From the NCBI GenBank assembly GCA_965227515.1, contig CBDDFZ010000001.1, positions 1 through 64,000 of the forward strand: a stretch of DNA of 64,000 bases, given 5' to 3'. Below are positions 1 through 64,000 of the stretch, one piece after another. Source of the DNA: Alphaproteobacteria bacterium. Its GTDB lineage: Bacteria > Pseudomonadota > Alphaproteobacteria > CALKHQ01. Position numbers and translations under genes: made by a program. The notes under the pieces were generated by a model. That model saw nothing but the letters and a program-made list of their open reading frames with translations. It did no database searches and was not told where the DNA came from. Position 1 is the stretch's first letter. Each line of letters opens with the position of its first letter.

Positions 1-111
1 ACCCACACGCTGGAGACCCACGTCTACCGGCTGCGCCAGAAGATCGAGGCCGACCCGTCGAACGCGGAGATCCTGGTCACCGAGCCCGGCGGCTATCGCC
101 TGGTACCGTAA
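1..111 (+). CDS. OmpR/PhoB-family response regulator, C-terminal winged-helix fragment (truncated by window edge)
   Basis: Frame 1 reads [36 protein letters not shown], the typical Trans_reg_C ending. Confidence 0.85.
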
Positions 112-129
112 ACCGGTTGCCGGGCGGGC

Positions 130-1230
130 CTATCCGCCCAGCACACCCATCGTGCGCACGATCAACTCGGTCTGGCGGCGGGTGCCGGTTTTCGCGAACA
201 TCGCCTGAAGCCGGTTGCGTGCCGTGTTGCGGCTGATGCCGAGCTCGGCAGCGGCAATGGCAAGATCGACGCCTGCGCTCAACGCCTCCAGCAACCGCAC
301 CTCGGCGGCGGAGAATCCCCACAGCCGAGCCAGCGCCCGCTGCCGGCCGTCGCGCCGCTGCGCCGGATTCCATACATACACCAAGGCCGCGACTGGCATC
401 GGCACCGCTCTGGCCGTTGGATTGACCGGCAGGACCTGGACCATCAGCGGCGCGCTGGCTTGCCCGGCGGCAATCAGCACCTCGGCGCTGTCGCCGGCGA
501 TTGCGGTACCGATCGCGGCCGCCAGCCGCGCCGCCGTCGAGCGGTCGGCACCTTGCAATGTGCCGTCCTGAATGGTCAGCGGGCCGCCCGCGGCCAACAG
601 CGCCTCTGCACGGGCGTTGAGTTGCAGGATGGTCCCCCTATCGTCGAGCGCAAGGATGGCCCACGGCAAATGGTCAGGCGTCCAACCGTTGCGGCCGTCC
701 GCGTGCAGCTTGACGTCCGTGCGGTTTGCCACCCGCCACGCATTGCCCAGGGCGCGGGACGACTGTCGGAACTGATCGATCTTCTCAGGCTCGGGATGGC
801 CGTGCCTGATGTCGAACTCAAGCGAGTGAAGCAGGGAAGTTTCGCCCTCGTCGTAGACGCGCGAGCCAATGAAATAGCGCAGGCCCATCGACCGACGCAG
901 CCAATCATAGAACTCGTGCCGATTGATGGTGGCGAGGTCGACGACCAGGCTGTCGTAGACGATATGGCCGGCGGCATGCCGCGCGCTGTAACGCACGCGC
1001 GGGTCGATGGCGTGAATATGCTCCAGATACTCTTGCCGACCGTCCTGGATTTCAGGTGTCAGCCAATTGGATAAGGCGCCGGTCTTGCGATTGAGTTCGA
1101 ACGTACTGCTGCCGGCCGCGCCAAAGGCCTGACACAGGCCAACCAGACCCGCCTCGACGGCAGCCTGGCCCAACTCGACCTCGAACATCGTCTCATAGGC
1201 GGCCGCTAGCTTCTGGTGGTCAACGGCCAT
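130..1230 (-). CDS. LuxR-type HTH transcriptional regulator with N-terminal GAF/PAS-like sensor region (paralog 2)
   Basis: C-terminal FSAAEVRLLEALSAG...LGISRNTARNRLQAMFAKTGTRRQTEL HTH; PAS-like LPWAILALDDRGTILQLNARA. Confidence 0.85.
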   Translation of the reverse strand: MAVDHQKLAAAYETMFEVELGQAAVEAGLVGLCQAFGAAGSSTFELNRKTGALSNWLTPEIQDGRQEYLEHIHAIDPRVRYSARHAAGHIVYDSLVVDLATINRHEFYDWLRRSMGLRYFIGSRVYDEGETSLLHSLEFDIRHGHPEPEKIDQFRQSSRALGNAWRVANRTDVKLHADGRNGWTPDHLPWAILALDDRGTILQLNARAEALLAAGGPLTIQDGTLQGADRSTAARLAAAIGTAIAGDSAEVLIAAGQASAPLMVQVLPVNPTARAVPMPVAALVYVWNPAQRRDGRQRALARLWGFSAAEVRLLEALSAGVDLAIAAAELGISRNTARNRLQAMFAKTGTRRQTELIVRTMGVLGG

Positions 1231-1245
1231 GGCGATGCCGCGATA

Positions 1246-2367
1246 TCAGTTGCCCAGCAACCCGCCGGTCAGGGCGAGCAGTTCGGTTTGCCGCCGGGTA
1301 CCGGTCTTGGCGAACATGGACTGCAATTGGTTGCGTGCGGTGTTGCGCGAAATGCCGAGTGTCGCGGCGGCGGTTGCCAGATCGCTGCCGCCGCCGATGC
1401 GCTCCAGCAACTGGCTTTCGGCCGGCGTGAATTTCCACAGCTCCGCCAGGACCTGCGCGCCGCCGCGGGCGTGCTGCGCCGGGTCGCGAACATACAGCAC
1501 CACCGCCACGCCCATTGGCGCCGCCAATGCCATGGGGTTGACCGGGATCGCCTGGACCACGAGTGGATGAGACTCCGGGCCGCGATGCAGCAGCGCCGAC
1601 CCGTTGACACCGCCGACCGCCCGGCGGACCGCGTCGCGCAGGTCCTCGTCGGCGGCACGGTCGACGGCTTCGATCGTGCCATCGGCCAGCCTCAATGCAT
1701 CGCCGTCGGCAAGCAACGCTTCCGCTCTGCCGTTCAACTGCACGACGCGACCGGACGTCGCGAGTGCGAAGATCGCCCACGGCAGGTGATCCGGCGTCCA
1801 CGATGACGGAACAGTCCTGCCTTCGGCTCGCGATGTCGCACGCGCCGCTCGCCAGGCGTTGCCCAGGGCACGGGACGACCGCGCAAACGCCTCGATCACC
1901 GGACGTTCCGGATGGCCGTACCTGTCCGTAAATTCGATCGAGTGCATGACGGAAACGTCCCCGTCATCGTAGAGCCGTGAGCCGAGGAAGTAACGCAGGC
2001 CATCGCTGCGGTAGAGCCAATCGTAGAACTCGTGCCGCCCGATGGCGCCGCGGTCGATGAAACGAGCTTCGTAGGCGACGTGTCCCGGCGCATGGGCCAG
2101 CGAGAACCGCATGCGCGGATTGATGGCGTTGAGATGGTCGCTGTAGCCATCTCCACCCGCGCGGAGCGACCGGCTGGTCCAGTTGCGAATTTCTCCCGTC
2201 CGCCGGTTCAGCTCGAAGATGACGGATCCGGCGCCGCCGAAGGCATCGTTCAGGGCCTCCGTAGCCTCGCGGAACGACGACTGTCCGGCGGAAGCCTCCA
2301 TCATGGCTTGATATGCCCCAATCAATCCCGCCGAGTTGGGGCCACCAGACCTGTATGCGTCAGACAA
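1246..2367 (-). CDS. LuxR-type HTH transcriptional regulator (paralog 1)
   Basis: Shares RHEFYDWL, GLRYFxGSRxYD, WTPDHLPWAI and GISRNTARNxLQxMFAKTGTRRQTEL blocks with 130-1230. Confidence 0.85.
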   Translation of the reverse strand: MSDAYRSGGPNSAGLIGAYQAMMEASAGQSSFREATEALNDAFGGAGSVIFELNRRTGEIRNWTSRSLRAGGDGYSDHLNAINPRMRFSLAHAPGHVAYEARFIDRGAIGRHEFYDWLYRSDGLRYFLGSRLYDDGDVSVMHSIEFTDRYGHPERPVIEAFARSSRALGNAWRAARATSRAEGRTVPSSWTPDHLPWAIFALATSGRVVQLNGRAEALLADGDALRLADGTIEAVDRAADEDLRDAVRRAVGGVNGSALLHRGPESHPLVVQAIPVNPMALAAPMGVAVVLYVRDPAQHARGGAQVLAELWKFTPAESQLLERIGGGSDLATAAATLGISRNTARNQLQSMFAKTGTRRQTELLALTGGLLGN

Positions 2368-2436
2368 ACGGAAATATCCCTACAACAGACAACGCGACCC
2401 ACCTTGGAACAATCACGCACTGCGTGGACGCGCACA

Positions 2437-2466
2437 GTACATTTGTACCATGCCGCCCAATTGACC
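2437..2466 (+). promoter_or_regulatory. Palindromic box GTACATTTGTAC followed 12 nt later by TTGACC (-35-like)
   Basis: Same box and spacing recur at 2972-3001. Confidence 0.6.
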
Positions 2467-2554
2467 GTCCTTCAATCCCGTTGATCATCAGCCAATAGAG
2501 ATTGCCGCTTGGGAGTCACGCGGCGAGACACGGCTGGAAGACGGGGGACCACCT

Positions 2555-2938
2555 ATGAAGACCGCGCATGCAGCGTGCACCATTATTGTCACCGCGAGCT
2601 TGCTGGCGGGTTGCGCCCAGATCACGCGATCCCAATTGCCAGCGTCAACGATCACCCACAATGGCGAGACGTTCGAAATCCGGACTGAGCTCGGAAATCA
2701 GCACAATCCAGGTGCGTACGTCGAAACCTGGTACGTCAAGACCGCGGGCGGGCTCTACCAGCAATGCGCCTCGGTGGACGTTGGCCTCGATTCCACGGAA
2801 GAGGCAAAGGCAGCTAGCGCCGCCGCCGGGCGCGAGGCCTGCTACGAGATGTATGCGCGAACGCTCGACACCCCAGGCTCAGGCAGCAACGAGGGCGGCG
2901 TCAGCAATAGCGGCGATGCCGGCGGCCACAATCATTGA
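2555..2938 (+). CDS. Small predicted lipoprotein with conserved C-terminal GSNEGGVSNSGDAGGHNH tail
   Basis: GGGGGA RBS; lipobox LLAG-C; tail identical to that of 3079-3474. Confidence 0.8.
   Translation: MKTAHAACTIIVTASLLAGCAQITRSQLPASTITHNGETFEIRTELGNQHNPGAYVETWYVKTAGGLYQQCASVDVGLDSTEEAKAASAAAGREACYEMYARTLDTPGSGSNEGGVSNSGDAGGHNH
2882..2938 (+). repeat. 57-nt direct repeat, copy 1 (encodes the shared tail)
   Basis: Differs from 3418-3474 only at GAG/GAA, AAT/AAC, CAT/CAC and TGA/TAA. Confidence 0.95.
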
Positions 2939-2971
2939 TTGCTCGCCTAACAAATGCGGCCCGAACCTAGG

Positions 2972-3001
2972 GTACAAATGTACCTTCTCAAGCGATTGAC
3001 A
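2972..3001 (+). promoter_or_regulatory. Palindromic box GTACAAATGTAC followed 12 nt later by TTGACA (-35-like)
   Basis: Box is the exact reverse complement of 2437-2448, with identical spacing to TTGAC. Confidence 0.6.
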
Positions 3002-3078
3002 CCCCCCCAATTTCATCGACGATGAAACTCCAGATCACTGTGCTTAGGCAGTAATCGGTGTGATTGGGGGACTATAGT

Positions 3079-3474
3079 ATGAAAACAGGAATTGCGGTGT
3101 GCGTAGTCATGAGTGGTCTTGCGATTTCGGCAGCAAAATGTCCAACGGGAGAGGGGCAGGAGACCATACAAAGTGCCGCACGGGTCTTTACGGGTGCGGT
3201 CGAAAGGGTCGAATCGCGGACCGCATTCGTAAACGGCGATCAGCTGACGATCAGGGATATTTGCTTCAGCGAATGCAATTCTGTGATTGGTGAATGGAAG
3301 ACTTACGTTCGTGACAAGAATGGCGAATTTGTTGCGTGCACTGGGATAGGCACCGACGAGGATTGTCACGCAACATGGGCCGCCTCCGGCCGGTCCTCCG
3401 GGCCTGGTGTCAGTGGCGGCAGCAACGAAGGCGGCGTCAGCAATAGCGGCGATGCCGGCGGCCACAACCACTAA
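3079..3474 (+). CDS. Small exported Cys-containing protein with conserved C-terminal GSNEGGVSNSGDAGGHNH tail
   Basis: GGGGGA RBS; MKT plus hydrophobic signal ending AAK-C; visibly AT-richer codons than its neighbours. Confidence 0.75.
   Translation: MKTGIAVCVVMSGLAISAAKCPTGEGQETIQSAARVFTGAVERVESRTAFVNGDQLTIRDICFSECNSVIGEWKTYVRDKNGEFVACTGIGTDEDCHATWAASGRSSGPGVSGGSNEGGVSNSGDAGGHNH
3418..3474 (+). repeat. 57-nt direct repeat, copy 2 (encodes the shared tail)
   Basis: See 2882-2938. Confidence 0.95.
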
Positions 3475-3483
3475 GGCGAACCG

Positions 3484-4803
3484 ATGGACAGGCGCCAGTT
3501 CCTGAGCGCGACAGGCGCCGGCGCACTTGGGGCCGGCGCACTAGGGGCCGGGATGGCGGGCTGCACGATCCCGCTGGCCCGGCGCCCCACGACGCCGGAC
3601 CCCGGGATCGGCGCGCCATCGCCCGGACCGGCCGCCTTCATCCCGTCCTATCGCATCGACGACGCGCTATTCGATGGCGTGCCGTTACGCAACCACCCGG
3701 ACGTGTCGCGCAACCTGCCGGCGGGTTATGACGGCCCCGCCGTCCTGCTGACCCGGCTGGCGCTGGACGACGCCACGGCCCGCACGGCGCTGATGCCCGT
3801 CGGCGGACATGGCATCTCCATCTCGCCGGACGGGCGCACCGGCATATTCCACTGCCAGAGCGCCACCCATACGATCAGTTTCGATCCCGCCACGCTCGAC
3901 GTCATCGCGGCCACCGCACCGTTCGCCGATGCACGGGTCGGCGGCGGCCATGCCAAGTTCCTGCCCGACGGCGCGGCCTTCCTGGCCGCCGAGCGCGCGC
4001 CCTATGGTCCCTATCTGGGCGCGGCGGAGCGTCATTTCGGCCGCATCGTCATTCGCGATACCGAAACGCTGCGCGAGATCGACAGCTTCTCCAGCCACGG
4101 CGTCGCCCCGCACGACATGCAGGTGTTCGACAACGGCCGCCACGTGCTGGTCGCCAACTACGGCAGCACCCAGCCGGCATCGTGGACCAGCGACCCGGAG
4201 ACCGCCCGCATCGTCGCACCGCGCGCCACCATCATCGAGGTCGCGAGCGGCCGGCTGGTCGACACCATCGCCGGCACGCCGGGCGAGACCGAGCTGCGCC
4301 ACCTGGCAATCGCCGACGATGGCGCGATTGCCGCGATCCAGGTGCGCACCGGCGCGCCAGGCGGGTCGCCGGCCACCTATGCCGGGCTCGCCGCGCGCGA
4401 CCGCACGCTCTTCAACGGCGACCGGGAGATGTTGTCGGCGCACATGCTGGTGCGGTCCGGCGATCGCGCGCGCGAGGTCATCGCCGCCGACCCGATGGCG
4501 ATGCGCCAGGGGCTGTCCATCGCCTACGACCCGTTGGGCCACCAGTTCATGGCCACCCACCCCAGCGCGCATACGGTGGTGGTGGTCGATGCCACCAGCG
4601 GCGACATCGCCGGCGTCGTGGACACCCGCACCTGGGGCCTGGCCTATCCGTGCGGGCTGGCGCTGCACCCGGACGGCCAGACCTATCTGGTCGCCGGTGC
4701 CTTCGCCGACGTGATCACGTTCGACCGGCTGACCCACCTGCCGGTGGAGGGCCGCAGCTACCGGCTCGACGGATTCCAGCACAGCCACATGGTGGTGGCG
4801 TAG
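3484..4803 (+). CDS. Tat-exported lipoprotein, DUF1513-like beta-propeller
   Basis: MDRRQFL twin-arginine signal plus MAG-C; motifs GGHG, GGHAxF, SHGVAPHD, LVANYG and LRHLA resemble DUF1513 proteins. Confidence 0.7.
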   Translation: MDRRQFLSATGAGALGAGALGAGMAGCTIPLARRPTTPDPGIGAPSPGPAAFIPSYRIDDALFDGVPLRNHPDVSRNLPAGYDGPAVLLTRLALDDATARTALMPVGGHGISISPDGRTGIFHCQSATHTISFDPATLDVIAATAPFADARVGGGHAKFLPDGAAFLAAERAPYGPYLGAAERHFGRIVIRDTETLREIDSFSSHGVAPHDMQVFDNGRHVLVANYGSTQPASWTSDPETARIVAPRATIIEVASGRLVDTIAGTPGETELRHLAIADDGAIAAIQVRTGAPGGSPATYAGLAARDRTLFNGDREMLSAHMLVRSGDRAREVIAADPMAMRQGLSIAYDPLGHQFMATHPSAHTVVVVDATSGDIAGVVDTRTWGLAYPCGLALHPDGQTYLVAGAFADVITFDRLTHLPVEGRSYRLDGFQHSHMVVA

Positions 4804-4971
4804 AAGACCTGCCCTCCCGCCGATCCGGCGTCGCGGCGCTAACGGATGCGCTTGCCATCGGACCCGGCGCAACGCTCTGACATCCACAATCAGTGAACCG
4901 CAGGCCGATTTGTGGCGACACAGTGATCAGGCGGTCCAAGAGCCGCCACAATCACTGAGGAGGCCCGAACA

Positions 4972-5394
4972 ATGCGTCACGCACTCACCGCCTTCATCGC
5001 AGCAACCGCCTGTTCCTGGCTCGTAACCGGCCACGCGATCGCCGATCCCAGTCAGACGCACGTCACCCCACCCAGGACCGTTGCGCCGGATTTCGAGATT
5101 TCACCCGACTCGCTGCCGCCGCGCCTGGGCAACTATCGGGGCAATGAGATCATCCTCATCCCGCTGGACCCTGTGCCGATCGATCCGCCGACGCTGCCGT
5201 CGCTGCATGCGGTGGAAATGGTGTTGGGCCTCGACGGCCTGAAAGGCAGCGTCATCTGCTGCGACGCTAACGACAATTGCGAGCCCCTGACTCTGCCCGG
5301 CACGTGCCCTGCCGGCACCATCACCAGCAATTGCGACGACGACAACAACTGCGTCGACGAAGACCTCGACAAGGATGACGACACCAGCGACTAG
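4972..5394 (+). CDS. Secreted hypothetical protein, Pro-rich middle and six-Cys acidic C-terminal domain
   Basis: GAGGAGG RBS; Sec signal ending AIA-D; CC-x5-C-x8-C-x8-C-x5-C followed by a D-rich tail. Confidence 0.7.
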   Translation: MRHALTAFIAATACSWLVTGHAIADPSQTHVTPPRTVAPDFEISPDSLPPRLGNYRGNEIILIPLDPVPIDPPTLPSLHAVEMVLGLDGLKGSVICCDANDNCEPLTLPGTCPAGTITSNCDDDNNCVDEDLDKDDDTSD

Positions 5395-5406
5395 GCTTGG
5401 TCCGAT

Positions 5407-7080
5407 CTAGAACAGCCCGACGATGTTGCCGTCGTCGTCCAGGTCGATGGCATTGGCGGCTGGCACCCTCGGCAGGCCGGGCATGGTCATGATCTCGCCG
5501 CAGATCACCACCAGGAAGCGCGCGCCGGCCGCCACCCGCACCTCGCGGATCGGCACCACATGGCCGGTGGGCGCGCCTTTCAGCTCCGGGTCGGTGGAGA
5601 ACGAGTACTGGGTCTTGGCGACGCAGATCGGGAAATCGCCGAAGCCTGACTTCTCCAGGTCGGCGAACTGCTGGCGCACCTTCTTGTCGGCGATGATGTC
5701 GTCGGCGCGGTAGATGCGGGTGGCCACGGTCTTGACCTTGTCCCACAGCCCCATGTCGTCGGGATAAAGGGTCTGGAACGATGCCATGCCGCTGTCGGCG
5801 ATCTCGACCACTTCCTGGGCCAGGCTCTCCGCGCCGGCGCCGCCGTTCGCCCAGTGCGAGCACAGGTGGGCGTTGACGCCGGCAGCCTCCGCCGCCTTGC
5901 GCACCTCGGCGATCTCGGCGTCGGTGTCGGTATGGAACTGGTTGATGGCGACCACCGGCGGCACCCCGAAGGCGGACACGTTCTCGATATGGCGGGCCAG
6001 GTTCGCGGCCCCCTTGGCGACGGCGGCCGCGTTCTCCTCGCCCAGGTCGGCACGCGCGACACCGCCGTGCATCTTCAGCGCCCGCACGGTGGCGACGATG
6101 ACCGCCGCATCCGGCTTCAGCCCGGCCTTGCGGCACTTGATGTCGAAGAACTTCTCGGCACCCAGGTCGGCGCCGAACCCGGCCTCGGTCACCACATAGT
6201 CGGCCAGCTTCAGCGCGGTGCGGGTGGCCAGCACGGTGTTGCAGCCATGGGCGATGTTGGCGAACGGCCCGCCATGCACGAAGGCCGGATTGTGCTCCAG
6301 CGTCTGCACCAGGTTGGGCTTCAGCGCATCCTTCAGCAGCACCGCCATGGCGCCGTCCGCCTTCACGTCGCGGGCGCGCACCGGTTCGCGGTCGCGAGTG
6401 TGGCCGACGATGATGTCGCCCAGCCGGCTCTTCAGGTCGGCCATGTCGCGGGCCAGGCACAGGATCGCCATCACCTCCGAGGCGACCACGATGTCGTAGC
6501 CGTCCTCGCGGCTGAAACCGTTGGCGACGCCGCCCAGCGACGACACGATCTGCCGCAGCGCGCGGTCGTTCATGTCGACCACCCGGCGCCAGGTGATGCG
6601 GCGTGTGTCCAGCCCGGCGTCGTTGCCCCAGTAGACGTGGTTGTCGACCATCGCCGACAGCAGGTTGTGGGCCGCCCCGATGGCATGGAAGTCGCCGGTG
6701 AAGTGGAGGTTGATGTCCTCCATCGGCACCACTTGCGCATAGCCCCCGCCGGCCGCCCCGCCCTTCATGCCGAAGCACGGTCCGAGCGAGGGCTCGCGCA
6801 GACAGATCATCGCGTTCTTGCCGATCCGGTTCAGCGCATCGCCCAGGCCGACGGTGGTGGTGGTCTTGCCCTCGCCGGCCGGCGTCGGGGTGACGGCGGT
6901 GACCAGGATCAGCTTGCCGTCCGGCCCATTCGCGCGGTCGCCCAGGGCATCCAGCGCCACCTTCGCCTTGTGGTGGCCATAGGGTTCCAGGTGCTCGGCC
7001 TCCAGGCCCAGCCTGGCGCCGATATCCTGGATTGGCTTCATCTCGGCCGCACGTGCGATTTCGATGTCGCTCTTCGCCAT
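5407..7080 (-). CDS. fhs: Formate--tetrahydrofolate ligase
   Basis: [55 protein letters not shown] and IMTMPGLP motifs. Confidence 0.98.
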
Positions 7081-7122
7081 GGCGTTTCCCCCGTTTTCTG
7101 GTTCCGGAATATCGGCGCGGTG

Positions 7123-7833
7123 TCAGCGCGCGTCGACGAGCGACCGCAACGCCTCGATGCCGACCGGTCCGCCGTCGAACTCCGCCATCGCGTCGAGCAG
7201 CACCGACCAGACATAGCGCGCCGATGCGCTGTCGGTGACCATGTGGAAGGCCGGCGTCTCCGCCAGATCCGCGCGGATCACGATGCCGGCGAGGCGGGCA
7301 ATCTGGGTCTGGGCGATGGCGCCGTCGGCGAACGCCTTGGCGCGCAGGTCGACGCCGCAGATCTTGGCGAACATCTCCGCGGCGCGGTCGCCGGTGAGGC
7401 AGAACCAGCAATTGGTGTCGGCGCGCGGCACGCGATAGGCGCGGGCGTCGTCGTCCGGCCCCGGCCAGGCGTCGTCCAGCTTCTCGACGGTGCCTTTCTT
7501 GGCCGACAGCGGCCCAAGGACCAGCGCTTCGGACGGCGCGAGGCGCGCGACCAGGCTGCCGTCCTTCTGGGCGACGGCGCGGTTGTTGTCGTCCGGCACG
7601 TTGATCTTGCGGCTGCGGAGCCAGTCGAGCGCGCCACGGCCCTTGTAGCCGGTGCGCGGCAGCGGCGAGAGATCGGCAAGGCCCATGCGGCGCGCGGTCT
7701 CCACCTCCGTCGCGGCGTCGCCGAAGCCGGTGGCGATGGCCGCACCGTTCAGCTCGGCGAAGGCCGCACCGTGGGCTTCCAGGTCGCGCCACACGAAACT
7801 GCGCCGCGCGAAATCGGTGGGGTGGAGGGTCAT
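7123..7833 (-). CDS. mgdD: N-methylglutamate dehydrogenase subunit D / sarcosine oxidase gamma-like
   Basis: LADLSPLPRTGYKG and FAKICGVDLR motifs; last gene of the four-subunit operon. Confidence 0.7.
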   Translation of the reverse strand: MTLHPTDFARRSFVWRDLEAHGAAFAELNGAAIATGFGDAATEVETARRMGLADLSPLPRTGYKGRGALDWLRSRKINVPDDNNRAVAQKDGSLVARLAPSEALVLGPLSAKKGTVEKLDDAWPGPDDDARAYRVPRADTNCWFCLTGDRAAEMFAKICGVDLRAKAFADGAIAQTQIARLAGIVIRADLAETPAFHMVTDSASARYVWSVLLDAMAEFDGGPVGIEALRSLVDAR

Positions 7834-7852
7834 GCGTCAACCAATCTAGTTC

Positions 7853-8022
7853 GTCGTCCTCGCCCTTGTGGCGAGGACCCATGACTGAGCAAAGCTGGAT
7901 TGGCGGCCCAAGATGTATCTGTCACGGATGCAGCAAAGCGCCCGCCACAAGCGGTGAGCAAGTACGATGAATTCCTGGCGCCATGGACACCAATGGGTCC
8001 TCGCCACAAGGGCGAGGACGAC
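7853..8022. repeat. REP-like doublet: perfect 30-bp inverted repeats around a 110-bp spacer
   Basis: gtcgtcctcgcccttgtggcgaggacccat (7853-7882) is the exact reverse complement of 7993-8022; each arm is itself a hairpin. Confidence 0.9.
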
Positions 8023-8050
8023 AATTGTGTTTGTTGTGCGATAGCCACCC

Positions 8051-10978
8051 CTACAACTCCTGGCGCTTGTTGTCGGGGTCGTAGAACGGCAGCGGCACAA
8101 CCTCCGCCTCGATCAGCCGGCCGCCGTCCACGCGGATGGTGAAGCGCGATCCCTCCTCGGCCTGGTCCGGCGCGACATAGGCCAGACCCACCGTGTGGCC
8201 GACATTGGGCGACGCCACCGCCGAGGTGACCCTCCCGGTGACTTCCGAGCCGCGCACCACCAGGTGGCATTCCGCCGGCACCGGGTCGTTGTCGTCGACC
8301 AGCCGGAAACCGACCAGCGAGCGCTGCACGCCATTGCGGGTCTGCATCTCGATCGACCGGCCGCCGACGAAGAACGGCTTCTTGCGGCTGATCGCCCAGG
8401 CCATCGCCGCCTCGTGCGGGTTGGTCAGCCCGTCGGTGTCCTGGCCGATGATGATGTGGCCCTTCTCCAGCCTGAGCATGCGCTGGGCCTCGACGCCGAA
8501 CGGGCGAATGCCCTCCGGCGCGCCGGCCTCGATCAGCGCGTCCCACAACGCTTCGCCGCACGACGCCGGCGCATGGATCTCGTAACCGAGCTCGCCGACG
8601 AACCCGACGCGCAGCAGCCGGCATGGCAGCCCGGCGACGGTGCCGGTGCGCACGCCCATATAGGGGAAGTCCTCGGCCGACAGGTCGACGTCCTCGCACA
8701 CCCGCTCCAGCACCTGGCGCGACAGGGGACCCGCAATGTTGACCCCGCACCACGACGCGGTGACGTTGGTGACGTCGACGTCCAGCCGCCACTGCGCGTT
8801 CATCAGCAGCATGTGCTGGTAGACCGCGGCCACGCCGGACGTGGTGGCGGTGACGTAGAAATGCCGGTCTGAGAAGCGGCAGGCGACGCCGTCGTCGACG
8901 ATCACGCCGGACATATCGGTCATCAGCACGTAGCGCGAGCGGCCCACCGGCTGCTTCAAATAGGCGAACGTGTAGATGCGGTTCATGAACTCCGCCGCAT
9001 CCGGCCCGCGCACCTCCAACCCGCCCAGCGTCGAGACGTCGATCAGGCCGACCGCCTCGCGCACGTGCTTGGCCTCGGCGGCGATGGCGGCGGTGCGGTC
9101 GCCGCCAGCGCTGTAGACCGCTGGGCGCATCCACAGGCCCGCCGGCATCATTTCCGCGCCGGCCTCGATATGGCGCTCGTGCATGGCGGTGTGGCGCACC
9201 GGCTCGAAGCTGCGGCCGGCGAGGTGCCCGAAGGTCTCCGGCTGATAGGGCGGGCGGGTCGTCGTCGTGCCGACGGCCGCGCACGGCACGCCCCACTGGC
9301 GCGCCACCAGCCGCATGGTGGTGACGGCGGAGTGGCGGCCCTGGCTCGGCCCCATGCCGACGGTAGAGTAGCGCTTGACCAGCTCGATGTGATCGTAGCC
9401 GTCGGCCATCGCGTTCTTGATGTCTTTGACCTGCAAGTCCTCGTCGAAGTCGACGAAGTCCTTGCCGCCGGGGTTGGCGAAGATCGGCCAGGGATGGGTC
9501 TGGTGCTCCGCGCCGGTGCGGTTGGCCGGATCGGGCGCCGCGCCGACGTCCAGCCCGATATCGGCGGCGGCGGCATGGCCGGCCCGCCGGCCGTCCTGCA
9601 CCACCGCATGCAGGTCGAACATGCCGTTGACCGAGCCGCAGGCGAACACATGGTCCGGCAACGCGCGCACCGCCATCATCGCGGTGGCGTCGTCGTACTC
9701 CAGGGTGGCGCCGGCGTGATACAGCAGTTGCGCCGCCGGCGTGTAACCGGTCGCCATGCAGATCAGGTCGCAGCGCAGGGTGTTGCCCTCGGCCTCGACC
9801 ACGCCCTCGCGCGCGATCCGGCCGATCTCCAGCCCGACGACCGAGCGCAGGCCACGGCCGGGCCGCGACTGCCACGGCGCGTACCCCGCGATCACCTTGA
9901 TACCGGCGGAGACCGCGGCAGCGGTGACCTCGTCCTCCACCGGGTTGGGGCGCAGGTCGACGATGGCGGCAATTTCGGTGCCCGCCCCGGCGAGATCGAG
10001 TGCCGCCGCGTACCCGTCCGAGTTGGCGGCAACCACCGCCGCGCGCGCGCCGGGCCGGATGCCGTAGTGGCGGATCATCCGCTGGGCCGCACTGGCCAAC
10101 ATCACGCCCGGAAGGTCGTTGTGGCGGAACACCGGCGGCTGCTCCATGGAGCCGGTGGCGACCACCACGGCGCGGGCGCGCACCTTGAACATGCGGTTGC
10201 CCTGAATCACCGGCAGCCAGTTGTCCGCGAACAGCCCTTGCGCGGTCGCACCGGTCATCACCCGGATGCCGGCGTGCGCCTCCACCTTGGCGGCCATGTC
10301 GGCAAGTGTCGTCCCGGCCATGGCGCCTTCGCCATCGAAGCGGGCGTAGGTCAGCGCGCCGCCCAGCACCGGGTTCTCGTCGACCAGCAGCACCTCGGCG
10401 CCCGCGTCGGCCGCTTCCAGCGCCGCGGCCATGCCGGCCGCACCGGCGCCGACGACGACCACGTCCTCGAACAGATACTGCTTGTCGAAATAGCCGTGGC
10501 CGTGGCCCTGGTCGACGGTGCCGAGGCCCGCCATCGCGCGGATGGTCGGCTCCCAGCGCTTCCACGACCCGTTGCGGAAGAACGTCTTGTAGTAGAAGCC
10601 CACCGGCAGGAAGCGGCCCAGCCGGTCCAGCATCATCCAGCGGTCGTTCGTCAGGCTGCCCTTGTAGTTCTGGCCGCGCACCTCCAGCCCCTCGCGGGCG
10701 GCCGTGCGGTCGGCCAGCACGTTGGGCGCGCCGGGAAGCTGGACCAGCGTGTTGGCGTCCTGGCCAGCCATGGTCAGCGGCCCGCGCGGCCGGTGGTACT
10801 TGAACGAGCGCGACATCACCTTCACGCCGTTTGCCCACAGGGCCGACGCGATGCTGTCGCCCTCGAAACCGTGGATCGGCTGGCCCTCGAACGTGAAGGT
10901 CAGCGGGCGGTCGCGGTCGATCAGCAGGCCGTCGGGCGCCGCCAGCCGCGCGGCCAGATTTGCCGGCATCATGGTCAT
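8051..10978 (-). CDS. mgdC: N-methylglutamate dehydrogenase subunit C / sarcosine oxidase alpha-like
   Basis: SRSFKYHRPRG, GAGAAG dinucleotide fold, KRYSTVGMGPSQG and a GcvT-like C-terminal half (LRLEKGH). Confidence 0.8.
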   Translation of the reverse strand: MTMMPANLAARLAAPDGLLIDRDRPLTFTFEGQPIHGFEGDSIASALWANGVKVMSRSFKYHRPRGPLTMAGQDANTLVQLPGAPNVLADRTAAREGLEVRGQNYKGSLTNDRWMMLDRLGRFLPVGFYYKTFFRNGSWKRWEPTIRAMAGLGTVDQGHGHGYFDKQYLFEDVVVVGAGAAGMAAALEAADAGAEVLLVDENPVLGGALTYARFDGEGAMAGTTLADMAAKVEAHAGIRVMTGATAQGLFADNWLPVIQGNRMFKVRARAVVVATGSMEQPPVFRHNDLPGVMLASAAQRMIRHYGIRPGARAAVVAANSDGYAAALDLAGAGTEIAAIVDLRPNPVEDEVTAAAVSAGIKVIAGYAPWQSRPGRGLRSVVGLEIGRIAREGVVEAEGNTLRCDLICMATGYTPAAQLLYHAGATLEYDDATAMMAVRALPDHVFACGSVNGMFDLHAVVQDGRRAGHAAAADIGLDVGAAPDPANRTGAEHQTHPWPIFANPGGKDFVDFDEDLQVKDIKNAMADGYDHIELVKRYSTVGMGPSQGRHSAVTTMRLVARQWGVPCAAVGTTTTRPPYQPETFGHLAGRSFEPVRHTAMHERHIEAGAEMMPAGLWMRPAVYSAGGDRTAAIAAEAKHVREAVGLIDVSTLGGLEVRGPDAAEFMNRIYTFAYLKQPVGRSRYVLMTDMSGVIVDDGVACRFSDRHFYVTATTSGVAAVYQHMLLMNAQWRLDVDVTNVTASWCGVNIAGPLSRQVLERVCEDVDLSAEDFPYMGVRTGTVAGLPCRLLRVGFVGELGYEIHAPASCGEALWDALIEAGAPEGIRPFGVEAQRMLRLEKGHIIIGQDTDGLTNPHEAAMAWAISRKKPFFVGGRSIEMQTRNGVQRSLVGFRLVDDNDPVPAECHLVVRGSEVTGRVTSAVASPNVGHTVGLAYVAPDQAEEGSRFTIRVDGGRLIEAEVVPLPFYDPDNKRQEL

Positions 10979-11274
10979 GCGCCGCCCTCTTCAGGAGCCT
11001 GAAACTCGACCCGATCCTTGAACACCTCGCTGGCCGGATAGGTGCGCAGCATGGTGTCGGTGCGGGTGTCGCGCTCGCCGATGAACCAGTAGGCGGTCGG
11101 CACGTGGCACCACCATTCGCGGACCACGCCGGCGGTGTTGTTCTCCAGGAACACGTAGTCGACCCATTCGGCGTCGCTGCACCGGTTCGGATCGGGCATC
11201 GCCTGCACCTCGCCGGCGTTGATGAACTCCTGGGCGTTGCGCGGGCCGTTCAGCGGGCAGTCGATCAGTTTCAT
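10975..11274 (-). CDS. mgdB: N-methylglutamate dehydrogenase subunit B / sarcosine oxidase delta-like
   Basis: MKLIDCPLNGPRNAQEF...EWWCH...ERDT. Confidence 0.8.
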   Translation of the reverse strand: MKLIDCPLNGPRNAQEFINAGEVQAMPDPNRCSDAEWVDYVFLENNTAGVVREWWCHVPTAYWFIGERDTRTDTMLRTYPASEVFKDRVEFQAPEEGGA

Positions 11275-11292
11275 GTCGTCAATGCCCCGCCC

Positions 11293-12531
11293 CTAATGCC
11301 CCACCGAGGCGGCGCCCTTTTCGCCGACCAGATCGAACTCGTTGAATCGGTCCAGCCGGAACGGGTGCAGGATGTCGGGCACCTTGCCGGTCGCCACCGT
11401 CTCCGCCATCCGCTTGCCGCTGACCGGCGTCGCCTTGAAGCCCCAGGTGCCCCAGCCACTGTCGACGTAGTAGTTCGGCACCGGGGTCACGCCCATGATC
11501 GGGCTGAAGTCGGGCGTCATGTCGGCCATGCCGGCCCACTGCCGCACCACCCGCACGTCGGCGAGGTAGGGGAACAGCTCCAGGATGTGGGCCATCAGCC
11601 CTTCCTTGAAGTCCAGGGTCGAGCGCGTCGAGTACAAGGCGTAGGGGTCGGTCGACCCGCCCATCACCAGCTCGCCGCGCGAGCTTTGCGAGACGTAGAC
11701 GTGGAGGCTGCCCGACACGATGATCGCGTCGAGGAATGGCTTCATCGGCAGCGACACGCAGGCCTGCAACGGGATGGTGCGGATCGGCAGCTTGAAACCG
11801 GCCATCGCGGCGACCACCGAGCTCATGCCCGCGGTCGCCTGCAGCACTTTGCCCGCGTGCACCGTGCCGCGCGTGGTCTCCACCTTCACGCCGCCGGCCG
11901 TCGCCTCTATCCCGGTGACCTCGGTGAGCTGGTGGATCTCCGCGCCCCGGTCGGCGGCCCCGCGCGCATAGCCCCAGGCTACCGCGTCATGGCGGGCGAT
12001 GGCACCCGGCGGATGATACAGCGCACCCAGGATCGGGTAGCGCACATCGCGCGACATATTCAGTTGCGGCACCAGCCGCGCCACGTCGTCGGCCAGCACA
12101 AGCTCGGAGTTCACCCCCATGTGCTTGTTGACCTCGGCGCGCCAGCGCATGGTGCGCAGCGCCGCGTCGGTGTGGGCGAGGGTGAAGTGGCCGCGCTCGG
12201 AATACATCAAATTGTAGTCGACCTCGTCGGCGAGATCGCGATAGAGCCTGACCGACTCGTCGTAGAAGCGCACGCCCTCCGGCGTCAGGTAGTTCGACCT
12301 GATGATCGCGGTATTGCGCGCGGTGTTGCCGCCGGCGAGGTAGCCCTTGTCCAGGATCGCGACATTGGTGATGCCCCAGTCGCGCGCCAAGTAATAGGCG
12401 GCCGCCAGCCCGTGGCCGCCGCCGCCGATGATGACGACGTCGTACGATGCCTTCAGGTCGCGCGCCTTCGGGAAATGCCGCTTCTCGCGATGGCCGGGCT
12501 TCAGCCCGTATTTCAGCAGCGCGAACGCCAT
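11293..12531 (-). CDS. mgdA: N-methylglutamate dehydrogenase subunit A / sarcosine oxidase beta-like flavoprotein
   Basis: IIGGGGHGLA, GGNTARNTAIIRSNY, GWGTWGFKATP and C-terminal EKGAASVGH; start taken at MAFALLKYG. Confidence 0.8.
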   Translation of the reverse strand: MAFALLKYGLKPGHREKRHFPKARDLKASYDVVIIGGGGHGLAAAYYLARDWGITNVAILDKGYLAGGNTARNTAIIRSNYLTPEGVRFYDESVRLYRDLADEVDYNLMYSERGHFTLAHTDAALRTMRWRAEVNKHMGVNSELVLADDVARLVPQLNMSRDVRYPILGALYHPPGAIARHDAVAWGYARGAADRGAEIHQLTEVTGIEATAGGVKVETTRGTVHAGKVLQATAGMSSVVAAMAGFKLPIRTIPLQACVSLPMKPFLDAIIVSGSLHVYVSQSSRGELVMGGSTDPYALYSTRSTLDFKEGLMAHILELFPYLADVRVVRQWAGMADMTPDFSPIMGVTPVPNYYVDSGWGTWGFKATPVSGKRMAETVATGKVPDILHPFRLDRFNEFDLVGEKGAASVGH

Positions 12532-12564
12532 GGCCGGTTTCCTGTGCGGCAGTCGGACCGCAAT

Positions 12565-12591
12565 GTACCAATTTTGGACCAATTATGGTCC
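12565..12591. promoter_or_regulatory. Putative operator (GGACCA-N4-TGGTCC with 11-bp spaced ACCAATT repeats), GntR/FadR-like
   Basis: Inverted repeat at 12576-12591 just upstream of the mgdA-like start. Confidence 0.4.
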
Positions 12592-12800
12592 GATCCTGAC
12601 CATTGGATCATTTCTGGCGGGAAATGCAAGCGCGGATTGGCCAACTGGTACAGCACGCCTGCGGCGTCATGACCCGGTAACCGTTAGCCGGTAGGTTTGT
12701 GCAATGCAGCATGATTGTTGCAATGCACAAAGTTCTGCCCAATCTTGGGTATAGGATGCCCCATACGCTACCCTGACAGGAACGCCCGGGAACGCACGCG

Positions 12801-15494
12801 ATGACGACACGCAACCTCGACAAACTGCTGCATCCGCGTTCGATCGCCGTGGTTGGTGCAACCACCCGGCACGGCGCGGTCGGCAACATCGTGATGCGCA
12901 ACATGCTGTCCGCCGGGTTCGAAGGACCGGTGTTCCCGGTCAACCCGAAGTACGAGGCGGTTGCCGGCGTGCTCGCCTATCCCGATGTCGCCAGCCTGCC
13001 CAAGGCGCCCGACATGGCGGTGGTCTGCATCCCGCCGGAACCGATCCCGAACGTGATCGCGGAGCTCGGCGCGCGCGGCACCCGTGCTGCCATCGTGCTG
13101 ACCGCCGGGCTGGAGGCGGTGGAGACCGAGACCGGCACGGCGCTGACCGACATGCTGAAGGCCGCCCAGCCGCACCTGCTGCGCATCCTGGGGCCGAATT
13201 GCCTGGGCGCGCTGGTGCCCCGCGCCGGCATGAACGCAAGCTTCGCCCACCTGCCCGCCGAAGAAGGCAACATCGCCTTCGTCTCGCAGTCCGGCGCGCT
13301 TTGCACCGCGGTGCTGGACTGGGCGCACTTGAACGGGGTCGGGTTCTCGCACCTGATCTCGCTGGGCAACGCGGACGACGTCGACTTCGGCGACATCGTC
13401 GACTATCTCGCCAGCGATCCCTACACCAGCGCCATCCTGCTCTATGTCGAGGCGGTCACCCACGGCCGCAAGTTCATGTCGGCGTGCCGCGCGGCGGCCC
13501 GCAACAAGCCGGTGCTGGTGGTGAAATCGGGCGTGGCGGCCGAGGGCGCGCGCGCCGCCGCCACCCACACCGGTGCGCTCGCCGGCAGCGATCGGGTCTA
13601 TGACGCCGCATTCCGCCGCGCCGGCATGCTGCGGGTGGAGGACATCGACGAGCTGTTCGCGGCGGTGGAGACCCTGGCGCGCGCCCGGGTGCGCAGCGGT
13701 GAGCGGCTGGCGATCCTGACCAATGGCGGCGGCATCGGCGTGATGGCCATGGACTCGCTGGTCACCAGCGGCGGCGTGCCGGCGAAGCTCAGCGACGAGA
13801 CCGTCGACCGGCTGGATGCGGTGCTGCCATCGACATGGTCCCATGCCAATCCGGTCGACATCATCGGCGATGCGCCCGGCAGCCGCTATGCGGCGGCCAC
13901 CCGCATCCTGGCCGAGGCCAAGGAATGCGACGCCATGCTGGTGATGCACGCGCCGACCGCCACCGCCGACAGCGTGGAGGCCGCCCAGGCCGTCGCCGAC
14001 GTCGCCCGCGAGACCAAGCCCACTGTGCTGACGAGCTGGGTCGGCGGCCAGGCGGTGGCCCCGGCCCGCGCCCTGTTCAACACCCACGGCATCCCCACGT
14101 ACAACTCGCCACGGCGGGCGGTGCAGGCCTTCATGCACATGGTCAACTATCGCCGCAGCCAGGATATGCTGACCGAGACCCCGCCCTCGGTGCCGCATGG
14201 CATCGTCCGCACCGTCGACACCGCGCGGCTGGTGGTGGAGGCCAGGCTGGCCAACGGCAGCCGGATGCTGAGCGAGCCGGAGTCGAAGGCCGTGCTGGCC
14301 GCCTTCGGCATTCCGACCGTGGAGACCCACATCGTCCGCACCGCGGCGGAAGCGGCGACCCAGGCCGCCGCCATGGGCTTTCCGGCGGCGCTGAAGGTGC
14401 TGTCGGAGGACATCAGCCACAAGTCCGACGTCGGCGGCGTCGCGCTCTACCTGGAGAACGCCCAGGCCGTCGAGGCCGCGGCGACGAAGATGCTGGACAA
14501 CGTGCGCGAGCGCCGGCCGGAAGCGCACGTGCAGGGCTTCTCGGTACAGCGGATGATCGAGCGGCCGGGCGCGCACGAGGTGTTCATGGGCGTGACCGAC
14601 GACCCGGTCTTCGGGCCGGTGATCGTGTTCGGCCATGGCGGCACGGCGGTGGAAGTGATCGACGACAGCGCGGTCGCCCTGCCGCCGTTAAACATGGCGC
14701 TGGCCCGCGACCTGGTCGCGCAGACCCGCATTTCACGCCTGCTCGCCGGCTACCGCAACCGGCCGCCGGTCGACATGGACAAGCTCTGCATGGCGCTGAT
14801 CCAGCTCTCCCAGCTCATCGTCGACGTGCCCCAGGTGCGCGAGGTCGACATCAACCCACTGCTGGTCGACGAGAATGGCGTGCTGGCGCTGGACGCACGC
14901 ATCCGGGTCGCGCAGTCGACCGCGCGCGGCGGCAGCCAGCTCGCGATCCGCCCGTATCCAGAGGCGCTGGAGGAGACCGCGCACCTGCGCTCGGGCCGCA
15001 CGGTGCTGATCCGACCGATCCGGCCCGAGGACGAGCCCGAGCACAATGCGTTCTTCGCCATGCTGCAGCCCGACGACATTCGCTTCCGTTTCTTCGGTCA
15101 GGTCCGCGCGCTGCCGCACACCCAGATGGCCCGGCTGACCCAGATCGACTACGACCGCGAAATGGCGTTCATTGCCAGCGCCGAGGACGAGCACGGCAAG
15201 CCGGAGACCCTGGGTGTGGTGCGCACGGTGACCGACCCCAACAACGAGCGCGCCGAGTTCGCGATCATCGTGCGCTCGGACCTGAAGCGGCAGGGCCTGG
15301 GCCGCGCGCTGCTGGACAAGATGATCCGCTATTGCCGGCAGCGCGGCACCGACCGGATGATCGGCCAGGTGATGGGCGGCAATACCGGCATGCTGAAACT
15401 GGCGACGGAGATGGGCTTCGAAAGCCACCGGCTGTCGGAACAGGACGTGGTCGAGGTCACCCTGCCCCTGCGCGGGGGTGCGGAGGCAGCGTAG
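12801..15494 (+). CDS. pat: Pat/Pka-type protein lysine acetyltransferase (NDP-forming acyl-CoA synthetase-like domain plus GNAT)
   Basis: RILGPNCLG, SQSGAL, HTGALAGSD, ISHKSDVGGV and C-terminal GNAT (RLTQIDYDREMAF, RQGLGRALL). Confidence 0.9.
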   Translation: MTTRNLDKLLHPRSIAVVGATTRHGAVGNIVMRNMLSAGFEGPVFPVNPKYEAVAGVLAYPDVASLPKAPDMAVVCIPPEPIPNVIAELGARGTRAAIVLTAGLEAVETETGTALTDMLKAAQPHLLRILGPNCLGALVPRAGMNASFAHLPAEEGNIAFVSQSGALCTAVLDWAHLNGVGFSHLISLGNADDVDFGDIVDYLASDPYTSAILLYVEAVTHGRKFMSACRAAARNKPVLVVKSGVAAEGARAAATHTGALAGSDRVYDAAFRRAGMLRVEDIDELFAAVETLARARVRSGERLAILTNGGGIGVMAMDSLVTSGGVPAKLSDETVDRLDAVLPSTWSHANPVDIIGDAPGSRYAAATRILAEAKECDAMLVMHAPTATADSVEAAQAVADVARETKPTVLTSWVGGQAVAPARALFNTHGIPTYNSPRRAVQAFMHMVNYRRSQDMLTETPPSVPHGIVRTVDTARLVVEARLANGSRMLSEPESKAVLAAFGIPTVETHIVRTAAEAATQAAAMGFPAALKVLSEDISHKSDVGGVALYLENAQAVEAAATKMLDNVRERRPEAHVQGFSVQRMIERPGAHEVFMGVTDDPVFGPVIVFGHGGTAVEVIDDSAVALPPLNMALARDLVAQTRISRLLAGYRNRPPVDMDKLCMALIQLSQLIVDVPQVREVDINPLLVDENGVLALDARIRVAQSTARGGSQLAIRPYPEALEETAHLRSGRTVLIRPIRPEDEPEHNAFFAMLQPDDIRFRFFGQVRALPHTQMARLTQIDYDREMAFIASAEDEHGKPETLGVVRTVTDPNNERAEFAIIVRSDLKRQGLGRALLDKMIRYCRQRGTDRMIGQVMGGNTGMLKLATEMGFESHRLSEQDVVEVTLPLRGGAEAA

Positions 15495-15500
15495 GGCCAG

Positions 15501-16304
15501 TCAGCGCTGCCAGCGGAAATGGTCCTCGCGGCGGACGGTGCGGATATCGTCGAGGTCGAACGTCGCCATCGCGATCTGCGGCTTGTCGTCGGCGACGGTC
15601 AGCAGCCGCCCACGGCCATCGACCGCGAAGGAATGACCGTCGAACCGCGGCGCCGGATCGACCGCCGGATAGTTGGCGACCGCAATTCCCATGCAGGTCT
15701 CGAACGCCCGGCCACGCGCAGAAGCGATGCGGACATCGCCGACCACCGGATCGCGGCCCAACCAGCACGCATTCGGCACCAGCGTCACCTCGGCGCCGGC
15801 GTTGGAAAGGGTCTCGGCGGAGTCGGCATATTCCCGGTCCATGCAGATCATGATGCCGACCGTGACCGGCCCGGCGGCAGTATCGATGGACGCAACCGCA
15901 AAGCCGCCGCCGCGCGCGCACGCCACTTCCGGCGTCTCGAAGTCGCAGATGTGGACCTTGCGGTGATGCAGCACCGCCGTGCCCGACGGATCGAACAGGG
16001 TCGCGGCGTTAAAGGGGTTGCCGCCCTCGGTATCCGCTTCCAGATAGGTCGCCACCACGTGGATGCGATGGCGGCGCGCCAAGCCAGCGAAGCGTTGCAC
16101 CCAGTCGCCGTCGCGCGGCGCCGCGCCGGCCCGCCAGGCGGCCTCGCCGGCCGCATCGCCGCGCGCGAAACCGACATAGCCGTTCGACCACATCTCCGGA
16201 AACACGGCCACGTCGGCGCCACGCGCCGCCGCCTCGGCCACCAGCGCATCCGCGTCCGCGTCGGCCGGATGCTGCAACAGCGCGACTGATATGGTGTTGG
16301 CCAT
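15501..16304 (-). CDS. Carbon-nitrogen hydrolase (nitrilase superfamily)
   Basis: VFPEMW (Glu), HRKVH (Lys) and MICMDRE (Cys) catalytic triad. Confidence 0.9.
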   Translation of the reverse strand: MANTISVALLQHPADADADALVAEAAARGADVAVFPEMWSNGYVGFARGDAAGEAAWRAGAAPRDGDWVQRFAGLARRHRIHVVATYLEADTEGGNPFNAATLFDPSGTAVLHHRKVHICDFETPEVACARGGGFAVASIDTAAGPVTVGIMICMDREYADSAETLSNAGAEVTLVPNACWLGRDPVVGDVRIASARGRAFETCMGIAVANYPAVDPAPRFDGHSFAVDGRGRLLTVADDKPQIAMATFDLDDIRTVRREDHFRWQR

Positions 16305-16355
16305 CGTGGCCACGCATCGCACGGCGTCGGCGGCAAGTCCAGCCGGGGGAAGGCG

Positions 16356-18170
16356 TCAAGGGCTAGCGGCTGTATCCATGCCGTAGATGGTGAAGGCGTC
16401 GTTCTGGAATTGGACCCGGGGACCGGCATCGCCGCAGTCCGGCACGGCACCGTGGGCAGCGGCCAGCACCTCGGTGCGCAACAGCATGTAGTCGGCGCCC
16501 GTCTGGCCGAGCAGCCGGTCGATGCCGGCGCAATCGGCGGCGGCGTGCTGCGACGCCTCCCAGCTTTCCATCGCCTGCCACCCCGCCTCGGCCCGCGCGG
16601 CGGCATCAGGCATCGCGACCTCGAGCATGCGGGCCATGGTGAGGGCGGCCTGATCGGGCTGGGCGACCGAGAACAGCTTGAACTCGACATAGGCGCTGCG
16701 GCGGGCGAGCAGGCGGAACTCCAGCATGCCGACCGGAATGACGAACAGCGCATCCGCGGGCGTGTTCGTCCTGATCCAGTCGAAGCCGGCAACCTCGGCA
16801 GCATCGCGCGGCGCGGTTACCGGACGGAATGCGAGGGTCATGCCGACGAACACTAGCGAGACCAAGGCGGCCAGCAGCGCCAGATGCCGCCATGCCTTGC
16901 CGGGCCAGGCAATCGCCAGCCCGACGGCGCAGACGACCGCACCGAGCCAGGTGCCGTTAAGTGCGAGGATTGCGACGGCCGCGGCGATTGCCGCGAGCGT
17001 CCAAGGGTTCGAAACGAAGGCAGCATCGGCGCGCCAGGACCGGACTGCCGCGACAACGGACGGCGCGGCGATGGCGGCGGCGAACACGAACCAGAGTGGG
17101 CTGGTGCGGGTGGCATCGAGCACGAACAGCGGCAGCCACTCGGCGAGCCCCCAGACATAGGAGACAGCCGTCACCAGCCAGAGTGCGCCGAACGCGGCCA
17201 CGACACCCAGGGCGGCGCGGCCGCGCGACGGTTCGCGCCGCTTGAGGGCCATGGCCCCGACGCCGCCAAGCACCAGGTAGAGGGCCGCCAGCACCAGGTC
17301 GTTGTTAGGCAGGGTATAGTGGTGCGGCATGCGGAACCGGTAGGCGTCGTCGAGCAGGTCGAACGCCGCGCCATTGGTGAGGCCGGGCAAGGTCGATGCC
17401 GCAGCACCCATGGCCTCAATGCCGTCGAGGACGACAGGTGCCGCAACGACAAGCGCGGATATCGCGGCAAGCGCCAATGGGCGCAGGCCGGCGCGGCCGT
17501 GGGCGAGGAACCCGAGGCCGAGGGCAAGGGATGCGTGGGCCGCCACCGCCGGTTGCGCCCACGCCACGACGCCCAGGCAGATGCCGGCGATCAGCCCCTC
17601 GCCGCGCAGCACCGCGCCGAGCGCGAAGGCGGCCGCCACAAGGGCCACGAACTGGTGGTGGAAGAACGGGCTGACATATCCGCCGAAGAAGCCGCGCCCG
17701 ATGCCCGGCTCGACCACGCAGATGGCCAGCCCGAGGCAGATCGGCAGGGCCGCCATCCGCACTTGCGGCCCGTCGGGCGCGACACTGCCGACGATACGCG
17801 CCACGGCGGCGATCGCCGCCACGCACAGCACCAGTACCGCGGCGGTCAGCCCGACAGCGGTACCGACCGTGGCGCGCGCGGCCTCCAGCACCAGTGTGTA
17901 AATCCGGGCGTGGTTGGCGAACATGCGCAACTGGTCGTCGCGCGGAAAGGCTTGCCCGTCGCCGGCCAGGATCGCCAGCGGCGCATAGGCATAGTCGTCG
18001 CCAAAGGGATAGGGGATGTGGCCGGCCAGCAGGTGGGCCGCCAGACCCGCCACCACGATCCAGGCTATGTGGGCCGCATGCTGCTGCCACGACGTACCGG
18101 CGCCGCTGGTCGGCCGTGCCCACGCGGGTGTGCGCGCACGACTCTCGTGATGGTCCGAGGTGGCGGCCAA
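16356..18170 (-). CDS. Polytopic membrane protein with DUF6798-like C-terminal domain
   Basis: Many hydrophobic segments; RMPHHY; WIRTNTPADALFVIP...FRLLARRSAYVEFK. Confidence 0.6.
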   Translation of the reverse strand: MAATSDHHESRARTPAWARPTSGAGTSWQQHAAHIAWIVVAGLAAHLLAGHIPYPFGDDYAYAPLAILAGDGQAFPRDDQLRMFANHARIYTLVLEAARATVGTAVGLTAAVLVLCVAAIAAVARIVGSVAPDGPQVRMAALPICLGLAICVVEPGIGRGFFGGYVSPFFHHQFVALVAAAFALGAVLRGEGLIAGICLGVVAWAQPAVAAHASLALGLGFLAHGRAGLRPLALAAISALVVAAPVVLDGIEAMGAAASTLPGLTNGAAFDLLDDAYRFRMPHHYTLPNNDLVLAALYLVLGGVGAMALKRREPSRGRAALGVVAAFGALWLVTAVSYVWGLAEWLPLFVLDATRTSPLWFVFAAAIAAPSVVAAVRSWRADAAFVSNPWTLAAIAAAVAILALNGTWLGAVVCAVGLAIAWPGKAWRHLALLAALVSLVFVGMTLAFRPVTAPRDAAEVAGFDWIRTNTPADALFVIPVGMLEFRLLARRSAYVEFKLFSVAQPDQAALTMARMLEVAMPDAAARAEAGWQAMESWEASQHAAADCAGIDRLLGQTGADYMLLRTEVLAAAHGAVPDCGDAGPRVQFQNDAFTIYGMDTAASP

Positions 18171-18270
18171 CGGAAGCTCCGGTCTGGTGCGCGCTGTCGA
18201 TGCGAGCGCGGCCCAACAAGACAGGAGCTAACGATGGCGGCGATTGCTGAAGATCGGGTTGATTTGGTGG

Positions 18271-18960
18271 TTAGTTCGGGTCCGCGCGCAGCAGCCTGCG
18301 TATCGTATCCAGGTTGAAGGCCCGGCGCTCGGCCAGCCGTTCCGGGGCCATCAGGTCGCGGTCGTAGATCACCGATCCCGTGTACTGGTTGTTGAAGTAG
18401 TAATAGCCAATGGCAGCGATGGTGATGTTGAGCTGCACCGCATCGACGCCGGGGCGGAACACGCCCTTGGCCACGCCGCGATCGATGATCGACTGCACCA
18501 TCTCGATGAACGGCGGAAACGCCTGCCGGATCGGGTCCGACGCCTTTACGTGGCGGGCCTTGTGCAAATTCGCGCTGTTCACCAGGTTCAGGAATTCGGG
18601 GTTGTCCAGGTAATAGTTCCAGGTGAAGTCGACCAGCCGGTCCATCGCCTCTTCCGGCTCCATGTCCTCCAGGTGCAGGTTCCGCTCCGCCGTGCGGATG
18701 TCGATATAGGCCTCCTGCAGGACGGCGATGAACAGCTTATCCTTGCCGCCGAAATAGTGATAAATCATGCGCTTGTTGGCCTTGGCCAGGGCAGCGATGC
18801 GGTCCACCCGGGCGCCGCTGAGACCATGCTGGGCGAACTCGCGCTTGGCCGCCTTCAACAGCCTGGTACGCGTGGCTTCCGCGTCGCGGCTGCGCTTGCC
18901 CGCCGCGGATTTGGTGGGCGCCTTGTTGTGCCCGGTCTTTTCGGGCGCTGTCGTTGTCAT
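18271..18960 (-). CDS. TetR/AcrR-family transcriptional regulator
   Basis: EFAQHGLSGARVDRIAALAKANKRMIYHYFGGKDKLF HTH. Confidence 0.92.
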   Translation of the reverse strand: MTTTAPEKTGHNKAPTKSAAGKRSRDAEATRTRLLKAAKREFAQHGLSGARVDRIAALAKANKRMIYHYFGGKDKLFIAVLQEAYIDIRTAERNLHLEDMEPEEAMDRLVDFTWNYYLDNPEFLNLVNSANLHKARHVKASDPIRQAFPPFIEMVQSIIDRGVAKGVFRPGVDAVQLNITIAAIGYYYFNNQYTGSVIYDRDLMAPERLAERRAFNLDTIRRLLRADPN

Positions 18961-19053
18961 TGGTGTCTCCCCGCGGCGCATGTCCCGCAGGCGGCGTGCC
19001 GCCGGGGCTTGCGCACTTTTTATGTTGGGCTTGCCTCTTCCGGGCCATTCGAA

Positions 19054-19073
19054 ATAACGAACCGGTTAGTTAT
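19054..19073. promoter_or_regulatory. Putative TetR operator, 18/20 palindrome ATAACGAACCGGTTAGTTAT
   Basis: Lies between the divergent tetR and GMC genes; a related site occurs at 20834-20853. Confidence 0.6.
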
Positions 19074-19194
19074 ATAAGTGCTGGGCAGGCTTGCAAAGTC
19101 GACCGATATGGCCTGATATCTCACACAATGACGTCGCGCGCCAGGCAACTGGGTGCGCCGACGAAAACGACACAACAAGGCCTGCGGGGAGGTC

Positions 19195-20778
19195 ATGTAC
19201 GACTACATTATCGTCGGTGGAGGTGCCGCCGGGTGCGTCATCGCCACCCGGTTGGCGCAGCGCTCGGACGCGAAGATCCTGCTGCTGGAGGCGGGCCCGC
19301 GCGACACCGACCCGTATATCCACATGCCGGTCGGCTTCTTCAAGATGACCACCGGGCCGCTGACCTGGGGCTACAAGTCGGCGCCGCAACGGCACTGCCA
19401 GGGCCGCGAGATCCTGTTGCCGCAGGGCCGGGTGATCGGCGGCGGCAGCTCCATCAACGCCCAGGTGTTCACCCGCGGCGTGCCGCAGGACTATGACCGC
19501 TGGGCCAACGACGAAGGCTGCGCCGGCTGGGCGTTCGAGGACATCCGCAAGTACTTCGTCCGGTCGGAGGACAACGACACCTTCTGCAACGAGTGGCACG
19601 GCGTCGGCGGCCCGCAGGGTGCGTCCAGCCTGAACCCGCACCAGATGACGCGGGTGTTCGTGCAGGCCTGCCAGCAGTTCGGCATGCCCTACAATCCGGA
19701 CTTCAACGGCGCGCAACAGGAAGGTTGCGGCGTCTACCAGACCACCACCCGCAATGCCCGCCGCTGCTCAACCGCCGTGGGCTATCTGCGCCTGGTGGCC
19801 GACCGGCCCAATCTGACCACCGAGGTGAACGCGATGACCACCCGCGTCGTGGTGGAAAACGGGCGCGCCATCGGGGTCGACTACACCGTCAACGGCCAGC
19901 CCCGCACCGCCCGCGCCGCGCAGGAGGTGATCGTGGCCGCCGGCGCCATCGGCTCGCCGAAGCTGTTGATGCTGTCCGGCATCGGCCCGGCCGCGCACCT
20001 GCGCGAGTTCGGCATCGACGTGGTCGCCGACAGCCCCGGCGTCGGCCAGAACCTGCACGACCACTACGACCTCGACATCGTCTACGAACTGGCCAGCGCC
20101 AACAGCTACGACAAGTACAACAAGATCACCTGGAAGGTTTGGGCCGGCCTGCAATACAAGATGTTCAACGGCGGGCCGGTGGCCTCCAACCTCGCCGAGG
20201 GCGGGGCCTTCTGGTACGCCGACAAGGACGCCGAAACGCCGGATACCCAGTTCCACCTGATGGTAGGTGCCGGTGTCGAGGCCGGCGTGCCGCCGGTGCC
20301 CTCCGGCTCCGGGCTCACCCTCAACACCTATTTTCTGCGGCCGCGCAGTCGCGGCTCGGTGACCTTGAAGAGCGCCGACCACCGCGACGCGCCCATCATC
20401 GACCCCAACTACATCGACGATCCCTATGACCTGGAAATGTCGATCCGCGGGGTGAAGATGATGCGCGAGATCATGACCCAGCCGGTGTTCACCAAGCACC
20501 TGAAGGGCGAGCACTGGCCCGGCGACAGCATAAAGACCGACGCCGAGCTCGAGGAGTATGTGCGCCGGGTGGGCCGCACCTCCTATCACCATGTCGGCAC
20601 CTGCAAGATGGGCGTCGACGACATGGCGGTGGTCGACCCGCAGCTGCGGGTGAACGGCATCGAGCAGTTGCGGGTCTGCGACAGCTCGGTGATGCCGTCG
20701 ATCGTCAGCTCGAACACCAACGCCCCGTCGATCATGATCGGCGAGAAAGCCAGCGACCTGATCCTCGCCGCGGCCTGA
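19195..20778 (+). CDS. GMC-family FAD oxidoreductase
   Basis: IVGGGAAG, GRVIGGGSSINA, LLMLSGIG, VGQNLHDH, YHHVGTCKMG and NTNAPSIMIGEK. Confidence 0.95.
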   Translation: MYDYIIVGGGAAGCVIATRLAQRSDAKILLLEAGPRDTDPYIHMPVGFFKMTTGPLTWGYKSAPQRHCQGREILLPQGRVIGGGSSINAQVFTRGVPQDYDRWANDEGCAGWAFEDIRKYFVRSEDNDTFCNEWHGVGGPQGASSLNPHQMTRVFVQACQQFGMPYNPDFNGAQQEGCGVYQTTTRNARRCSTAVGYLRLVADRPNLTTEVNAMTTRVVVENGRAIGVDYTVNGQPRTARAAQEVIVAAGAIGSPKLLMLSGIGPAAHLREFGIDVVADSPGVGQNLHDHYDLDIVYELASANSYDKYNKITWKVWAGLQYKMFNGGPVASNLAEGGAFWYADKDAETPDTQFHLMVGAGVEAGVPPVPSGSGLTLNTYFLRPRSRGSVTLKSADHRDAPIIDPNYIDDPYDLEMSIRGVKMMREIMTQPVFTKHLKGEHWPGDSIKTDAELEEYVRRVGRTSYHHVGTCKMGVDDMAVVDPQLRVNGIEQLRVCDSSVMPSIVSSNTNAPSIMIGEKASDLILAAA

Positions 20779-20833
20779 GCGCGCGAGGCCCTCGCCGCGT
20801 GTCAGCGGCGATTGACTCGGATCGGCGCATCCA

Positions 20834-20853
20834 ATAAGTAACCAGTTAGTGCA
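20834..20853. promoter_or_regulatory. Second putative TetR operator (ATAAGTAACCAGTTAGTGCA)
   Basis: 14/20 identical to 19054-19073; upstream of the binding-protein gene. Confidence 0.45.
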
Positions 20854-20938
20854 CTCGTTCGTTTTCGCTGGGGCCAAGTCTGCGTCCTGCGCAGACAACG
20901 CCAAAAAAGACACCAATAACGTGTCATGGGAGGAAGCA

Positions 20939-22024
20939 ATGACTGACATCAAGAAATCCAGGTCAGCACAGTTCACGCGTCGCGGCGTCCTGCAGGGCGC
21001 GGCGGGCACCGCCGGCTTCGCCGCGATGGCTTCCATGCTGCCGCGCGACGTGCTGGCGCAGCCGTCCGAATGGACGCTGGTCAATTCCATGCGTTCGGTG
21101 GCGAACCCGTATCACGCGACGTTTGCAGAGGGCGGGCGCATGTTCGCCGAATGGCTGGGCGCCGAATACGAAGTGCTGGTGACCGAGGGCAACTCGGAAA
21201 AGGGCATCGCCGACATCCGCGCCATGCTGGCGCGCACCGGCGGCAACATGGTGCTGAACGTCGACCCGAACGACAGCCCAGACGCCCGCATCATCGTCGA
21301 AGACTGCGCCGCGGCCGGCGCCTATGTCGTCACCCAGTGGAACAAGCCCGACGACCTGCACCCGTGGGACTTCGACCCGCACTATGTCGCGCATATGTCG
21401 TTCGACGGCGTGCCCAGCTCCAAGGCGGTGGCCGAGGAACTGTTCAGCCGCATGGGCGGCTCCGGCGGCATCGTCGCGCTCGGCGGCATCCTGGCCAACG
21501 TGCCGGCCATCGAGCGCAAGCTCGGCCTCGACATGGCGATCGAGGAGAACGGCAATGTCGAGCTGCTGGACTTCCAGCCGGCGGACTGGAACGAGACCAA
21601 GGCGTTCGAAATCATGCAGGCCTGGATCACCCGCTTCGGCAGCGACATCAAGGGCGTGTGGGCGGCCAATGACGGCATGGGCATCGGCGCCCTGGAGGCG
21701 CTGCGCCAGGAAGGTCTGGCCGGCGAGGTGCTGGTCACCGGCATCGACGGCATCGACGCCGCCGTGCAGGCGATCAAGGACGGCGAGTTCGCCGGCACCG
21801 TGGCCTGGGACCCGCTGTGGACCGGCGGCATGGGCCTGTCCATCGGTTACCACAGTGCCACCGGCGAGATCGACATCGCCAGCGAGGGCCACGAGCACCG
21901 CGAGTTCTACGGCACCGGCATCCTTCTGACCGAGTCCACGGTCGGCGACTACGGCGCGCCGGACGAGCCCGACTACACTGACTTCTGGGGCAAGGCCCAG
22001 GGCCAGATCCAGTATCGCGGCTAA
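20939..22024 (+). CDS. Sugar ABC transporter substrate-binding protein with Tat signal
   Basis: FTRRGVL signal; NPYH, VWAANDGMGIGA and VTGIDG (Peripla_BP_4 type). Confidence 0.9.
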   Translation: MTDIKKSRSAQFTRRGVLQGAAGTAGFAAMASMLPRDVLAQPSEWTLVNSMRSVANPYHATFAEGGRMFAEWLGAEYEVLVTEGNSEKGIADIRAMLARTGGNMVLNVDPNDSPDARIIVEDCAAAGAYVVTQWNKPDDLHPWDFDPHYVAHMSFDGVPSSKAVAEELFSRMGGSGGIVALGGILANVPAIERKLGLDMAIEENGNVELLDFQPADWNETKAFEIMQAWITRFGSDIKGVWAANDGMGIGALEALRQEGLAGEVLVTGIDGIDAAVQAIKDGEFAGTVAWDPLWTGGMGLSIGYHSATGEIDIASEGHEHREFYGTGILLTESTVGDYGAPDEPDYTDFWGKAQGQIQYRG

Positions 22025-22122
22025 GGCGCCTCACTCTCACAATGTCGCCCTCGCCTTTGTGGCGAGGGCGGCGGAGGGGCCTGTGACGTGAAAGCGCGGG
22101 TCACTGGCTGGGGACACACCCC

Positions 22123-23112
22123 ATGACTGACACGGCGGGGGACGGTCAGACGACGCTGGCGGCGCGAGTCTATCGCCACCGCGCCTGGGCACCCGTGGCG
22201 GTGCTGGTGCTGATCTGCATCGCCATCGCCATCGACAATCCGCGTTTCGCCGAAATCTCCAATCTGGTGCGGCTGCTGAATGCCGCCGCGGTGCCCATCG
22301 TGCTCGCCATGGGCATGACGTTCGTCATCCTGCTCGGCTCCATCGACCTGTCGCTGGAGGGCGTGGTCGCCGTCTGCTCGGTGCTGACCGCGATGATGGT
22401 GACCAACGACTTCACCTCGCTGGAACTCAGCTTCTTGGCGGTGCCGGCAGCGGTCCTGCTCGGTGTCCTGGTCGGCGGGCTCAACGGCGTCGCCCACGTG
22501 AAGCTGCGCGTGCCGTCGTTCATGACCACGTTGGGCGTCGGCTTCGCCTGCGTCGGCATCGCCACCGCCGTGCTGCAGGGCGACACCGTGCGCGTGTCCG
22601 ACAAGCTGTTCCGCGACATGGCGCTGGCCCGCTTCCTCGGCATTCCGGCCGGCGTCTACCTGGCCGCCGCCGCGGTGCTGGTCGCGCTGTTCATCCAGGA
22701 GCGCACCCGCGTCGGCCGCTGGATATACGCGCTCGGCGGCGACGAGGCGGTGGCCGCCCAGGCCGGCGTGCCGATCCAGCGCACCCGCATCACCACCTTC
22801 GCCATCGCCGGCGGCTTCTTCGGGCTGGCCGGCGCCATGGTGGCAGCCCAGCTCGGCCAGGGCCATGCGCTGGTCGGCCAGGGCCGGTTGTTCACCACCG
22901 TCACCGCGGTGGTGGTCGGCGGCACCGCGCTTTCGGGCGGCGTCGGCTCGGTGCTCAACTCGGTGGTCGGCGTGCTGATCGTGGTGACGCTGTCCAACGG
23001 CATGGTGCTGATGGGCATCGACCCGTTCGTGCAGACCGGCGTGCAGGGCATTCTGATCATCATCGCGGTCGCGCTGGCGCTCGACCGCTCGCGCCTGTCG
23101 TTTATCAAGTAG
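22123..23112 (+). CDS. Sugar ABC transporter permease
   Basis: GSIDLS, PSFMTTLG and AVVVGGTALSGGVG (BPD_transp_2). Confidence 0.93.
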   Translation: MTDTAGDGQTTLAARVYRHRAWAPVAVLVLICIAIAIDNPRFAEISNLVRLLNAAAVPIVLAMGMTFVILLGSIDLSLEGVVAVCSVLTAMMVTNDFTSLELSFLAVPAAVLLGVLVGGLNGVAHVKLRVPSFMTTLGVGFACVGIATAVLQGDTVRVSDKLFRDMALARFLGIPAGVYLAAAAVLVALFIQERTRVGRWIYALGGDEAVAAQAGVPIQRTRITTFAIAGGFFGLAGAMVAAQLGQGHALVGQGRLFTTVTAVVVGGTALSGGVGSVLNSVVGVLIVVTLSNGMVLMGIDPFVQTGVQGILIIIAVALALDRSRLSFIK

Positions 23113-23120
23113 GCGCGGCC

Positions 23121-24635
23121 ATGACCCCTGTGCTGGAAATCCGCAACGTCTCCAAGTCCTTCCCCGGCGTGAAGGCGCTGGACGACGTCACCATCGAGAT
23201 CCGCCCCAACGAGGTGGTCGGCCTGATCGGCGAGAACGGCGCCGGCAAGTCGACGCTGCTGAAGGCGCTGACCGGCGTCTACGACCTGGACGAGGGCGAG
23301 ATCAGGGTCAACGGCACGCCGCAGCACCTGAAGGGGCCGCGCGACGCCTTCAACCACGGCGTGGTGATGGTGTTCCAGGAGCAGTCGATCCTGCCGACGC
23401 TGACCATCGCGGAGAACATCTTCCTCGCCCGCGAGGAGGAGTTCCTGCGCTTCGGCGTGCTCGACAAGGCGGCGATGAACGCAGCCGCGAAAGAGGAGCT
23501 GGCCAAGGTCCATCTCGATCTGTCGCCGTCGACGCTGTGCGCCAAGCTCAGCTTCGGCGAGCGCCAGATGGTGGAGATCGCCAAGGCGCTGTCGCTGGAC
23601 AGTCGCACCGAGGGCGACATCGTCATCCTGCTCGACGAGCCGACCTCCGTGCTGGAGGCGAAAGAGGTCGAGCTGTTGTTCGAGATCGTGCGCGAGCTGA
23701 AGTCGCGCGCCGCCTTCGTATTCATCTCCCATCGGCTCGACGAGGTGCTGTCGATCTCCGACCGCATCTACGTGCTGCGCGACGGTGCGTGCGTCGGCGA
23801 GATGCCGGCGGCCGACGCCGACCTCGCCACCCTGCACCAACTGATGGTCGGCCGCGCGCTGCACCACGAATACTACCGCGAGGGTCGGCAGGGCGAGCCC
23901 GCCGCCGACGTGGCGATCGAGGCCCGCAACATTTCCTCGCGCGCCGGATTTCAGGACGTGTCGTTCAGTGTGCGGCGCGGCGAGATCCTGGGCATCGCCG
24001 GTGTCATCGGCTCCGGGCGCGAGGCGCTGGCCCGCGCCATTGCCGGGCTGGACCGGATCGACAGCGGCGAACTGCTGGTCGACGGCAGGCCCGTCCACTT
24101 CCACGGCGCGCCGTCCGCGGTCGACCATGGCGTCGGCTACCTGCCGCGCGAGCGAAAGATCGAGGGCATCGTCGCCGGCATGCCGGTGGTCGAGAACATG
24201 ACCATGGCGGCGATCGGCAAGTATTTGAACCCGGTCGGCCTGATCCGCCATGCCGCCGAGCGGGCGACCGCGAAGACGTGGATCGACAAGCTGAGCATCC
24301 GCACCCCGTCCGCCGACACCTTCGCCGGCTCGCTGAGCGGCGGCAACCAGCAGAAGGTGGCGCTGTCGAAATGGCGCATCGCCGGGTCGGCGGTGATGGT
24401 GCTGGACCACCCGACGCGCGGCATCGATGTCGGCGCCAAGGAGGACGTCTACGAACTGATCCGCGATATGACGGAGGAGGGGCTCGCCATCATCCTGCTC
24501 GGCGACACGCTGGAAGAGGTGATCGGCCTCAGCCACACGGTGCTGGTGATGAAGGACGGCCGGGTCTCGGCCCGGTTCGACGCGCCGGCCGGCGGCAAGC
24601 CGAGCCAGATCGACCTCATCTCGCACATGGTCTGA
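23121..24635 (+). CDS. Sugar ABC transporter ATP-binding protein (two ABC domains)
   Basis: GENGAGKST, LLDEPT, LSGGNQQKV and PTRGIDVGAK. Confidence 0.95.
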   Translation: MTPVLEIRNVSKSFPGVKALDDVTIEIRPNEVVGLIGENGAGKSTLLKALTGVYDLDEGEIRVNGTPQHLKGPRDAFNHGVVMVFQEQSILPTLTIAENIFLAREEEFLRFGVLDKAAMNAAAKEELAKVHLDLSPSTLCAKLSFGERQMVEIAKALSLDSRTEGDIVILLDEPTSVLEAKEVELLFEIVRELKSRAAFVFISHRLDEVLSISDRIYVLRDGACVGEMPAADADLATLHQLMVGRALHHEYYREGRQGEPAADVAIEARNISSRAGFQDVSFSVRRGEILGIAGVIGSGREALARAIAGLDRIDSGELLVDGRPVHFHGAPSAVDHGVGYLPRERKIEGIVAGMPVVENMTMAAIGKYLNPVGLIRHAAERATAKTWIDKLSIRTPSADTFAGSLSGGNQQKVALSKWRIAGSAVMVLDHPTRGIDVGAKEDVYELIRDMTEEGLAIILLGDTLEEVIGLSHTVLVMKDGRVSARFDAPAGGKPSQIDLISHMV

Positions 24636-24656
24636 CGATGCAAGTCCAACCCTCAT

Positions 24657-24783
24657 CGTCATTGCGAGGAGCGGCGCCCACGTTCGGCGTGGGTGGCGCG
24701 ACGCGGCAATCCAGAGCAACATTTGCACCATCACGGCAATCGCCTGGATCGCCGCGCCTGCTGTTGCAGGCTCGCGATGACGG
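24657..24783. repeat. REP-like intergenic element, family B, copy 1
   Basis: cgtcattgcgaggagc...gcgacgcggcaatccagagcaa...cacggcaatcgcctggat...ctcgcgatgacgg; matches 33089-33195. Confidence 0.85.
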
Positions 24784-24801
24784 CATGGGTGGTATTGCCC
24801 C

Positions 24802-25752
24802 ATGAACCCCGACCTCAAACGCCGCCTGACCGCCCAGATCCCGCTCGGCATGCTGGTGCTGCTGGTCGTCGCCGTCGGCGCGGTGGAGCCGACGTTCTTC
24901 ACCGGCCAGGCCCTGCTCGGCCTGATGGCCGACACCATGACCCTGTTCCTGATGGCCTCCGGCGCCACCTTCGTCATCATGATGGGCGGCATCGACCTCA
25001 GCGTGCAGGCCATTGCCTCGATGACCAGCGTCATCCTGGCCTTCTTCCTACCGGAGCTGGGGCTGCTGGCGATCCTGTTGGCGATCCTTGCCGGCACCGC
25101 GGCCGGCGCCGTCGGCGGCTGCAGCCACACCATGCTGCGCATCCCCTCGTTCATCGCGACGCTGGCGGTGGGCGGCGTGATGCTGGCGATTGCCTATCTG
25201 TTTTCCGGTGCCGGCTCGGTCAGCGTCTCCGGCGACGACCGCGACGCCTATCTGAGCTGGATGGTCGGCGACGTCTGGGGCGTCGACAACGAGATCCTGA
25301 TCGGCCTCGTCGTGTTGCTGGCCCTTCTGTTCGTCGAGATCATGACCCCCTTCGGCCGGTTCTGCCGCGCGGTCGGCTCCGGCGAGCAGGCGGTCGCGGC
25401 GTCCGGCGTGCGGGTCAACCGGGTCAAGATCTACGCCTTCATCCTGTCCGGCACGACCGCCGGGTTCTCCGGCGCGCTGATGGCCGCCCGTCTCGGCTCC
25501 GGCTCGCCGACCCTGGCCAACGAGTTCCTGCTGCCGGCGATTGCCGCCATCATCGTTGGCGGTACCGCGCTGACCGGCGGCGTCGGCGGCATCTGGCGCA
25601 CCTTCATCGGCGCGCTGATCATCGTGATCGTGCGAGTCGGCATGACCTTCCTGGGCGTCGACGTGTTCTGGCACCAGATCGTGTTCGGCGTCGTACTGGT
25701 GATCGCCGTTGCCGCCACCATCGACCGCTCCAAGATCCAGATCGTGAAATAG
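24802..25752 (+). CDS. Sugar ABC transporter permease (second)
   Basis: GGIDLSV, PSFIATLA and IIVGGTALTGGVG. Confidence 0.92.
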   Translation: MNPDLKRRLTAQIPLGMLVLLVVAVGAVEPTFFTGQALLGLMADTMTLFLMASGATFVIMMGGIDLSVQAIASMTSVILAFFLPELGLLAILLAILAGTAAGAVGGCSHTMLRIPSFIATLAVGGVMLAIAYLFSGAGSVSVSGDDRDAYLSWMVGDVWGVDNEILIGLVVLLALLFVEIMTPFGRFCRAVGSGEQAVAASGVRVNRVKIYAFILSGTTAGFSGALMAARLGSGSPTLANEFLLPAIAAIIVGGTALTGGVGGIWRTFIGALIIVIVRVGMTFLGVDVFWHQIVFGVVLVIAVAATIDRSKIQIVK

Positions 25753-25840
25753 CCCCCGATCCGCCGGGAAATGACCGTTGGAACCGGGCACGGCATCAAG
25801 CCGTTTTGCACATGGCCCGGATACTGCTATTTTCGCGTTC

Positions 25841-27070
25841 ATGAGTCGTTGTTGGAACATCGCGTCGCAACTTGCTGGAATCACGTTGCTTTGTGCGGCG
25901 TGGTCCGCGTCCGCCCAGGCCGACCAGGTCCAGGACTGCGTCCAGGGCACGGATGTACCCGGTTACGACGCCGCCGGGGTCGACTGGCGCCGAATGGTCG
26001 CGGGCTGCAGCGGCATCATCGATTCCGGCCGCTGGGACGGTGCACGCTTGGCCTGGGCCCATAACAACCGTGGCCATGCCTATCGCCACCTGGGCCAGCA
26101 CGGCCCCGCCATCGCCGACTACACCCGCGCGCTCGAGCTCGACCCGGCCCACGTCAACGCCTACGTCAACCGCGCCGTGTCGCGCGACCAGACCGGCGAC
26201 CACGCCGGCGCCATCGCCGACTACAACAGCGCGCTGCGGCTCGACCCGTCGCGCGAGTATGCCAAGATCGGGCGGTCCTTCGCACAGAACGCGCTGGCCT
26301 GGGACCATTACCTCAGCGGCCAGCCGGCGGACGGGCTCGCCTTGATCGAGGCCGCCCTCGCCCAGGACCGCAGCAACCCGGATTTTCTCGATACCCGCGC
26401 CCACATCCTGGCCGCCCTCGGCCGCACAGATGCGGCACTGGAGACGTTCGAGGCGGCGGCCGCCGCCGGCAATGCCGATCTGATACGTGACTACCAGCAG
26501 GCACTGCAGCGACACGGCCTCGACCCCGGCCCGGTCGACGGCGCCTATGGCGGCGCCACGCGCACCGCGCTCGCGGCCTGCGTCCAGTCTGGCTGCCGGC
26601 TGCTGGATGGCCCCGCGGCGGGCACCGGCCCCGTGGTGGCCTCGGTCGACGTGGCGCCCCCCAGCGGCACCGCCGCCGGACCGCAACCGCGCCCAGCGGC
26701 CGGCGTGGCCTTGCCGGCCCTGTCGCCGTTCCACGCCGACGCATCGGGTCTGCCGCAATTCGCGCCGGCGCAACGGCTCCCCGAGAATATGCTGGTCGCA
26801 GATGTTGCGGCCGACACCGACGTCAGCATCGCCGACCTTCTGGTCCGGGCCGACAGCATTGGCCAGGCCAACAATCCGGGCGGCGACTTCCCGGCCCCGC
26901 CGGCGCTCGCGCCCTGGGGCCCCTCGCCCGCGCAGGTTATCGCGTCGTCGGGCCCCTCCGACATTCCGACCCTGGAATGGAATGGCGTGCCCAGCCAGCC
27001 GGACGTGCCGCCGACACCGGCGCTGGCCCCGGCCAACCGGGCACCCATCGTCGGCATTTCCGAATTGTAA
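25841..27070 (+). CDS. Secreted TPR protein with peptidoglycan-binding-like domain and Pro/Ala-rich tail
   Basis: Signal ending AQA-D; TPRs (AIADYTRALELDP, AIADYNSALRLDP); QQALQRHGLDPGPVDGAYGGATRTAL (PG_binding_1-like). Confidence 0.75.
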   Translation: MSRCWNIASQLAGITLLCAAWSASAQADQVQDCVQGTDVPGYDAAGVDWRRMVAGCSGIIDSGRWDGARLAWAHNNRGHAYRHLGQHGPAIADYTRALELDPAHVNAYVNRAVSRDQTGDHAGAIADYNSALRLDPSREYAKIGRSFAQNALAWDHYLSGQPADGLALIEAALAQDRSNPDFLDTRAHILAALGRTDAALETFEAAAAAGNADLIRDYQQALQRHGLDPGPVDGAYGGATRTALAACVQSGCRLLDGPAAGTGPVVASVDVAPPSGTAAGPQPRPAAGVALPALSPFHADASGLPQFAPAQRLPENMLVADVAADTDVSIADLLVRADSIGQANNPGGDFPAPPALAPWGPSPAQVIASSGPSDIPTLEWNGVPSQPDVPPTPALAPANRAPIVGISEL

Positions 27071-27190
27071 TCGCGCTGGCGGGCGCCTCACCCAGATGTG
27101 AGGCTTTGTCAGCAGAACCTTGCGGTTGAATCCGGGTTAATCGGATCACCGGCAATTACCCATGCCGGCCACCACAAGGAGACGCCCGCC

Positions 27191-27652
27191 ATGTCCCGCG
27201 CCATGCGAACCATCATGTCCATCGTCGCCGCCATGCTCTTCGCCGGCAGCGCCCTGGCAGATGGGCTTGTCGACAAGACTAGCCCCTACGGCGCCGTGGA
27301 GACCATCGATCGACTGCAGGCGGTGGTGGAGAACGCGGGCGCAACCGTGGTGGCCCGGGTCGACCATGCAGGTGCGGCGGCCGGCGCCGACATGGAACTG
27401 CGGCCGACCAGCCTCATCATCTTTGGCAATCCCAGGCTCGGCACCCCGCTGATGCAGCTCAGCCAATCGATGGGCGTGGCGCTGCCCCTGCGGGTCGCCG
27501 CTTACGAGGACGAGGCGGGCGCCACCCACCTGGTCTATGAGGACATCGTCGAACTGGCCGAGGACCACGGCATCGACCCCAATGACCCGGCGGTGCAGAA
27601 CGTTGCCGAAAAGCTGAATGCGCTCACCGATATGGCCCTGGCAGCCGAATAG
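27191..27652 (+). CDS. DUF302-domain periplasmic protein
   Basis: Signal peptide; ARVDHAGAA, IFGNPRLGTPLMQ and LPLRV. Confidence 0.88.
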   Translation: MSRAMRTIMSIVAAMLFAGSALADGLVDKTSPYGAVETIDRLQAVVENAGATVVARVDHAGAAAGADMELRPTSLIIFGNPRLGTPLMQLSQSMGVALPLRVAAYEDEAGATHLVYEDIVELAEDHGIDPNDPAVQNVAEKLNALTDMALAAE

Positions 27653-27661
27653 CCCAACGGA

Positions 27662-28750
27662 TCACTCCCCGGCGCGCAACGGCGGACCCATGGGTGCTGT
27701 GACACCGACGCCGGCGTGCGCGATCGGCGCCAGGTAGGACAGGAACAGCTCGGCGCAGTGGTGCCACGAGAAGCCCTGGGCATAGGCGCGGCACCGGGCC
27801 GAGGGGATGGCCAGCGCGCCGCGCGCCGCGCGGCCCAGGTCGTTGTCCAGCACGCCGACCGGACCGCCCGCCGCGCCGGCGCTCATCTTGGCTTCACCGA
27901 TCACGTCCAGCGGACCGGGCACCGGGTAGGCCGCTACCGGCACGCCCGATGCCAGCGCCTCCAGCATCACCAGGCCGAACGTGTCGGTCCGGCTGGGAAA
28001 CACGAACACGTCCGCCGACGCATAGTGGCGGGCGAGGTCCTCGCCGAACATGGCGCCGGCGAAATGCGCTTCCGGATGGCGCTGGCGCAGTTCGCCGAGC
28101 TGCGGGCCGTCGCCGACCACGACCTTGGTACCGGGCAGTTCCAGGTCCAGAAAAGCCGAGATGTTCTTCTCCACCGCCACCCGGCCGACATAGAGGAACA
28201 CCGGCGGCGGCAGCTTGGCGAGCGCGCCCTCCCGTCCGCGGCGCGGCCGGAACAGGCTGGTGTCGACGCCCCGGCACCACAGCTTGGTGTTCGCGAACCC
28301 GCGCGCCGCAAGCTCGCGCCGCACGGTATCGGTCGCCACCATCACCCGTGCCGCGGGGCGGTGGAACCGGCGCAGCCAGGCATAGCTGATGGCCACCGGC
28401 AGGCGCGTGCGCGCGTGCACGTACTCGGGGAACTTGGTGTGGAACGAGGTGGTGAACGGACGGCGCGTGCGCAGGCAGCACCTGCGGGCGGCCATGCCCA
28501 ACGGCCCCTCGGTGGCGATGTGGATGGCATCAGGCGCGAATGCCTCCAGCCGCGCCGCAAGCCGCCCGCCGGGGAACAGCGCCAGCCTGATCTCCGGGTA
28601 GCTGGGGCATGGCATGGTGCGGAACCCGTCCGGCGAGATGACCTCCACCTCATGGCCGATGCCGCGCAGTTCGTCGGCGATGCGGCCCAGCGTGCGTACT
28701 ACGCCGTTGACCTGCGGCGCCCAGGCGTCGGTGACGATGGCGATGCGCAT
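27662..28750 (-). CDS. agt: GT4 glycosyltransferase, Agt-like (glycolipid synthase candidate)
   Basis: TDAWAPQVNGVVRTL, HIATEGPLG, YVGRVAVEKN and FPSRTDTFGLVMLEA; TGATG overlap with the upstream phosphoesterase. Confidence 0.7.
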   Translation of the reverse strand: MRIAIVTDAWAPQVNGVVRTLGRIADELRGIGHEVEVISPDGFRTMPCPSYPEIRLALFPGGRLAARLEAFAPDAIHIATEGPLGMAARRCCLRTRRPFTTSFHTKFPEYVHARTRLPVAISYAWLRRFHRPAARVMVATDTVRRELAARGFANTKLWCRGVDTSLFRPRRGREGALAKLPPPVFLYVGRVAVEKNISAFLDLELPGTKVVVGDGPQLGELRQRHPEAHFAGAMFGEDLARHYASADVFVFPSRTDTFGLVMLEALASGVPVAAYPVPGPLDVIGEAKMSAGAAGGPVGVLDNDLGRAARGALAIPSARCRAYAQGFSWHHCAELFLSYLAPIAHAGVGVTAPMGPPLRAGE

Positions 28751-29679
28751 CAGGCCACCGTCTCGGATGGCACGGAGGCCATTTCATTATTGGCTGGCGC
28801 CAAGTCGGCACCGGCCCTCTCCCCCACCCGGCCACCCGCTGAGCATACTGACGTCGGGTGGTCGGGTGGGGGAGAGGGCTGGTGCAGATCGACCGACAGG
28901 CGATCCAATGGAGAGAAATGGCGCATTTCCGCCCACCGGACGATCTCAAGCCGGCCGTCATGGTGCTCGGCGAGGGCGGTGCAGCTCTCCACCCAGTCGC
29001 CGTCGTTGCAGTAGAGGATGCCGTCGATACGCCGGATCTCGGCCTTGTGGATGTGGCCGCAGACCACGCCGTCCACCTGCCGCCGCCGCGCCTCGGCCGC
29101 GATCGCGCTCTCGAAATTGTCGACGAACTTGACCGCGTTCTTGACCTTGCCCTTCAGGTAGGCCGACAGCGACCAGTAGCCGAAGCCGAGCCGGCGGCGG
29201 GCTAGGTTGAACCAGTGGTTGAGGGAGAGGATCAGGTTGTAGGCCCGGTCGCCCAGATAGGCGAGCCACTTGGCATGGGTGACCACGCCGTCGAACTGGT
29301 CGCCGTGCATCACCAGCAGGCGACGGCCATCGGCGGTGGTGTGAATGGTGTCGGCGGCCACCATCACGCCGCCGAAGCTCATCTCTGTGAAGTCGCGCAG
29401 CGCCTCGTCATGGTTGCCGGGCACATAGACCACCCTGGTGCCCTTGCGCGCCTTGCGCAGCAGTTTCTGCACCACGTCATTGTGGCTCTGCGCCCAATAC
29501 CACGACTTCTTCAGTCGCCAGCCGTCGACGATGTCGCCGACCAAGTAGAGATACTCGGACTCGGTGTGCTTCAGGAAGTCGAGCAGGAATTCGGCCTTGC
29601 ATCCACGCGTCCCCAGGTGGATGTCCGATATCCAGATCGAACGAAATCGATGCGGCGAAATCGTGCCGTGCATGCCCAT
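28750..29679 (-). CDS. plcP: LpxH-like metallophosphoesterase, PlcP-type phospholipase C candidate
   Basis: SDIHLG, GDIVDGW, GNHDE, HGD, CGHIH and NDGDWVES; paired with an Agt-like GT4. Confidence 0.7.
   Translation of the reverse strand: MGMHGTISPHRFRSIWISDIHLGTRGCKAEFLLDFLKHTESEYLYLVGDIVDGWRLKKSWYWAQSHNDVVQKLLRKARKGTRVVYVPGNHDEALRDFTEMSFGGVMVAADTIHTTADGRRLLVMHGDQFDGVVTHAKWLAYLGDRAYNLILSLNHWFNLARRRLGFGYWSLSAYLKGKVKNAVKFVDNFESAIAAEARRRQVDGVVCGHIHKAEIRRIDGILYCNDGDWVESCTALAEHHDGRLEIVRWAEMRHFSPLDRLSVDLHQPSPPPDHPTSVCSAGGRVGERAGADLAPANNEMASVPSETVA
28808..28885. repeat. 31-bp inverted repeat (29/31) with 16-nt loop inside the 3' part of the plcP-like CDS
   Basis: Arms at 28808-28838 and 28855-28885. 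Confidence 0.9.
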
Positions 29680-30064
29680 CTGTCCTTCGCCCCGAATACA
29701 GTTGCGAATCGCATGTTGTGATGCGGGCGATGGGCGTTGCGTAGCAATGTTTGATGACAGAATTAAAAACCAATACTTAACTCACTTGAATCACGTCAAA
29801 AATTCACGCAACTGTAACATCGCCATTGGCGGCCAATTGCCGGGACGGGCACTGTCGGTCAGACTGTCGATATTCAGAATGGCGGCACGGACGCATATGT
29901 ACCGCGGGCCACGACGCCAACCGATGTACCGGTTTTGTTGCAAGCCCACTGATGCTGTGGTTTCATGACAGTTGAGCGACGCAGTTGCTGACGGGGCTGG
30001 AAACCGCCCGCGCGCGCTCGTCAGGAGACAACAGTCAGCGACGTCGAATAGCGGGGGGCGATCA

Positions 30065-30469
30065 ATGGCTGATCGAAAGAAGACATTACGTGACGACGAC
30101 ATCCGCGATGCGGAGGTCGTCAGCCGGCGCGGCTTCGGCCGGCTGTTGGTCAGCGCATTGGGCGCCGGCGGCACCGCTGCCGTTGCGGCCTGCGTGCCAG
30201 CGGGTGGCGGCGGCTACACGCCGATCTCGAATCCGTCGGGTCCCTACACCGGCATATCCGACGGCGATGCCGGCAATTTTGCCGATGCAGCCGGCTACGG
30301 ACGCGGCACCTATGGCGGGTCCGGCAACTATACCGGACTGACCGACGGCGATACCGGCAACTATGCCGACGCGGCCGGTTACGGATCCGGCCAAACCTAC
30401 ACCGGCCTGACCGATTCCGATGGCGGCGGCTATGCCGACCAGGCGGGCTACGGGCGCAGCGGCTACTGA
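30065..30469 (+). CDS. Tat-signal precursor-like peptide with three YTGxxDxDxGxxADxAGYG repeats
   Basis: GGGGGG RBS; SRRGF twin-arginine motif; VAA-C possible lipobox; repeats start at 30245, 30329 and 30398. Confidence 0.8.
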   Translation: MADRKKTLRDDDIRDAEVVSRRGFGRLLVSALGAGGTAAVAACVPAGGGGYTPISNPSGPYTGISDGDAGNFADAAGYGRGTYGGSGNYTGLTDGDTGNYADAAGYGSGQTYTGLTDSDGGGYADQAGYGRSGY

Positions 30470-30483
30470 GCACGCCCGGCCGC

Positions 30484-31716
30484 ATGACCAGCAGCGGCCC
30501 CATGACAACAGACCACGCACCGGGACCGGCGTCGGGAGGCGCCGACCTCGAAACACTGCGCTGGTTGCTGCATCCGCTGCCGCTCGACCGGTTCTTCAGC
30601 GACCACTGGGAACGCAGCCACTTCCACGGCCGGCGCGGCGACGAGACCTACCACGCCGGCCTGCTGTCGCTGCGGGATATTGACGGCTATCTCGCCGACC
30701 TGACCCATTTCGGCGCCTCGATCCTGCTCACCAACGCGGGCGAGCCGGTGCCGCGCGAGAAATACGCGACCGAAAGCGACCGCATCGACAGCCGGCGCGT
30801 CATTCTGGAACACGCCCGCGGCGCGACCATCATCTTCAACCAGCTTCAGGACTACATACCGTCGCTGTTCCGGTTGTGCCGCAGCCTGGAGCTGGAAACA
30901 GGCGCCAGGGTCCAGACCAACATCTATCTGACCCCGCACAACGCCCAGGGGTTCGCCACCCACTACGACAACCACGACGTGGTCATCCTGCAAATCCACG
31001 GCGCCAAGCGCTGGAAGATCTATGGCGCGCCGATCGAAATGCCGTTGCAGGGACAGCGGTTCGAGAAGGGCCGCCACCAGGCCGGCGATGCGGTGGACAC
31101 GTTCGACCTGATGCCCGGCGACTTCCTCTACATACCGCGCGGGGTGATGCACGAGGCGGTCAGCGACGACAGGCTGTCGCTGCACATCACCACCGGCATC
31201 ATCTCGACCACGTGGAACGACGTGCTTTTCGAATGCCTGGCCGCATTCAACCTGTCTCATGCGGCGGTGCGAGGCGGGCTGCCCTGGGGCAGCAGTTTCT
31301 CGGCCGAGGCCGCGGCGCGGGTGGCGGCTACCATCAAGGACATGGCGGCCAAATTCGCCCGCGAGGCGGACGGTGCCGCTGCGCTGCGGCGCCTGCACCA
31401 GGCCTTCCTGCTGGCGCGGCGTCCCGGACTCGACGGGCAATTGATGGCCATCCCGGGCATCGACGCCATCGGCGTCGATACCGTGGTGCGGCGGCGCGAC
31501 GGATTGGCCTACACGCTGGAGCAGAACGGCGACACGGTCGTCCTGACGAGCTGGGGCGTCCAGCTCGAGCTGCCGGCGCATGCCGCCGACGCCGTACGTG
31601 CCGCCCTCGATCCACCCACGATCCGTGTCGGCGACCTGGCCGGCGACCTGGACGACGAGGGCAAGGTCACGCTGGTCCGCCGGCTGATGCGCGAAGGGCT
31701 GCTACAGCCGGCATGA
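30484..31716 (+). CDS. JmjC/cupin-4 Fe(II)/2OG oxygenase (ROX/YcfD/NO66-like) with C-terminal winged-helix-like domain
   Basis: YLTPHNAQGFATHYDNHDVVILQIHGAKRW and PGDFLYIPRGVMHEA give the HxD...H triad; ends LVRRLMREGLL. Confidence 0.88.
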   Translation: MTSSGPMTTDHAPGPASGGADLETLRWLLHPLPLDRFFSDHWERSHFHGRRGDETYHAGLLSLRDIDGYLADLTHFGASILLTNAGEPVPREKYATESDRIDSRRVILEHARGATIIFNQLQDYIPSLFRLCRSLELETGARVQTNIYLTPHNAQGFATHYDNHDVVILQIHGAKRWKIYGAPIEMPLQGQRFEKGRHQAGDAVDTFDLMPGDFLYIPRGVMHEAVSDDRLSLHITTGIISTTWNDVLFECLAAFNLSHAAVRGGLPWGSSFSAEAAARVAATIKDMAAKFAREADGAAALRRLHQAFLLARRPGLDGQLMAIPGIDAIGVDTVVRRRDGLAYTLEQNGDTVVLTSWGVQLELPAHAADAVRAALDPPTIRVGDLAGDLDDEGKVTLVRRLMREGLLQPA

Positions 31717-31822
31717 ACGGGCACGGCCCGGCATCGTGTCAGCCCGGTGAATTTCGTTAACCATAACGCAAGCGATTGTCGGCTACCTCTCCAACCGTCA
31801 TGCAGAGTTCAGGCTGGAAAAG

Positions 31823-33046
31823 GTGCCGGGTGTGTTGTTGCGCGTGCTGATCCTGGTGGTCGTGGCCGTCGCCGCGGCGGCGGCGGCAGGCTATTGGCTG
31901 CCCGACGTGGTGACGCCACTGGCGTCCATTCCCCCCGCCGTGCTGGGGGGACTGGGGGCATTGGCCGGGGTGTTCGTGGTCGAAACCGTGTTCCGTGGCG
32001 CCCGCGATGCGCGCGTCGACGCGGAACTGGCGCGCCTGTCCGCGCTGGGCCGCGCGCTGGAACTGGAAATGGCCGCCGCCTCGGCGGCCGGGAATGCCAT
32101 GCAGCCGACCATGACGCCCATGCCGCCGGCACCGCCGCCCGCCGATGCCGAGCGGGTCGCCCCCACGGCGCATCGCGAGCCGCATTTCTCAACGCCCAAG
32201 CCGCCGGTGCCCCTGGTCGAGCCGACCAAGCCGCTCGCAGCCCCGCCATCGAAGCAGCCGCGCAAGTTCCGCGAGGCCACCGACAAGTTCACCAAGCCGC
32301 CGACCGATGAAGAACTGCTGGCCAAGGTGGAAGAGGCGATCCGCGCCGACCGCATCGACATGCACTTGCAGCCCATCGTCGATGCCGGCGACCGCAAGGC
32401 ACAGTTCTACGAGTGCTTCACCCGCCTGCGCACCGATACCGGCGTCGAGCTGCTGCCGGAGCAGTTCCTGCCGATCGTGGAGCGCGAGGGCCTGACCGCC
32501 GGCATCGACAACATGCTGCTGCTGCGATGCGTGCAGATATTGCGCCGCGCCCACCGCCGCGACAAGCCGGTCACCTTCTTCTGCAACATCTCCGGCCAGT
32601 CGCTGGCCGACCGGGTGTTCTTCGCCGATTTCCTGGACTTCCTGAGCGACAATACGCTGCTGTCGGAGAACCTGGTGTTCGAGATCGCGCACACCGACCT
32701 GGTGTCGCTGCCGGCCGAGGCGGCGGAGGACCTGCGCTCGCTGGCCGACCTGGGCTTCCGCTTCGCCATCGACCGCGCCAGCCTGGCCGACGTCACCCCG
32801 GCACTGCTGTCGGAATGGCCGATCGCATTCGTCAAGGCCGACATCGCGGAGATCGCCGCCTACGCGCAGCACGACCCCGGCCTATCGACGTTGCAGCGTC
32901 CGCTGGTGCTGGCCGGCGTCGCCATGGTCGCGACCAAAGTGGAGCGCGAGCGCCACGCCGACGTCCTGACCGGCCTTGCGGTGCGCTACGGCCAGGGCTT
33001 CCTGTACGGCGCACCCACCCCGCTGGCGATGGCCCTGCCCAGGTAA
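31823..33046 (+). CDS. Membrane-anchored degenerate EAL-domain protein (TipF-like architecture)
   Basis: Two N-terminal TM segments; HLQPIV, ECFTRLR in place of EAL, FCNIS, FAIDR in place of DDFG, and GQGFLYGAP. Confidence 0.7.
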   Translation: MPGVLLRVLILVVVAVAAAAAAGYWLPDVVTPLASIPPAVLGGLGALAGVFVVETVFRGARDARVDAELARLSALGRALELEMAAASAAGNAMQPTMTPMPPAPPPADAERVAPTAHREPHFSTPKPPVPLVEPTKPLAAPPSKQPRKFREATDKFTKPPTDEELLAKVEEAIRADRIDMHLQPIVDAGDRKAQFYECFTRLRTDTGVELLPEQFLPIVEREGLTAGIDNMLLLRCVQILRRAHRRDKPVTFFCNISGQSLADRVFFADFLDFLSDNTLLSENLVFEIAHTDLVSLPAEAAEDLRSLADLGFRFAIDRASLADVTPALLSEWPIAFVKADIAEIAAYAQHDPGLSTLQRPLVLAGVAMVATKVERERHADVLTGLAVRYGQGFLYGAPTPLAMALPR

Positions 33047-33088
33047 CTAACGCGGGAATCACGCAGCGAAGGCGGCCGAACTTCTTGT

Positions 33089-33195
33089 CGTCATTGCGAG
33101 GAGCACCGCGAAGTCGGCGCGACGCGGCAATCCAGAGCAATCCAAATGCGACCACGGCAATCGCCTGGATTGCTTCGCTGCGCTCGCAATGACGG
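33089..33195. repeat. REP-like intergenic element, family B, copy 2
   Basis: cgtcattgcgag...ctcgcaatgacg terminal inverted arms; shares blocks with 24657-24783. Confidence 0.85.
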
Positions 33196-33302
33196 CGGCA
33201 AAGCAGTTTGTCGCGCTCCCCATTCTACGGCTCAAGCATGTGAACCTTCCGCACGTGATGCGCGACCAATGGTCGTGATCAACGCGTGGACGGGAGGTTG
33301 CC

Positions 33303-33821
33303 ATGAGCCTGCTATTCTCTCCGAACGGACGCATTCCCCGCCATGTGTGGTGGATCGGCGTGGTCATCCTGATCGTCGCCAACCTGGTGGCGGGTCTGAT
33401 CCTCGGCAAGACGCTCGGCACTGCGGCCATCTTCACGTTCGGCGGCCGCTTCGTCGTGTTCCTGGTCAGCCTGGTGTTCCTGTACGTCGCGTTCTGCCTG
33501 GCGTCGAAGCGCTTCCAGGACCGCGACCGGCCCGGGTCGCTGGCCGGCATGGTGGCCGGCTTCGGCCTGCTCAAGCTGTTCCTCGACCTCGGCGGCGTGA
33601 CCGGCGACCCGTGGGCGCTGAACGGTCTGGACTACGTCTTCCTGGTCGCCCAGGTGGCCATCGGCATCTGGTTCATCGTCGAGCTTGGCTGCATGGCCGG
33701 CACCCAGGGCAAGAACCGCTATGGCCCGGACCCGCTGGAGCACACCGCCCTGCCCTACCGGCACGGACGACCCGCGCCCACCGGCGCCCCCACTGCCTCA
33801 ACGCGCGACCTCCCACAATAA
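33303..33821 (+). CDS. DUF805-family membrane protein
   Basis: LFSPNGRIPR, KRFQDRDRPG and GTQGKNRYGPDP. Confidence 0.85.
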   Translation: MSLLFSPNGRIPRHVWWIGVVILIVANLVAGLILGKTLGTAAIFTFGGRFVVFLVSLVFLYVAFCLASKRFQDRDRPGSLAGMVAGFGLLKLFLDLGGVTGDPWALNGLDYVFLVAQVAIGIWFIVELGCMAGTQGKNRYGPDPLEHTALPYRHGRPAPTGAPTASTRDLPQ

Positions 33822-33824
33822 ACC

Positions 33825-34040
33825 TTACCTGCTGAGCCGGCCCTCCAGCGGCATGCCGGTCAGCAGCGAGACCAGGTGGGCGGCGAACACGACCGCGGCG
33901 ATGGTGGCGGTGATCGCGATCAACACATAGGGCGGCTGCCAGATGCGGCCCGGGACGTAGGGCCGGTTGTGTAGCAGCAAGCTGCCGCCGGCCACCAGCA
34001 CCGAAAAGCCGAGCAGGATCGCGGTCAGGGTCAGGCCCAC
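33825..34040 (-). CDS. Small two-TM membrane protein
   Basis: Two hydrophobic helices; fills the gap behind the hydrolase gene on the same strand. Confidence 0.55.
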   Translation of the reverse strand: MGLTLTAILLGFSVLVAGGSLLLHNRPYVPGRIWQPPYVLIAITATIAAVVFAAHLVSLLTGMPLEGRLSR

Positions 34041-34045
34041 GGCCG

Positions 34046-34840
34046 TCAGCCAGCCGCCTTGGCGCTGGCAGCGCGGGTCGCGTCCTGCACGGCGGCGCGC
34101 AGGCGGGCCAGGTCCTCCGGCCGCGCCAGCCGGTGCTCGGCGTCCTTCACCAGGGACACGACCACGTCGTCACCAGCCAGCTTGTCGGCCAGCTTCAATG
34201 CAGTCTGCCACGGCACGTCGGGGTCCAGTTGCCCGTGCAGCAGCCGCACCGGGCAATCGATGGCGATCTCGTCGCGCAGCAGCAGACGCTCGCGCCCGTC
34301 TTCGATCAGGCGGGCGGTGATGACCGTAGGTTCGTCGCTGTACTGCGACGGCACGGTGACGAAGCCCTTGTCCCGGAAATCGGCGCGCTGTTCTTCGGTG
34401 GCGACCGCCCACATCAGGTCCTCGGTGAAATCGGGCGCCGCCGCTATGCCGACCAGCGCCGCCACCCGCTCAGGTCGGCGGAGCGCCACATGCAGCATGA
34501 TCCAGCCGCCCATGCTGGACCCGACCAGAATCTGCGGTCCCTTCGCCACCCGGTCGAGCACCGCCACCGCATCGTCGGCCCAGCGCCCGATGGTGCCGTC
34601 CTCGAACGCGCCGTCGGACAGGCCGTGGCCGAAATAGTCGAAGCGCACAAAGTTGCGGTCGGTCTGCCGGCACATCTCGGCCAGGTACTCCGCCTTGCCG
34701 CCATACATATCGGACCGGTAGCCGGCCAGGAACATGACGCCCGGCAGCGCGGATCGCCCTTCGCTGGCGTGATAGGCGATCCGATGACCGTCTTCGCGAT
34801 TGATCCACGACGGCGTGGCGGTAGAGTGATTGTCGCTCAC
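34046..34840 (-). CDS. Alpha/beta hydrolase (ABHD10-like)
   Basis: RFDYFGHGLS, VGSSMGGW nucleophile, AAAPDFT, DPDVP and EHRL. Confidence 0.9.
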   Translation of the reverse strand: MSDNHSTATPSWINREDGHRIAYHASEGRSALPGVMFLAGYRSDMYGGKAEYLAEMCRQTDRNFVRFDYFGHGLSDGAFEDGTIGRWADDAVAVLDRVAKGPQILVGSSMGGWIMLHVALRRPERVAALVGIAAAPDFTEDLMWAVATEEQRADFRDKGFVTVPSQYSDEPTVITARLIEDGRERLLLRDEIAIDCPVRLLHGQLDPDVPWQTALKLADKLAGDDVVVSLVKDAEHRLARPEDLARLRAAVQDATRAASAKAAG

Positions 34841-34890
34841 AAGTCCTCCCTCAGCGGCAGCCGGCGGCGGCGGCTCAAGTCTCAGCGGTA

Positions 34891-36072
34891 ATGACAGACC
34901 CTGCGGTCCATCAAGGCAACACGGCCACCAAAGGCGCGTCCATCCTGCAGGTCCTGCCCAGCATGGGCCAGGGCGGGGTGGAGCGCGGCGCCTATGACGT
35001 GGCGCTGGCGCTGGTCGCGGCCGGCCGCCGCGCCGTCGTCGCTTCCAATGGCGGCCCCTATGCCGAGGCGCTGGCCGGGCGCGGCGCCCTCCACGTCAAG
35101 CTGCCCGTGCATAGCAAGAACCCGCTGGTGATGTACCGCAATATCGGACGGCTGGCGAAACTGGCGCAACGCGAAAACGCCGGCCTGATCCATGCCCGCA
35201 GCCGGGCGCCGGCATGGTCGGCCTACTATGCCGCCCGGCGCCTGGGCCTGCCGTTCGTCACCACCTTCCACGGCACCTACAATTTCAATGGCCGGCTCAA
35301 GCGCGGCTACAACGCCATCATGACCCGCGGCGACCGGGTGATCGCGATCTCGGAATTCATCGCGGCGCACATGAAGGCGCACTACCGCGTGAACCCGGCG
35401 CGCATCCGGGTGGTGCCGCGCGGCATCGACATGGCGTTCTTCGACCCCGCCCGCCTGCCGCCGGACCAGGTGGCGGCGCGCGCCGACGCCTGGGGGCTAG
35501 ACCCCGGCCGGCCGACCGTGATGCTGCCGGGCCGGCTGACCCGATGGAAGGGCCATGCGGTGCTGATCGAGGCGCTGCGCTGGCTGGGCCGGCCCGACGT
35601 GCAGTGCGTGATGGTGGGCGACGGTCGCGACGGCTATCGCGAGGAGATGGAGGCGCTGGCGCAGCGCAACGACGTGGCCGCCCAGGTGCGCTTCGTCGGC
35701 GGCAGCAACGACATGCCGACCGCCTATGCGCTGGCCGACGTGGTGGTCTCTGCCTCGACGGACCCGGAGGCGTTCGGGCGCGTATCGGTGGAGGCGCAGG
35801 CGATGGGCTGCCCGCTGGTCGCCTCGGACCACGGCGGGTCGACCGAGACGGTGATCGACCGGTCGGCCGACCCGATGCAATGGACCGGCTGGCTGACCCC
35901 GCCCGGCGACGCGGAGGCGCTGGCGGCGGCCCTGGCCGAGGCGCTGGCGATGCCGGCCGAGGCCCGCATGTCCTACGCCGACCGCGCCCGGCGCCATGTC
36001 GCACGCAACTTCACCCGTGACCTGATGTGCGCCCGGGTACTCGCGGTCTACGACGAGGTGTTGGGGGGTTAG
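34891..36072 (+). CDS. GT4 glycosyltransferase
   Basis: GGVERG, HARSRAPAW, PGRLTRWKGH and EAFGRVSVEAQAMG. Confidence 0.92.
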   Translation: MTDPAVHQGNTATKGASILQVLPSMGQGGVERGAYDVALALVAAGRRAVVASNGGPYAEALAGRGALHVKLPVHSKNPLVMYRNIGRLAKLAQRENAGLIHARSRAPAWSAYYAARRLGLPFVTTFHGTYNFNGRLKRGYNAIMTRGDRVIAISEFIAAHMKAHYRVNPARIRVVPRGIDMAFFDPARLPPDQVAARADAWGLDPGRPTVMLPGRLTRWKGHAVLIEALRWLGRPDVQCVMVGDGRDGYREEMEALAQRNDVAAQVRFVGGSNDMPTAYALADVVVSASTDPEAFGRVSVEAQAMGCPLVASDHGGSTETVIDRSADPMQWTGWLTPPGDAEALAAALAEALAMPAEARMSYADRARRHVARNFTRDLMCARVLAVYDEVLGG

Positions 36073-36098
36073 AGCGGATCACGCCTGAGTTGGCCCAA

Positions 36099-36136
36099 CC
36101 CTCACCCTCCCTCTCCCACTTCGCGGGAGAGGGTGA
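36099..36136. repeat. REP-like hairpin between convergent genes (possible terminator)
   Basis: ccctcaccctccctctcccacttcgcgggagagggtga. Confidence 0.55.
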
Positions 36137-36155
36137 TGAAGCGCCGCGACTGGCC

Positions 36156-37334
36156 CTAAAGATTCGGGATCCAGTCGGCCGCGTTGTGGTCGAAGTCGAA
36201 ATCGTCGCCCTCGACGCTGGCGGCTTCGGCAGCCGCCGCCGCTTCGGCCGCCTCGATGGCCGCGGCCTCGCGCACCTCGGCCTCGGCGGCGCGGCGGGCC
36301 AGTATCGCCTCCGCCGTGCGTAGCGGCGCCACGTCGACGATCGGCGTCAGGTCGATGTCGGCCGCGCAGGCGCCATCGGCCTGCCACCAGGCCAACTGGT
36401 CCTGCAGCGACACGATGTTCACCACCGCCTGCCGGTCGAAATAGGGCAGCCCGGCCGCCACCTGCACCGTCTCCTGGCCGATGTAGCGGCCGATGACCGC
36501 CAGCGTCGCGTCGCGCCGCGCATCGGCAATCGCCGCGTCATCGTCGGCGGGCGACAGCACGAAGTCGTGATAGGCGGCCACGCCGCGCAGATAGGCGCGC
36601 AGGAACCGCTCCACCAGGTCGCCGCGCAGCCGGACATGGGCCGCCGTGGTCATCAGCATCGACAGGCTGATGTCCTGACGGTCGCTGCCCGCCCAGGCAA
36701 CGATACGGCTGTCGCCGCTTTCGCTCAGCGGGGCCGCCAGCCGAGCCGGCAGCAAGGCCAGGTCGACCTGCCCGTTGACCACCGCGGCGGCCAGCGCGAC
36801 GTCGGAATTGAGCTGCACGACCTCGGGCCCGGCCGGCGACGGCGCGATCGTGGCGTCGTCCAGCCGCGCCAGCAGGTAGCGGGCGAACGCGCCGCCTTCG
36901 CTGACGCCGATGACGCCTGCCTGCACCGGTGCAACGTCGCCGCCGCCGGGGGCGGTCCAGGCATAGTGCATGTGCTCGGCGTCCAGGCGCTCGCCACCGG
37001 CAACGATGCGCAGCCCCTCCCGCGCCGCAAGGTCGAAGGCGGTCGGGTTCAGGCGCACCAGCGCGAAATCGGCATCCTGCTGGACCAGGGCCATGCCGAC
37101 GGTGTGCTCGGCGTGCAGGAACAGGAACGAGACGTCCAGTCCCTCTTCGGCGAACCAGCCCCGGTCGGCGGCGATGAACAGAGGCGCGGACGACGCGCTT
37201 GGCTCGGTCGCGATGACGATGGATTGCGCCATCGCCGGCGCGGCAAGCCCGGTGGCCAAGCAGGCGAGCGCACACGCCGCCAGCTGCCGCGTCCGGGCCC
37301 GGCATAATCTTGCCACAGCGCGCAAGTACACCAT
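36156..37334 (-). CDS. NMT1/THI5-like ABC substrate-binding protein with Ala/Glu/Asp-rich tail
   Basis: Signal ending AMA-Q; APLFIAADRGWFAEEGLDV and LVERFLRAY. Confidence 0.75.
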   Translation of the reverse strand: MVYLRAVARLCRARTRQLAACALACLATGLAAPAMAQSIVIATEPSASSAPLFIAADRGWFAEEGLDVSFLFLHAEHTVGMALVQQDADFALVRLNPTAFDLAAREGLRIVAGGERLDAEHMHYAWTAPGGGDVAPVQAGVIGVSEGGAFARYLLARLDDATIAPSPAGPEVVQLNSDVALAAAVVNGQVDLALLPARLAAPLSESGDSRIVAWAGSDRQDISLSMLMTTAAHVRLRGDLVERFLRAYLRGVAAYHDFVLSPADDDAAIADARRDATLAVIGRYIGQETVQVAAGLPYFDRQAVVNIVSLQDQLAWWQADGACAADIDLTPIVDVAPLRTAEAILARRAAEAEVREAAAIEAAEAAAAAEAASVEGDDFDFDHNAADWIPNL

Positions 37335-37600
37335 GTCTGGTCGTCTCCGATACTGCGGTGGCCGCCCCCCGGCACCCGTGCTGCATTCCTGCACCTCGGG
37401 CGGCAATCGTGGCTGGCACCGCGGTGGCGAACACTATCGGGCGCCGCGGGCGCGGTCAAATCCGCTGAACTTGGCGGTTCGGTCGCCCGGGCCGGCCGAC
37501 TTGACATCGCCGTCCCGGCATGGCCATTGCGCAAGGCGTTTATGTTACAGTCAGGTAAGACGCATATGCTGCACCCGCCGCCTTCACCACTACCGACTCC

Positions 37601-38224
37601 ATGCTGACTATCTTCCTCATCACGTTCGGCAAGGCCGTCCTCGCCGGGCTGGCGATTGCCGCCCCGGTCGGACCGGTGGGCGTGATGTGCGTGCAGCGCA
37701 CCCTGCATCACGGCCGGGTCGCCGGCCTCGTGTCCGGCCTGGGCGCCGCGCTGGCCGATGCCATGTTCGGCATCGTCGCCGCGTTCGGCGTGGTGGCGGT
37801 GGCGGACTGGATGGTCAATCACCAGACCATTCTGGAGCTGGTCGGCGGTGCGCTGTTGATCGGCATCGGCCTGCGCGCGCTGATGACCCGCGCGGCGGAA
37901 AAGACCACCGCCGAGCCGCGGGGCCACCTGGCCGCGTTCGCGTCGACCTTCGTGCTGACCATCACCAACCCGATCACCATCCTGGCGTTCGCCGCCGTGT
38001 TCGCGTCGCTGGGGCTCGGCGTGGAAGAGCTGAGCATGACCGACGCGGCCATCCTGGTCGGCGGCGTCTTCGTCGGATCGGCGCTCTGGTGGTGCGGCAT
38101 CGCGGCCAGCGCCGGCCTGTTGCGCGCCAAGCTGGGCGACAACGCCAAGTCGATGCTGAACGGCGTGGCCGGCGTCATCATCATCGCGTTCGGTTGCGTC
38201 GCCCTGGTCGCCGGCCTGGTCTGA
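37601..38224 (+). CDS. LysE-family translocator
   Basis: IAAPVGPVGVMCVQRTL, GLGAALAD and LTITNPITIL. Confidence 0.9.
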   Translation: MLTIFLITFGKAVLAGLAIAAPVGPVGVMCVQRTLHHGRVAGLVSGLGAALADAMFGIVAAFGVVAVADWMVNHQTILELVGGALLIGIGLRALMTRAAEKTTAEPRGHLAAFASTFVLTITNPITILAFAAVFASLGLGVEELSMTDAAILVGGVFVGSALWWCGIAASAGLLRAKLGDNAKSMLNGVAGVIIIAFGCVALVAGLV

Positions 38225-38547
38225 TTGCAGGCATGACATGCGCGCCGCGGGCCACTCCTCGGCCACGGCGCAACACTCCTGCTTCGCGGCACGTTCAGCA
38301 CTCGCCCGCAGCTCGTTAGGTCATATATCCCAAGAGGCGCCAACAATTCGCACAAAAAATAGGCAGGACCAGGCACCTCTATAGATGAGCACCAGGTGCG
38401 AATACGGATTGTGTCTGGGCAGATTCACCAAAACGCCCGGAAGGACCCCCTATTTCGCAAATATAGTGCGCTACTGATTCGATCTTTTCATAGTTTGGAA
38501 ATCGGTTTGATCGACATTGACCCCCAGATTCGCTCTCGGAGGTCGCG

Positions 38548-40635
38548 ATGGGCAAGAAAAGACATTCCATTGGCAAATTCTCGGTCGCGCAGCGCCTGAA
38601 GCTCATGGTCGCGGTTCCCGTGGTCACGGCGCTGCTGCTCGGCATCTTGATCGCCGGGTATCTGTACAACCGTGCGTCGGACATGACCGCCACGGTACCG
38701 CTCGTCCAGATCGCGGAGTCGACCAGCGCGCTGGTCCACGAACTGCAGAAGGAGCGCGGACGTTCCGCCGCCTTTGTCAGTTCCGGCCGCGAAGCCCGTT
38801 TCCTGGCCGACCTTCAGGCGCAACGGTCGCTGACCGATGCCGCCCTTGCCGATTTCGACGCCCACATGAGTGGATTGGATGTGGAGGCGCTGTTCGGCAA
38901 CCAGGCGGCGCAATACGCAAACGCCGGCACCGCAGTCCACGACACGCTGGAAATGCGCGGGGCGATCAACAGCGGTGAGGTCCAGGCGCAGGAGATCGTT
39001 GGCGCATACTCGGCGCGGATCGACACCCTGATCCGGCTGATGGTTGTCGCCACCGAGCATAGCCCGTCGCAGGAGGTCAAAGCGCACTTGTCACCCTACA
39101 TCGCACTGGTGCGGGTCAAGGAAAGCGCGGGCCTGGAACGCGCGCTCGGCAGCGCCCTGCTCAACCAGGCTGCCGACGGCGCCTTCTCCGACCAGTTGTT
39201 CGTGACTTACAGCCGACACCTCTTCGGCGAGAGTATTTTCCTGGACGAGTTCCAGCTCTATGCCAGCGACAGCTTCGTGGCGTGGTTCGACCAGACGGTG
39301 GTGGGGCCCGACGTCGAGCAGGTCATGGCCTGGCGCGACGTCATTGCAGCCATACCCGAGACGGTGGATGCACAGGGCGTCGACGGCAAGGTCTGGTTCG
39401 ACACCGCAACCAAACGCATCAACCTGATCAAGCAGGTGGAGGACCGGATCGCGGCGGAGATGGCGACCCTCGCCGCCGAGAACGAGCAATGGGCGTGGAT
39501 CGAACTCGCCATCGGCATCGCCGTCATCGTGTCGATGGCCGTGGGCATGATCATTTTCACGATCAACCAGACCCGTCGCACCCTCTACGCGGTGGATTTC
39601 GTCAGCGACAAGCTGATGCGGCTGGCCAATGGCGACCTTGATGTCGACATCGAGGAACGGCGGTCCAAGCCGCGCAAGGACGAAGTCAGCCACATGTACG
39701 CCGGTCTGGTCTTGATGAAGCAGAACGCGCTGGAGCAGAGAAGGCTGCAGGCGGAGAAGCTCAGCAATGCCGAGCGCGAAGCCGAACGGACCCGCCAGTC
39801 CAAGGCGATCATCGACGCCTTCCAGCAGGACATCAGCGAGCTGGTCGCCCAGCTCACCTCGGCAGCGAACGATCTCAACACCCGCGCTGGGCAACTGACC
39901 GAAGGCGCAGAGGCAACCACCCGCAGCTCGGTGGAGGCATCCAGCAAGGCCGAATTGTCCAGTAACGCGGTTGAATCGATGGCGGCCGCGACCGAGGAAA
40001 TCACTGCCTCCATTGGCGAGGTCAACCGGCAGGCCAGCGGGCTGCGCAAGAGCTCTCAGGAGGCCGCCGACGATACCATCGCGATCCATCGCGATGTGGC
40101 CGAATTGAAGGAGAAGGGCCAGCAGATCAACGGCGTCATGACCCTGATCTCGGACATCGCGGCCCAGACCAACCTACTGGCGCTGAACGCCACCATCGAG
40201 GCAGCGCGCGCAGGTGCGGCGGGCAAGGGGTTCGCGGTCGTGGCCTCCGAGGTCAAGGCGCTGTCAAACGAGACCGCCAAGGCGACCGAGAGCATCCGCG
40301 CCCAGGTGGAGGCGATGGTCGCGGCCATCGAGAGCAGCACCACCGGCATCGAGAAAGTGAGCAGCGGAATCGAAAGCGTGGGCCTGTCGGTCGAGGCGGT
40401 CGCCACCGCGGTCGACGAGCAACTCAGCGCCACGTCCGAGATTTCGCAGAATGCGGCGGAGGCTTCAAAGGGGAGCCGGGGAGCCTGCGAACATGCGCAG
40501 CAGGTGCAAGAGATCGCAACCCGGACCAACGAGAACGCGGCGGACGTGCGGTCGATCGCCGAGGGCCTGGCACAGCGCATCGGCAGCCTGCAAACACGGA
40601 CCGAGGAGTTCGTCAGCAAGCTGGCAGCCGCTTAA
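38548..40635 (+). CDS. Methyl-accepting chemotaxis protein with NIT (nitrate/nitrite-sensing) periplasmic domain
   Basis: Two TMs; [10 protein letters not shown] and [12 protein letters not shown] motifs; [20 protein letters not shown] signalling domain. Confidence 0.9.
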
Positions 40636-40661
40636 CCCGAGCGGCACCGCCAAGAAGGGCG

Positions 40662-40952
40662 CTAGCAGGTTGTTGAAAAACTCCGAAGAGGCTGCGAAGC
40701 ATGAATATTTCGTCGAGGACAAGAAGCGGACGGCGATGTGGTGGTGGACTACCACGAGCCGTTCGCGACGCGGTCATTCGCGAAATATTCAGCTTCCCGA
40801 ACGGGTTACGGTCTGATCGCGGTTCTGGTTCGTTGTGCCGGCTCACCGATGCATCCAGCATCGCTTTCGCCCAGTGGTCCTTGGGCACGCCTGCCATTCC
40901 CACAATCAGCCCCGTAACGCAGTCCTTCCGGAGTTTTTCAACAGCCTGCTAG
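40662..40952. mobile_element. Non-autonomous MITE (283 bp) with 20-bp TIRs flanked by CTAG
   Basis: caggttgttgaaaaactccg (40666-40685) matches the reverse complement of 40929-40948 at 19/20; CTAG on both sides; no transposase. Confidence 0.8.
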
Positions 40953-40956
40953 GCCG

Positions 40957-41535
40957 TCAGTCCAGGTCCTCGTCGATATCGTCCGCGTCCAGCGCGCGGC
41001 GCGCGATCGCGAACGAGAATCCGGCCCGGGTCATGGCCGCCAGGTCCTTGCGGGCTTGATCGTCAGCTGCCTGGCCCCCCGGGCTCTGGCGTCGATGCGG
41101 CCCCAGACGGCGGCGTTGCGCGAACCGCTGCGCGGCAGCCAGCTCCGCGTCTTCGGAGTCCGCATCGGGATCGTCCAGCGCCGTGTCGATGGCGGCATCG
41201 TCCATGCCCTTGTTGCGCAGCACCGCGCGGATGCGCAGCGCCGAGGCGCCGCGACGACGCTCCACCCGCACCTTGGACGCGGCGTATTCCGCGTCGTCGA
41301 TCAGGCCCTGGCGGACGAGCGTGCCGACCACCTCGGCAATGGCGTCGACGTAGTCGGCCACTGCCCGGTCGTCGCCGTGGTGACGCATGATCCGGCGTTG
41401 CAGGACCCGGGTCACCTGGCTTGACGGCGCCGGATAACGGGCCAGATAGTCCAGCGCCGCCTGCCGCAGCGCAGCCACCGTTAACGGCTCCACGATTGCG
41501 GCTCCACGATTGCGTTGGCGCCGGCCATGTGCCAT
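40957..41535 (-). CDS. recX: RecX-family regulatory protein
   Basis: ALDYLARY, GLIDDAEYA, RGASALRIRAVLRNKG, RRRLGP and RAGFSFAIAR; start approximate. Confidence 0.85.
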   Translation of the reverse strand: MAHGRRQRNRGAAIVEPLTVAALRQAALDYLARYPAPSSQVTRVLQRRIMRHHGDDRAVADYVDAIAEVVGTLVRQGLIDDAEYAASKVRVERRRGASALRIRAVLRNKGMDDAAIDTALDDPDADSEDAELAAAQRFAQRRRLGPHRRQSPGGQAADDQARKDLAAMTRAGFSFAIARRALDADDIDEDLD

Positions 41536-41598
41536 CAACCGCGGCGGCGTGTCCCGGCGGGCGGGCGGCCGTTCCATGACACACATTGCGAGTCCATT

Positions 41599-42393
41599 TT
41601 GAGCACCCCCCACGTTCGCGCCATCGGTCTGGTCAACTGGCTGGGTTTCCGGTCGCTGTACATGAAGGAAGTGCGCCGTTTCCTCAAGGTCTACCTCCAG
41701 ACCATCGCGGCGCCGGTTGTCACCTCCCTGCTGTTCCTGGCCATCTTTACCCTGGCGCTGGGCCGCGCCGTGACAGTGCATGAAGGCACCACCTTTGCCG
41801 CCTTCCTGGCGCCGGGCCTGGTGATGATGTCGATCGTGCAGAACGCGTTCGCCAACACCTCGTCCAGCATCATGATCGCCAAGGTTCAGGGCAACATCGT
41901 CGACGTGCTGATGCCGCCATTGTCGCCGATGGAGCTGACGCTGGGCTTCCTGATGGGCGCGGTCACCCGCGGCATCCTGGTCGGCGTCGTCGCCACCGTG
42001 GCGATGGCCTTCTTCGTGCCGGTGGGGATCGCGCACATCTGGGCGATCCTCTATTTCGGCATATCGGCCGCGATGCTGATGGGGCTGATCGGCATGCTGG
42101 GGGCGATCTGGGCGGAGAAGTTCGACCAGATCGCGGCGGTCACCAACTTCGTGATCACGCCGCTGACGTTCCTGTCCGGCACCTTCTATTCCATCGAGCG
42201 CCTGCCGGACGCCTGGCAGACGGTGGCGCACCTGAACCCGTTCTTCTACATGATCGACGGGTTTCGCTATGGCTTCATCGGCACCTCCGACAGCGACCCG
42301 CTGATCGGCGTGCTGGTGCTGGCGGCGGTGAACGGCGCGCTGCTGGTCTGGACCTGGCGCCTGCTCGCCATCGGCTATCGCCTGAAACCGTGA
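41599..42393 (+). CDS. ABC-2 type permease (YadH-like)
   Basis: KEVRRFLKV, FLAPGL, NAFANTSSS, FLSGTFY and NPFFYMIDGFRYG; TTG start approximate. Confidence 0.9.
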   Translation: MSTPHVRAIGLVNWLGFRSLYMKEVRRFLKVYLQTIAAPVVTSLLFLAIFTLALGRAVTVHEGTTFAAFLAPGLVMMSIVQNAFANTSSSIMIAKVQGNIVDVLMPPLSPMELTLGFLMGAVTRGILVGVVATVAMAFFVPVGIAHIWAILYFGISAAMLMGLIGMLGAIWAEKFDQIAAVTNFVITPLTFLSGTFYSIERLPDAWQTVAHLNPFFYMIDGFRYGFIGTSDSDPLIGVLVLAAVNGALLVWTWRLLAIGYRLKP

Positions 42394-42403
42394 CCCTGAA
42401 GTC

Positions 42404-43276
42404 ATGCCCCCTGAAACCATGACCGCGGCCGGCGAGGCATCCCATCGCGCCGAGTCCGTGACGAAGGCGGTCGGCGGGTGGCGTGCGCCGGTGCCGCCCA
42501 CGGCCTGGCAGGCCTGGTGGGCGATCTATGCCCGCGAGATGAAGCGGATGAAGAGTGCTACGGGGTTCATCCTGCTGCCGCGTGCGCTGACCACCCTGCT
42601 GCTGATCGCCGTGTTCGAGCTTGCCGCACCCGGCGGGCTGGCCGGCAGCACCCAGGCCCTGCCGGACGGCATCGGGCTCGGCAGCTACCTCGCGCCGGGA
42701 CTGGCGGCACTGGGCCTGATGACGGCGTCGTTCGAGATGACCGCGTTCATGCTGCTGCACGCCAAGCTGGAAGGCTATATCGAGGCCGACCTGATGGCGC
42801 CCTTGGGGGCGCTGCCCCGGGTCGCCGCCTATTCCATGGCCGGCATCACCGCCGGCCTTGTGACCGCCGTCCTGATCGTCGCACTGACCGTGTTGCTGGT
42901 CGACGTGCCGTTCGCCGACCCTGGCATCGCGATCGCGTTCACCGTCGGCGGCGCCTGGGCATTGGCCATGTGCGGCGTGATTGCCGGCCTGTGGTCGACC
43001 AAATGGGATTCGCTGTCCGCCATCTCTACCTTCGTCGTCATGCCGCTGATGTTCCTGTCCGGCACATTCGCGCCGGTGGACGGGCTGGCAGAGCCGCTGG
43101 CCAGCATCCTGGCGGCCTCGCCGACCCACTTCGTCGTCGACGGCGTGCGCGCCGGACTGGCCGGAGTCGCGGCGACCGACCTGGTTGTCGGCGGCCTGGT
43201 GGTGCTGGGATTGTCGCTGCTGGCGACGGTGGCGGCGCAGCGATTGGTGGCGACCGGATACCGAACCCAGTCTTGA
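42404..43276 (+). CDS. ABC-2 type permease (divergent YadH-like paralog)
   Basis: YLAPGL, PLMFLSGTF and VVDGVRAG. Confidence 0.8.
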   Translation: MPPETMTAAGEASHRAESVTKAVGGWRAPVPPTAWQAWWAIYAREMKRMKSATGFILLPRALTTLLLIAVFELAAPGGLAGSTQALPDGIGLGSYLAPGLAALGLMTASFEMTAFMLLHAKLEGYIEADLMAPLGALPRVAAYSMAGITAGLVTAVLIVALTVLLVDVPFADPGIAIAFTVGGAWALAMCGVIAGLWSTKWDSLSAISTFVVMPLMFLSGTFAPVDGLAEPLASILAASPTHFVVDGVRAGLAGVAATDLVVGGLVVLGLSLLATVAAQRLVATGYRTQS

Positions 43277-43330
43277 ATGCGCACAAGGGCCTGATGCGAG
43301 CCGGGGCCTGAATGCGAACAAGGGCCTGAT
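43274..43330 (+). repeat. 22-bp direct repeat (21/22), period 35
   Basis: tgaatgcgcacaagggcctgat (43274-43295) and tgaatgcgaacaagggcctgat (43309-43330). Confidence 0.8.
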
Positions 43331-43470
43331 CGCACCAAGCGGTTGGGCCATTGGTCCAGTCAACGGTCTTTTTACATCAAAGCAGTATGGTTGATGGCGT
43401 GAGTGCGAAATCCCGCCTTCGGGTGACGCCTCCGCATGACCGGTGCCCGTGCACCCACCGACGGATCGCA

Positions 43471-45984
43471 ATGTCAGCGAATGTTGCCAAACTGGAGCGA
43501 CCTGCCACGCAAATAGCGGCTGAAGTGCCGGCGCTCGGCTTGTGGCTGGACGCGCTGCCCAGGGCCGCGGCATGTCGCTGTGACGGCCAGGTGTTCGTCA
43601 ACGACCTGATGGAGGAGCTGACCGGCTATGACCGCGAGGCCCTGACCGGGGCCGAGACGTGGTCCGCGATGGCGTTGCCGGCCGGCTTCAATCTCGCCGA
43701 CATCCGCGCCCCCACCGATGCCGCGCTGGCCGCGGCCGAGTCGTCCGTCGTGCCGCTTCTGAAACGCGACGGCGACCGCTGCATGGTGGAGATCGTGCGG
43801 CGCGTGCAGGGCCCCTACGAAATCTGGCTGTTTACCGACCTGACCGAGGACGTGCGCGTCGGCCTGGTCAACCTGCCGCCTGACGCCACCGATACAACGG
43901 ACAACGACACCGCCCAGTCCGCCGAAAGTGCGCGGATCCACCTGGCCGAGCGCCGGCTGCGCGACGCGGTGGAGTCGGTCAACGCCGGCTTCGTGCTGTG
44001 GAATGCCGATGGGCGCATGGAGCTGTGCAACAACGAATTCGCCACCCTGAGCCCGACCGTGCAACGCACCATTGCCCCCGGCATCACCCTGCGCACATTG
44101 CTGCAGGCGGCGGCCAAGGCGGGCGAGCTGGCCATCGACACCAACTTCGATGCCTGGTGGGCAAGCTACGAGAACATGGTGGCGCAGGCCGATGTGTCGG
44201 TCTCCGAGATGCAGCTCGGCGACCGCTGGCTGCTGGTGTCCGAGCGCCCGACGTCCGACGGCGGCCGGGTCAGCGTCTACACCGACATCTCGATCCTGAA
44301 GCGCAAGGAAGAGTTGCTGCGGTCCAACGAGGACACGCTGAACGTCACCATCCAGGATCTTGAGAAGTCGCGCCTGCGGATCGAGGAGCAGTCGCAGCGG
44401 CTGGCCGAGATCGCGGAGATGTACCAGGCCGAGCACGAGAAGGCGAACCTGGCCAACGAGGCGAAGTCGCAGTTCCTGGCGGTGATGAGCCACGAGCTGC
44501 GCACGCCGATGACCGGCGTGATGGGCGTGATCGACCTGCTGGAGCGCACCCAGCTGACCAGCACGCAGGCGCGCTACATCGTGACCCTGCGCGCCTCGGC
44601 CGACGCCCTGCTCTCCCTGCTGAACGATATTCTCGATTTTTCCAAGATCGAGGCCGGGCGGATGACGATCGAGGAAATCTCGTTCGACGTGAACGAGGTT
44701 TGCACCAACGTCGAGCAGTTGTTCCGCGAGAAGGCTTCTTCGCGCGAGAACATGCTGACCCTGAAGGTCGACGACGATGTCCCGGCCAACGTCATCGGCG
44801 ATCCGGCCCGCCTGCGCCAGGTCTTGTCGAACCTTGTCGGCAATGCCGTGAAGTTCACAGAGCACGGCACGGTGACGCTGCAAGTCAGCATGGCCGACAG
44901 CCAGCCCAACAATGGTGCCGCCCTGCTGTTCTGCGTCGACGATACCGGCATCGGCCTGACCGACGAGCAATGCAGCCGCTTGTTCCGCGCCTTCGAGCAG
45001 GCCGACCCGACCACCACGCGCAAGTTCGGAGGCACCGGGCTGGGCCTGGCCATCTGCCGCCGGCTGGTCGAGCTGATGGGTGGCGAGATCGGCGTTGAAA
45101 GCGAACCCGGCCGTGGTTCGCGGTTCTGGTTCACCGTGCCGGTGCAACTGTGCGAGGCGGCAAGCCCGCAGCCCCGCGAGCCAGAGGCCCCGTCGGAACC
45201 GAGCCCCAACGCCACCAAGGTCTTGCTGGCCGAGGACAATGCCGTCAACCGCATGCTGATCATCTCGATGCTGAACGAGTTCGGCTACGAGGTGGACGCG
45301 GTGGAGGACGGCGATGCCGCCGTGAGCATGATGCGCGAACGGCCGGACTTCGACATTGTGCTGATGGACATGCAGATGCCCAACATGGACGGCAAGACCG
45401 CGGCGGAAGAGATTCGCAAACTGCCGGCGCCGGCCTGCAACATCCCGATCGTGGCGTTGACCGCCAACGTATCGCCGACGCATCGGGATGCCTATTTGCG
45501 GGCGGGCCTGGACGGATTTCTGGCCAAGCCCATCGAGTGGGATCAGCTCGATGCGACCGTGCGGCAACTGGTCGACAAAGCGTCTGGCGACGATGCCGCA
45601 CCGCAGCCGGAGACAAGCTCGGTGGCCAGCCTGGTCGCGGAGTTCGACAGCCTGCCCCTGATCAACCACGAGACCATCGGCCATATCGCCGACATGGTGG
45701 GCGAGGCGTCGCTGAGCAGCATGATCACGATGATGGTCGCGTCGGTCCGCGGCGAACTGGAAAAGGCGCAAACCGCCCTGGACGCCGGCGACCTGGACAG
45801 CGTCTCGGCGGTCGCCCACAGCCTGAAGGGCGTGGCCGCCAATTTCGGCGCCGAGCGCCTGGCGGCGGTGGCCAGCCAGCTACAGCACCACCAGGATCAT
45901 GCCGCCAGCCCGGCGGACCTGATCGCGGCACTCTGCCAGGTGATCGAGGCCACCGACCAGGCCTTCGTCGCCCGCCTGGACTGA
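43471..45984 (+). CDS. Cytoplasmic hybrid sensor kinase (PAS-PAS-HisKA-HATPase-REC-HPt)
   Basis: MSHELRTP, NLVGNAVKFT, DTGIG, GGTGLGL, VLMDMQMP and AHSLKG. Confidence 0.93.
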   Translation: MSANVAKLERPATQIAAEVPALGLWLDALPRAAACRCDGQVFVNDLMEELTGYDREALTGAETWSAMALPAGFNLADIRAPTDAALAAAESSVVPLLKRDGDRCMVEIVRRVQGPYEIWLFTDLTEDVRVGLVNLPPDATDTTDNDTAQSAESARIHLAERRLRDAVESVNAGFVLWNADGRMELCNNEFATLSPTVQRTIAPGITLRTLLQAAAKAGELAIDTNFDAWWASYENMVAQADVSVSEMQLGDRWLLVSERPTSDGGRVSVYTDISILKRKEELLRSNEDTLNVTIQDLEKSRLRIEEQSQRLAEIAEMYQAEHEKANLANEAKSQFLAVMSHELRTPMTGVMGVIDLLERTQLTSTQARYIVTLRASADALLSLLNDILDFSKIEAGRMTIEEISFDVNEVCTNVEQLFREKASSRENMLTLKVDDDVPANVIGDPARLRQVLSNLVGNAVKFTEHGTVTLQVSMADSQPNNGAALLFCVDDTGIGLTDEQCSRLFRAFEQADPTTTRKFGGTGLGLAICRRLVELMGGEIGVESEPGRGSRFWFTVPVQLCEAASPQPREPEAPSEPSPNATKVLLAEDNAVNRMLIISMLNEFGYEVDAVEDGDAAVSMMRERPDFDIVLMDMQMPNMDGKTAAEEIRKLPAPACNIPIVALTANVSPTHRDAYLRAGLDGFLAKPIEWDQLDATVRQLVDKASGDDAAPQPETSSVASLVAEFDSLPLINHETIGHIADMVGEASLSSMITMMVASVRGELEKAQTALDAGDLDSVSAVAHSLKGVAANFGAERLAAVASQLQHHQDHAASPADLIAALCQVIEATDQAFVARLD

Positions 45985-45995
45985 GCGCATAATGC

Positions 45996-46339
45996 CGTAG
46001 CCCTCGCCCTTGTGGCTACGACATCCACACATCTTGTCCGAGGTCGCTCGGTCTTCACAACAAACACCTCGTCGCCCTCGCCCTCCGTGGCGAGGGCCCA
46101 TGTCTGCAACCGCGCGGTAGGTGTGCGAATGTCTCGAGAGATGATCCAGGCCATCAACTCCAGATTCGCCACCTTGTGCCCGCCGAACCCCTAAATTATT
46201 GGCGTATTGGACAAAAATGGGTCCTCGCCACCCCAGAAGCTTGATGGGCGGCGAGGACGACAAAATTTCTTTTTGCGGGGGTCGAGCGACTCCCTGCAAA
46301 ATGTGCGAATTCAGCAGCAACAAGGGCGAGGACGACGGC
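45996..46339. repeat. Cluster of degenerate REP-like hairpins (same family as 7853-8022)
   Basis: ccctcgcccttgtggc, gtcgccctcgccctccgtggcgagggcccat, atgggtcctcgcca...ggcgaggacgac and acaagggcgaggacgac; a further copy lies near 22044-22068. Confidence 0.75.
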
Positions 46340-46375
46340 GAAAAAATGCTGCCGGCTACGCGGTAGCACCCGCCC

Positions 46376-47410
46376 CTAAGCCATTTCGATCTGGACCTTG
46401 ACCGAGTTCGCCGGCGCGCCGCGGGCGTAGTCGAACGCCTCGATGCTTTCCTTGAACCCATAGGTGTCGGTGATCAGGGGCGACACGTCGATCTGGCCGC
46501 TGCCCAGCATGGCCACCACCCGCGGCCAGATGTGGGCGTAGCGGAAGACGTGGTCGACCGTGACCTCCTTGATCGCGGCACCGACAACGTCATAGGCGAT
46601 CGGCTGCCCCGGCATGCCGATATAGACGATCTGGCCGCCCGGGCAGGCGAGCTCGGGCGCTTGCGCCGCGGCGGCCTCGTTGCCCGATGCCTCGAACACG
46701 ATGTCAGCACCCCAGTCGTCGGTCTCGCGCGCCACGACATCGGCCAGCTTCTCCGACTTGACGTTGACCGGCAGCACCGGGCCCATGCGTGCCGCAATCT
46801 CCAGCTTGGCTTCCGAAACGTCGGAGACGATGACCTTGCTGCACCCGCCGCCGAGCGCCGCCAGCACCGTCACCAGCCCGATGGTGCCGGCCCCGGTGAC
46901 GACGGCGACCTGGCCCGGCTGGATCTTCGCCTTGGTGGCGGCGTAGACGCCGGTCGCCAGCGGCTCCACCATCGCGCCGGCGGCGTACGACACGTTGTCG
47001 GGCAGCTTGTAGGTGAAGTCGGCCGGGTGCACGACGGTCGGCCGCAGCACGCCATGCACCGGCGGCGTCGCCCAGAACCGCACGGCCGGGTCCAGATTGT
47101 ACATGCCGAGCCGCGACGCCTTGCTGTTGGGGTCGGGAATGCCCGGCTCCATGCACACGCGATCGCCTTCCTTCAGGTGGGTGACGTCGCGGCCGACCTC
47201 AACCACCTCGCCCGAGGCCTCGTGCCCCAGGATCATCGGCTCGCGCACGACAAAGGGGCCGATGGCGCCATGGGCGTAGTAGTGCACGTCGCTGCCGCAC
47301 ACCCCCACACGCCGCAAGGCAATCCGTACGTCGCGCGGCCCGAGCTCGCCGTCCACCGCGATGTCGCGCAGCGACAACTCGTCCTTGCGCTCCAGCACCA
47401 GCGCTTCCAT
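46376..47410 (-). CDS. Zn-dependent polyol dehydrogenase (xylitol/sorbitol dehydrogenase type)
   Basis: [41 protein letters not shown] and VFRYA. Confidence 0.92.
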
Positions 47411-47660
47411 CGATGTTTCCTCCCGATACCCGCAAGTCTTGTTCGGCTCATACTATACCGGGTCGGAAGACCGGCCGGAAAGTGCCGCCGTCGCCACCCG
47501 CCTGGCACGGCCGATGCATCACGGGTTTTCTCAACCGGACGTCACCTGCCGCCGACACGGCACGCGATTGTGAAGTCATACGCCATGGCCAAGGCGCGGG
47601 CTGGGCCACACAATCCGACTTCCAGGCATGTACGGGCGGGCGGTCATGATGGAGGAAAGC

Positions 47661-48470
47661 ATGCGCAAGCGAGATCGCCGGGAAAGCCGGTGGCTGGGTG
47701 CCGTCGCGGCGGCGGTGGCCATCGTCGCCCTGCCGGCCATGGCAGCGGCCAAATGCCTGCCGATTGCCCAGGGACCGGAGTACGGGCCGCTGCGGCCGAT
47801 CCCGGTTGCGGCGCCCGCCGAAGGATCGGTCCGCATCACTTTCATGGGCCATTCCAGCTTCCTGATCGAGACCGCGGGCGGCGCCAGCGCGGTGACCGAC
47901 TATTACGGCTTCGCCCTGCCGGTCACGCCCGACGTCGCGACCATGAACAACGCGCATTCCAGCCACTACACCAACTTCCCCAACCCGGATATCGGCCTGG
48001 TCTTGCGCGGCTGGGCGCAGGACAACCAGTCCATCGCCTCCTATGACGAGCAGGTCGAGGACTTGCGGGTCTGGAACGTGCCGACAAATGTGCGCGACAC
48101 TGGCGGCACCCGCTTCAACGGCAATTCGATCTTCGTGTTCGAGGCCGCGGGGCTGTGCATCGCCCATCTGGGCCACCTACACCACGACCTGACCGACCAG
48201 CACCTGTCCGACCTGGGGGTCATCGACGTGCTGCTGGCGCCCGCCGACGGGGCCTACACCCTGTCGCACGACCTGCTGATCACGGTGATCGGCCAGATCA
48301 GGCCGAAGGTGATCATCCCGATGCACTATTTCGGCACCTACTCGCTGACGCGCTTCCTGACCAAGGTCGAGGAGGCCGGCTTCACCATCGACATCCGCGA
48401 CGAGGCCGCGCTGACGATCTCGCGGCTCAACATGCCCTTCGACACGCTGATCGTGCTCGGCGACGGATAG
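47661..48470 (+). CDS. Exported MBL-fold metallo-hydrolase (Lactamase_B_3-like)
   Basis: GHSSFLI, NAHSSH, HLGHL and IPMHY. Confidence 0.85.
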   Translation: MRKRDRRESRWLGAVAAAVAIVALPAMAAAKCLPIAQGPEYGPLRPIPVAAPAEGSVRITFMGHSSFLIETAGGASAVTDYYGFALPVTPDVATMNNAHSSHYTNFPNPDIGLVLRGWAQDNQSIASYDEQVEDLRVWNVPTNVRDTGGTRFNGNSIFVFEAAGLCIAHLGHLHHDLTDQHLSDLGVIDVLLAPADGAYTLSHDLLITVIGQIRPKVIIPMHYFGTYSLTRFLTKVEEAGFTIDIRDEAALTISRLNMPFDTLIVLGDG

Positions 48471-48605
48471 GGCAGGCGGCCCGCACACGGCGCCGGCCAC
48501 TTGATGCCGGCGCCACCTCCCCGTAGAGTCCAGCCGACCGTGGCGGGATGAAGGGCACCGCAAGCGTGCCGTCCTGCCGGATTGTCATACGGGAGGAGAA
48601 ATCTC

Positions 48606-49577
48606 ATGAAATCGCTGTTGATTGGCGGTGCCGTTGTCGTGGGCGCCATTGGCGTCACCACAGGCGCGAGTGCCCAGGATCGCGTCTATGGCGTGCTGAT
48701 GAAGACCCTGTCGAACCCGTTCTGGGGCGCGATGGAGGAAGGCGTGCGCGAGGGCGCGGAAGCGGCCGGCGTCGAATACTTCCTGCAGGCGGTCGAGTCC
48801 GACCAGGCGGCCGAGCCGCAGCTCAATGTCTGCATGACCATGCTTGAGCGCTCGCCCGACGTGATGATCACCGCGGCGATCAACTCCAACAACCTGCTGC
48901 CCTGCCTGGCCGAAGCCACCAACCGCGGCATTCCGGTGGTCGACTTGGACGCGAACCTGGATTGGGACATCGCGGGCGACGCCGGCGTCGACATCGCCTT
49001 CACCATCGGCTCCGACAACGAGGCGGCCGGCGCACAGGGCGCCGACTACGTGGTCGAGCAGTTGGGCGCCGATGCCACCGGCCCGGTGCTGGTGATCGAG
49101 GGCCTGGCCGGAAACATCACCGGCGAGCGCCGCGCGCGCGGGTTCGCCGAGCGCCTGGCCGAGTTGGCGCCCGGCCTGGAGATCGTCGCCTCGCTGCCCG
49201 GCGACTGGGACCGTGGCAAGGCCGCCAACATCACCAACGACACCCTGCTGCGCGAGCCCGACCTGGTCGCGATCTTCTGCGCCAATGACGGCATGGCGCT
49301 GGGCGCGGTGGAAGCCGCCTATGCCGCCGGCAAGGGCGAGGACATCCTGATCGTCGGCGTCGACGGCAACAGCGACGCGGTCGTGTCCATCAACGAAGGC
49401 CGCCTGAACGCCTCGGTGGCGCAGCTTCCCTATCTGGTTGGCAAGCTGGCGGTCGAGCGCGTGACGGAAGTGCTGGACGGCGCCGAAGTCGAGGACTTCC
49501 AGTACGTGCCGACCATGGTGCTGACCCAGGAGATCCTGGAAGCCGGCGAGCACGAACTGCTGCAGTACGTGCGCTGA
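48606..49577 (+). CDS. Sugar ABC substrate-binding protein (AlsB/RbsB-like)
   Basis: MKTLSNPFW, FCANDGMALGA, VGVDG and SVAQ. Confidence 0.92.
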   Translation: MKSLLIGGAVVVGAIGVTTGASAQDRVYGVLMKTLSNPFWGAMEEGVREGAEAAGVEYFLQAVESDQAAEPQLNVCMTMLERSPDVMITAAINSNNLLPCLAEATNRGIPVVDLDANLDWDIAGDAGVDIAFTIGSDNEAAGAQGADYVVEQLGADATGPVLVIEGLAGNITGERRARGFAERLAELAPGLEIVASLPGDWDRGKAANITNDTLLREPDLVAIFCANDGMALGAVEAAYAAGKGEDILIVGVDGNSDAVVSINEGRLNASVAQLPYLVGKLAVERVTEVLDGAEVEDFQYVPTMVLTQEILEAGEHELLQYVR

Positions 49578-49599
49578 CCTATCGACGCATCCGACGGAG

Positions 49600-49622
49600 G
49601 GGCCGGGGCGCCGCCCCGGCCC
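49600..49622 (+). terminator. GC-rich stem-loop after the binding-protein gene (attenuator or mRNA stabiliser; no U-tract)
   Basis: gggccggggc-gcc-gccccggccc. Confidence 0.45.
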
Positions 49623-49661
49623 TTGCCGTGAATGCGTATTGGATAAGCCAGGACACCCGAC

Positions 49662-50689
49662 ATGACCGCCGCCATTGAAACCCCGGAACGCCGCCGGTCG
49701 CTGGCCAGCCGGTTCAGTTTCCGGCTGGAATCGCTGGCGGTCCTGATCCTGCTGGCGGTGATCATGTCGGTGCTGACCGAGACCCTGGTCGGCGTCACCT
49801 ACCTGTCGTTCAACAACCTGATGAACATCCTGGTCGCCACCGCCACCATCGGCGTGCTGGCGATCGGCGCCACCTTCGTCATCGGCTCGGCCGGGCTCGA
49901 CCTGTCGCTCGGCTCGGTGCTGGGGCTGTCCGGCGTGGTCGGCGCCTTCCTGGTCGTGCGCGCGGGCCTCGGCGAGCTGCCGGGCGGCCTGCTCACCATC
50001 ATCGGCATCCTCGGCTGCCTGGCCGCCGGCGCCACCGCCGGGGCGGTCAACGGCCTGCTGGTCACCACCGCCAAGATCCCCGCCTTCATCGTGACCCTGG
50101 GCATGCTGGGCATCGCCCGCGGCGTCGCACTGATCATTTCCAACGGCCAGTCGATCTACGGCCTGCCCGAGGCGCTGCGCTATGTCGGCCAGGGCTGGCT
50201 GTTCCGCAGCGACGATTTTACCGGCATCCCGATGCCGGCGATCATCTTCGTGGCGCTGTGCTTCGTGATGCACTTCGTGCTCGGCTACACCCGCTTCGGC
50301 AAGTACACGCTGGTGATCGGCGACAACGAGACCGCGGCGCGCGCCATGGGCGTGCGGGTCGAGCGGCACCGCTTCCTGCTCTACGTGCTGTCCGGCGCCA
50401 TGGCCGGCGTCGCCGGGCTATTGTTCATGGCGCGGGTCAATGCCGGCGACCCGACCGCCGGGCTGACCTACGAGCTGTCGGCGATCACCGCCGCCATCAT
50501 CGGCGGCACCAACCTGTTCGGCGGACGGGCGAGCATTCTCGGCACCCTGATCGGCGCCCTGATCATGGGCGGCCTGCAGAACGGGCTCAACCTGCTGGCG
50601 GTGCAGTCGTTCTACCAGCAGGTCGCCATCGGGGTGGTGCTGATCTTCGCGGTCTGGCTGGACCGCCTGAACGCACGGCGGATGGACAA

Positions 50690-50693
<4 letters not shown>
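49662..50693 (+). CDS. Sugar ABC transporter permease
   Basis: GLDLSLGS, PAFIVTLG and AAIIGGTNLFGG. Confidence 0.93.
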
Positions 50694-51430
<737 letters not shown>

Positions 51431-51449
51431 GTTATTCTGGATTGCCGCT

Positions 51450-52430
51450 TCAGAGCGGCTGCCAGGCCAGCACCGAATAGGCCTCGTGATGCACGCCGCT
51501 GAAGGCTGTGCGGCGCAGCTCCAAAATCTTTGCCTGGCCCTGCTCCGCCAGGCGCTGAACCGCCGGCAGATAGCCGTGCAGATAGCCCCGCTTGCGATGA
51601 TAGCGGATCATGCGCGCATCCGCCGGGTCGCCGGCATCGTAGAGTTCCAGCAGCGGCTCGATATGCAGGCACATGCGCGGGCGGGCGGCCATGATGAAGT
51701 CGAGACACGCCTGCCAGTTGCCCGAAAGCTGTTCCATGGCATGGACCGTCAGCACGGTGTCGTCGCCGCCGATTGACAGGTCGTCCGCCCCCTCCATCGT
51801 CAGCATGTTGAGCCGCTTGCCTTCGATGCGGCCGGGGAATTGCCGTTCCATCGCCGACAGAATCCGCTGCGAGGCGCCTGCCCAATCGCACCCGACAAGC
51901 CGCATCTGCGCAAAGCTGCCGGCGAGCAGCAGGATGTTCAGGCCGGTACCGCAGCCAAGCTCCACCACCGATGGCACGTCGGCCAAATAGTGATTGAGCA
52001 AGATCCGGCGCACCGCGATGCTCAGGCGGTACTCCACCCGGGGCTCGACTGCTTCGACGTAACGGCCATTCAGGCGAAAGTGGCGCTCGTCCCGGAAATA
52101 TTGCGGACGCAGCGCATCCACCGTGACCGGCCCTTGGCCGACGCGCTCGGCGACCTCGCCCCAGCCGCGTTCCCAGATGTCGGACGCCTCGCCGCCGACG
52201 GACCGGAAATCGGTCGTTTCGATGAATGCGTCCAGCTCATCCGCCAGCCGGTGTTCTTCATCGCCACCGAGGATCCGGTAGGCCAGGCCATCGATATCGA
52301 GGTCGAGCTTCCCCACCGTGGCGCGGGGCACGCCCGTGATCGTCGCAAGCAACGCCTCAGAGACGGCAAGACTATTTTCCAAGGCAGCCCCCTTCAATAT
52401 CGGTACGATGTCGCCTTGACCCATGGACAT
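51450..52430 (-). CDS. Class I SAM-dependent methyltransferase
   Basis: VVELGCGTGLN, GCDW and HAMEQL; start approximate. Confidence 0.8.
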   Translation of the reverse strand: MSMGQGDIVPILKGAALENSLAVSEALLATITGVPRATVGKLDLDIDGLAYRILGGDEEHRLADELDAFIETTDFRSVGGEASDIWERGWGEVAERVGQGPVTVDALRPQYFRDERHFRLNGRYVEAVEPRVEYRLSIAVRRILLNHYLADVPSVVELGCGTGLNILLLAGSFAQMRLVGCDWAGASQRILSAMERQFPGRIEGKRLNMLTMEGADDLSIGGDDTVLTVHAMEQLSGNWQACLDFIMAARPRMCLHIEPLLELYDAGDPADARMIRYHRKRGYLHGYLPAVQRLAEQGQAKILELRRTAFSGVHHEAYSVLAWQPL

Positions 52431-52461
52431 ACGCCCCGGTTTTGGTGATACGAGGTATGGC

Positions 52462-53442
52462 ATGGATTTCAGGATGACCGAACCCCCGCAAGATTTCGTC
52501 ACCGAGCGCATCGACCGCCTCAACCGGCTGGTCGGGCAGACGAGCCTGGAAACGGCAGATCTGGCGTTCGACTTTCCCTTGCTCAAGGTGATCCGGCTGC
52601 CGGCGAGCACGATACGGCTGCTGCAGGACGCGGCGCGGCTTTATGTCTGGGAGAATCTGGCCGCGTGGTTCGGCGACGACGCCGTCGAATACGGCCCGAA
52701 TATCCTGGAAGACAATATCGACAAGATCTCGTCGCTGCCAAACCGCACGCCCAACGGGCTGATCCTGCCCCGGCGCCCGGCCATGACCAGTTTCAACATG
52801 CTGCACCGCGTGCTGGTCCAGGCATTCCGGCGATTGGGGCTGACGCGGCAATTCCATGCGATCCAGCTGCCGGTCAACGTGCGCGTCGTCGTGGGCGCCG
52901 ATCCGGACGCGGTCGGTAAGCGGCCATTCGCGTCGAGCAAGATCCACTCGGATTCCTGGAACAAGGAACCCATGAGCGCCGTACTGTTCAACCTGCCGCT
53001 GCTGGGCGACCCGGCCAAGATCGCGATCCGCTATTTCGCGCTCCGCCATCCGCATCCCGAGATGTTCGCGCCGGTCGACGACTATGACGTCATGCAGATC
53101 GCGGAAGAGAACCTGATCCACTACGACGCGCCGTTCGCGCATGGGCATCTGTATCTGTCGGACCAGGCATCGTTGCACCAGACGGTGAGAGCCGACGAAA
53201 GCCAGGTACGTCTTTCGCTCGACTTCCGCGCCGTCATGCACGAGATATTGCCGTACGAGAGCTACGACGTCTCCCAATCCTGCGCCCATTACGGCCGCGC
53301 CGAGACCTGGGACGGCCTTGGCGAGAAGGCCCTTCTCGCATCCGATTTTCCGCTCGACGCGTTTCAACGGAAATTGCAGCACGCGCCGCTGGCGGATGCC
53401 CATGCGGACTTGATCAATATCGATACGATGGTGCCGTCGTAG
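52462..53442 (+). CDS. Putative Fe(II)/2OG-type oxygenase (double-stranded beta-helix)
   Basis: KIHSDSW, LHQT and RLSLDFR pattern; GAGG RBS. Confidence 0.55.
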   Translation: MDFRMTEPPQDFVTERIDRLNRLVGQTSLETADLAFDFPLLKVIRLPASTIRLLQDAARLYVWENLAAWFGDDAVEYGPNILEDNIDKISSLPNRTPNGLILPRRPAMTSFNMLHRVLVQAFRRLGLTRQFHAIQLPVNVRVVVGADPDAVGKRPFASSKIHSDSWNKEPMSAVLFNLPLLGDPAKIAIRYFALRHPHPEMFAPVDDYDVMQIAEENLIHYDAPFAHGHLYLSDQASLHQTVRADESQVRLSLDFRAVMHEILPYESYDVSQSCAHYGRAETWDGLGEKALLASDFPLDAFQRKLQHAPLADAHADLINIDTMVPS

Positions 53443-53473
53443 GCCCGCCGGCCAACCCAATGAGGCGGAGCCT

Positions 53474-55432
53474 CTATGCGCTGAGCGCGAACGGCGCGTC
53501 CGGTCGCTCGCCCGCGTGTGGTGCGGCATCGCGGTACACCCATCGAAAGCCGCCAAACCTGCAGAGCCCCGACTGACCGTCCGGCGACTGGTCGATGGCG
53601 ACCAGGAATGCGTGCCTTTGGCTCTCCACCGGGAAGCTGAGCTGGCGCACCTCCAGCCCGTCCAACACATCCTGCGCGCAGTTGAACGTCTCGCCATCGA
53701 ACAGGGCGAACTTCATCTGGCCGGATTGCTCGGCCAGTTCGACCGTGATCCAGGCCTGCCCGCCCGCCGCGATGGTGGCGACAACCTCATCCGGGTAGTC
53801 GAGACGCACGAACTGGCACGTCTTCGTCTGGTGGCAACTGTCGGCCGTGAGCACCATCTCGCGCGACCGGCAGCCCAGGTTCGGCGCCTCGAAAATCTCG
53901 CCGGTCGGAAGCGCCATCCGGCAGTCGAGGCCAGTCGCCGGCGCCACGCGCCGCTCGGTCATCCCGTCCTCGAACGGCATGCTCGGAAACACCTGGAACA
54001 ATGAGGAGATGGCGAGCAGCGAGCGCGAAACCTCGTTGTCATGCCGCAGCATGTTGTTCTGACCGGCGAAGTACACGCTGCGGTATATCGGGCCTTGCGC
54101 ATGGGCGTGGGCATCGTAGAGCGGCCTGATCAGTCGGTTGAGCGCCAGCATGAACGTTCCGGCGAATGCCCGGGACCGATCCTGTGCGTCGGGGAGCGCG
54201 GAAAACCACGCGCTGACAAAGCTTTCCTCGAAATCGGCGTAGCGCGCCGCCCAATCGCCTTCCGCGAATCCCCTCAGCACGGCCTGATAGGCGGTCGGCA
54301 TGCTGCGCGACGGCGTCGTGTGCCAGGACGCGTCGTTGGCCGGTGCAACCTCCGGGTGGTCGAACAGCGTGGCGCATCCAGCCTCCAGCGTGAACAGGAC
54401 GGGAAATGCGCGAATATCGTCGCGCATGGACGACCGGGAGTCGCGGAGCAGGTCCATCTCGTCTCGCGACAGGCCAAGGAAGTCCGTCTGGACCGCCGCC
54501 AGCATCTGCGCGTCGATCTCGGCCATCCGGCTCTCGGACATGCTGTCCAGCACACGCTGGCGCAGGTGGCGGCCGATGCCCTCTCCCATGACCGGATTGA
54601 ACGCCATCCAATGGAGATAGGCGCGCAGGTAGAACAGCCGCGTGCTCTCCGGCACCGGAATGCCGCGCTCCGCGCAGCACGCGTCGATGATCTGGGCGCC
54701 AGCGTCGATGGTGTCCATGAAGTCCGGGCTGGCCGGCCCAAACTGACGGTTCAGGGCGTCGTAGTTCAGATTGGCATCGTGGCTGGAGAACACGATGGAG
54801 ATGTCCGGCAACACATGGACCTTGCCGCAGAGCGCGCCCAGGCCGGCATGCAACGGCTCGGCAAACGTCTCGTCGCGCGTGTAGAGGGTCAGCGCCGGGC
54901 ACGCGAACTTGCGCGCGTCGCTGCGCCACGTCGCGAAGTCGGTCGGCCAGTGACTGGCGAGCAGGTGGGACAGGCGGTCGAGCGGCGCGTCCTGCTCCAG
55001 CGGCGCAATCTCGCTGATCGAGACCGAGACACGGTCGCCCAGTTGCGTCATCCACACCATGCCGCCGCAGCACGCCGCGTAATCGTCGTGGTCGCGCAGG
55101 AATTGGATCGACTTGCGCACCACCGACGCGACCATGAAGTTGTCGTCATGGCACAGGGTCACGAACGGCGTCTCGACCATGTGCGCCGCGATATCGAACT
55201 GCTCGATCGCGCCGACGCCGTCGTCGAGCTGGACGTGCCGGACCGGCATCCGCTCGGCGAATGGCGCGACGATCTCCCGGTTCTGCGACCGGGAAGGCTC
55301 AGTACTGCCGTCCACGATCAGCACGCCGCCGATGGGCAAGTCCTCGGCAATCGAGCGCAGCAACCGGTAGAGGTATTGCGGGCGATTGAACGTATTGATC
55401 AGCAGCGTGTGGTCGTCGAACTGGTCTGACAT
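53474..55432 (-). CDS. TIGR00180-like GT2 glycosyltransferase with long C-terminal extension
   Basis: INTFNRPQYLYRLL, IVDGS and CHDDNF. Confidence 0.75.
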   Translation of the reverse strand: MSDQFDDHTLLINTFNRPQYLYRLLRSIAEDLPIGGVLIVDGSTEPSRSQNREIVAPFAERMPVRHVQLDDGVGAIEQFDIAAHMVETPFVTLCHDDNFMVASVVRKSIQFLRDHDDYAACCGGMVWMTQLGDRVSVSISEIAPLEQDAPLDRLSHLLASHWPTDFATWRSDARKFACPALTLYTRDETFAEPLHAGLGALCGKVHVLPDISIVFSSHDANLNYDALNRQFGPASPDFMDTIDAGAQIIDACCAERGIPVPESTRLFYLRAYLHWMAFNPVMGEGIGRHLRQRVLDSMSESRMAEIDAQMLAAVQTDFLGLSRDEMDLLRDSRSSMRDDIRAFPVLFTLEAGCATLFDHPEVAPANDASWHTTPSRSMPTAYQAVLRGFAEGDWAARYADFEESFVSAWFSALPDAQDRSRAFAGTFMLALNRLIRPLYDAHAHAQGPIYRSVYFAGQNNMLRHDNEVSRSLLAISSLFQVFPSMPFEDGMTERRVAPATGLDCRMALPTGEIFEAPNLGCRSREMVLTADSCHQTKTCQFVRLDYPDEVVATIAAGGQAWITVELAEQSGQMKFALFDGETFNCAQDVLDGLEVRQLSFPVESQRHAFLVAIDQSPDGQSGLCRFGGFRWVYRDAAPHAGERPDAPFALSA

Positions 55433-55481
55433 CGGTGCCTGGTGCGTGTTCGTGGTGAGGGCCGGCAGGACGCGAACGCAG

Positions 55482-56363
55482 CTAGACCGGGTCTGACGCG
55501 TAGTAGTCCCCGGGAACGAACCGGCTCTGCCGCCGGCCGATGCCCTGATAGGCGCACGGCATGGCGTCGTAGTCCCGCGCCGGCAGCACCCGCACGTCGA
55601 AGCTGATCCGGGTTCGGTCCGTCTTGTTAAAAGGCCCGGCGTGGATGCAGCGGGAATCGAAGATGACGAACTCGCCGTAGTCGGCCGTCACCGGCTGGCA
55701 ATGCGTCTCGCAGAAGCGGATCAGCCGGTCGTCTTCCTGGGTCGCCACGCCGAAGCGCAGATAGTCGCCGTCATAGGCCGCGTGCAGCGCGTTGCTCTCG
55801 TCCAGGTCCATGAGCAGCATGGAGCGCGATTCGGCGCAATTGGCCAGCGGCACCCAGACATTCACCTCCCTGGGCGGATGGCCCAGCATGATGTCCGAAT
55901 GATAGGTGGTCTTGCCTGGATAGCCCGGCGCATCGGGGAAGAAGACCCGGAACGTCGGCACTTCCTGATAATAGAGCGGCCCGGCATCGACAGCCGGCTT
56001 GACGACCTCGGCGATGAACCTGCGGTAGAGGTCCTGGAACCGGGCGCCGGTCTCGTACAGGGCAATGGCGACGGCGCTCTGCTGGCTCGCATCCATCGCC
56101 TGCAATTCCGGCGACACCCACTGGTGGAGGTAGTCGAGCGTGAAATCGTCCGGCAGGTTCGCGGGCAGGATGTCCTTGTCCTGCAGGACTTGCGTGATGG
56201 CTTCGGCAAGCGGCAGGCGCGCGGGCTCGAAGCGGGACAGCACGTGGCCGGCCCCATTCATGTGCTCAACCAGGCCGGGGCGCAGCATGTCCGCCGAGAA
56301 GGCCTGGAGAAACATATCGTCTTCATAATGGACATACTTGGGATGGAACGCCTGCACTCTCAT
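55482..56363 (-). CDS. Fe(II)/2OG-type oxygenase (StrG-like)
   Basis: YQEVPTFRV, YHSDIMLGHP, NVWVPL and IHAGPFNKTDRTRISFDVR. Confidence 0.7.
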   Translation of the reverse strand: MRVQAFHPKYVHYEDDMFLQAFSADMLRPGLVEHMNGAGHVLSRFEPARLPLAEAITQVLQDKDILPANLPDDFTLDYLHQWVSPELQAMDASQQSAVAIALYETGARFQDLYRRFIAEVVKPAVDAGPLYYQEVPTFRVFFPDAPGYPGKTTYHSDIMLGHPPREVNVWVPLANCAESRSMLLMDLDESNALHAAYDGDYLRFGVATQEDDRLIRFCETHCQPVTADYGEFVIFDSRCIHAGPFNKTDRTRISFDVRVLPARDYDAMPCAYQGIGRRQSRFVPGDYYASDPV

Positions 56364-56490
56364 GCTCCATTTTCTCGGAAGGCCGACGGCTATTCTTGAC
56401 GACGGACGCGATTCTTAAGGTTTCGCTGCCCAAAACAGCCGTCGCGCGTGTCTTTCGTCTCGGATCGCGCCACACAATGCCGCCCTTAGC

Positions 56491-56506
56491 TTAAGCGGCA
56501 GTTAAC
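56491..56506. promoter_or_regulatory. CtrA-binding consensus TTAA-N7-TTAAC
   Basis: TTAAGCGGCAGTTAAC in a divergent intergenic region. Confidence 0.7.
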
Positions 56507-56554
56507 CTTAAAAGCGCAACACTGGCGGCGACCTTGCAGCAGGAGTGCCTCCGC

Positions 56555-57640
56555 GTGACACACATCGGCTCGATCTCAGGATACAAAGTGGCGACCATGG
56601 CCAAGCTGGCGGGTTGCGACGATGGGATGCCGGACTACCCGATCGCCGAGGACGACCTGACCGTTCGCGATAATTGCCCCGCCTGTGGCGCCAGCAATGT
56701 CGTGGACGTTTCGGAGGTGTACCTGCGTCGCGAGCTGAAGTTCCTGGCGACGTCAGTGTGCGCCGATTGCCTGTTCGTCTACCGCAGCACCTTTCCGTCG
56801 TTTCGCTGGTTCAAGGCGCGCTGGGCCCAGATCGCCTCGGCCAAGCCGGAGGTCTACAATCCCGATGTCGAGGCGGTGCGCGAAACCCGATATCGCGAAT
56901 ACGCGACGCTGCTCCAGTCACACCGCCGGTCCGGCAGGCTGCTGGAGATCGGCGCCGGTTATGGCGCCGGCGCGCGCATCCTCAAGGAGGCCGGCTATAC
57001 GGTCGAGGCGCTGGAGCCCGAGGACGATCGCGCCCGCTACATCGAGGAGAACCTCGGCATCCCGTGCCATCGCATGGCGCTGGAAGAGTTCGAGCCGGCG
57101 GACCGGTACGACCTGATCGTCTGTGCCCACAATCTGGAGCATGTGGACGACCCGCGCGCCGAGCTGAAGCGCATTGCCGGCTGGCTGCGCGACAACGGCC
57201 TGTTCTATTGCGAGGTGCCGCTGGTGTGGAACTTCGTGGACTGGGCCGACTCATTGTTCATGGCGCACAAGACCAATTTTTCCGAGCACACCTTCGCGCG
57301 CATGATGCAGGAAAATGGCCTCGCGCACCTGGCGACCAGCTACCCGCGCCTCAACACCCCCCATGCGGCCGACCTTGGCGTCCTCATGCAGCCGTCGAAG
57401 AACCCGCAGGACGAGGCGAGCTGGCGCCACCTGTTGGCCAAGGACAGCGACAAGTCCGTCGCCGACGTCAAGGCCGCCTACCGCCACCTGGCGCCCGATC
57501 ACCTGGCGCTGGACGGCGACCCTTTGCGGTTCTCGGTCCCGCACATCAGCCACTTCTTCCACGTGGTGCGCACCCAGTCGGGCGCGTTCGTCGATCGCAC
57601 CGACGAAACCGGCTTTATCGAGTTCGAGCTGACCGATTGA
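56555..57640 (+). CDS. Class I SAM-dependent methyltransferase with N-terminal CxxC...CxxC
   Basis: CPAC, CADC, LLEIGAGYG and HNLEHV; AGGAG RBS before GTG. Confidence 0.85.
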   Translation: MTHIGSISGYKVATMAKLAGCDDGMPDYPIAEDDLTVRDNCPACGASNVVDVSEVYLRRELKFLATSVCADCLFVYRSTFPSFRWFKARWAQIASAKPEVYNPDVEAVRETRYREYATLLQSHRRSGRLLEIGAGYGAGARILKEAGYTVEALEPEDDRARYIEENLGIPCHRMALEEFEPADRYDLIVCAHNLEHVDDPRAELKRIAGWLRDNGLFYCEVPLVWNFVDWADSLFMAHKTNFSEHTFARMMQENGLAHLATSYPRLNTPHAADLGVLMQPSKNPQDEASWRHLLAKDSDKSVADVKAAYRHLAPDHLALDGDPLRFSVPHISHFFHVVRTQSGAFVDRTDETGFIEFELTD

Positions 57641-57658
57641 GTTAGAGGCTGCTCGAGG

Positions 57659-59563
57659 TCACGCGCACGCGCTTGCCGACGGCATTTCGCCCGTCAGCGT
57701 GTACAGGCGCACACCCTCGATACGGCAGTTCGACGGCGCCCCGCGCGACAGGTCGCGAATGAACAGGTAGTCGTACCTGGTGCGACGGATCGGCAGGAAC
57801 AGCTCGCCGGGTTCGTCCTCGTCGGACCGCACCACCATCGTGTCGATCTGACCGTCGTGGAACAGCCCGAACTGGACCTTGCCCGTGACCACGGCAACGG
57901 AAATTCCGAGCCAGGCCGGGCGCGTCGGGCCGAACCGCTGCAGCAACAGCGGCTCCAGATCAATCGGGATCAGGGTGATGTTGTCCTTGCGCATCAGCGC
58001 GCCCGTGCTGAAGCTGATGGTCGTCGGGACCGCCTCTGCCGTGGGGCGCGGATAGGCAATGCGGTATTGCCGGCTGTCGGCGTTCGCGACCGCGCGCTTC
58101 AGGCTGACCTCATCCGGCAGTTCAGGCGTGTCGAAGACATCGTAGAGCGTGATCGCCCGCAGGAACTGGTCGCGCTGCACGCTCTGCATCGAGCACAGGT
58201 CGAGGTGCCGCCCCCAATGGTTCGGCCGACAGGGCGGCATGCCGTTGAGCGGCTTGATCAGGGCGGTCAGGGCGCGAAGGAAGGCACCGCGGAAAAGCCC
58301 GTCCTGGTCCGGATCGTCGGCATCCGGGCCCAGCACACGCCCCGCCGACCCGGTCGCGAACGACTGCAGCAACGACTGCCAATCGCGATCGCCGATCTTG
58401 TCGAGGAACGGGCGATACTGCTCCGGAAGATCGCGGCCGGAGGGCAGAGCCATGGCCTGGTCTTCGTTCCCGGGCGCGTCCGGAATGTCGCGCAGCAGCA
58501 CATCGTCGTCGATGACCGTGAAAACGGAATAGTCCAGCGTCCGGGTCTTCGACTTCTCGCTTTGCTGGAGGTCGCGTATCCAGGATGCCGCGGGCGCCGG
58601 GAGATCGAGCAGGGACCCTAGAATCTCGCCCTCCGCCAAGGCGTCGTGGTCGCTCAACCTCTGCTGCGACACTCTCTCCGCACCCTGCTCACGCACCTTG
58701 TCGCCAATGCTGTCGAACAGGAAGTACCACTTCGCCATGTAGTAGAAGTAGCACGACAGATAATATTCCCTGGGGTTCTGCGGTGCTGCTATGCCCAGGC
58801 TCTCGCAGTACTCGACCAGGAAATCGCCGACGGCCGTCAGATTTTCGCCAAACGCGGGGCTGGACGGCCCGAACTGCCGGCTCCTGGCATTCAGCCCCAG
58901 GTGCCCGTCGTGATTGCAGAACACGACCGAGAATTCAGGGATGACGTGGAACTTGCCGTGCAGCGCGCCGACGCCGATCGACAGCGGCTCGCCCATGGTC
59001 TCGTCGAGGAAGAACATATCCAGCGCGCGGCAGCTGTGGATGCGCGCGTCCGCACGCCAGGTGGCGAAGTCCGCCGTCCAGTGGTTCGCCAGGTAGTAGG
59101 CAAACCGGTCGAGCGGATCGTCCTGCTCCATTGGCGCCACATCGTGGATGGCGGCGGTGATCCGGCCGTCCTTCTTCGTGATGTAGGTCACGATGCCGGA
59201 ACACACGGCGTAGTCCGGATTGGACCGCAGGAACGCGATCGACTTGCGCACCGATGAAGGGGTGACGAAGTTGTCGTCGTCGCAGCGCGTGAGATAGGTC
59301 GTCCTGGTGCGCTGAATGCCGGCATGGAACTGCTTGATCGCGTTCATGCCCGCCTCAAGCTGGACATGCTCGATGTCCATCAGATCGGCGAACTGCGCGA
59401 CGACCTCCACGTTCTGGGAGCGGCTGGGCTCGGTGCTGCCATCGATCACCTGCACGCGGCCCACCGGCAGGTCGGACGCGATGTACTTCAGCGTTCGGAA
59501 CAGATACGCCGGCCGATTGAACGTGTTGATCTGCAGTGTGTGGTCGTCGTAGCTGTCGGTCAC
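57659..59563 (-). CDS. TIGR00180-like GT2 glycosyltransferase (paralog of 53474-55432)
   Basis: INTFNRPAYLFRTL, IDGSTEPSRSQN and CDDDNF. Confidence 0.75.
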   Translation of the reverse strand: MTDSYDDHTLQINTFNRPAYLFRTLKYIASDLPVGRVQVIDGSTEPSRSQNVEVVAQFADLMDIEHVQLEAGMNAIKQFHAGIQRTRTTYLTRCDDDNFVTPSSVRKSIAFLRSNPDYAVCSGIVTYITKKDGRITAAIHDVAPMEQDDPLDRFAYYLANHWTADFATWRADARIHSCRALDMFFLDETMGEPLSIGVGALHGKFHVIPEFSVVFCNHDGHLGLNARSRQFGPSSPAFGENLTAVGDFLVEYCESLGIAAPQNPREYYLSCYFYYMAKWYFLFDSIGDKVREQGAERVSQQRLSDHDALAEGEILGSLLDLPAPAASWIRDLQQSEKSKTRTLDYSVFTVIDDDVLLRDIPDAPGNEDQAMALPSGRDLPEQYRPFLDKIGDRDWQSLLQSFATGSAGRVLGPDADDPDQDGLFRGAFLRALTALIKPLNGMPPCRPNHWGRHLDLCSMQSVQRDQFLRAITLYDVFDTPELPDEVSLKRAVANADSRQYRIAYPRPTAEAVPTTISFSTGALMRKDNITLIPIDLEPLLLQRFGPTRPAWLGISVAVVTGKVQFGLFHDGQIDTMVVRSDEDEPGELFLPIRRTRYDYLFIRDLSRGAPSNCRIEGVRLYTLTGEMPSASACA

Positions 59564-59614
59564 GTGGCTGCTCCACCATTCTCGCGAATTGCGCGCAAAT
59601 CCTCGGTCGGTAAC

Positions 59615-59630
59615 GTTAATTTCGGCTTAG
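59615..59630 (-). promoter_or_regulatory. CtrA-like box CTAA-N7-TTAAC
   Basis: One mismatch to consensus; about 50 bp upstream of the GT start at 59563. Confidence 0.5.
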
Positions 59631-59641
59631 CGTGGGGTGAT

Positions 59642-61975
59642 CTAAGCAGCTGCTGGCGGGCACGCTATTGCCGGCGCGGCGGCGAGCCAGGCCATCAACG
59701 TGGCGCGCATGTGCTCGGCCGGTATGCGGGCAATGGCATCCCGGATCGCCGGGCCGAAACTCGCCAGCATCTGGCGCTCCGGGTCGGTCGCCACGACCTC
59801 GGCGCCGCCGAGCCGGACACGGGCCTTGGCAAACAAGAAGCGCTTGAGCAGGATCCTGGCCAGGCCCGTCCGCTCCAGCATCATCAAGACCTGAATGGCC
59901 AGCGGGAAGTGGAGGCTCAGGAACCGCGGGCACAGCCGCGATCCGCGCGCGAAGGCCAGGCAGATCAGACGTAGGAACCGCCGGGGGTCGGCGCCTTTCA
60001 GGCCGGCGGTCGCCATCATCATCACCTGTTCCATCGCCCACGGGTCGTCCGCGCCGAGCAACAGCATGCGGTCGAGCGCCAAGCCCAAGGCATCGACGTC
60101 GCCGCGCTGCTGCGCGATGCGCGCGCTGAGCCAGGCCAAATGAGCCTGAAGCTGTCGTTCGGGCGAAATGGCCGGAGGCGCAAACGTGTCCGGCCACCGT
60201 GCCGCCAGATCAGAGGCGATCAGGCGGTCGACGAAGCCAAAGTCGTTGAACTCATAGGCCGGCATCACCAGGATCGACCGCCGGTCGCGTTCAAGGAGCT
60301 GCCATTGCGCCTCGATCCGCGCGATGACCCGCGATGCCAGTGCGAGACGGTCGGTGTCGACCAGGAACTCGGCAATATGGACCCAGAGCTGCAGGGAGCG
60401 GGGGTTGCGGCGGCGTGCCCGGTTCAGGGTCGTCATCAGCGCGCATGCCGCCTTGCGCCGGCCAAGCACCTGGCGCCGCAGCAGATGCTCCTGCCGATCC
60501 CAGATCGCCAGGCTGGCCAGCGCCACAAGCCGCTCATCGTAGGGCACGTCGTCACCCTCGGCCAAGGGGGTCAACAATGCGCGCCTGAGGGCGGGCTGAT
60601 AGGCCTGAATGGGATTGTGCTTGGCGGCATAGACGCCGCGAACGGGCGGCGCGTCGTATCGCTGGGCACTTTCGTCTTCCTCGGCACCCATGAATGCGGG
60701 CCAGCTGACGCCGGACTTCGACATCTGCCCCAACAGCGTGACGTATCGCGCGAACTCACGCGCCGACCTGTCGGTGGTCGGCATCTGCGCGATCAGCCGG
60801 TCAAAGCCCGCCTGATCGGCCTCCACCCGGGCCAGGCAATCGGCATAGCGGTCGAGCGCCGCCTCGACATCCCTGCCGATACGATCCGGCGCGAAGTGAT
60901 GGAAGACCGGCAAATCGGTATCCAGCAGCAAGCCGATTGAGCTGTCGTCCTCGCAGATGACGCAGGCGCCATGGGCCAGTGCCTCCACCAGGCGCCGTGG
61001 CGTGCAGTTCGGCGACCGGGTCGAACTGAAGACCAGCTTGCTGCCGGCGAGCAGGTCGAAATAGTCGTGCCGGTCGAGCATCTTGCCGTAGATCTCGATC
61101 CGCCGGCCGGCCGGCATCTGCGCCAGGGCCGCGAGCCGCTGCCGCTTGTCCGGATAGAACGGCATGTCGATGCCGCCGGTGAACAGGACGTCGATGGGCC
61201 GCCGCGCCGCCCCATGGTCGGCAAGACCGCTCAGGGCGCCGAGGTCGGGCCAGGTATCGGTCAGCCCGAACCCCCGGCCCAGGCACGGGCGGCCGAAACG
61301 GAGCTGCGATTCCAGGTGCTCGCCCGAGGCAATCGCAACCAGCCAATCGATCCAGCCCACATCCTGGCCACGGGCTGCGTAGGTGTGCTCCAGATCGTAG
61401 AAGTGGCAGATCTTCGGCGCGTCGATCGCGGCAAGCTGCGGCGGCAGAATGGTGAGGTTGTCGATGTAGAGTGCGTCGACCGGGCCGACCGCGGCAACCA
61501 GTTCGGCCGGGTCGGTCGCCGGTGTGATCGGCACATCGACCAGATCGGGCCGGTGGCCGATGGTCACCAGGTCGGCCACGGCGGCGTTGCGCACGGCCTC
61601 GACAAAGCGCACCAGCTTCTCGGTGCCGGAGAAGAACGCAATGCGCGGGCGTGCGATGCCCATGGCCGACGCAAGCGCCCTCTTGGCCGCGCCATCCGGC
61701 ACCCCTGCCAGGCGCTCATCGGCAACCTGATCGTGGCCCAGCAGCCAATGGCCGACGGCAGAGATCAAGCGCGCGCGCGGCATGGGTGCCGCGACACGAT
61801 CCAGCGCCTCGGTGCCGGCCACCTGATTGCCCAACATCACGCGGCAGATGCCCGCGACCTCCGCGTCGCCGCCATTCATCCGCAGCGCCGTGGCAAAATC
61901 TCCGGCCACCATCGCGGCATCGGCGTCGCGATAGTGCGCCTGCAATTGGCTGGCGGTTATGCGCTGCTGATACAT
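59642..61975 (-). CDS. Large protein with GT-B/CgeB-like glycosyltransferase domain and helical flanks
   Basis: RPIDVLFTG, YFDLLAGSKLVF and RLVEALAHGA. Confidence 0.6.
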   Translation of the reverse strand: MYQQRITASQLQAHYRDADAAMVAGDFATALRMNGGDAEVAGICRVMLGNQVAGTEALDRVAAPMPRARLISAVGHWLLGHDQVADERLAGVPDGAAKRALASAMGIARPRIAFFSGTEKLVRFVEAVRNAAVADLVTIGHRPDLVDVPITPATDPAELVAAVGPVDALYIDNLTILPPQLAAIDAPKICHFYDLEHTYAARGQDVGWIDWLVAIASGEHLESQLRFGRPCLGRGFGLTDTWPDLGALSGLADHGAARRPIDVLFTGGIDMPFYPDKRQRLAALAQMPAGRRIEIYGKMLDRHDYFDLLAGSKLVFSSTRSPNCTPRRLVEALAHGACVICEDDSSIGLLLDTDLPVFHHFAPDRIGRDVEAALDRYADCLARVEADQAGFDRLIAQMPTTDRSAREFARYVTLLGQMSKSGVSWPAFMGAEEDESAQRYDAPPVRGVYAAKHNPIQAYQPALRRALLTPLAEGDDVPYDERLVALASLAIWDRQEHLLRRQVLGRRKAACALMTTLNRARRRNPRSLQLWVHIAEFLVDTDRLALASRVIARIEAQWQLLERDRRSILVMPAYEFNDFGFVDRLIASDLAARWPDTFAPPAISPERQLQAHLAWLSARIAQQRGDVDALGLALDRMLLLGADDPWAMEQVMMMATAGLKGADPRRFLRLICLAFARGSRLCPRFLSLHFPLAIQVLMMLERTGLARILLKRFLFAKARVRLGGAEVVATDPERQMLASFGPAIRDAIARIPAEHMRATLMAWLAAAPAIACPPAAA

Positions 61976-62023
61976 CTAAGCTGGTCCCTGGCGTGATTAG
62001 GGGCCAGTGATCGACCATTTATG

Positions 62024-62039
62024 GTTAGAGGCGCGTTAA
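62024..62039 (-). promoter_or_regulatory. CtrA-like box TTAA-N7-CTAAC
   Basis: One mismatch; about 50 bp upstream of the start at 61975. Confidence 0.5.
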
Positions 62040-62090
62040 GCTGCCCGCCAATCGGCAGGCAATGCGACCGGGAGGAGGGGGGCGGTGGGG

Positions 62091-62720
62091 TCAGAACGGG
62101 TAGCGCAAGCCCAACAGGATCTCGTGCGCGTCGTACTGCATCTCCAGCGTGCCGAACACCGGGTCGGTGGTGGCCAGATAGCGATAGCCGCCGAAGATCG
62201 CCACCGCATCCAGGTCGAAGGTCACGCCGGCGCCCACCTGATAGGCGAGCACGGTGTCGACCTCGCTGGCGGTGATGCCGAAGCCGGTGACTTCGCCATC
62301 TTGCATTGCCGTGCCAAGGCCCGCTGAAACATAGGGGTTCGCCACTTCGCCCGGCAGGATGTCGTAGTAGGCATTGAACAGGGCCACCGTGGTGCCCAGC
62401 GTGCCGGTGATCGCGACCGGGCCGACGCCATTGACCGACGCGGTCTCGATGTTGGCCTGGCGGTAGGAGACCTCGACCTCCGCCCTCACGTTCTCGGTGA
62501 ACCAGATGCCGAATGCGCCACCGCCACTGACCGGCAGGTCGAAGTCGACCGTGCCGCTGACACCGACGCCGCTATCGGTAAATGCCGATTCCGGCGTGAT
62601 CGACAGGCCGGTGAAGCCACTGACGTAAAGATCGCCAATGTCTTGCGCCATCACAGGCGTCGCGATGGCAATCATGGCCGCTGCAACAGCGATGCTTCTA
62701 ATGATCATGTCACGCCTCAT
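62091..62720 (-). CDS. Small outer-membrane beta-barrel protein (OmpA-like/Opa type)
   Basis: Signal peptide; RAEVEVSYR, NAYYD, PYVSAGLG, AYQVGAG and C-terminal GLRYPF. Confidence 0.88.
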   Translation of the reverse strand: MRRDMIIRSIAVAAAMIAIATPVMAQDIGDLYVSGFTGLSITPESAFTDSGVGVSGTVDFDLPVSGGGAFGIWFTENVRAEVEVSYRQANIETASVNGVGPVAITGTLGTTVALFNAYYDILPGEVANPYVSAGLGTAMQDGEVTGFGITASEVDTVLAYQVGAGVTFDLDAVAIFGGYRYLATTDPVFGTLEMQYDAHEILLGLRYPF

Positions 62721-62838
62721 GCACTTCGACAGAGAAAGTCAGACAGCGTAGACAATGCCTTGGACATCAAATAGATAGCGCGATCCTTGCGCATTGTCCA
62801 ATTGCCTGTTGCCGACACTTGTTGACTCATAATCGTTA

Positions 62839-63540
62839 TCAAGCCGCCGCGGTTGCGCGCGGGCGCGGCAGACGGTACTCGCGCCGGCGCTCGGTATCGC
62901 CGACCTGAAACGCGCTGCCGGGCCGCAGATAGGTATTCGACAGCGCATAGCGGCGGGCGTCCGACCGGTTCGGAAAGAACCCGCGCAATACGTGGCCGTG
63001 CAGGAAGATCACCGTGCCGCGCGGCACGGCCAAGTCCAGGCGCTCGAAGCCATCCGGCAAAGCAGCCCCAACCGGCACACCGTCGCGGGCGCCCTCCACG
63101 GGTGCTGCGTCCAGGTGCCCGGCCCGATGCGAGCCCGGGTAGAGGAACAAGCCGCCATTGCGCGGCGAGATGTCGACCAGGGCCAGCCAGGCCAATGCGA
63201 AACAGGCGGGCTCGGCCTCGAAATAGTGACCGTCCTGATGCGGGTGGAAACCGGTCGTGCCGGGCGGTGCGACGAAGAACCGGCTGTGCAGGCCGTTCGC
63301 CTGGCCACCGACCAGCCGGTCCACCACGCGCAGTATCGACGGATGTGCCATCGTCTGCTCGAACATGCCGCCACGCAGGTGCACGTTCATCTCGTCGTGC
63401 AGCTTGTTGCGGGCAAGGCTCGGCAGGCCCTGGGCCGCCTCCAGCACCGCGTTGCACCACGTCGCGGCCAGCAGCCCTTCGGCCACCGCGAAACCCTGGC
63501 GCTCATAGTCGGCGCGCAGCTTGTCGACACTATCGGACAC
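62839..63540 (-). CDS. Phytanoyl-CoA dioxygenase (PhyH) family protein
   Basis: YERQGF, HQDGHY, WLALVD and NGGLFLYPGSH; GTG start. Confidence 0.8.
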   Translation of the reverse strand: MSDSVDKLRADYERQGFAVAEGLLAATWCNAVLEAAQGLPSLARNKLHDEMNVHLRGGMFEQTMAHPSILRVVDRLVGGQANGLHSRFFVAPPGTTGFHPHQDGHYFEAEPACFALAWLALVDISPRNGGLFLYPGSHRAGHLDAAPVEGARDGVPVGAALPDGFERLDLAVPRGTVIFLHGHVLRGFFPNRSDARRYALSNTYLRPGSAFQVGDTERRREYRLPRPRATAAA

Positions 63541-63545
63541 AGGCC

Positions 63546-64000
63546 TCAGCCATAGGCCTTGTCGGTGAAGGCGTTGTAGCGCGCGTCGGCGGTCGCGGCA
63601 TGGCTGCGATACCAGGCCAGCGTCTCGGCGATGCCGTCCTTCAACGCAACCTGCGGCTCGATGCCGATGGAGCGCGCGCGTGATGTGTCCATCAGGCGCT
63701 TCGCATCGCCGGCGGGCTTGGTGGTGTCCCACACGATCTCGCAACCATCGTCCATCAGCCCGGCGACCGTCTCCGCGACCTCGCGGATCGACACGCCGGT
63801 GCCGCTGCCCAGATTGACCGGCCTGTTCTCGCCCAGCGCCACCACGCGGGCCATGCCGCGCGCCACGTCGCGGGCGTGGATGAAGTCGCGCACCGGGCTG
63901 CCGTCGCCCCACACCGTCAGCGGGCGCTCGCCGTCGACCGCGCGGCGGATCAGGCTCGGGATCACCATCGCGTTCTCGGGGTCGAAGTTGTCGTAAGACC
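63546..64000 (-). CDS. NAD-dependent epimerase/dehydratase, GDP-fucose-synthase-like (3' part only)
   Basis: YDNFDPENAMVIPSLI, VWGDGSPVRDFIHARDVA and NLGSG. Confidence 0.85.
   Translation of the reverse strand, partial: SYDNFDPENAMVIPSLIRRAVDGERPLTVWGDGSPVRDFIHARDVARGMARVVALGENRPVNLGSGTGVSIREVAETVAGLMDDGCEIVWDTTKPAGDAKRLMDTSRARSIGIEPQVALKDGIAETLAWYRSHAATADARYNAFTDKAYG

Follow-up and report, generated by a model that had tools for sequence, protein, structure and literature searches.

Nitrous oxide reductase (NosZ) and thiocyanate dehydrogenase are Tat-exported seven-blade beta-propellers, each with a His-ligated metal centre at its hub, and NosZ is served by the lipoprotein copper chaperone NosL. 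A different use of the propeller fold is found in beta'-COP, where one face of the propeller binds the KxKxx-COOH end of varied cargo. Short C-terminal tags are also known from bacteria as CTERM systems, in which each tag has a dedicated sortase, as in the pairs PEP-CTERM/exosortase and GlyGly-CTERM/rhombosortase. For the DUF1513 family, the canonical operon has the arrangement EfeO-like/DUF1111/EfeO-like/DUF1513, and mutant fitness data led to the proposal of a role in iron uptake (preprint 10.1101/072470). This fitness-based proposal was the only account of DUF1513 function found in the literature, and a sequence search returned no solved structure for DUF1513 proteins. Literature searches found nothing on a pairing between Gly-rich tails and propellers. 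The data presented here, which start from a window of 64,000 nucleotides (the whole stretch of DNA analysed), point to such an undescribed tail-propeller partnership (Table 1).

Table 1. Features at the propeller locus, with positions counted from the first letter of the window.
Feature	Position	Strand	Description	Basis
R1	130-1230	-	Putative regulator with tandem PAS/GAF-like domains and LuxR-type HTH	Fold-level match
R2	1246-2367	-	Tandem paralogue of R1, 52% identical	ORF call and comparison
Gene A	2555-2938	+	Predicted lipoprotein of 127 aa, lipobox LLAGC	ORF call
Tail of A	2882-2935	+	GSNEGGVSNSGDAGGHNH	
Gene B	3079-3474	+	Sec-exported protein of 131 aa, orphan body	ORF call
Tail of B	3418-3471	+	GSNEGGVSNSGDAGGHNH	
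Propeller gene	3484-4803	+	Tat-signal DUF1513-like seven-blade beta-propeller, 439 aa	PF07433; AF2 model
Cys-rich ORF	4972-5394	+	Secreted Cys-rich protein of 140 aa, acidic end	ORF call; no Pfam match

The propeller gene starts (ATG at 3484) 9 bp after the stop codon of gene B (3474). The first-pass annotation had described its product as a Tat-exported DUF1513-like propeller, a description borne out by the twin-arginine motif RRQFL, the possible lipobox GMAGC, read by eye and with a simple pattern, and a match to PF07433 of 70.0 bits (cut-off 27) over residues 104-408, or 65 bits in the genome scan. GMAGC presumably fits the relaxed lipobox rule, and the AF2 model has seven blades (pLDDT 80.9). 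The protein shares with canonical DUF1513 proteins the Pfam family, above its cut-off, a Tat-type signal, the seven-blade propeller and most of the hub His residues. However, its score is 65-70 bits, far below the 328 bits of the canonical copy in the same genome (at 917 kb of contig C1), which has an imelysin gene (148.9 bits) upstream and retains most of the hub His of the window's propeller. It also belongs to a rare subfamily, present in 8 of 401 genomes of the class, and lacks imelysin and di-haem neighbours, whose absence had been remarked on from the start: the neighbours scanned comprise the LuxR-type pair, genes A and B, the Cys-rich ORF, FTHFS and sarcosine-oxidase-like genes.

Orthologues of this propeller were recovered by a profile search of genome contigs with a smaller alignment (A2); the single propeller sequence found none. 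Six residues, His109, 156, 210, 273, 433 and 435, are invariant in the orthologues, both in an alignment of 8 and again in one of 23. According to the DSSP listing of the AF2 model they stand in, or just before, strands assigned innermost in five blades, and they probably line the central hub of the propeller. NosZ and thiocyanate dehydrogenase resemble the model in fold (2iwf, Z 28.6; 5f75, Z 26.4); however, these Z scores are no higher than those of generic propellers, there is no sequence relationship, and no nos genes are present here. The fold matches as a whole are generic seven-blade propellers, up to Z 32 (YVTN at Z 32.4, WD40 at about Z 26), and no functional class of propeller stands out in these searches. 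A metal at the hub is a conjecture.

Genes A and B both end in GSNEGGVSNSGDAGGHNH directly followed by the stop codon, a Gly-rich tail with His as its last residue, so that the identical tail reported in the first pass is indeed there. At the DNA level, the identity between both genes has an abrupt onset at GGCAGC, which lies at 2882 in gene A and at 3418 in gene B, and continues through the stop, with 53 of 57 nucleotides identical. The four differences, which had been called silent, consist of three synonymous pairs (GAG/GAA, AAT/AAC and CAT/CAC) and a pair of stop codons (TGA/TAA). The accompanying claim, that selection acts on the peptide and not on repeated DNA, stands only in part. All five tail substitutions observed are synonymous (5/5, with a chance expectation of 21%, about 4e-4), but A and B agree in 15 of the 18 tail codons and at all eight fourfold sites, and therefore the tail DNA has also been copied or converted recently.

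Both proteins were said to be exported with an early Cys, which the motifs confirm (by eye and with a simple pattern). The lipobox of gene A fits the lipoprotein rule, whereas in the signal peptide of gene B the early Cys is preceded by Lys at -1 (SAAKC), and because of this Lys its product is probably not a canonical lipoprotein. Their bodies, described as without visible similarity, nearly deserve that description, yet with the tails removed they align at 25% identity with an E value of 0.007 (BLASTP), and the two genes also have the ribosome-binding site GGGGGAC and the protein start MKT in common. A word search among 5.8 billion proteins returned zero homologues of gene A, and the ESM Atlas no match above 0.80; as judged from sequence, gene A appears to be without relatives except through its tail. 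For gene B, the sole match in the word search was gene A (E 1.0), phmmer against 1.84 billion representatives gave one match, to the short repeat motif GEWKxY (E 1.4e-4), and no homologue was found in the genomes of 60 relatives. Neither gene has a Pfam or NCBIfam match. Both were also considered as RiPP precursors, a candidate that was rejected: they carry Sec or lipoprotein signals instead, and none of the scanned neighbours falls in a known family of maturases, proteases or transporters.

The behaviour of the tails can be followed in X2, a sequencing run of a relative at about 95% identity. One of its contigs aligns over gene A, has 498 unalignable letters in place of positions 2939-3414, and aligns again from 3415, 3 nt ahead of the B tail, into the propeller gene. 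The body of B is swapped in X2 while the B tail persists, with one Gly codon lost at 3456 and its stop changed from TAA to TGA. Gene A differs from its X2 counterpart by 11 synonymous vs 6 non-synonymous codon changes, and is therefore a real gene; both changes within its tail are synonymous.

The association between tail and propeller was then assessed in other genomes with the pattern G{5,}X{0,2}[HD]-stop, scanned in all six frames. The pattern is present at 10 of 28 other orthologous loci (186 kb) vs 0 of 71 canonical DUF1513 loci (555 kb), a tail-bearing lipoprotein neighbour being a further difference between the window's propeller and the canonical ones (Fisher p = 8e-7, for loci that are not independent). 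Of the 19 loci that extend 1 kb or more to each side, 8 contain a tail gene, and the 18 orthologous loci without one include some on short contigs. The tails of A and B have short Gly runs only and fail this pattern, which has 0 matches in the window's whole 5.5-Mb genome, and grouping them with the poly-Gly tails is a matter of judgement. A softer rule (Gly/Ser/Asn-rich with a His or Asp end) retrieves A and B only in the window's own genome, and adds no tail genes in the 18 tail-less loci.

The poly-Gly tails at the orthologous loci contain from 5 to 16 Gly. When the search was relaxed to any Gly run close to the C-terminus, these loci yielded 11 matches, of which 6 have His as the last residue, 4 have Asp and 1 has Gly. 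A lipobox Cys can be read in 8 or 9 of 10 tail proteins, whose bodies are of several unrelated types; Pfam, run on nine of the tail-bearing proteins, found nothing except FecR in one of them (locus L049), and no family common to them. In the propeller tree, a tail neighbour accompanies 7 of 7 subfamily rows in the starred clade of the window (98/92), and 3 of 3 in a second starred clade. Across whole genomes, the DNA pattern (GGN)5-SAY-TRR has a single site in G054, another single site in G407 and two sites in G086, which has two propeller paralogues; every site lies beside a propeller gene. The sole tail-pattern site of G190 lies 3 kb from the propeller, and G403 has two more such tailed lipoproteins away from its own propeller. 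Tail type and propeller gene co-travel across lineages, and partner bodies are replaced. The proposal of a portable unit linked to the propeller gene is thus upheld, by Gly-rich His/Asp tails on unrelated exported proteins and by the body swap in X2. Poly-Gly-His/Asp ends are not confined to this module: 20 of them sampled from propeller-less genomes include 4 MFS transporters, 2 c-type cytochromes and several other real-looking genes, and a control with the reversed pattern finds matches in genomes with a frequency of the same order. No column of the propeller alignment separates tail-linked from tail-less propellers, or those with His-ending tails from those with Asp-ending ones, and therefore no tail-specific site is visible on the propeller.

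Our preferred reading, to which we give a probability of roughly 0.4, is a periplasmic two-part module in which the propeller recognises the His/Asp-ended Gly tail at its hub, probably via a metal. The first part would be the Tat-exported DUF1513-like propeller, with a hub probably lined by the six invariant His. The second would consist of at least one Sec-exported partner, mostly lipid-anchored, whose sole conserved element would be the flexible Gly-rich tail ending in His or Asp, and A and B would be the two partners of the window's genome. The propeller would read the tail, its free C-terminal His or Asp reaching the His hub, probably through a bound metal, and this docking would either tether the propeller to the membrane-anchored partner or hand metal between the partners. 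An analogy in logic would be beta'-COP, with a free C-terminal motif read by a propeller face, and its structure 2ynp is in the fold match list; contrary to the propeller studied here, beta'-COP is a eukaryotic cytosolic WD40 protein, and the likeness is one of logic only. A propeller clade with a recognisable partner feature, the Gly tail with its terminal His or Asp, represents a cheap handle on DUF1513 function.

Somewhat doubtful, when taken as a whole, is the related idea of a portable C-terminal tag that is recombined onto fast-changing exported proteins and that a dedicated clade of His-hub propellers reads or processes via a hub metal. If true, this idea would provide the first molecular role for part of the DUF1513 family. 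If the tail were such a portable address, the replacement of orphan neighbour bodies between close strains would be explained, and bacterial envelope biology would gain a new sort of C-terminal tag. The resemblance to CTERM systems lies in one short C-terminal tag on dissimilar exported proteins, with a tagged gene beside its cognate and others dispersed, as in G403. Contrary to those systems, the motif is followed here by neither a membrane helix nor a basic stretch, and the neighbour is a soluble propeller instead of a membrane protease.

The same layout of one tag, many bodies and extra tagged lipoproteins in G403 would suit an enzyme-substrate relationship, in which the propeller trims, modifies or ligates the Gly tail or its last residue, and A and B are processed precursors or cargo, comparable to proteins with a sorting signal or to RiPP precursors. 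The linkage between tail and propeller genes fits this relationship equally well, the varying tail length (5 to 16 Gly, and the Gly codon lost in X2) agrees with it, and the invariant His, Glu and Asp of the propeller would suit a catalytic site. Even so, we regard it as unlikely: no family of peptidases, ligases, radical-SAM enzymes or transporters is represented among the scanned neighbours, the fold matches of the propeller are generic, the tails lack the membrane helix of the known CTERM signals, and the partners, with bodies that are structured or long, do not resemble leader peptides.

Less likely still is a plain tandem duplication, where A and B would be diverged paralogues with gene-converted 3' ends, and the tail a neutral disordered extension that stands beside the propeller by chance. 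The weak alignment of the bodies, the common ribosome-binding site and start, and the shared tail codons and fourfold sites all speak for it; moreover, GGC-type repeats expand readily, and unrelated proteins of other genomes also have poly-Gly ends. However, neutral tails would not be expected to be enriched at the propeller, as seen in the comparison with canonical loci and in the three genomes where all sites are adjacent to it, nor to have His or Asp as the last residue in 10 of 11 matches. Neither would a neutral tail be expected to outlast the replacement of its body, as in X2, or to gain silent changes only.

The LuxR-type pair had been included in the first pass as a component of the system. 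R2 is divergent from gene A across a spacer of 187 bp. All Pfam matches of R1 are below cut-off (PF00196 at 13.4 bits vs 23.5), one cluster of R1 homologues carries PF00196, and the Pfam scan gave no match to the autoinducer-binding domain PF03472. The R1 model (pLDDT 85.3) has Foldseek matches to phytochrome PAS/GAF domains, VqmA, TraR, RhlR and SdiA, and at this predicted fold level the LuxR-type pair appears real. Even though this divergent arrangement and the ligand-binding-type PAS/GAF domains with a LuxR-type HTH would suit regulators that sense the tail, either released as a signal or as a peptide modified by the propeller acting as maturase, such a scheme is highly improbable, since R1 homologues occur in only 2 of 5 propeller-bearing genomes searched, never on the contig of the propeller, and none lies beside the propeller in 17 orthologous loci compared, save in L048, at 3.5 kb and with other long ORFs between. 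The claim is therefore not supported, and the pair is a neighbour, at most a local regulator, outside the conserved module. As for the Cys-rich ORF on the other side of the propeller gene, a comparison with the ORFs at the same 17 loci revealed no relative, and its comparison with X2 gives 7 synonymous and 2 non-synonymous changes.

The window's DUF1513-like propeller belongs to a clade that is co-inherited with exported proteins encoded next to it, most of which are lipoproteins. What stays constant in these neighbours is a glycine-rich tail with His or Asp as its last residue, the bodies being exchangeable. In the window, the tail is the common C-terminal end of two small exported proteins, A and B, encoded between the propeller gene and a LuxR-type pair, R1 and R2.

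Features of the window discussed in the text
Feature	Position	Strand	Length	Description
R1	130-1230	-		LuxR-type
R2	1246-2367	-		LuxR-type
A	2555-2938	+	127 aa	exported; C-terminal end GSNEGGVSNSGDAGGHNH
B	3079-3474	+	131 aa	exported; C-terminal end GSNEGGVSNSGDAGGHNH
Propeller	3484-4803	+	439 aa	DUF1513-like
Cys-rich ORF	4972-5394		140 aa	secreted; proline-rich middle, six clustered Cys, strongly acidic end

Orthologues of this propeller, 36-41% identical over their full length, are rare: they were found in 8 of the 401 genomes of a class-level sample and 2 of the 401 of a phylum-level one, and in 5 of 11 and 1 of 3 from the families of two of the compared genomes, G054 and G086, respectively. 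These samples, together with one scan each of genome contigs and metagenome contigs, supplied 28 orthologous loci in addition to the window; 71 loci of canonical DUF1513 served as control. The tail was sought in all six frames as a run of at least five Gly, then at most two residues, then a final His or Asp. The association of tail and propeller proposed in the first-pass annotation is real and more general than could be seen from the window, with the pattern present at 10 of the 28 orthologous loci (186 kb) against none of the 71 control loci (555 kb; Fisher p = 8e-7, a value that overstates the case since the loci are related). Eighteen of the orthologous loci have no tail gene; where both flanks extend for 1 kb or more, the pattern is present in 8 of 19 loci. 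When the last residue was left free, 11 matches were obtained, ending in His (six), Asp (four) or Gly (one). The tails of A and B are only loosely of this poly-Gly type, and the pattern has no match in the whole 5.5-Mb genome from which the window comes.

The tail carriers are exported proteins, with a lipobox Cys read in 8 or 9 of 10, and share no Pfam family. Their bodies are of several unrelated kinds, including short, highly charged proteins (loci L039, L040, L047 and L048), globular proteins of roughly 180 aa (family f52), a FecR-domain protein (L049) and one other kind (L122). Of the tail genes, five immediately precede the propeller gene, with a spacing that ranges from an overlap of 44 nt to a gap of 57 nt; two converge on it at 20-23 nt, and three lie 0.4-2.3 kb downstream. 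In G086, two propeller paralogues that are 68% identical (L039 and L040, contigs C57 and C58) each stand beside their own poly-Gly-His lipoprotein, and one of these loci has a second neighbour ending in GGGGGAGGGGGAGGDG.

A maximum-likelihood tree was built from 24 subfamily rows and a canonical paralogue, leaving out the truncated L036, L050, L123 and L125 as well as L031, which looks broken. In the latter (genome G341, contig C48), the match covers query residues 39-278 only and is split over overlapping ORFs in different frames, possibly marking a pseudogene. The smallest starred clade around the window (98/92) groups it with L047, L048 and the four f52 rows, and each of its seven members has a tail neighbour; in a second starred clade (L122, L039 and L040), three of three have one. 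Among the other rows, only L049 has a tail neighbour, at 2.3 kb. Very long branches lead to L121 and the canonical outgroup, which makes their placement unreliable.

Genome-wide, a DNA pattern for (Gly)5-His/Asp-stop has one match in G054, two in G086 and one in G407, all of them beside a propeller gene. G190 has a single match, 3 kb from its propeller, and G403 has three, one adjoining the propeller and two elsewhere; the latter two (L132 2477-3088 and L133 2569-3075) are lipoprotein-like ORFs that end in long Gly runs plus Asp, far from the propeller. No match was found genome-wide in G106, G384 or G341, which have propellers outside the tail clades. Across the class, 59 of 401 genomes contain the pattern, the reversed control being of similar order. 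Among 20 matches inspected in genomes without a propeller match were four MFS transporters and two c-type cytochromes; of the rest, a few were plausible genes of other kinds and several were spurious reading frames. The transporters (L140, L141, L145 and L151, from other Alphaproteobacteria) end in GGGGGH, and the secreted cytochromes (L149 and L150) in six to eight Gly plus His. Because such ends also occur in these genomes, the tail type is not exclusive to the propeller; what is non-random is its adjacency. Poly-Gly-His ends may be a wider habit.

Within the window's own genome, the tail is present in A and B only. Its identity in the two genes, already recognized at first pass, has a sharp boundary at GGCAGC (2882 in A and 3418 in B), from which it runs to the stop codon over 53 of 57 nt, the alignment being near-random outside it. 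The four differences are silent as described, three being synonymous transitions and the fourth TGA against TAA. Selection on the peptide rather than on a DNA repeat had been read from this, which is only part of the picture. Counting also the comparison with X2, a sequencing run from a relative of about 95% identity, five of five tail substitutions are synonymous, when 21% of possible single changes would be (chance about 4e-4 under a uniform model). However, A and B have the same codon at 15 of 18 positions and the same base at 8 of 8 fourfold sites, which peptide-level selection alone would not give; the DNA of the tail is a product of recent copying or conversion and has since been kept under constraint. 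In X2, a single 2,606-nt contig aligns to 2400-2938, carries 498 unalignable letters in place of 2939-3414 (the spacer plus the signal peptide and body of B), and resumes at 3415, 3 nt before the tail of B, continuing into the propeller up to 4454. The tail of B there has one Gly codon fewer and TGA where the window has TAA, and that of A has two synonymous site differences. On this alignment, the tail outlives the body of B.

Both proteins carry the export signals and early Cys noted before, A with a lipobox (LLAGC). In B, Lys precedes the Cys, so that it is probably a soluble exported protein. The bodies, described as lacking visible similarity, do so in DNA, but BLASTP of the tail-less proteins finds only a marginal match (25% identity, E 0.007). 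Since the two genes also have the ribosome-binding site GGGGGAC and an initial MKT in common, an old duplication is plausible, with middles that have diverged beyond recognition. A word search of 5.8 billion proteins found no relatives of A or B, and exhaustive phmmer against 1.84 billion representatives gave one marginal match for B (E 1.4e-4), to a short repeat motif. Against the X2 contigs, A shows 11 synonymous and 6 non-synonymous codon changes, a coding-gene signature by which it is judged a real gene with one variable patch (codons 50-58). Genes A and B (region 2400-3450) have 51-62% G+C, compared with about 70% in their surroundings.

The propeller gene, starting 9 bp after B, bears out its description as a Tat-exported DUF1513-like protein, with a twin-arginine motif and a PF07433 score of 70 bits (cut-off 27). 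The hydrophobic part of its Tat signal (3514-3555) contains a short direct repeat (GAGALGAGALGAG), and 15 nt are missing at 3520 in a contig of another sequencing run, X5; the length of the signal peptide thus differs between strains. An AF2 model from eight orthologues folds confidently as a seven-blade propeller (pLDDT 80.9). Its fold matches are generic seven-blade propellers, none outstanding: a YVTN S-layer domain (Z 32.4), NosZ (Z 28.6), thiocyanate dehydrogenase (Z 26.4), WD40 proteins (about Z 26), lactonases, hydrazine synthase beta, selenium-binding protein and BtuG. No solved structure is related to it by sequence beyond generic propeller repeats. His109, 156, 210, 273, 433 and 435 are invariant in the eight orthologues and in 23, as are Glu170, Arg171, Glu270, Asp134 and Asp306. 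From the strand list of the model, with innermost strands assigned by inference, the six histidines would lie in or just before the innermost strands of five blades. Most of them also occur in the canonical DUF1513 of the same genome (C1:917 kb, 328 bits), which is preceded by an imelysin gene (148.9 bits), and the alignment comparison revealed no propeller residue that tracks tail presence. An iron-uptake role has been proposed for the canonical operon in a preprint (10.1101/072470), beyond which our literature search for DUF1513 and PF07433 returned nothing. The pairing described here represents a variant within the DUF1513 family with a previously undescribed partner feature.

We infer that the propeller reads the tail. 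The glycine stretch, free of side chains, could let the terminal His or Asp and its free carboxylate reach the histidine-lined hub, where the tail end would probably complete or exchange a metal site. As a result, either the soluble Tat-exported propeller would be tethered to a lipid-anchored partner, or metal would be handed over. These data are accommodated almost equally well by an enzyme-substrate relationship, with the propeller trimming or modifying the tail.

The LuxR-type pair had been counted as part of the system, a link that does not recur in the other genomes searched. R1 homologues were found in two of five propeller genomes searched, on contigs other than the propeller's, and among 17 orthologous loci a homologue of the pair is near the propeller only at L048, 3.5 kb off behind other long ORFs. 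At this locus, R1 and R2 may still control A, B and the propeller, given the divergent orientation of R2 and A. They are tandem paralogues (52% identical) of a small, uncurated family of about 365 aa, with 44 clusters found, mostly from marine or soil alphaproteobacterial MAGs. No Pfam model attains its cut-off in either, HTH matches falling below it; the R1 model (pLDDT 85.3) matches tandem PAS/GAF domains and also VqmA, TraR, RhlR and SdiA, in all of which a LuxR-type HTH is joined to a ligand-binding domain. Beyond the propeller, the Cys-rich ORF has no Pfam match and is taken to be a real gene because it shows seven synonymous against two non-synonymous changes relative to X2. The spacer before it (4800-4903) is replaced in X5.

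Follow-up and report, generated by a model that had tools for sequence, protein, structure and literature searches.

A small, putatively exported repeat protein and the oxygenase encoded by the adjoining gene constitute a conserved and apparently undescribed gene pair of marine-type bacteria. One such pair is present in the window analyzed here (the entire 64-kb stretch of alphaproteobacterial DNA; the features are listed in the table), where the two open reading frames lie on the same strand, with a gap of 14 bp between the stop codon of the precursor gene and the start of the JmjC gene, in the vicinity of genes for a glycosyltransferase, a metallophosphoesterase and an EAL protein. Our main reading, to which we assign a probability of roughly 0.6, is that the two genes encode an enzyme and its substrate, and that leader docking, hydroxylation of the repeats in the cytoplasm, Tat export and lipidation would be the successive steps in the maturation of the repeat protein. 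No promoter-like sites were detected at the locus, and the one terminator-like site, located 3' of the JmjC gene, was weak and did not exceed shuffled sequences.

Table. Features of the precursor-oxygenase gene pair, in positions of the window.
Feature	Position	Strand	Basis
Putative precursor/substrate gene, 134-aa predicted Tat-signal lipoprotein with three Asp/Gly repeats	30065..30469 (stop codon included)	+	ORF, sequence, family alignment
Candidate leader/docking segment, residues 5-17, KKTLRDDDIRDAE, preceding the twin arginines	30077..30115	+	conserved TLxDxxI in leader-type relatives; complex model
Predicted twin-arginine signal (S20 R21 R22 G23 F24), hydrophobic region and lipobox (V40-A41-A42-C43)	30122..30193	+	sequence reading
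Repeat 1, residues 61-81, YTGISDGDAGNFADAAGYGRG	30245..30307	+	sequence, family consensus
Repeat 2, residues 89-109, YTGLTDGDTGNYADAAGYGSG, usual Arg absent	30329..30391	+	sequence, family consensus
Repeat 3, residues 112-132, YTGLTDSDGGGYADQAGYGRS	30398..30460	+	sequence, family consensus
JmjC (ROX-type) Fe(II)/2-oxoglutarate oxygenase gene, 410 aa	30484..31716	+	PF08007, NO66/MINA53 matches, AF2
Catalytic core: H160 (30961-63), D162 (30967-69), K175 (31006-08), H223 (31150-52)	30961..31152	+	conservation, NO66 alignment
C-terminal winged-helix-like domain, residues 334-410; modelled leader-binding face, residues 353-400	31483..31713	+	AF2 secondary structure, complex model

The anatomy of the 134-aa protein given in a preliminary description of this DNA, namely a pre-segment, a twin-arginine signal, a Cys and three repeats, was confirmed from the sequence. 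The pre-segment (KKTLRDDDI) spans residues 5-13. The two arginines, R21 and R22, are nearly invariant across the alignment of the precursor family. Under our own motif patterns, by which both the Tat and the lipobox assignments were made, 165 of the 166 precursor-family ORFs contain the RR motif and 69 a lipobox-like Cys; the Pfam TAT_signal model matches just 3 of 38 family members. The window precursor combines an S/T-R-R-x-F-L-K-like motif with a hydrophobic region, TatC is encoded in the source genome (250 bits), and export is predicted; the end of the signal conforms to the lipobox pattern [LVI][ASTVI][GAS]C. Among the relatives, the usual gene order is two soluble precursors and a lipoprotein precursor followed by the JmjC gene. 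Modelled alone, the precursor is predicted to be disordered (mean AF2 pLDDT of 49), so that the use of Tat is not explained by a folding requirement, and a step that takes place in the cytoplasm would explain it.

The 19-aa cores of the three repeats (residues 61-79, 89-107 and 112-130) share 12-15 of 19 residues in pairwise comparisons. Given that 4-6 identical residues per repeat pair are encoded by different codons, the repeats appear to be conserved at the protein level rather than to result from a recent DNA duplication; a search for DNA tandem repeats at the locus (TRF) returned just one weak 12-bp array. The motif [TS]DxDxGxxxDxxGxG occurs three times in the six-frame translation of the window, each time within the precursor ORF. 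Across the family, the Asp/Gly-rich units of 19-21 aa follow the consensus x[TS]G[VI]TDSD[TS]GxYADP[AV]GxGRG (771 units), which contains no conserved His, and there is no Cys in the repeat core.

The family alignment comprises 38 sequences, of which a 12-row sub-alignment was used in the search for related loci. Altogether 219 precursor loci in species genomes were confirmed by tblastn, and 758 cluster representatives among 1.84 billion belong to the family at E<=1e-3; the cassette is spread over Maricaulaceae, Sphingomonadales, Rhodobacterales and Sandaracinaceae. The products, which range in length from about 90 to more than 300 residues and contain 2-11 repeats, are predicted to be exported proteins or lipoproteins; the pre-segment is absent from many of them. 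The window precursor matches no Pfam family at E<=1, including the calcium-binding repeat families (EF-hand, TSP3 and RTX), and no NCBIfam family; the Pfam scan of the 38 family members yielded TAT_signal and two stray matches, none of them to a calcium-binding family. The best look-alike in the ESM Atlas (score 0.86, recognition 1495) was below useful levels, and the repeat motif was not found in the literature searched. Thus, this family of repeat proteins appears to be undescribed.

The oxygenase, which was noted earlier for its intact HxD...H motif, matches Pfam JmjC_2 (PF08007) with an E value of 1.1e-27 (score of 96.5 bits; cut-off, 22). The three residues of this motif (H160, D162 and H223) are invariant in all 44 aligned cassette JmjC proteins, and K175 is conserved in at least 90% of these. 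In the phmmer alignment, all four residues coincide with the corresponding residues of NO66, where the aligned Lys is, we assume, the one that binds 2-oxoglutarate. The search against PDB sequences retrieved NO66 (E 5.9e-30) and MINA53 (E 1.1e-29), and the AF2 model of the enzyme (pLDDT 91.6) matches NO66 in Foldseek with an E value of 8.8e-30 and TMq of 0.72-0.75 over 425-444 columns. The architecture is that of the three-domain ROX enzymes, with a JmjC barrel, a helical dimerisation domain and a C-terminal winged helix, as described in PMC6006756. The last of these, proposed earlier as a winged-helix-like domain, is a beta/alpha domain in the model, in the order of four strands (334-337, 343-348, 351-356 and 359-364), a helix (365-375), a strand (379-381), a helix (391-403) and a strand. 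The canonical, PqqD-like RRE consists of three strands followed by three helices; a PqqD match was not detected in the enzyme by Pfam. No NCBIfam model matches the enzyme at E<=1 and no signal peptide is evident by eye.

The possibility that the enzyme is a YcfD/RoxA orthologue, that is, a hydroxylase of Arg81 of L16, was rejected: YcfD chains are matched with E values of only 1e-5 to 8e-5 over about 75-115 residues, the phmmer alignments are confined to residues 155-228 of the window enzyme, and the Foldseek TMq is about 0.5. The enzyme is far closer to NO66 and MINA53, and we classify it as a three-domain NO66/MINA53-like ROX oxygenase. The source genome encodes a second JmjC_2 paralogue that belongs to a more widespread clade, and in a quick tree the 71 cassette JmjC proteins and 13 alphaproteobacterial paralogues fall on opposite sides of a branch with an SH-aLRT value of 98.

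The genomic linkage of the two genes extends well beyond the window. The refuting condition named earlier, that repeat homologues generally lie apart from JmjC genes, did not hold, given that a homologous JmjC gene is located within 4 kb on either side at 53 of the 80 repeat-protein loci from named species other than the source. In 57 of the 61 loci that hold both genes, one or more precursor genes precede the JmjC gene on one strand, with a median gap of 101 bp. Seven cassettes from different families have only the repeat gene and the JmjC gene in common, and no conserved neighbours that could hint at function, such as transporters, HD-domain enzymes or MNIO, were found across the cassettes examined.

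The two genes are linked also at the level of genome content. Among 401 genomes of the class, the JmjC matches fall into two groups, with full-length matches of at least 195 bits in nine genomes and matches of at most 115 bits in the remainder. The repeat protein was detected in eight of these 401 genomes, one of them by a weak match (E 9.6e-4, in G183, a genome that is 83% complete) which is probably spurious and is not accompanied by the JmjC gene; seven genomes belong to both sets. The remaining two genomes with the JmjC clade encode divergent, leader-bearing small ORFs directly upstream of it, so that a leader-bearing small ORF adjoins the JmjC gene in all nine. Of the 27 repeat loci that lack an adjacent JmjC gene, those of ten genomes were examined further: all ten genomes encode a full-length member of the clade elsewhere, and in five of them another repeat gene lies beside this distant JmjC gene. 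The two genes are unlinked in the four genomes of Sandaracinaceae/Polyangiales (L036, L037, L039 with L118, L116, L120) that were tested among those in which neither gene adjoins the other. Given the genomic linkage, the co-occurrence across genomes, the separate JmjC clade and the modelled contact between leader and enzyme, the proposal that the two genes form a functional pair was upheld.

The modelled contact concerns the leader. In the model of the precursor-JmjC complex, the ipSAE is 0.63 (0.63, 0.61 and 0.64 in individual runs), compared to 0.00 for the best of three controls; the ipSAE mark, which 58 of 80 solved complexes and 2 of 110 mismatched pairs attained, is only a rough guide here, where our own alignments were used and Fe was included. 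The runs share at least 19% of the contacts, and the pLDDT of the precursor is at least 35 and only about that value. The confident contacts connect residues 5-10 and 12-17 of the precursor with residues 353-400 of the enzyme, and this leader segment is the sole part of the precursor that is confidently placed. None of the repeats is confidently placed in the active site. The model supports, rather than demonstrates, binding of the precursor leader to the winged helix of the JmjC enzyme.

Comparison of the cassettes reveals two subtypes of the winged helix: all 18 cases of subtype A are paired with precursors that carry a TLxDxxI leader, and all 54 cases of subtype B with leaderless precursors; the subtypes differ in the region that forms the modelled contact helix. 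This covariation largely reflects one split between two clades rather than many independent events. Given that subtype B, which accounts for about three quarters of the cassettes (54 of 72), is paired with precursors that lack any pre-segment, leader docking cannot be the general mode of recognition.

Under our main reading, the putative two-gene operon would encode a substrate and a dedicated protein hydroxylase. The 134-aa product would be synthesised as a disordered chain in the cytoplasm, and its residues 5-17 would dock, as the complex model suggests, on the C-terminal winged helix of the JmjC enzyme, in the manner of a RiPP leader on a recognition element. The Fe(II)/2-oxoglutarate site would then hydroxylate one conserved residue, Asp or Arg, in each TDxDxGxYADxAGxG(R)G repeat. 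The modified chain would subsequently be exported via Tat, and cleavage and lipidation at Cys43 would follow; judging from the position of the signal and lipobox, the same cleavage would remove the docking segment. The predicted end product is a membrane-anchored acidic repeat peptide located outside the cytoplasm, for which a metal-binding role is plausible.

Which residue is modified is the point at which the main reading meets its closest competitor, in which the repeat protein is indeed the substrate, but the target or chemistry is other than beta-hydroxylation of Asp. Options include C-3 hydroxylation of the GxGRG Arg, as in YcfD and JMJD5, hydroxylation of Tyr, Thr or Pro, and non-hydroxylating 2OG-dependent cross-linking or desaturation. 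With the DxD...D pattern as the anchor, the repeat Arg is conserved in 94% of the 771 units, and with GxGRG as the anchor, the three Asp are conserved in 88-96%; being equally conserved, neither the Asp nor the Arg is picked out as the target by conservation. The substrate residues of known ROX enzymes are Arg (YcfD) and His (NO66 and MINA53), in or next to a Gly-rich stretch according to PMC9994133, and the view of the preliminary description that Asp is the hydroxylated residue is not supported. Macrocyclisation by 2OG-dependent enzymes in RiPPs appears in the reference list of PMC12710340. Against Arg as the target, repeat 2 of the window precursor carries Ser in its place while all three Asp are retained, and Arg-substituted peptides are described as neither substrates nor inhibitors of NO66 and MINA53 (PMC9994133). 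On balance, we regard a different target or chemistry as a possible but considerably less probable explanation than the enzyme-substrate pathway outlined above.

The two other alternatives deny modification of the repeats altogether. The JmjC enzyme might be a ribosomal-protein hydroxylase, with the adjacent repeat gene incidental or merely of regulatory importance, as could be expected from the fact that all solved close relatives (NO66, MINA53 and YcfD), which share its fold and active site, hydroxylate ribosomal proteins. However, the clade is patchy (9 of 401 genomes), at odds with the universality of ribosomal targets, and is always accompanied by a repeat or leader ORF; moreover, the complex model, unlike its controls, docks the precursor leader on the winged helix, and the second paralogue in the source genome is the one that belongs to the more widespread clade. 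This explanation thus seems very unlikely. Scarcely less improbable is that the enzyme acts mainly as an export chaperone or proofreader on the N-terminus and Tat signal, similar to TorD/DmsD, and that the unmodified repeats form a calcium-binding envelope protein. Such a role would fit the location of the sole confident modelled contact next to the Tat motif, as well as the DxDxG...D spacing of the repeats, which presumably resembles that of known calcium-binding loops, albeit with no Pfam match; however, a pure chaperone would need neither the iron-binding triad nor the Lys that are conserved in the cassette enzymes. Beyond the main reading, it is tempting to speculate, although we consider this doubtful, that the mature product is a ribosomally encoded, lipid-anchored chain of beta-hydroxy-Asp sites, a protein-sized counterpart of the marine amphiphilic beta-hydroxy-Asp siderophores whose role at the envelope would be metal capture (Fe, Ca or another). 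In the same doubtful scenario, the ROX winged helix would originally have been a leader reader, the nearest bacterial kin of NO66 and MINA53 would be peptide-maturation enzymes rather than ribosome modifiers, and the enzyme would hold the Tat signal until modification is complete.

To our knowledge, substrates are known for only a few of the bacterial protein hydroxylases, and the cassette names a likely one. If the main reading is correct, the ROX subfamily, whose definition has so far rested on ribosomal targets, would be extended to a dedicated exported substrate, and the ROX winged helix would gain a concrete function, the reading of an N-terminal leader, with implications for NO66 and MINA53. 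A hydroxylase-based, Tat-routed type with a repeat core would then join the signal-peptide RiPPs and RiPP-lipoprotein hybrids, a group recognised only recently, and, should the product bind metal, marine bacteria would have a new type of molecule for handling metals at the envelope.

Among the known systems, the human ribosomal oxygenases NO66 (RIOX1) and MINA53 (RIOX2) are the best matches in both sequence and fold and share with the window enzyme the barrel, the helical middle domain, the winged helix, HxD...H and the aligned Lys. They differ in that their targets are His residues of the ribosomal proteins Rpl8 and Rpl27a, whereas the putative substrate here is a dedicated repeat protein that is co-encoded and predicted to be exported, and the model assigns leader binding to the winged helix. 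The YcfD (RoxA) proteins of Escherichia coli and Rhodothermus, which hydroxylate Arg in L16, also have the Cupin_4/JmjC_2 fold and a winged-helix C-terminus, and YcfD is treated as the prokaryotic counterpart of NO66 and MINA53 in PMC6006756; the window clade is nevertheless much closer to the human enzymes than to YcfD.

Asp hydroxylation to beta-hydroxy-Asp has precedents in SmaO, from a RiPP pathway (PMC12186529), and in AspH acting on EGF domains (mentioned in PMC9994133), but these belong to other subfamilies of 2OG oxygenases. JmjC-type Fe/2OG enzymes with a RiPP precursor encoded nearby are described for biphenomycin (BipG, an ornithine hydroxylase; PMC12707348) and curacozole (CzlI, a Phe hydroxylase; PMC11575548). 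Compared by published description only, these belong to multi-enzyme clusters whose products are small macrocycles, with CzlI being similar to the two-domain YxbC, whereas the present system is a two-gene cassette in which the enzyme has the complete ROX architecture and the precursor has repeated cores and a signal peptide for its predicted export. The precursors of DAG-RiPPs and bufferins bear an export signal and leave the cytoplasm after being modified there, and DAG-RiPPs are lipidated at the lipobox Cys (PMC13056109); bufferins are metal-chelating (PMC12452194). The window precursor resembles these in its export signal and lipobox; however, the modifying enzyme there is an MNIO (DUF692) acting on Cys, and no MNIO is conserved across the present cassettes, the signal is a twin-arginine one and the core consists of tandem repeats that lack Cys. 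Given that BipG, CzlI and the signal-peptide/lipobox RiPPs are in print, the logic of the cassette is less unprecedented than the preliminary description assumed when it stated that no characterised system with this core was known, a statement that appears to hold for the repeat family itself. The RiPP label, in turn, fits insofar as the precursor gene adjoins that of the putative modifying enzyme, both in the window and, in the same order and on the same strand, in most loci that hold both, but is a stretch for a family of proteins and lipoproteins of this size range, many of which lack the pre-segment. A parallel to the modelled docking comes from Bregman et al. 2025 (PMC12710340), who describe PF08007 JmjC domains of fish and algae to which RRE-like folds are fused, with the closest bacterial homologues in RiPP-like contexts. 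The model of the window pair places the leader strand against the C-terminal beta-sheet and a helix, that is, against what would be the same kind of domain, and the bacterial contexts, as cited in the relevant passages of that paper, refer to the lanthipeptide/prochlorosin-type literature and not to the repeat family described here.

A 14-base gap separates the stop codon of the small repeat gene from the JmjC ORF, and the preliminary description of this pair proved correct in every detail checked. The repeat units in the window have 12-15 of 19 residues in common; for each pair of repeats, 4-6 identical residues are encoded by different codons, and no strong DNA repeat was detected by Tandem Repeats Finder, which argues that the repeat is maintained at the protein level. 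The motif does not recur elsewhere in a six-frame translation of the whole window, and the precursor has no Pfam or NCBIfam family matches. Modelled alone, the precursor is predicted to be disordered (mean pLDDT 49), with order limited to the signal helix. The flanking genes in the window encode a DUF302 protein, a glycosyltransferase, a metallophosphoesterase, an EAL protein and a DUF805 protein.

Features of the candidate precursor and the adjacent JmjC gene
Feature	Position	Strand	Description
Precursor ORF	30065-30469	+	134 aa
Charged N-terminus	precursor N-terminus		short; contains KKTLRDDDI at residues 5-13
Twin-arginine motif	precursor S20-R21-R22-G23-F24		followed by a hydrophobic stretch
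Lipobox-like site	precursor V40-A41-A42-C43		fits a lipobox; Gly/Pro linker C-terminal of it
Repeat units	precursor residues 61-79, 89-107, 112-130		YTG[IL][ST]DxDxGx[FY]ADxAGYG
JmjC ORF	30484-31716	+	410 aa; Pfam JmjC_2 (PF08007), E 1.1e-27

The small protein is a member of a genuine family that lacks annotation. Its 38 relatives from a word-indexed search are nearly all hypothetical or nameless, and a profile searched against 1.84 billion cluster representatives matched 758 at E<=1e-3, of which 428 reach <=1e-10 and 57 reach <=1e-30. With one genome scanned per species, tblastn confirmed 219 loci; the locus counts reported here use the best 80 of these. Among these 80, the hosts are mainly Maricaulis, Hyphobacterium, Oceanicaulis and Glycocaulis, along with Sphingomonadales (Aurantiacibacter, Parasphingopyxis), Rhodobacterales and Sandaracinaceae/Polyangiales, as well as single MAGs labelled Anaerolineae and Mycobacteriaceae. 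Units with canonical spacing (771, in 162 proteins) give the consensus x-[TS]-G-[VI]-T-D-S-D-[TS]-G-x-Y-A-D-P-[AV]-G-x-G-R-G, with 2-11 units per family member; by our own sequence patterns, an RR motif is present in 165 of 166 family ORFs and a lipobox-like Cys in 69 of the 166.

Genomic linkage of the repeat homologs to JmjC genes, proposed in the preliminary description as a check, is borne out by a homolog of the window JmjC protein within 4 kb on either side in 53 of the best 80 loci. Where both are present, one to four repeat genes precede the JmjC gene on the same strand (57 of 61 loci; median gap 101 bp), and across seven cassettes from different families only these two genes are common to all. 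The most frequent layout (25 loci) consists of two soluble-type copies, one lipoprotein-type copy and then the enzyme. A Hyphobacterium chromosome (L030/L051) and most Maricaulaceae loci (L048-L114) encode two or three repeat paralogs whose order is fixed: two carry a cleavable signal that lacks a lipobox, and the lipoprotein type follows directly before JmjC (25 loci). This layout suggests that one enzyme serves both soluble and anchored products.

The remaining 27 of the 80 loci, some of which reach a contig end, lack an adjacent JmjC gene; all 10 genomes tested among these encode a full-length JmjC protein of the same clade elsewhere (E 2e-53 to 1e-93), and in five of them another repeat gene adjoins that distant JmjC gene. 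In the four tested genomes of Sandaracinaceae/Polyangiales where the two genes were not neighbors (L036/L118, L037/L116, L039/L120 and L046/L119, the last with a short divergent repeat copy beside JmjC), the enzyme gene is not linked to the main repeat gene, and no other conserved candidate enzyme was found beside the repeat gene in these genomes. The myxobacterial repeat lipoproteins of this group (L036-L047, L053, L101) end in a conserved GRGRWR/GRGRYR tail and are encoded in a conserved housekeeping neighborhood (HAD-type nucleotidase-like protein, metallophosphoesterase, methyltransferase), with the JmjC partner elsewhere in the genomes tested. In one Polyangiales MAG (L057, 3642-4332), the precursor upstream of JmjC is split over three frames (leader and lipobox, repeats, and tail), either by an assembly frameshift or as a pseudogene. 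Far from its sole JmjC cassette on contig C10, the alphaproteobacterial genome G066 carries three further orphan repeat genes (L032-L034, contigs C29, C43 and C44), encoding proteins of 300-385 aa that have as many as about 9 canonical repeats and many degenerate ones.

In a class-wide sample of 401 genomes, the repeat profile matched 8, one of them weakly (E 9.6e-4, in an 83%-complete genome without JmjC), and the JmjC protein matched 50 at E<=1e-10. The JmjC scores are bimodal: nine genomes have full-length matches of at least 195 bits, and all others score at most 115 bits, mostly over the catalytic core. Seven genomes belong to both the repeat-profile and the high-scoring JmjC sets, counts that describe a pattern rather than constitute a statistical test because related genomes are not independent. 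The other two high-scoring genomes have a divergent small ORF directly upstream of the enzyme. One of these (L126, G161:C80, 1202-1738) combines a leader and an RR signal with an 11-residue, TDSDGDPRGGG-like repeat, which shrinks the conserved repeat core to T-D-x-D, one further Asp and R-G-G. The other (L127, G252:C32, 314-490), upstream of an intact JmjC gene of the clade, encodes 58 aa with a KTLTDEQIE-type leader and a single YAD-RG remnant, in which no hydrophobic signal region was found; it could be a precursor in decay or else a minimal substrate that is not exported. In L127, a TonB-dependent receptor gene follows JmjC on the opposite strand.

In a quick maximum-likelihood tree, a branch with SH-aLRT 98 separates 71 cassette enzymes from 13 alphaproteobacterial paralogs, among them another JmjC_2 gene carried by the genome of the window. 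This 419-aa paralog, 34% identical over the core, is immediately followed by a gene for a 641-aa TPR and sulfotransferase protein (locus L128, contig 2, 3020-6242). The paralog represents a more widespread clade, in whose score range most of the 41 other JmjC-positive genomes of the class sample fall; its own conserved, FLxDMxxMxV-like C-terminal motif suggests that it may be another substrate-specific ROX system.

The best sequence matches of the enzyme among solved structures are human NO66 (5.9e-30) and MINA53 (1.1e-29), with B. subtilis YxbC at 6e-11. H160, D162 and H223, which align with the NO66 metal ligands, are invariant in 44 cassette enzymes, and K175, aligned with the 2OG-binding Lys of NO66, is nearly so; the enzyme looks like an active oxygenase. 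Over its full length the AF2 model (pLDDT 91.6) aligns with NO66 across about 440 columns (TMq 0.72-0.75); MINA53 ranks behind NO66, and YcfD trails by a wide margin (TMq about 0.5). The enzyme therefore has the complete ROX architecture, with a JmjC barrel, a helical domain in the middle and a winged helix at the C-terminus, as described in PMC6006756. It is not a true YcfD orthologue, which the preliminary description had named as a refuting outcome: E. coli and Rhodothermus YcfD match weakly (E 1e-5 to 8e-5) and over a short stretch only. Although YcfD is named as the prokaryotic counterpart of NO66/MINA53 (PMC6006756), the clade of the window enzyme is far closer to the latter two.

Modelling of the precursor with the oxygenase, also proposed in the preliminary description, was performed with both proteins as alignments and Fe included, and docked the leader with an ipSAE of 0.63 (runs 0.63, 0.61 and 0.64) versus 0.00 for the best of three controls. 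As a yardstick, 58 of 80 solved complexes attained the score mark, as did 2 of 110 mismatched pairs; with alignments of our own and a small molecule in the input, these figures are only a rough guide here. Between runs, at least 19% of contacts agree, and the partner pLDDT is at least 35. All confident contacts join residues 5-10 and 12-17 of the precursor, a conserved segment that precedes the twin arginines, to enzyme residues 353-400, a range that takes in the final two strands and the long helix of the winged-helix domain; the repeats received no confident placement in the model. The model supports precursor-enzyme binding rather than demonstrating it.

The C-terminal 40 residues of the cassette enzymes occur in two forms that differ in the modelled contact helix. 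Enzymes with ...G-K-L-V-L-V-R-R-L-V-R-E-G... accompany precursors with the TLxDxxI pre-segment (18 of 18, including one frameshifted in a MAG in which the segment is still present), and those with ...K-L-x-A-[FY]-G... accompany precursors that start directly MAKKGKLSRRSFL (54 of 54, after four apparent exceptions were resolved by eye as ORF-calling or pattern artefacts). This covariation is a second line of support for leader docking; given that the two forms are two clades on the tree (support 84 and 89), it represents essentially one evolutionary split rather than repeated co-variation. The leaderless N-termini share a Leu-x4-aromatic/aliphatic spacing with the window leader, where it is seen as L8...I13, so the Tat n-region itself could be the docking site in that form.

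The central proposal of the preliminary description, a substrate-enzyme pair, is accordingly well supported by comparative genomics and the modelled interface. In the simplest account, in which every step beyond gene linkage is inferred, the new chain would be captured by the enzyme via its N-terminus, each repeat would be hydroxylated, the chain would exit via Tat, and signal peptidase II would cut at Cys43, removing the signal and docking segment and leaving a lipid-anchored repeat peptide. Enzymes of this type require Fe(II), 2-oxoglutarate and O2; by eye, no signal peptide is evident in the enzyme. TatC is present in the window's genome, and the substrate is predicted to be disordered yet carries a twin-arginine signal.

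With regard to the residue that would be modified, Arg is 94% conserved when the Asp pattern is used as the anchor, and the three Asp are 88-96% conserved when GxGRG is used. Known substrates of ROX enzymes are modified at Arg or His beside Gly-rich stretches (PMC9994133), but the second repeat in the window lacks the Arg and retains the Asp residues, a point against Arg as the target, and other 2OG families offer a precedent for beta-hydroxylating Asp in ribosomal peptides (SmaO; PMC12186529). Asp appears slightly ahead of Arg, the Asp chemistry itself being a guess. A metal-binding role, likewise a guess, would fit the way the Asp and Gly residues are spaced (DxDxG...D) and the fact that most hosts are marine; no Ca-binding Pfam profile matched the window protein or the 38 family members.

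The preliminary description knew of no characterised system with this core, and in agreement with this, none of five motif strings from the repeat appears in the main texts of the papers searched, nor was literature on the family found in the JmjC, RiPP or twin-arginine context; the RRE-fusion tables of PMC12710340 might list the clade. The gene pair is readily testable and of real interest to the 2OG oxygenase and RiPP fields. The kind of system is already known from published work on JmjC hydroxylases in RiPP pathways (BipG, PMC12707348; CzlI, PMC11575548), on RiPPs that rely on an export signal and the lipoprotein route (PMC13056109), and on PF08007 JmjC domains, which can be fused to RRE-like folds and have bacterial homologs in RiPP-like contexts (PMC12710340). 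The bacterial contexts cited in the latter work are lanthipeptide and prochlorosin-type. Four features of the present system appear to be new: the family of repeat substrates, the ROX cassette of two genes, routing by a twin-arginine signal and the pairing of leader with winged helix.
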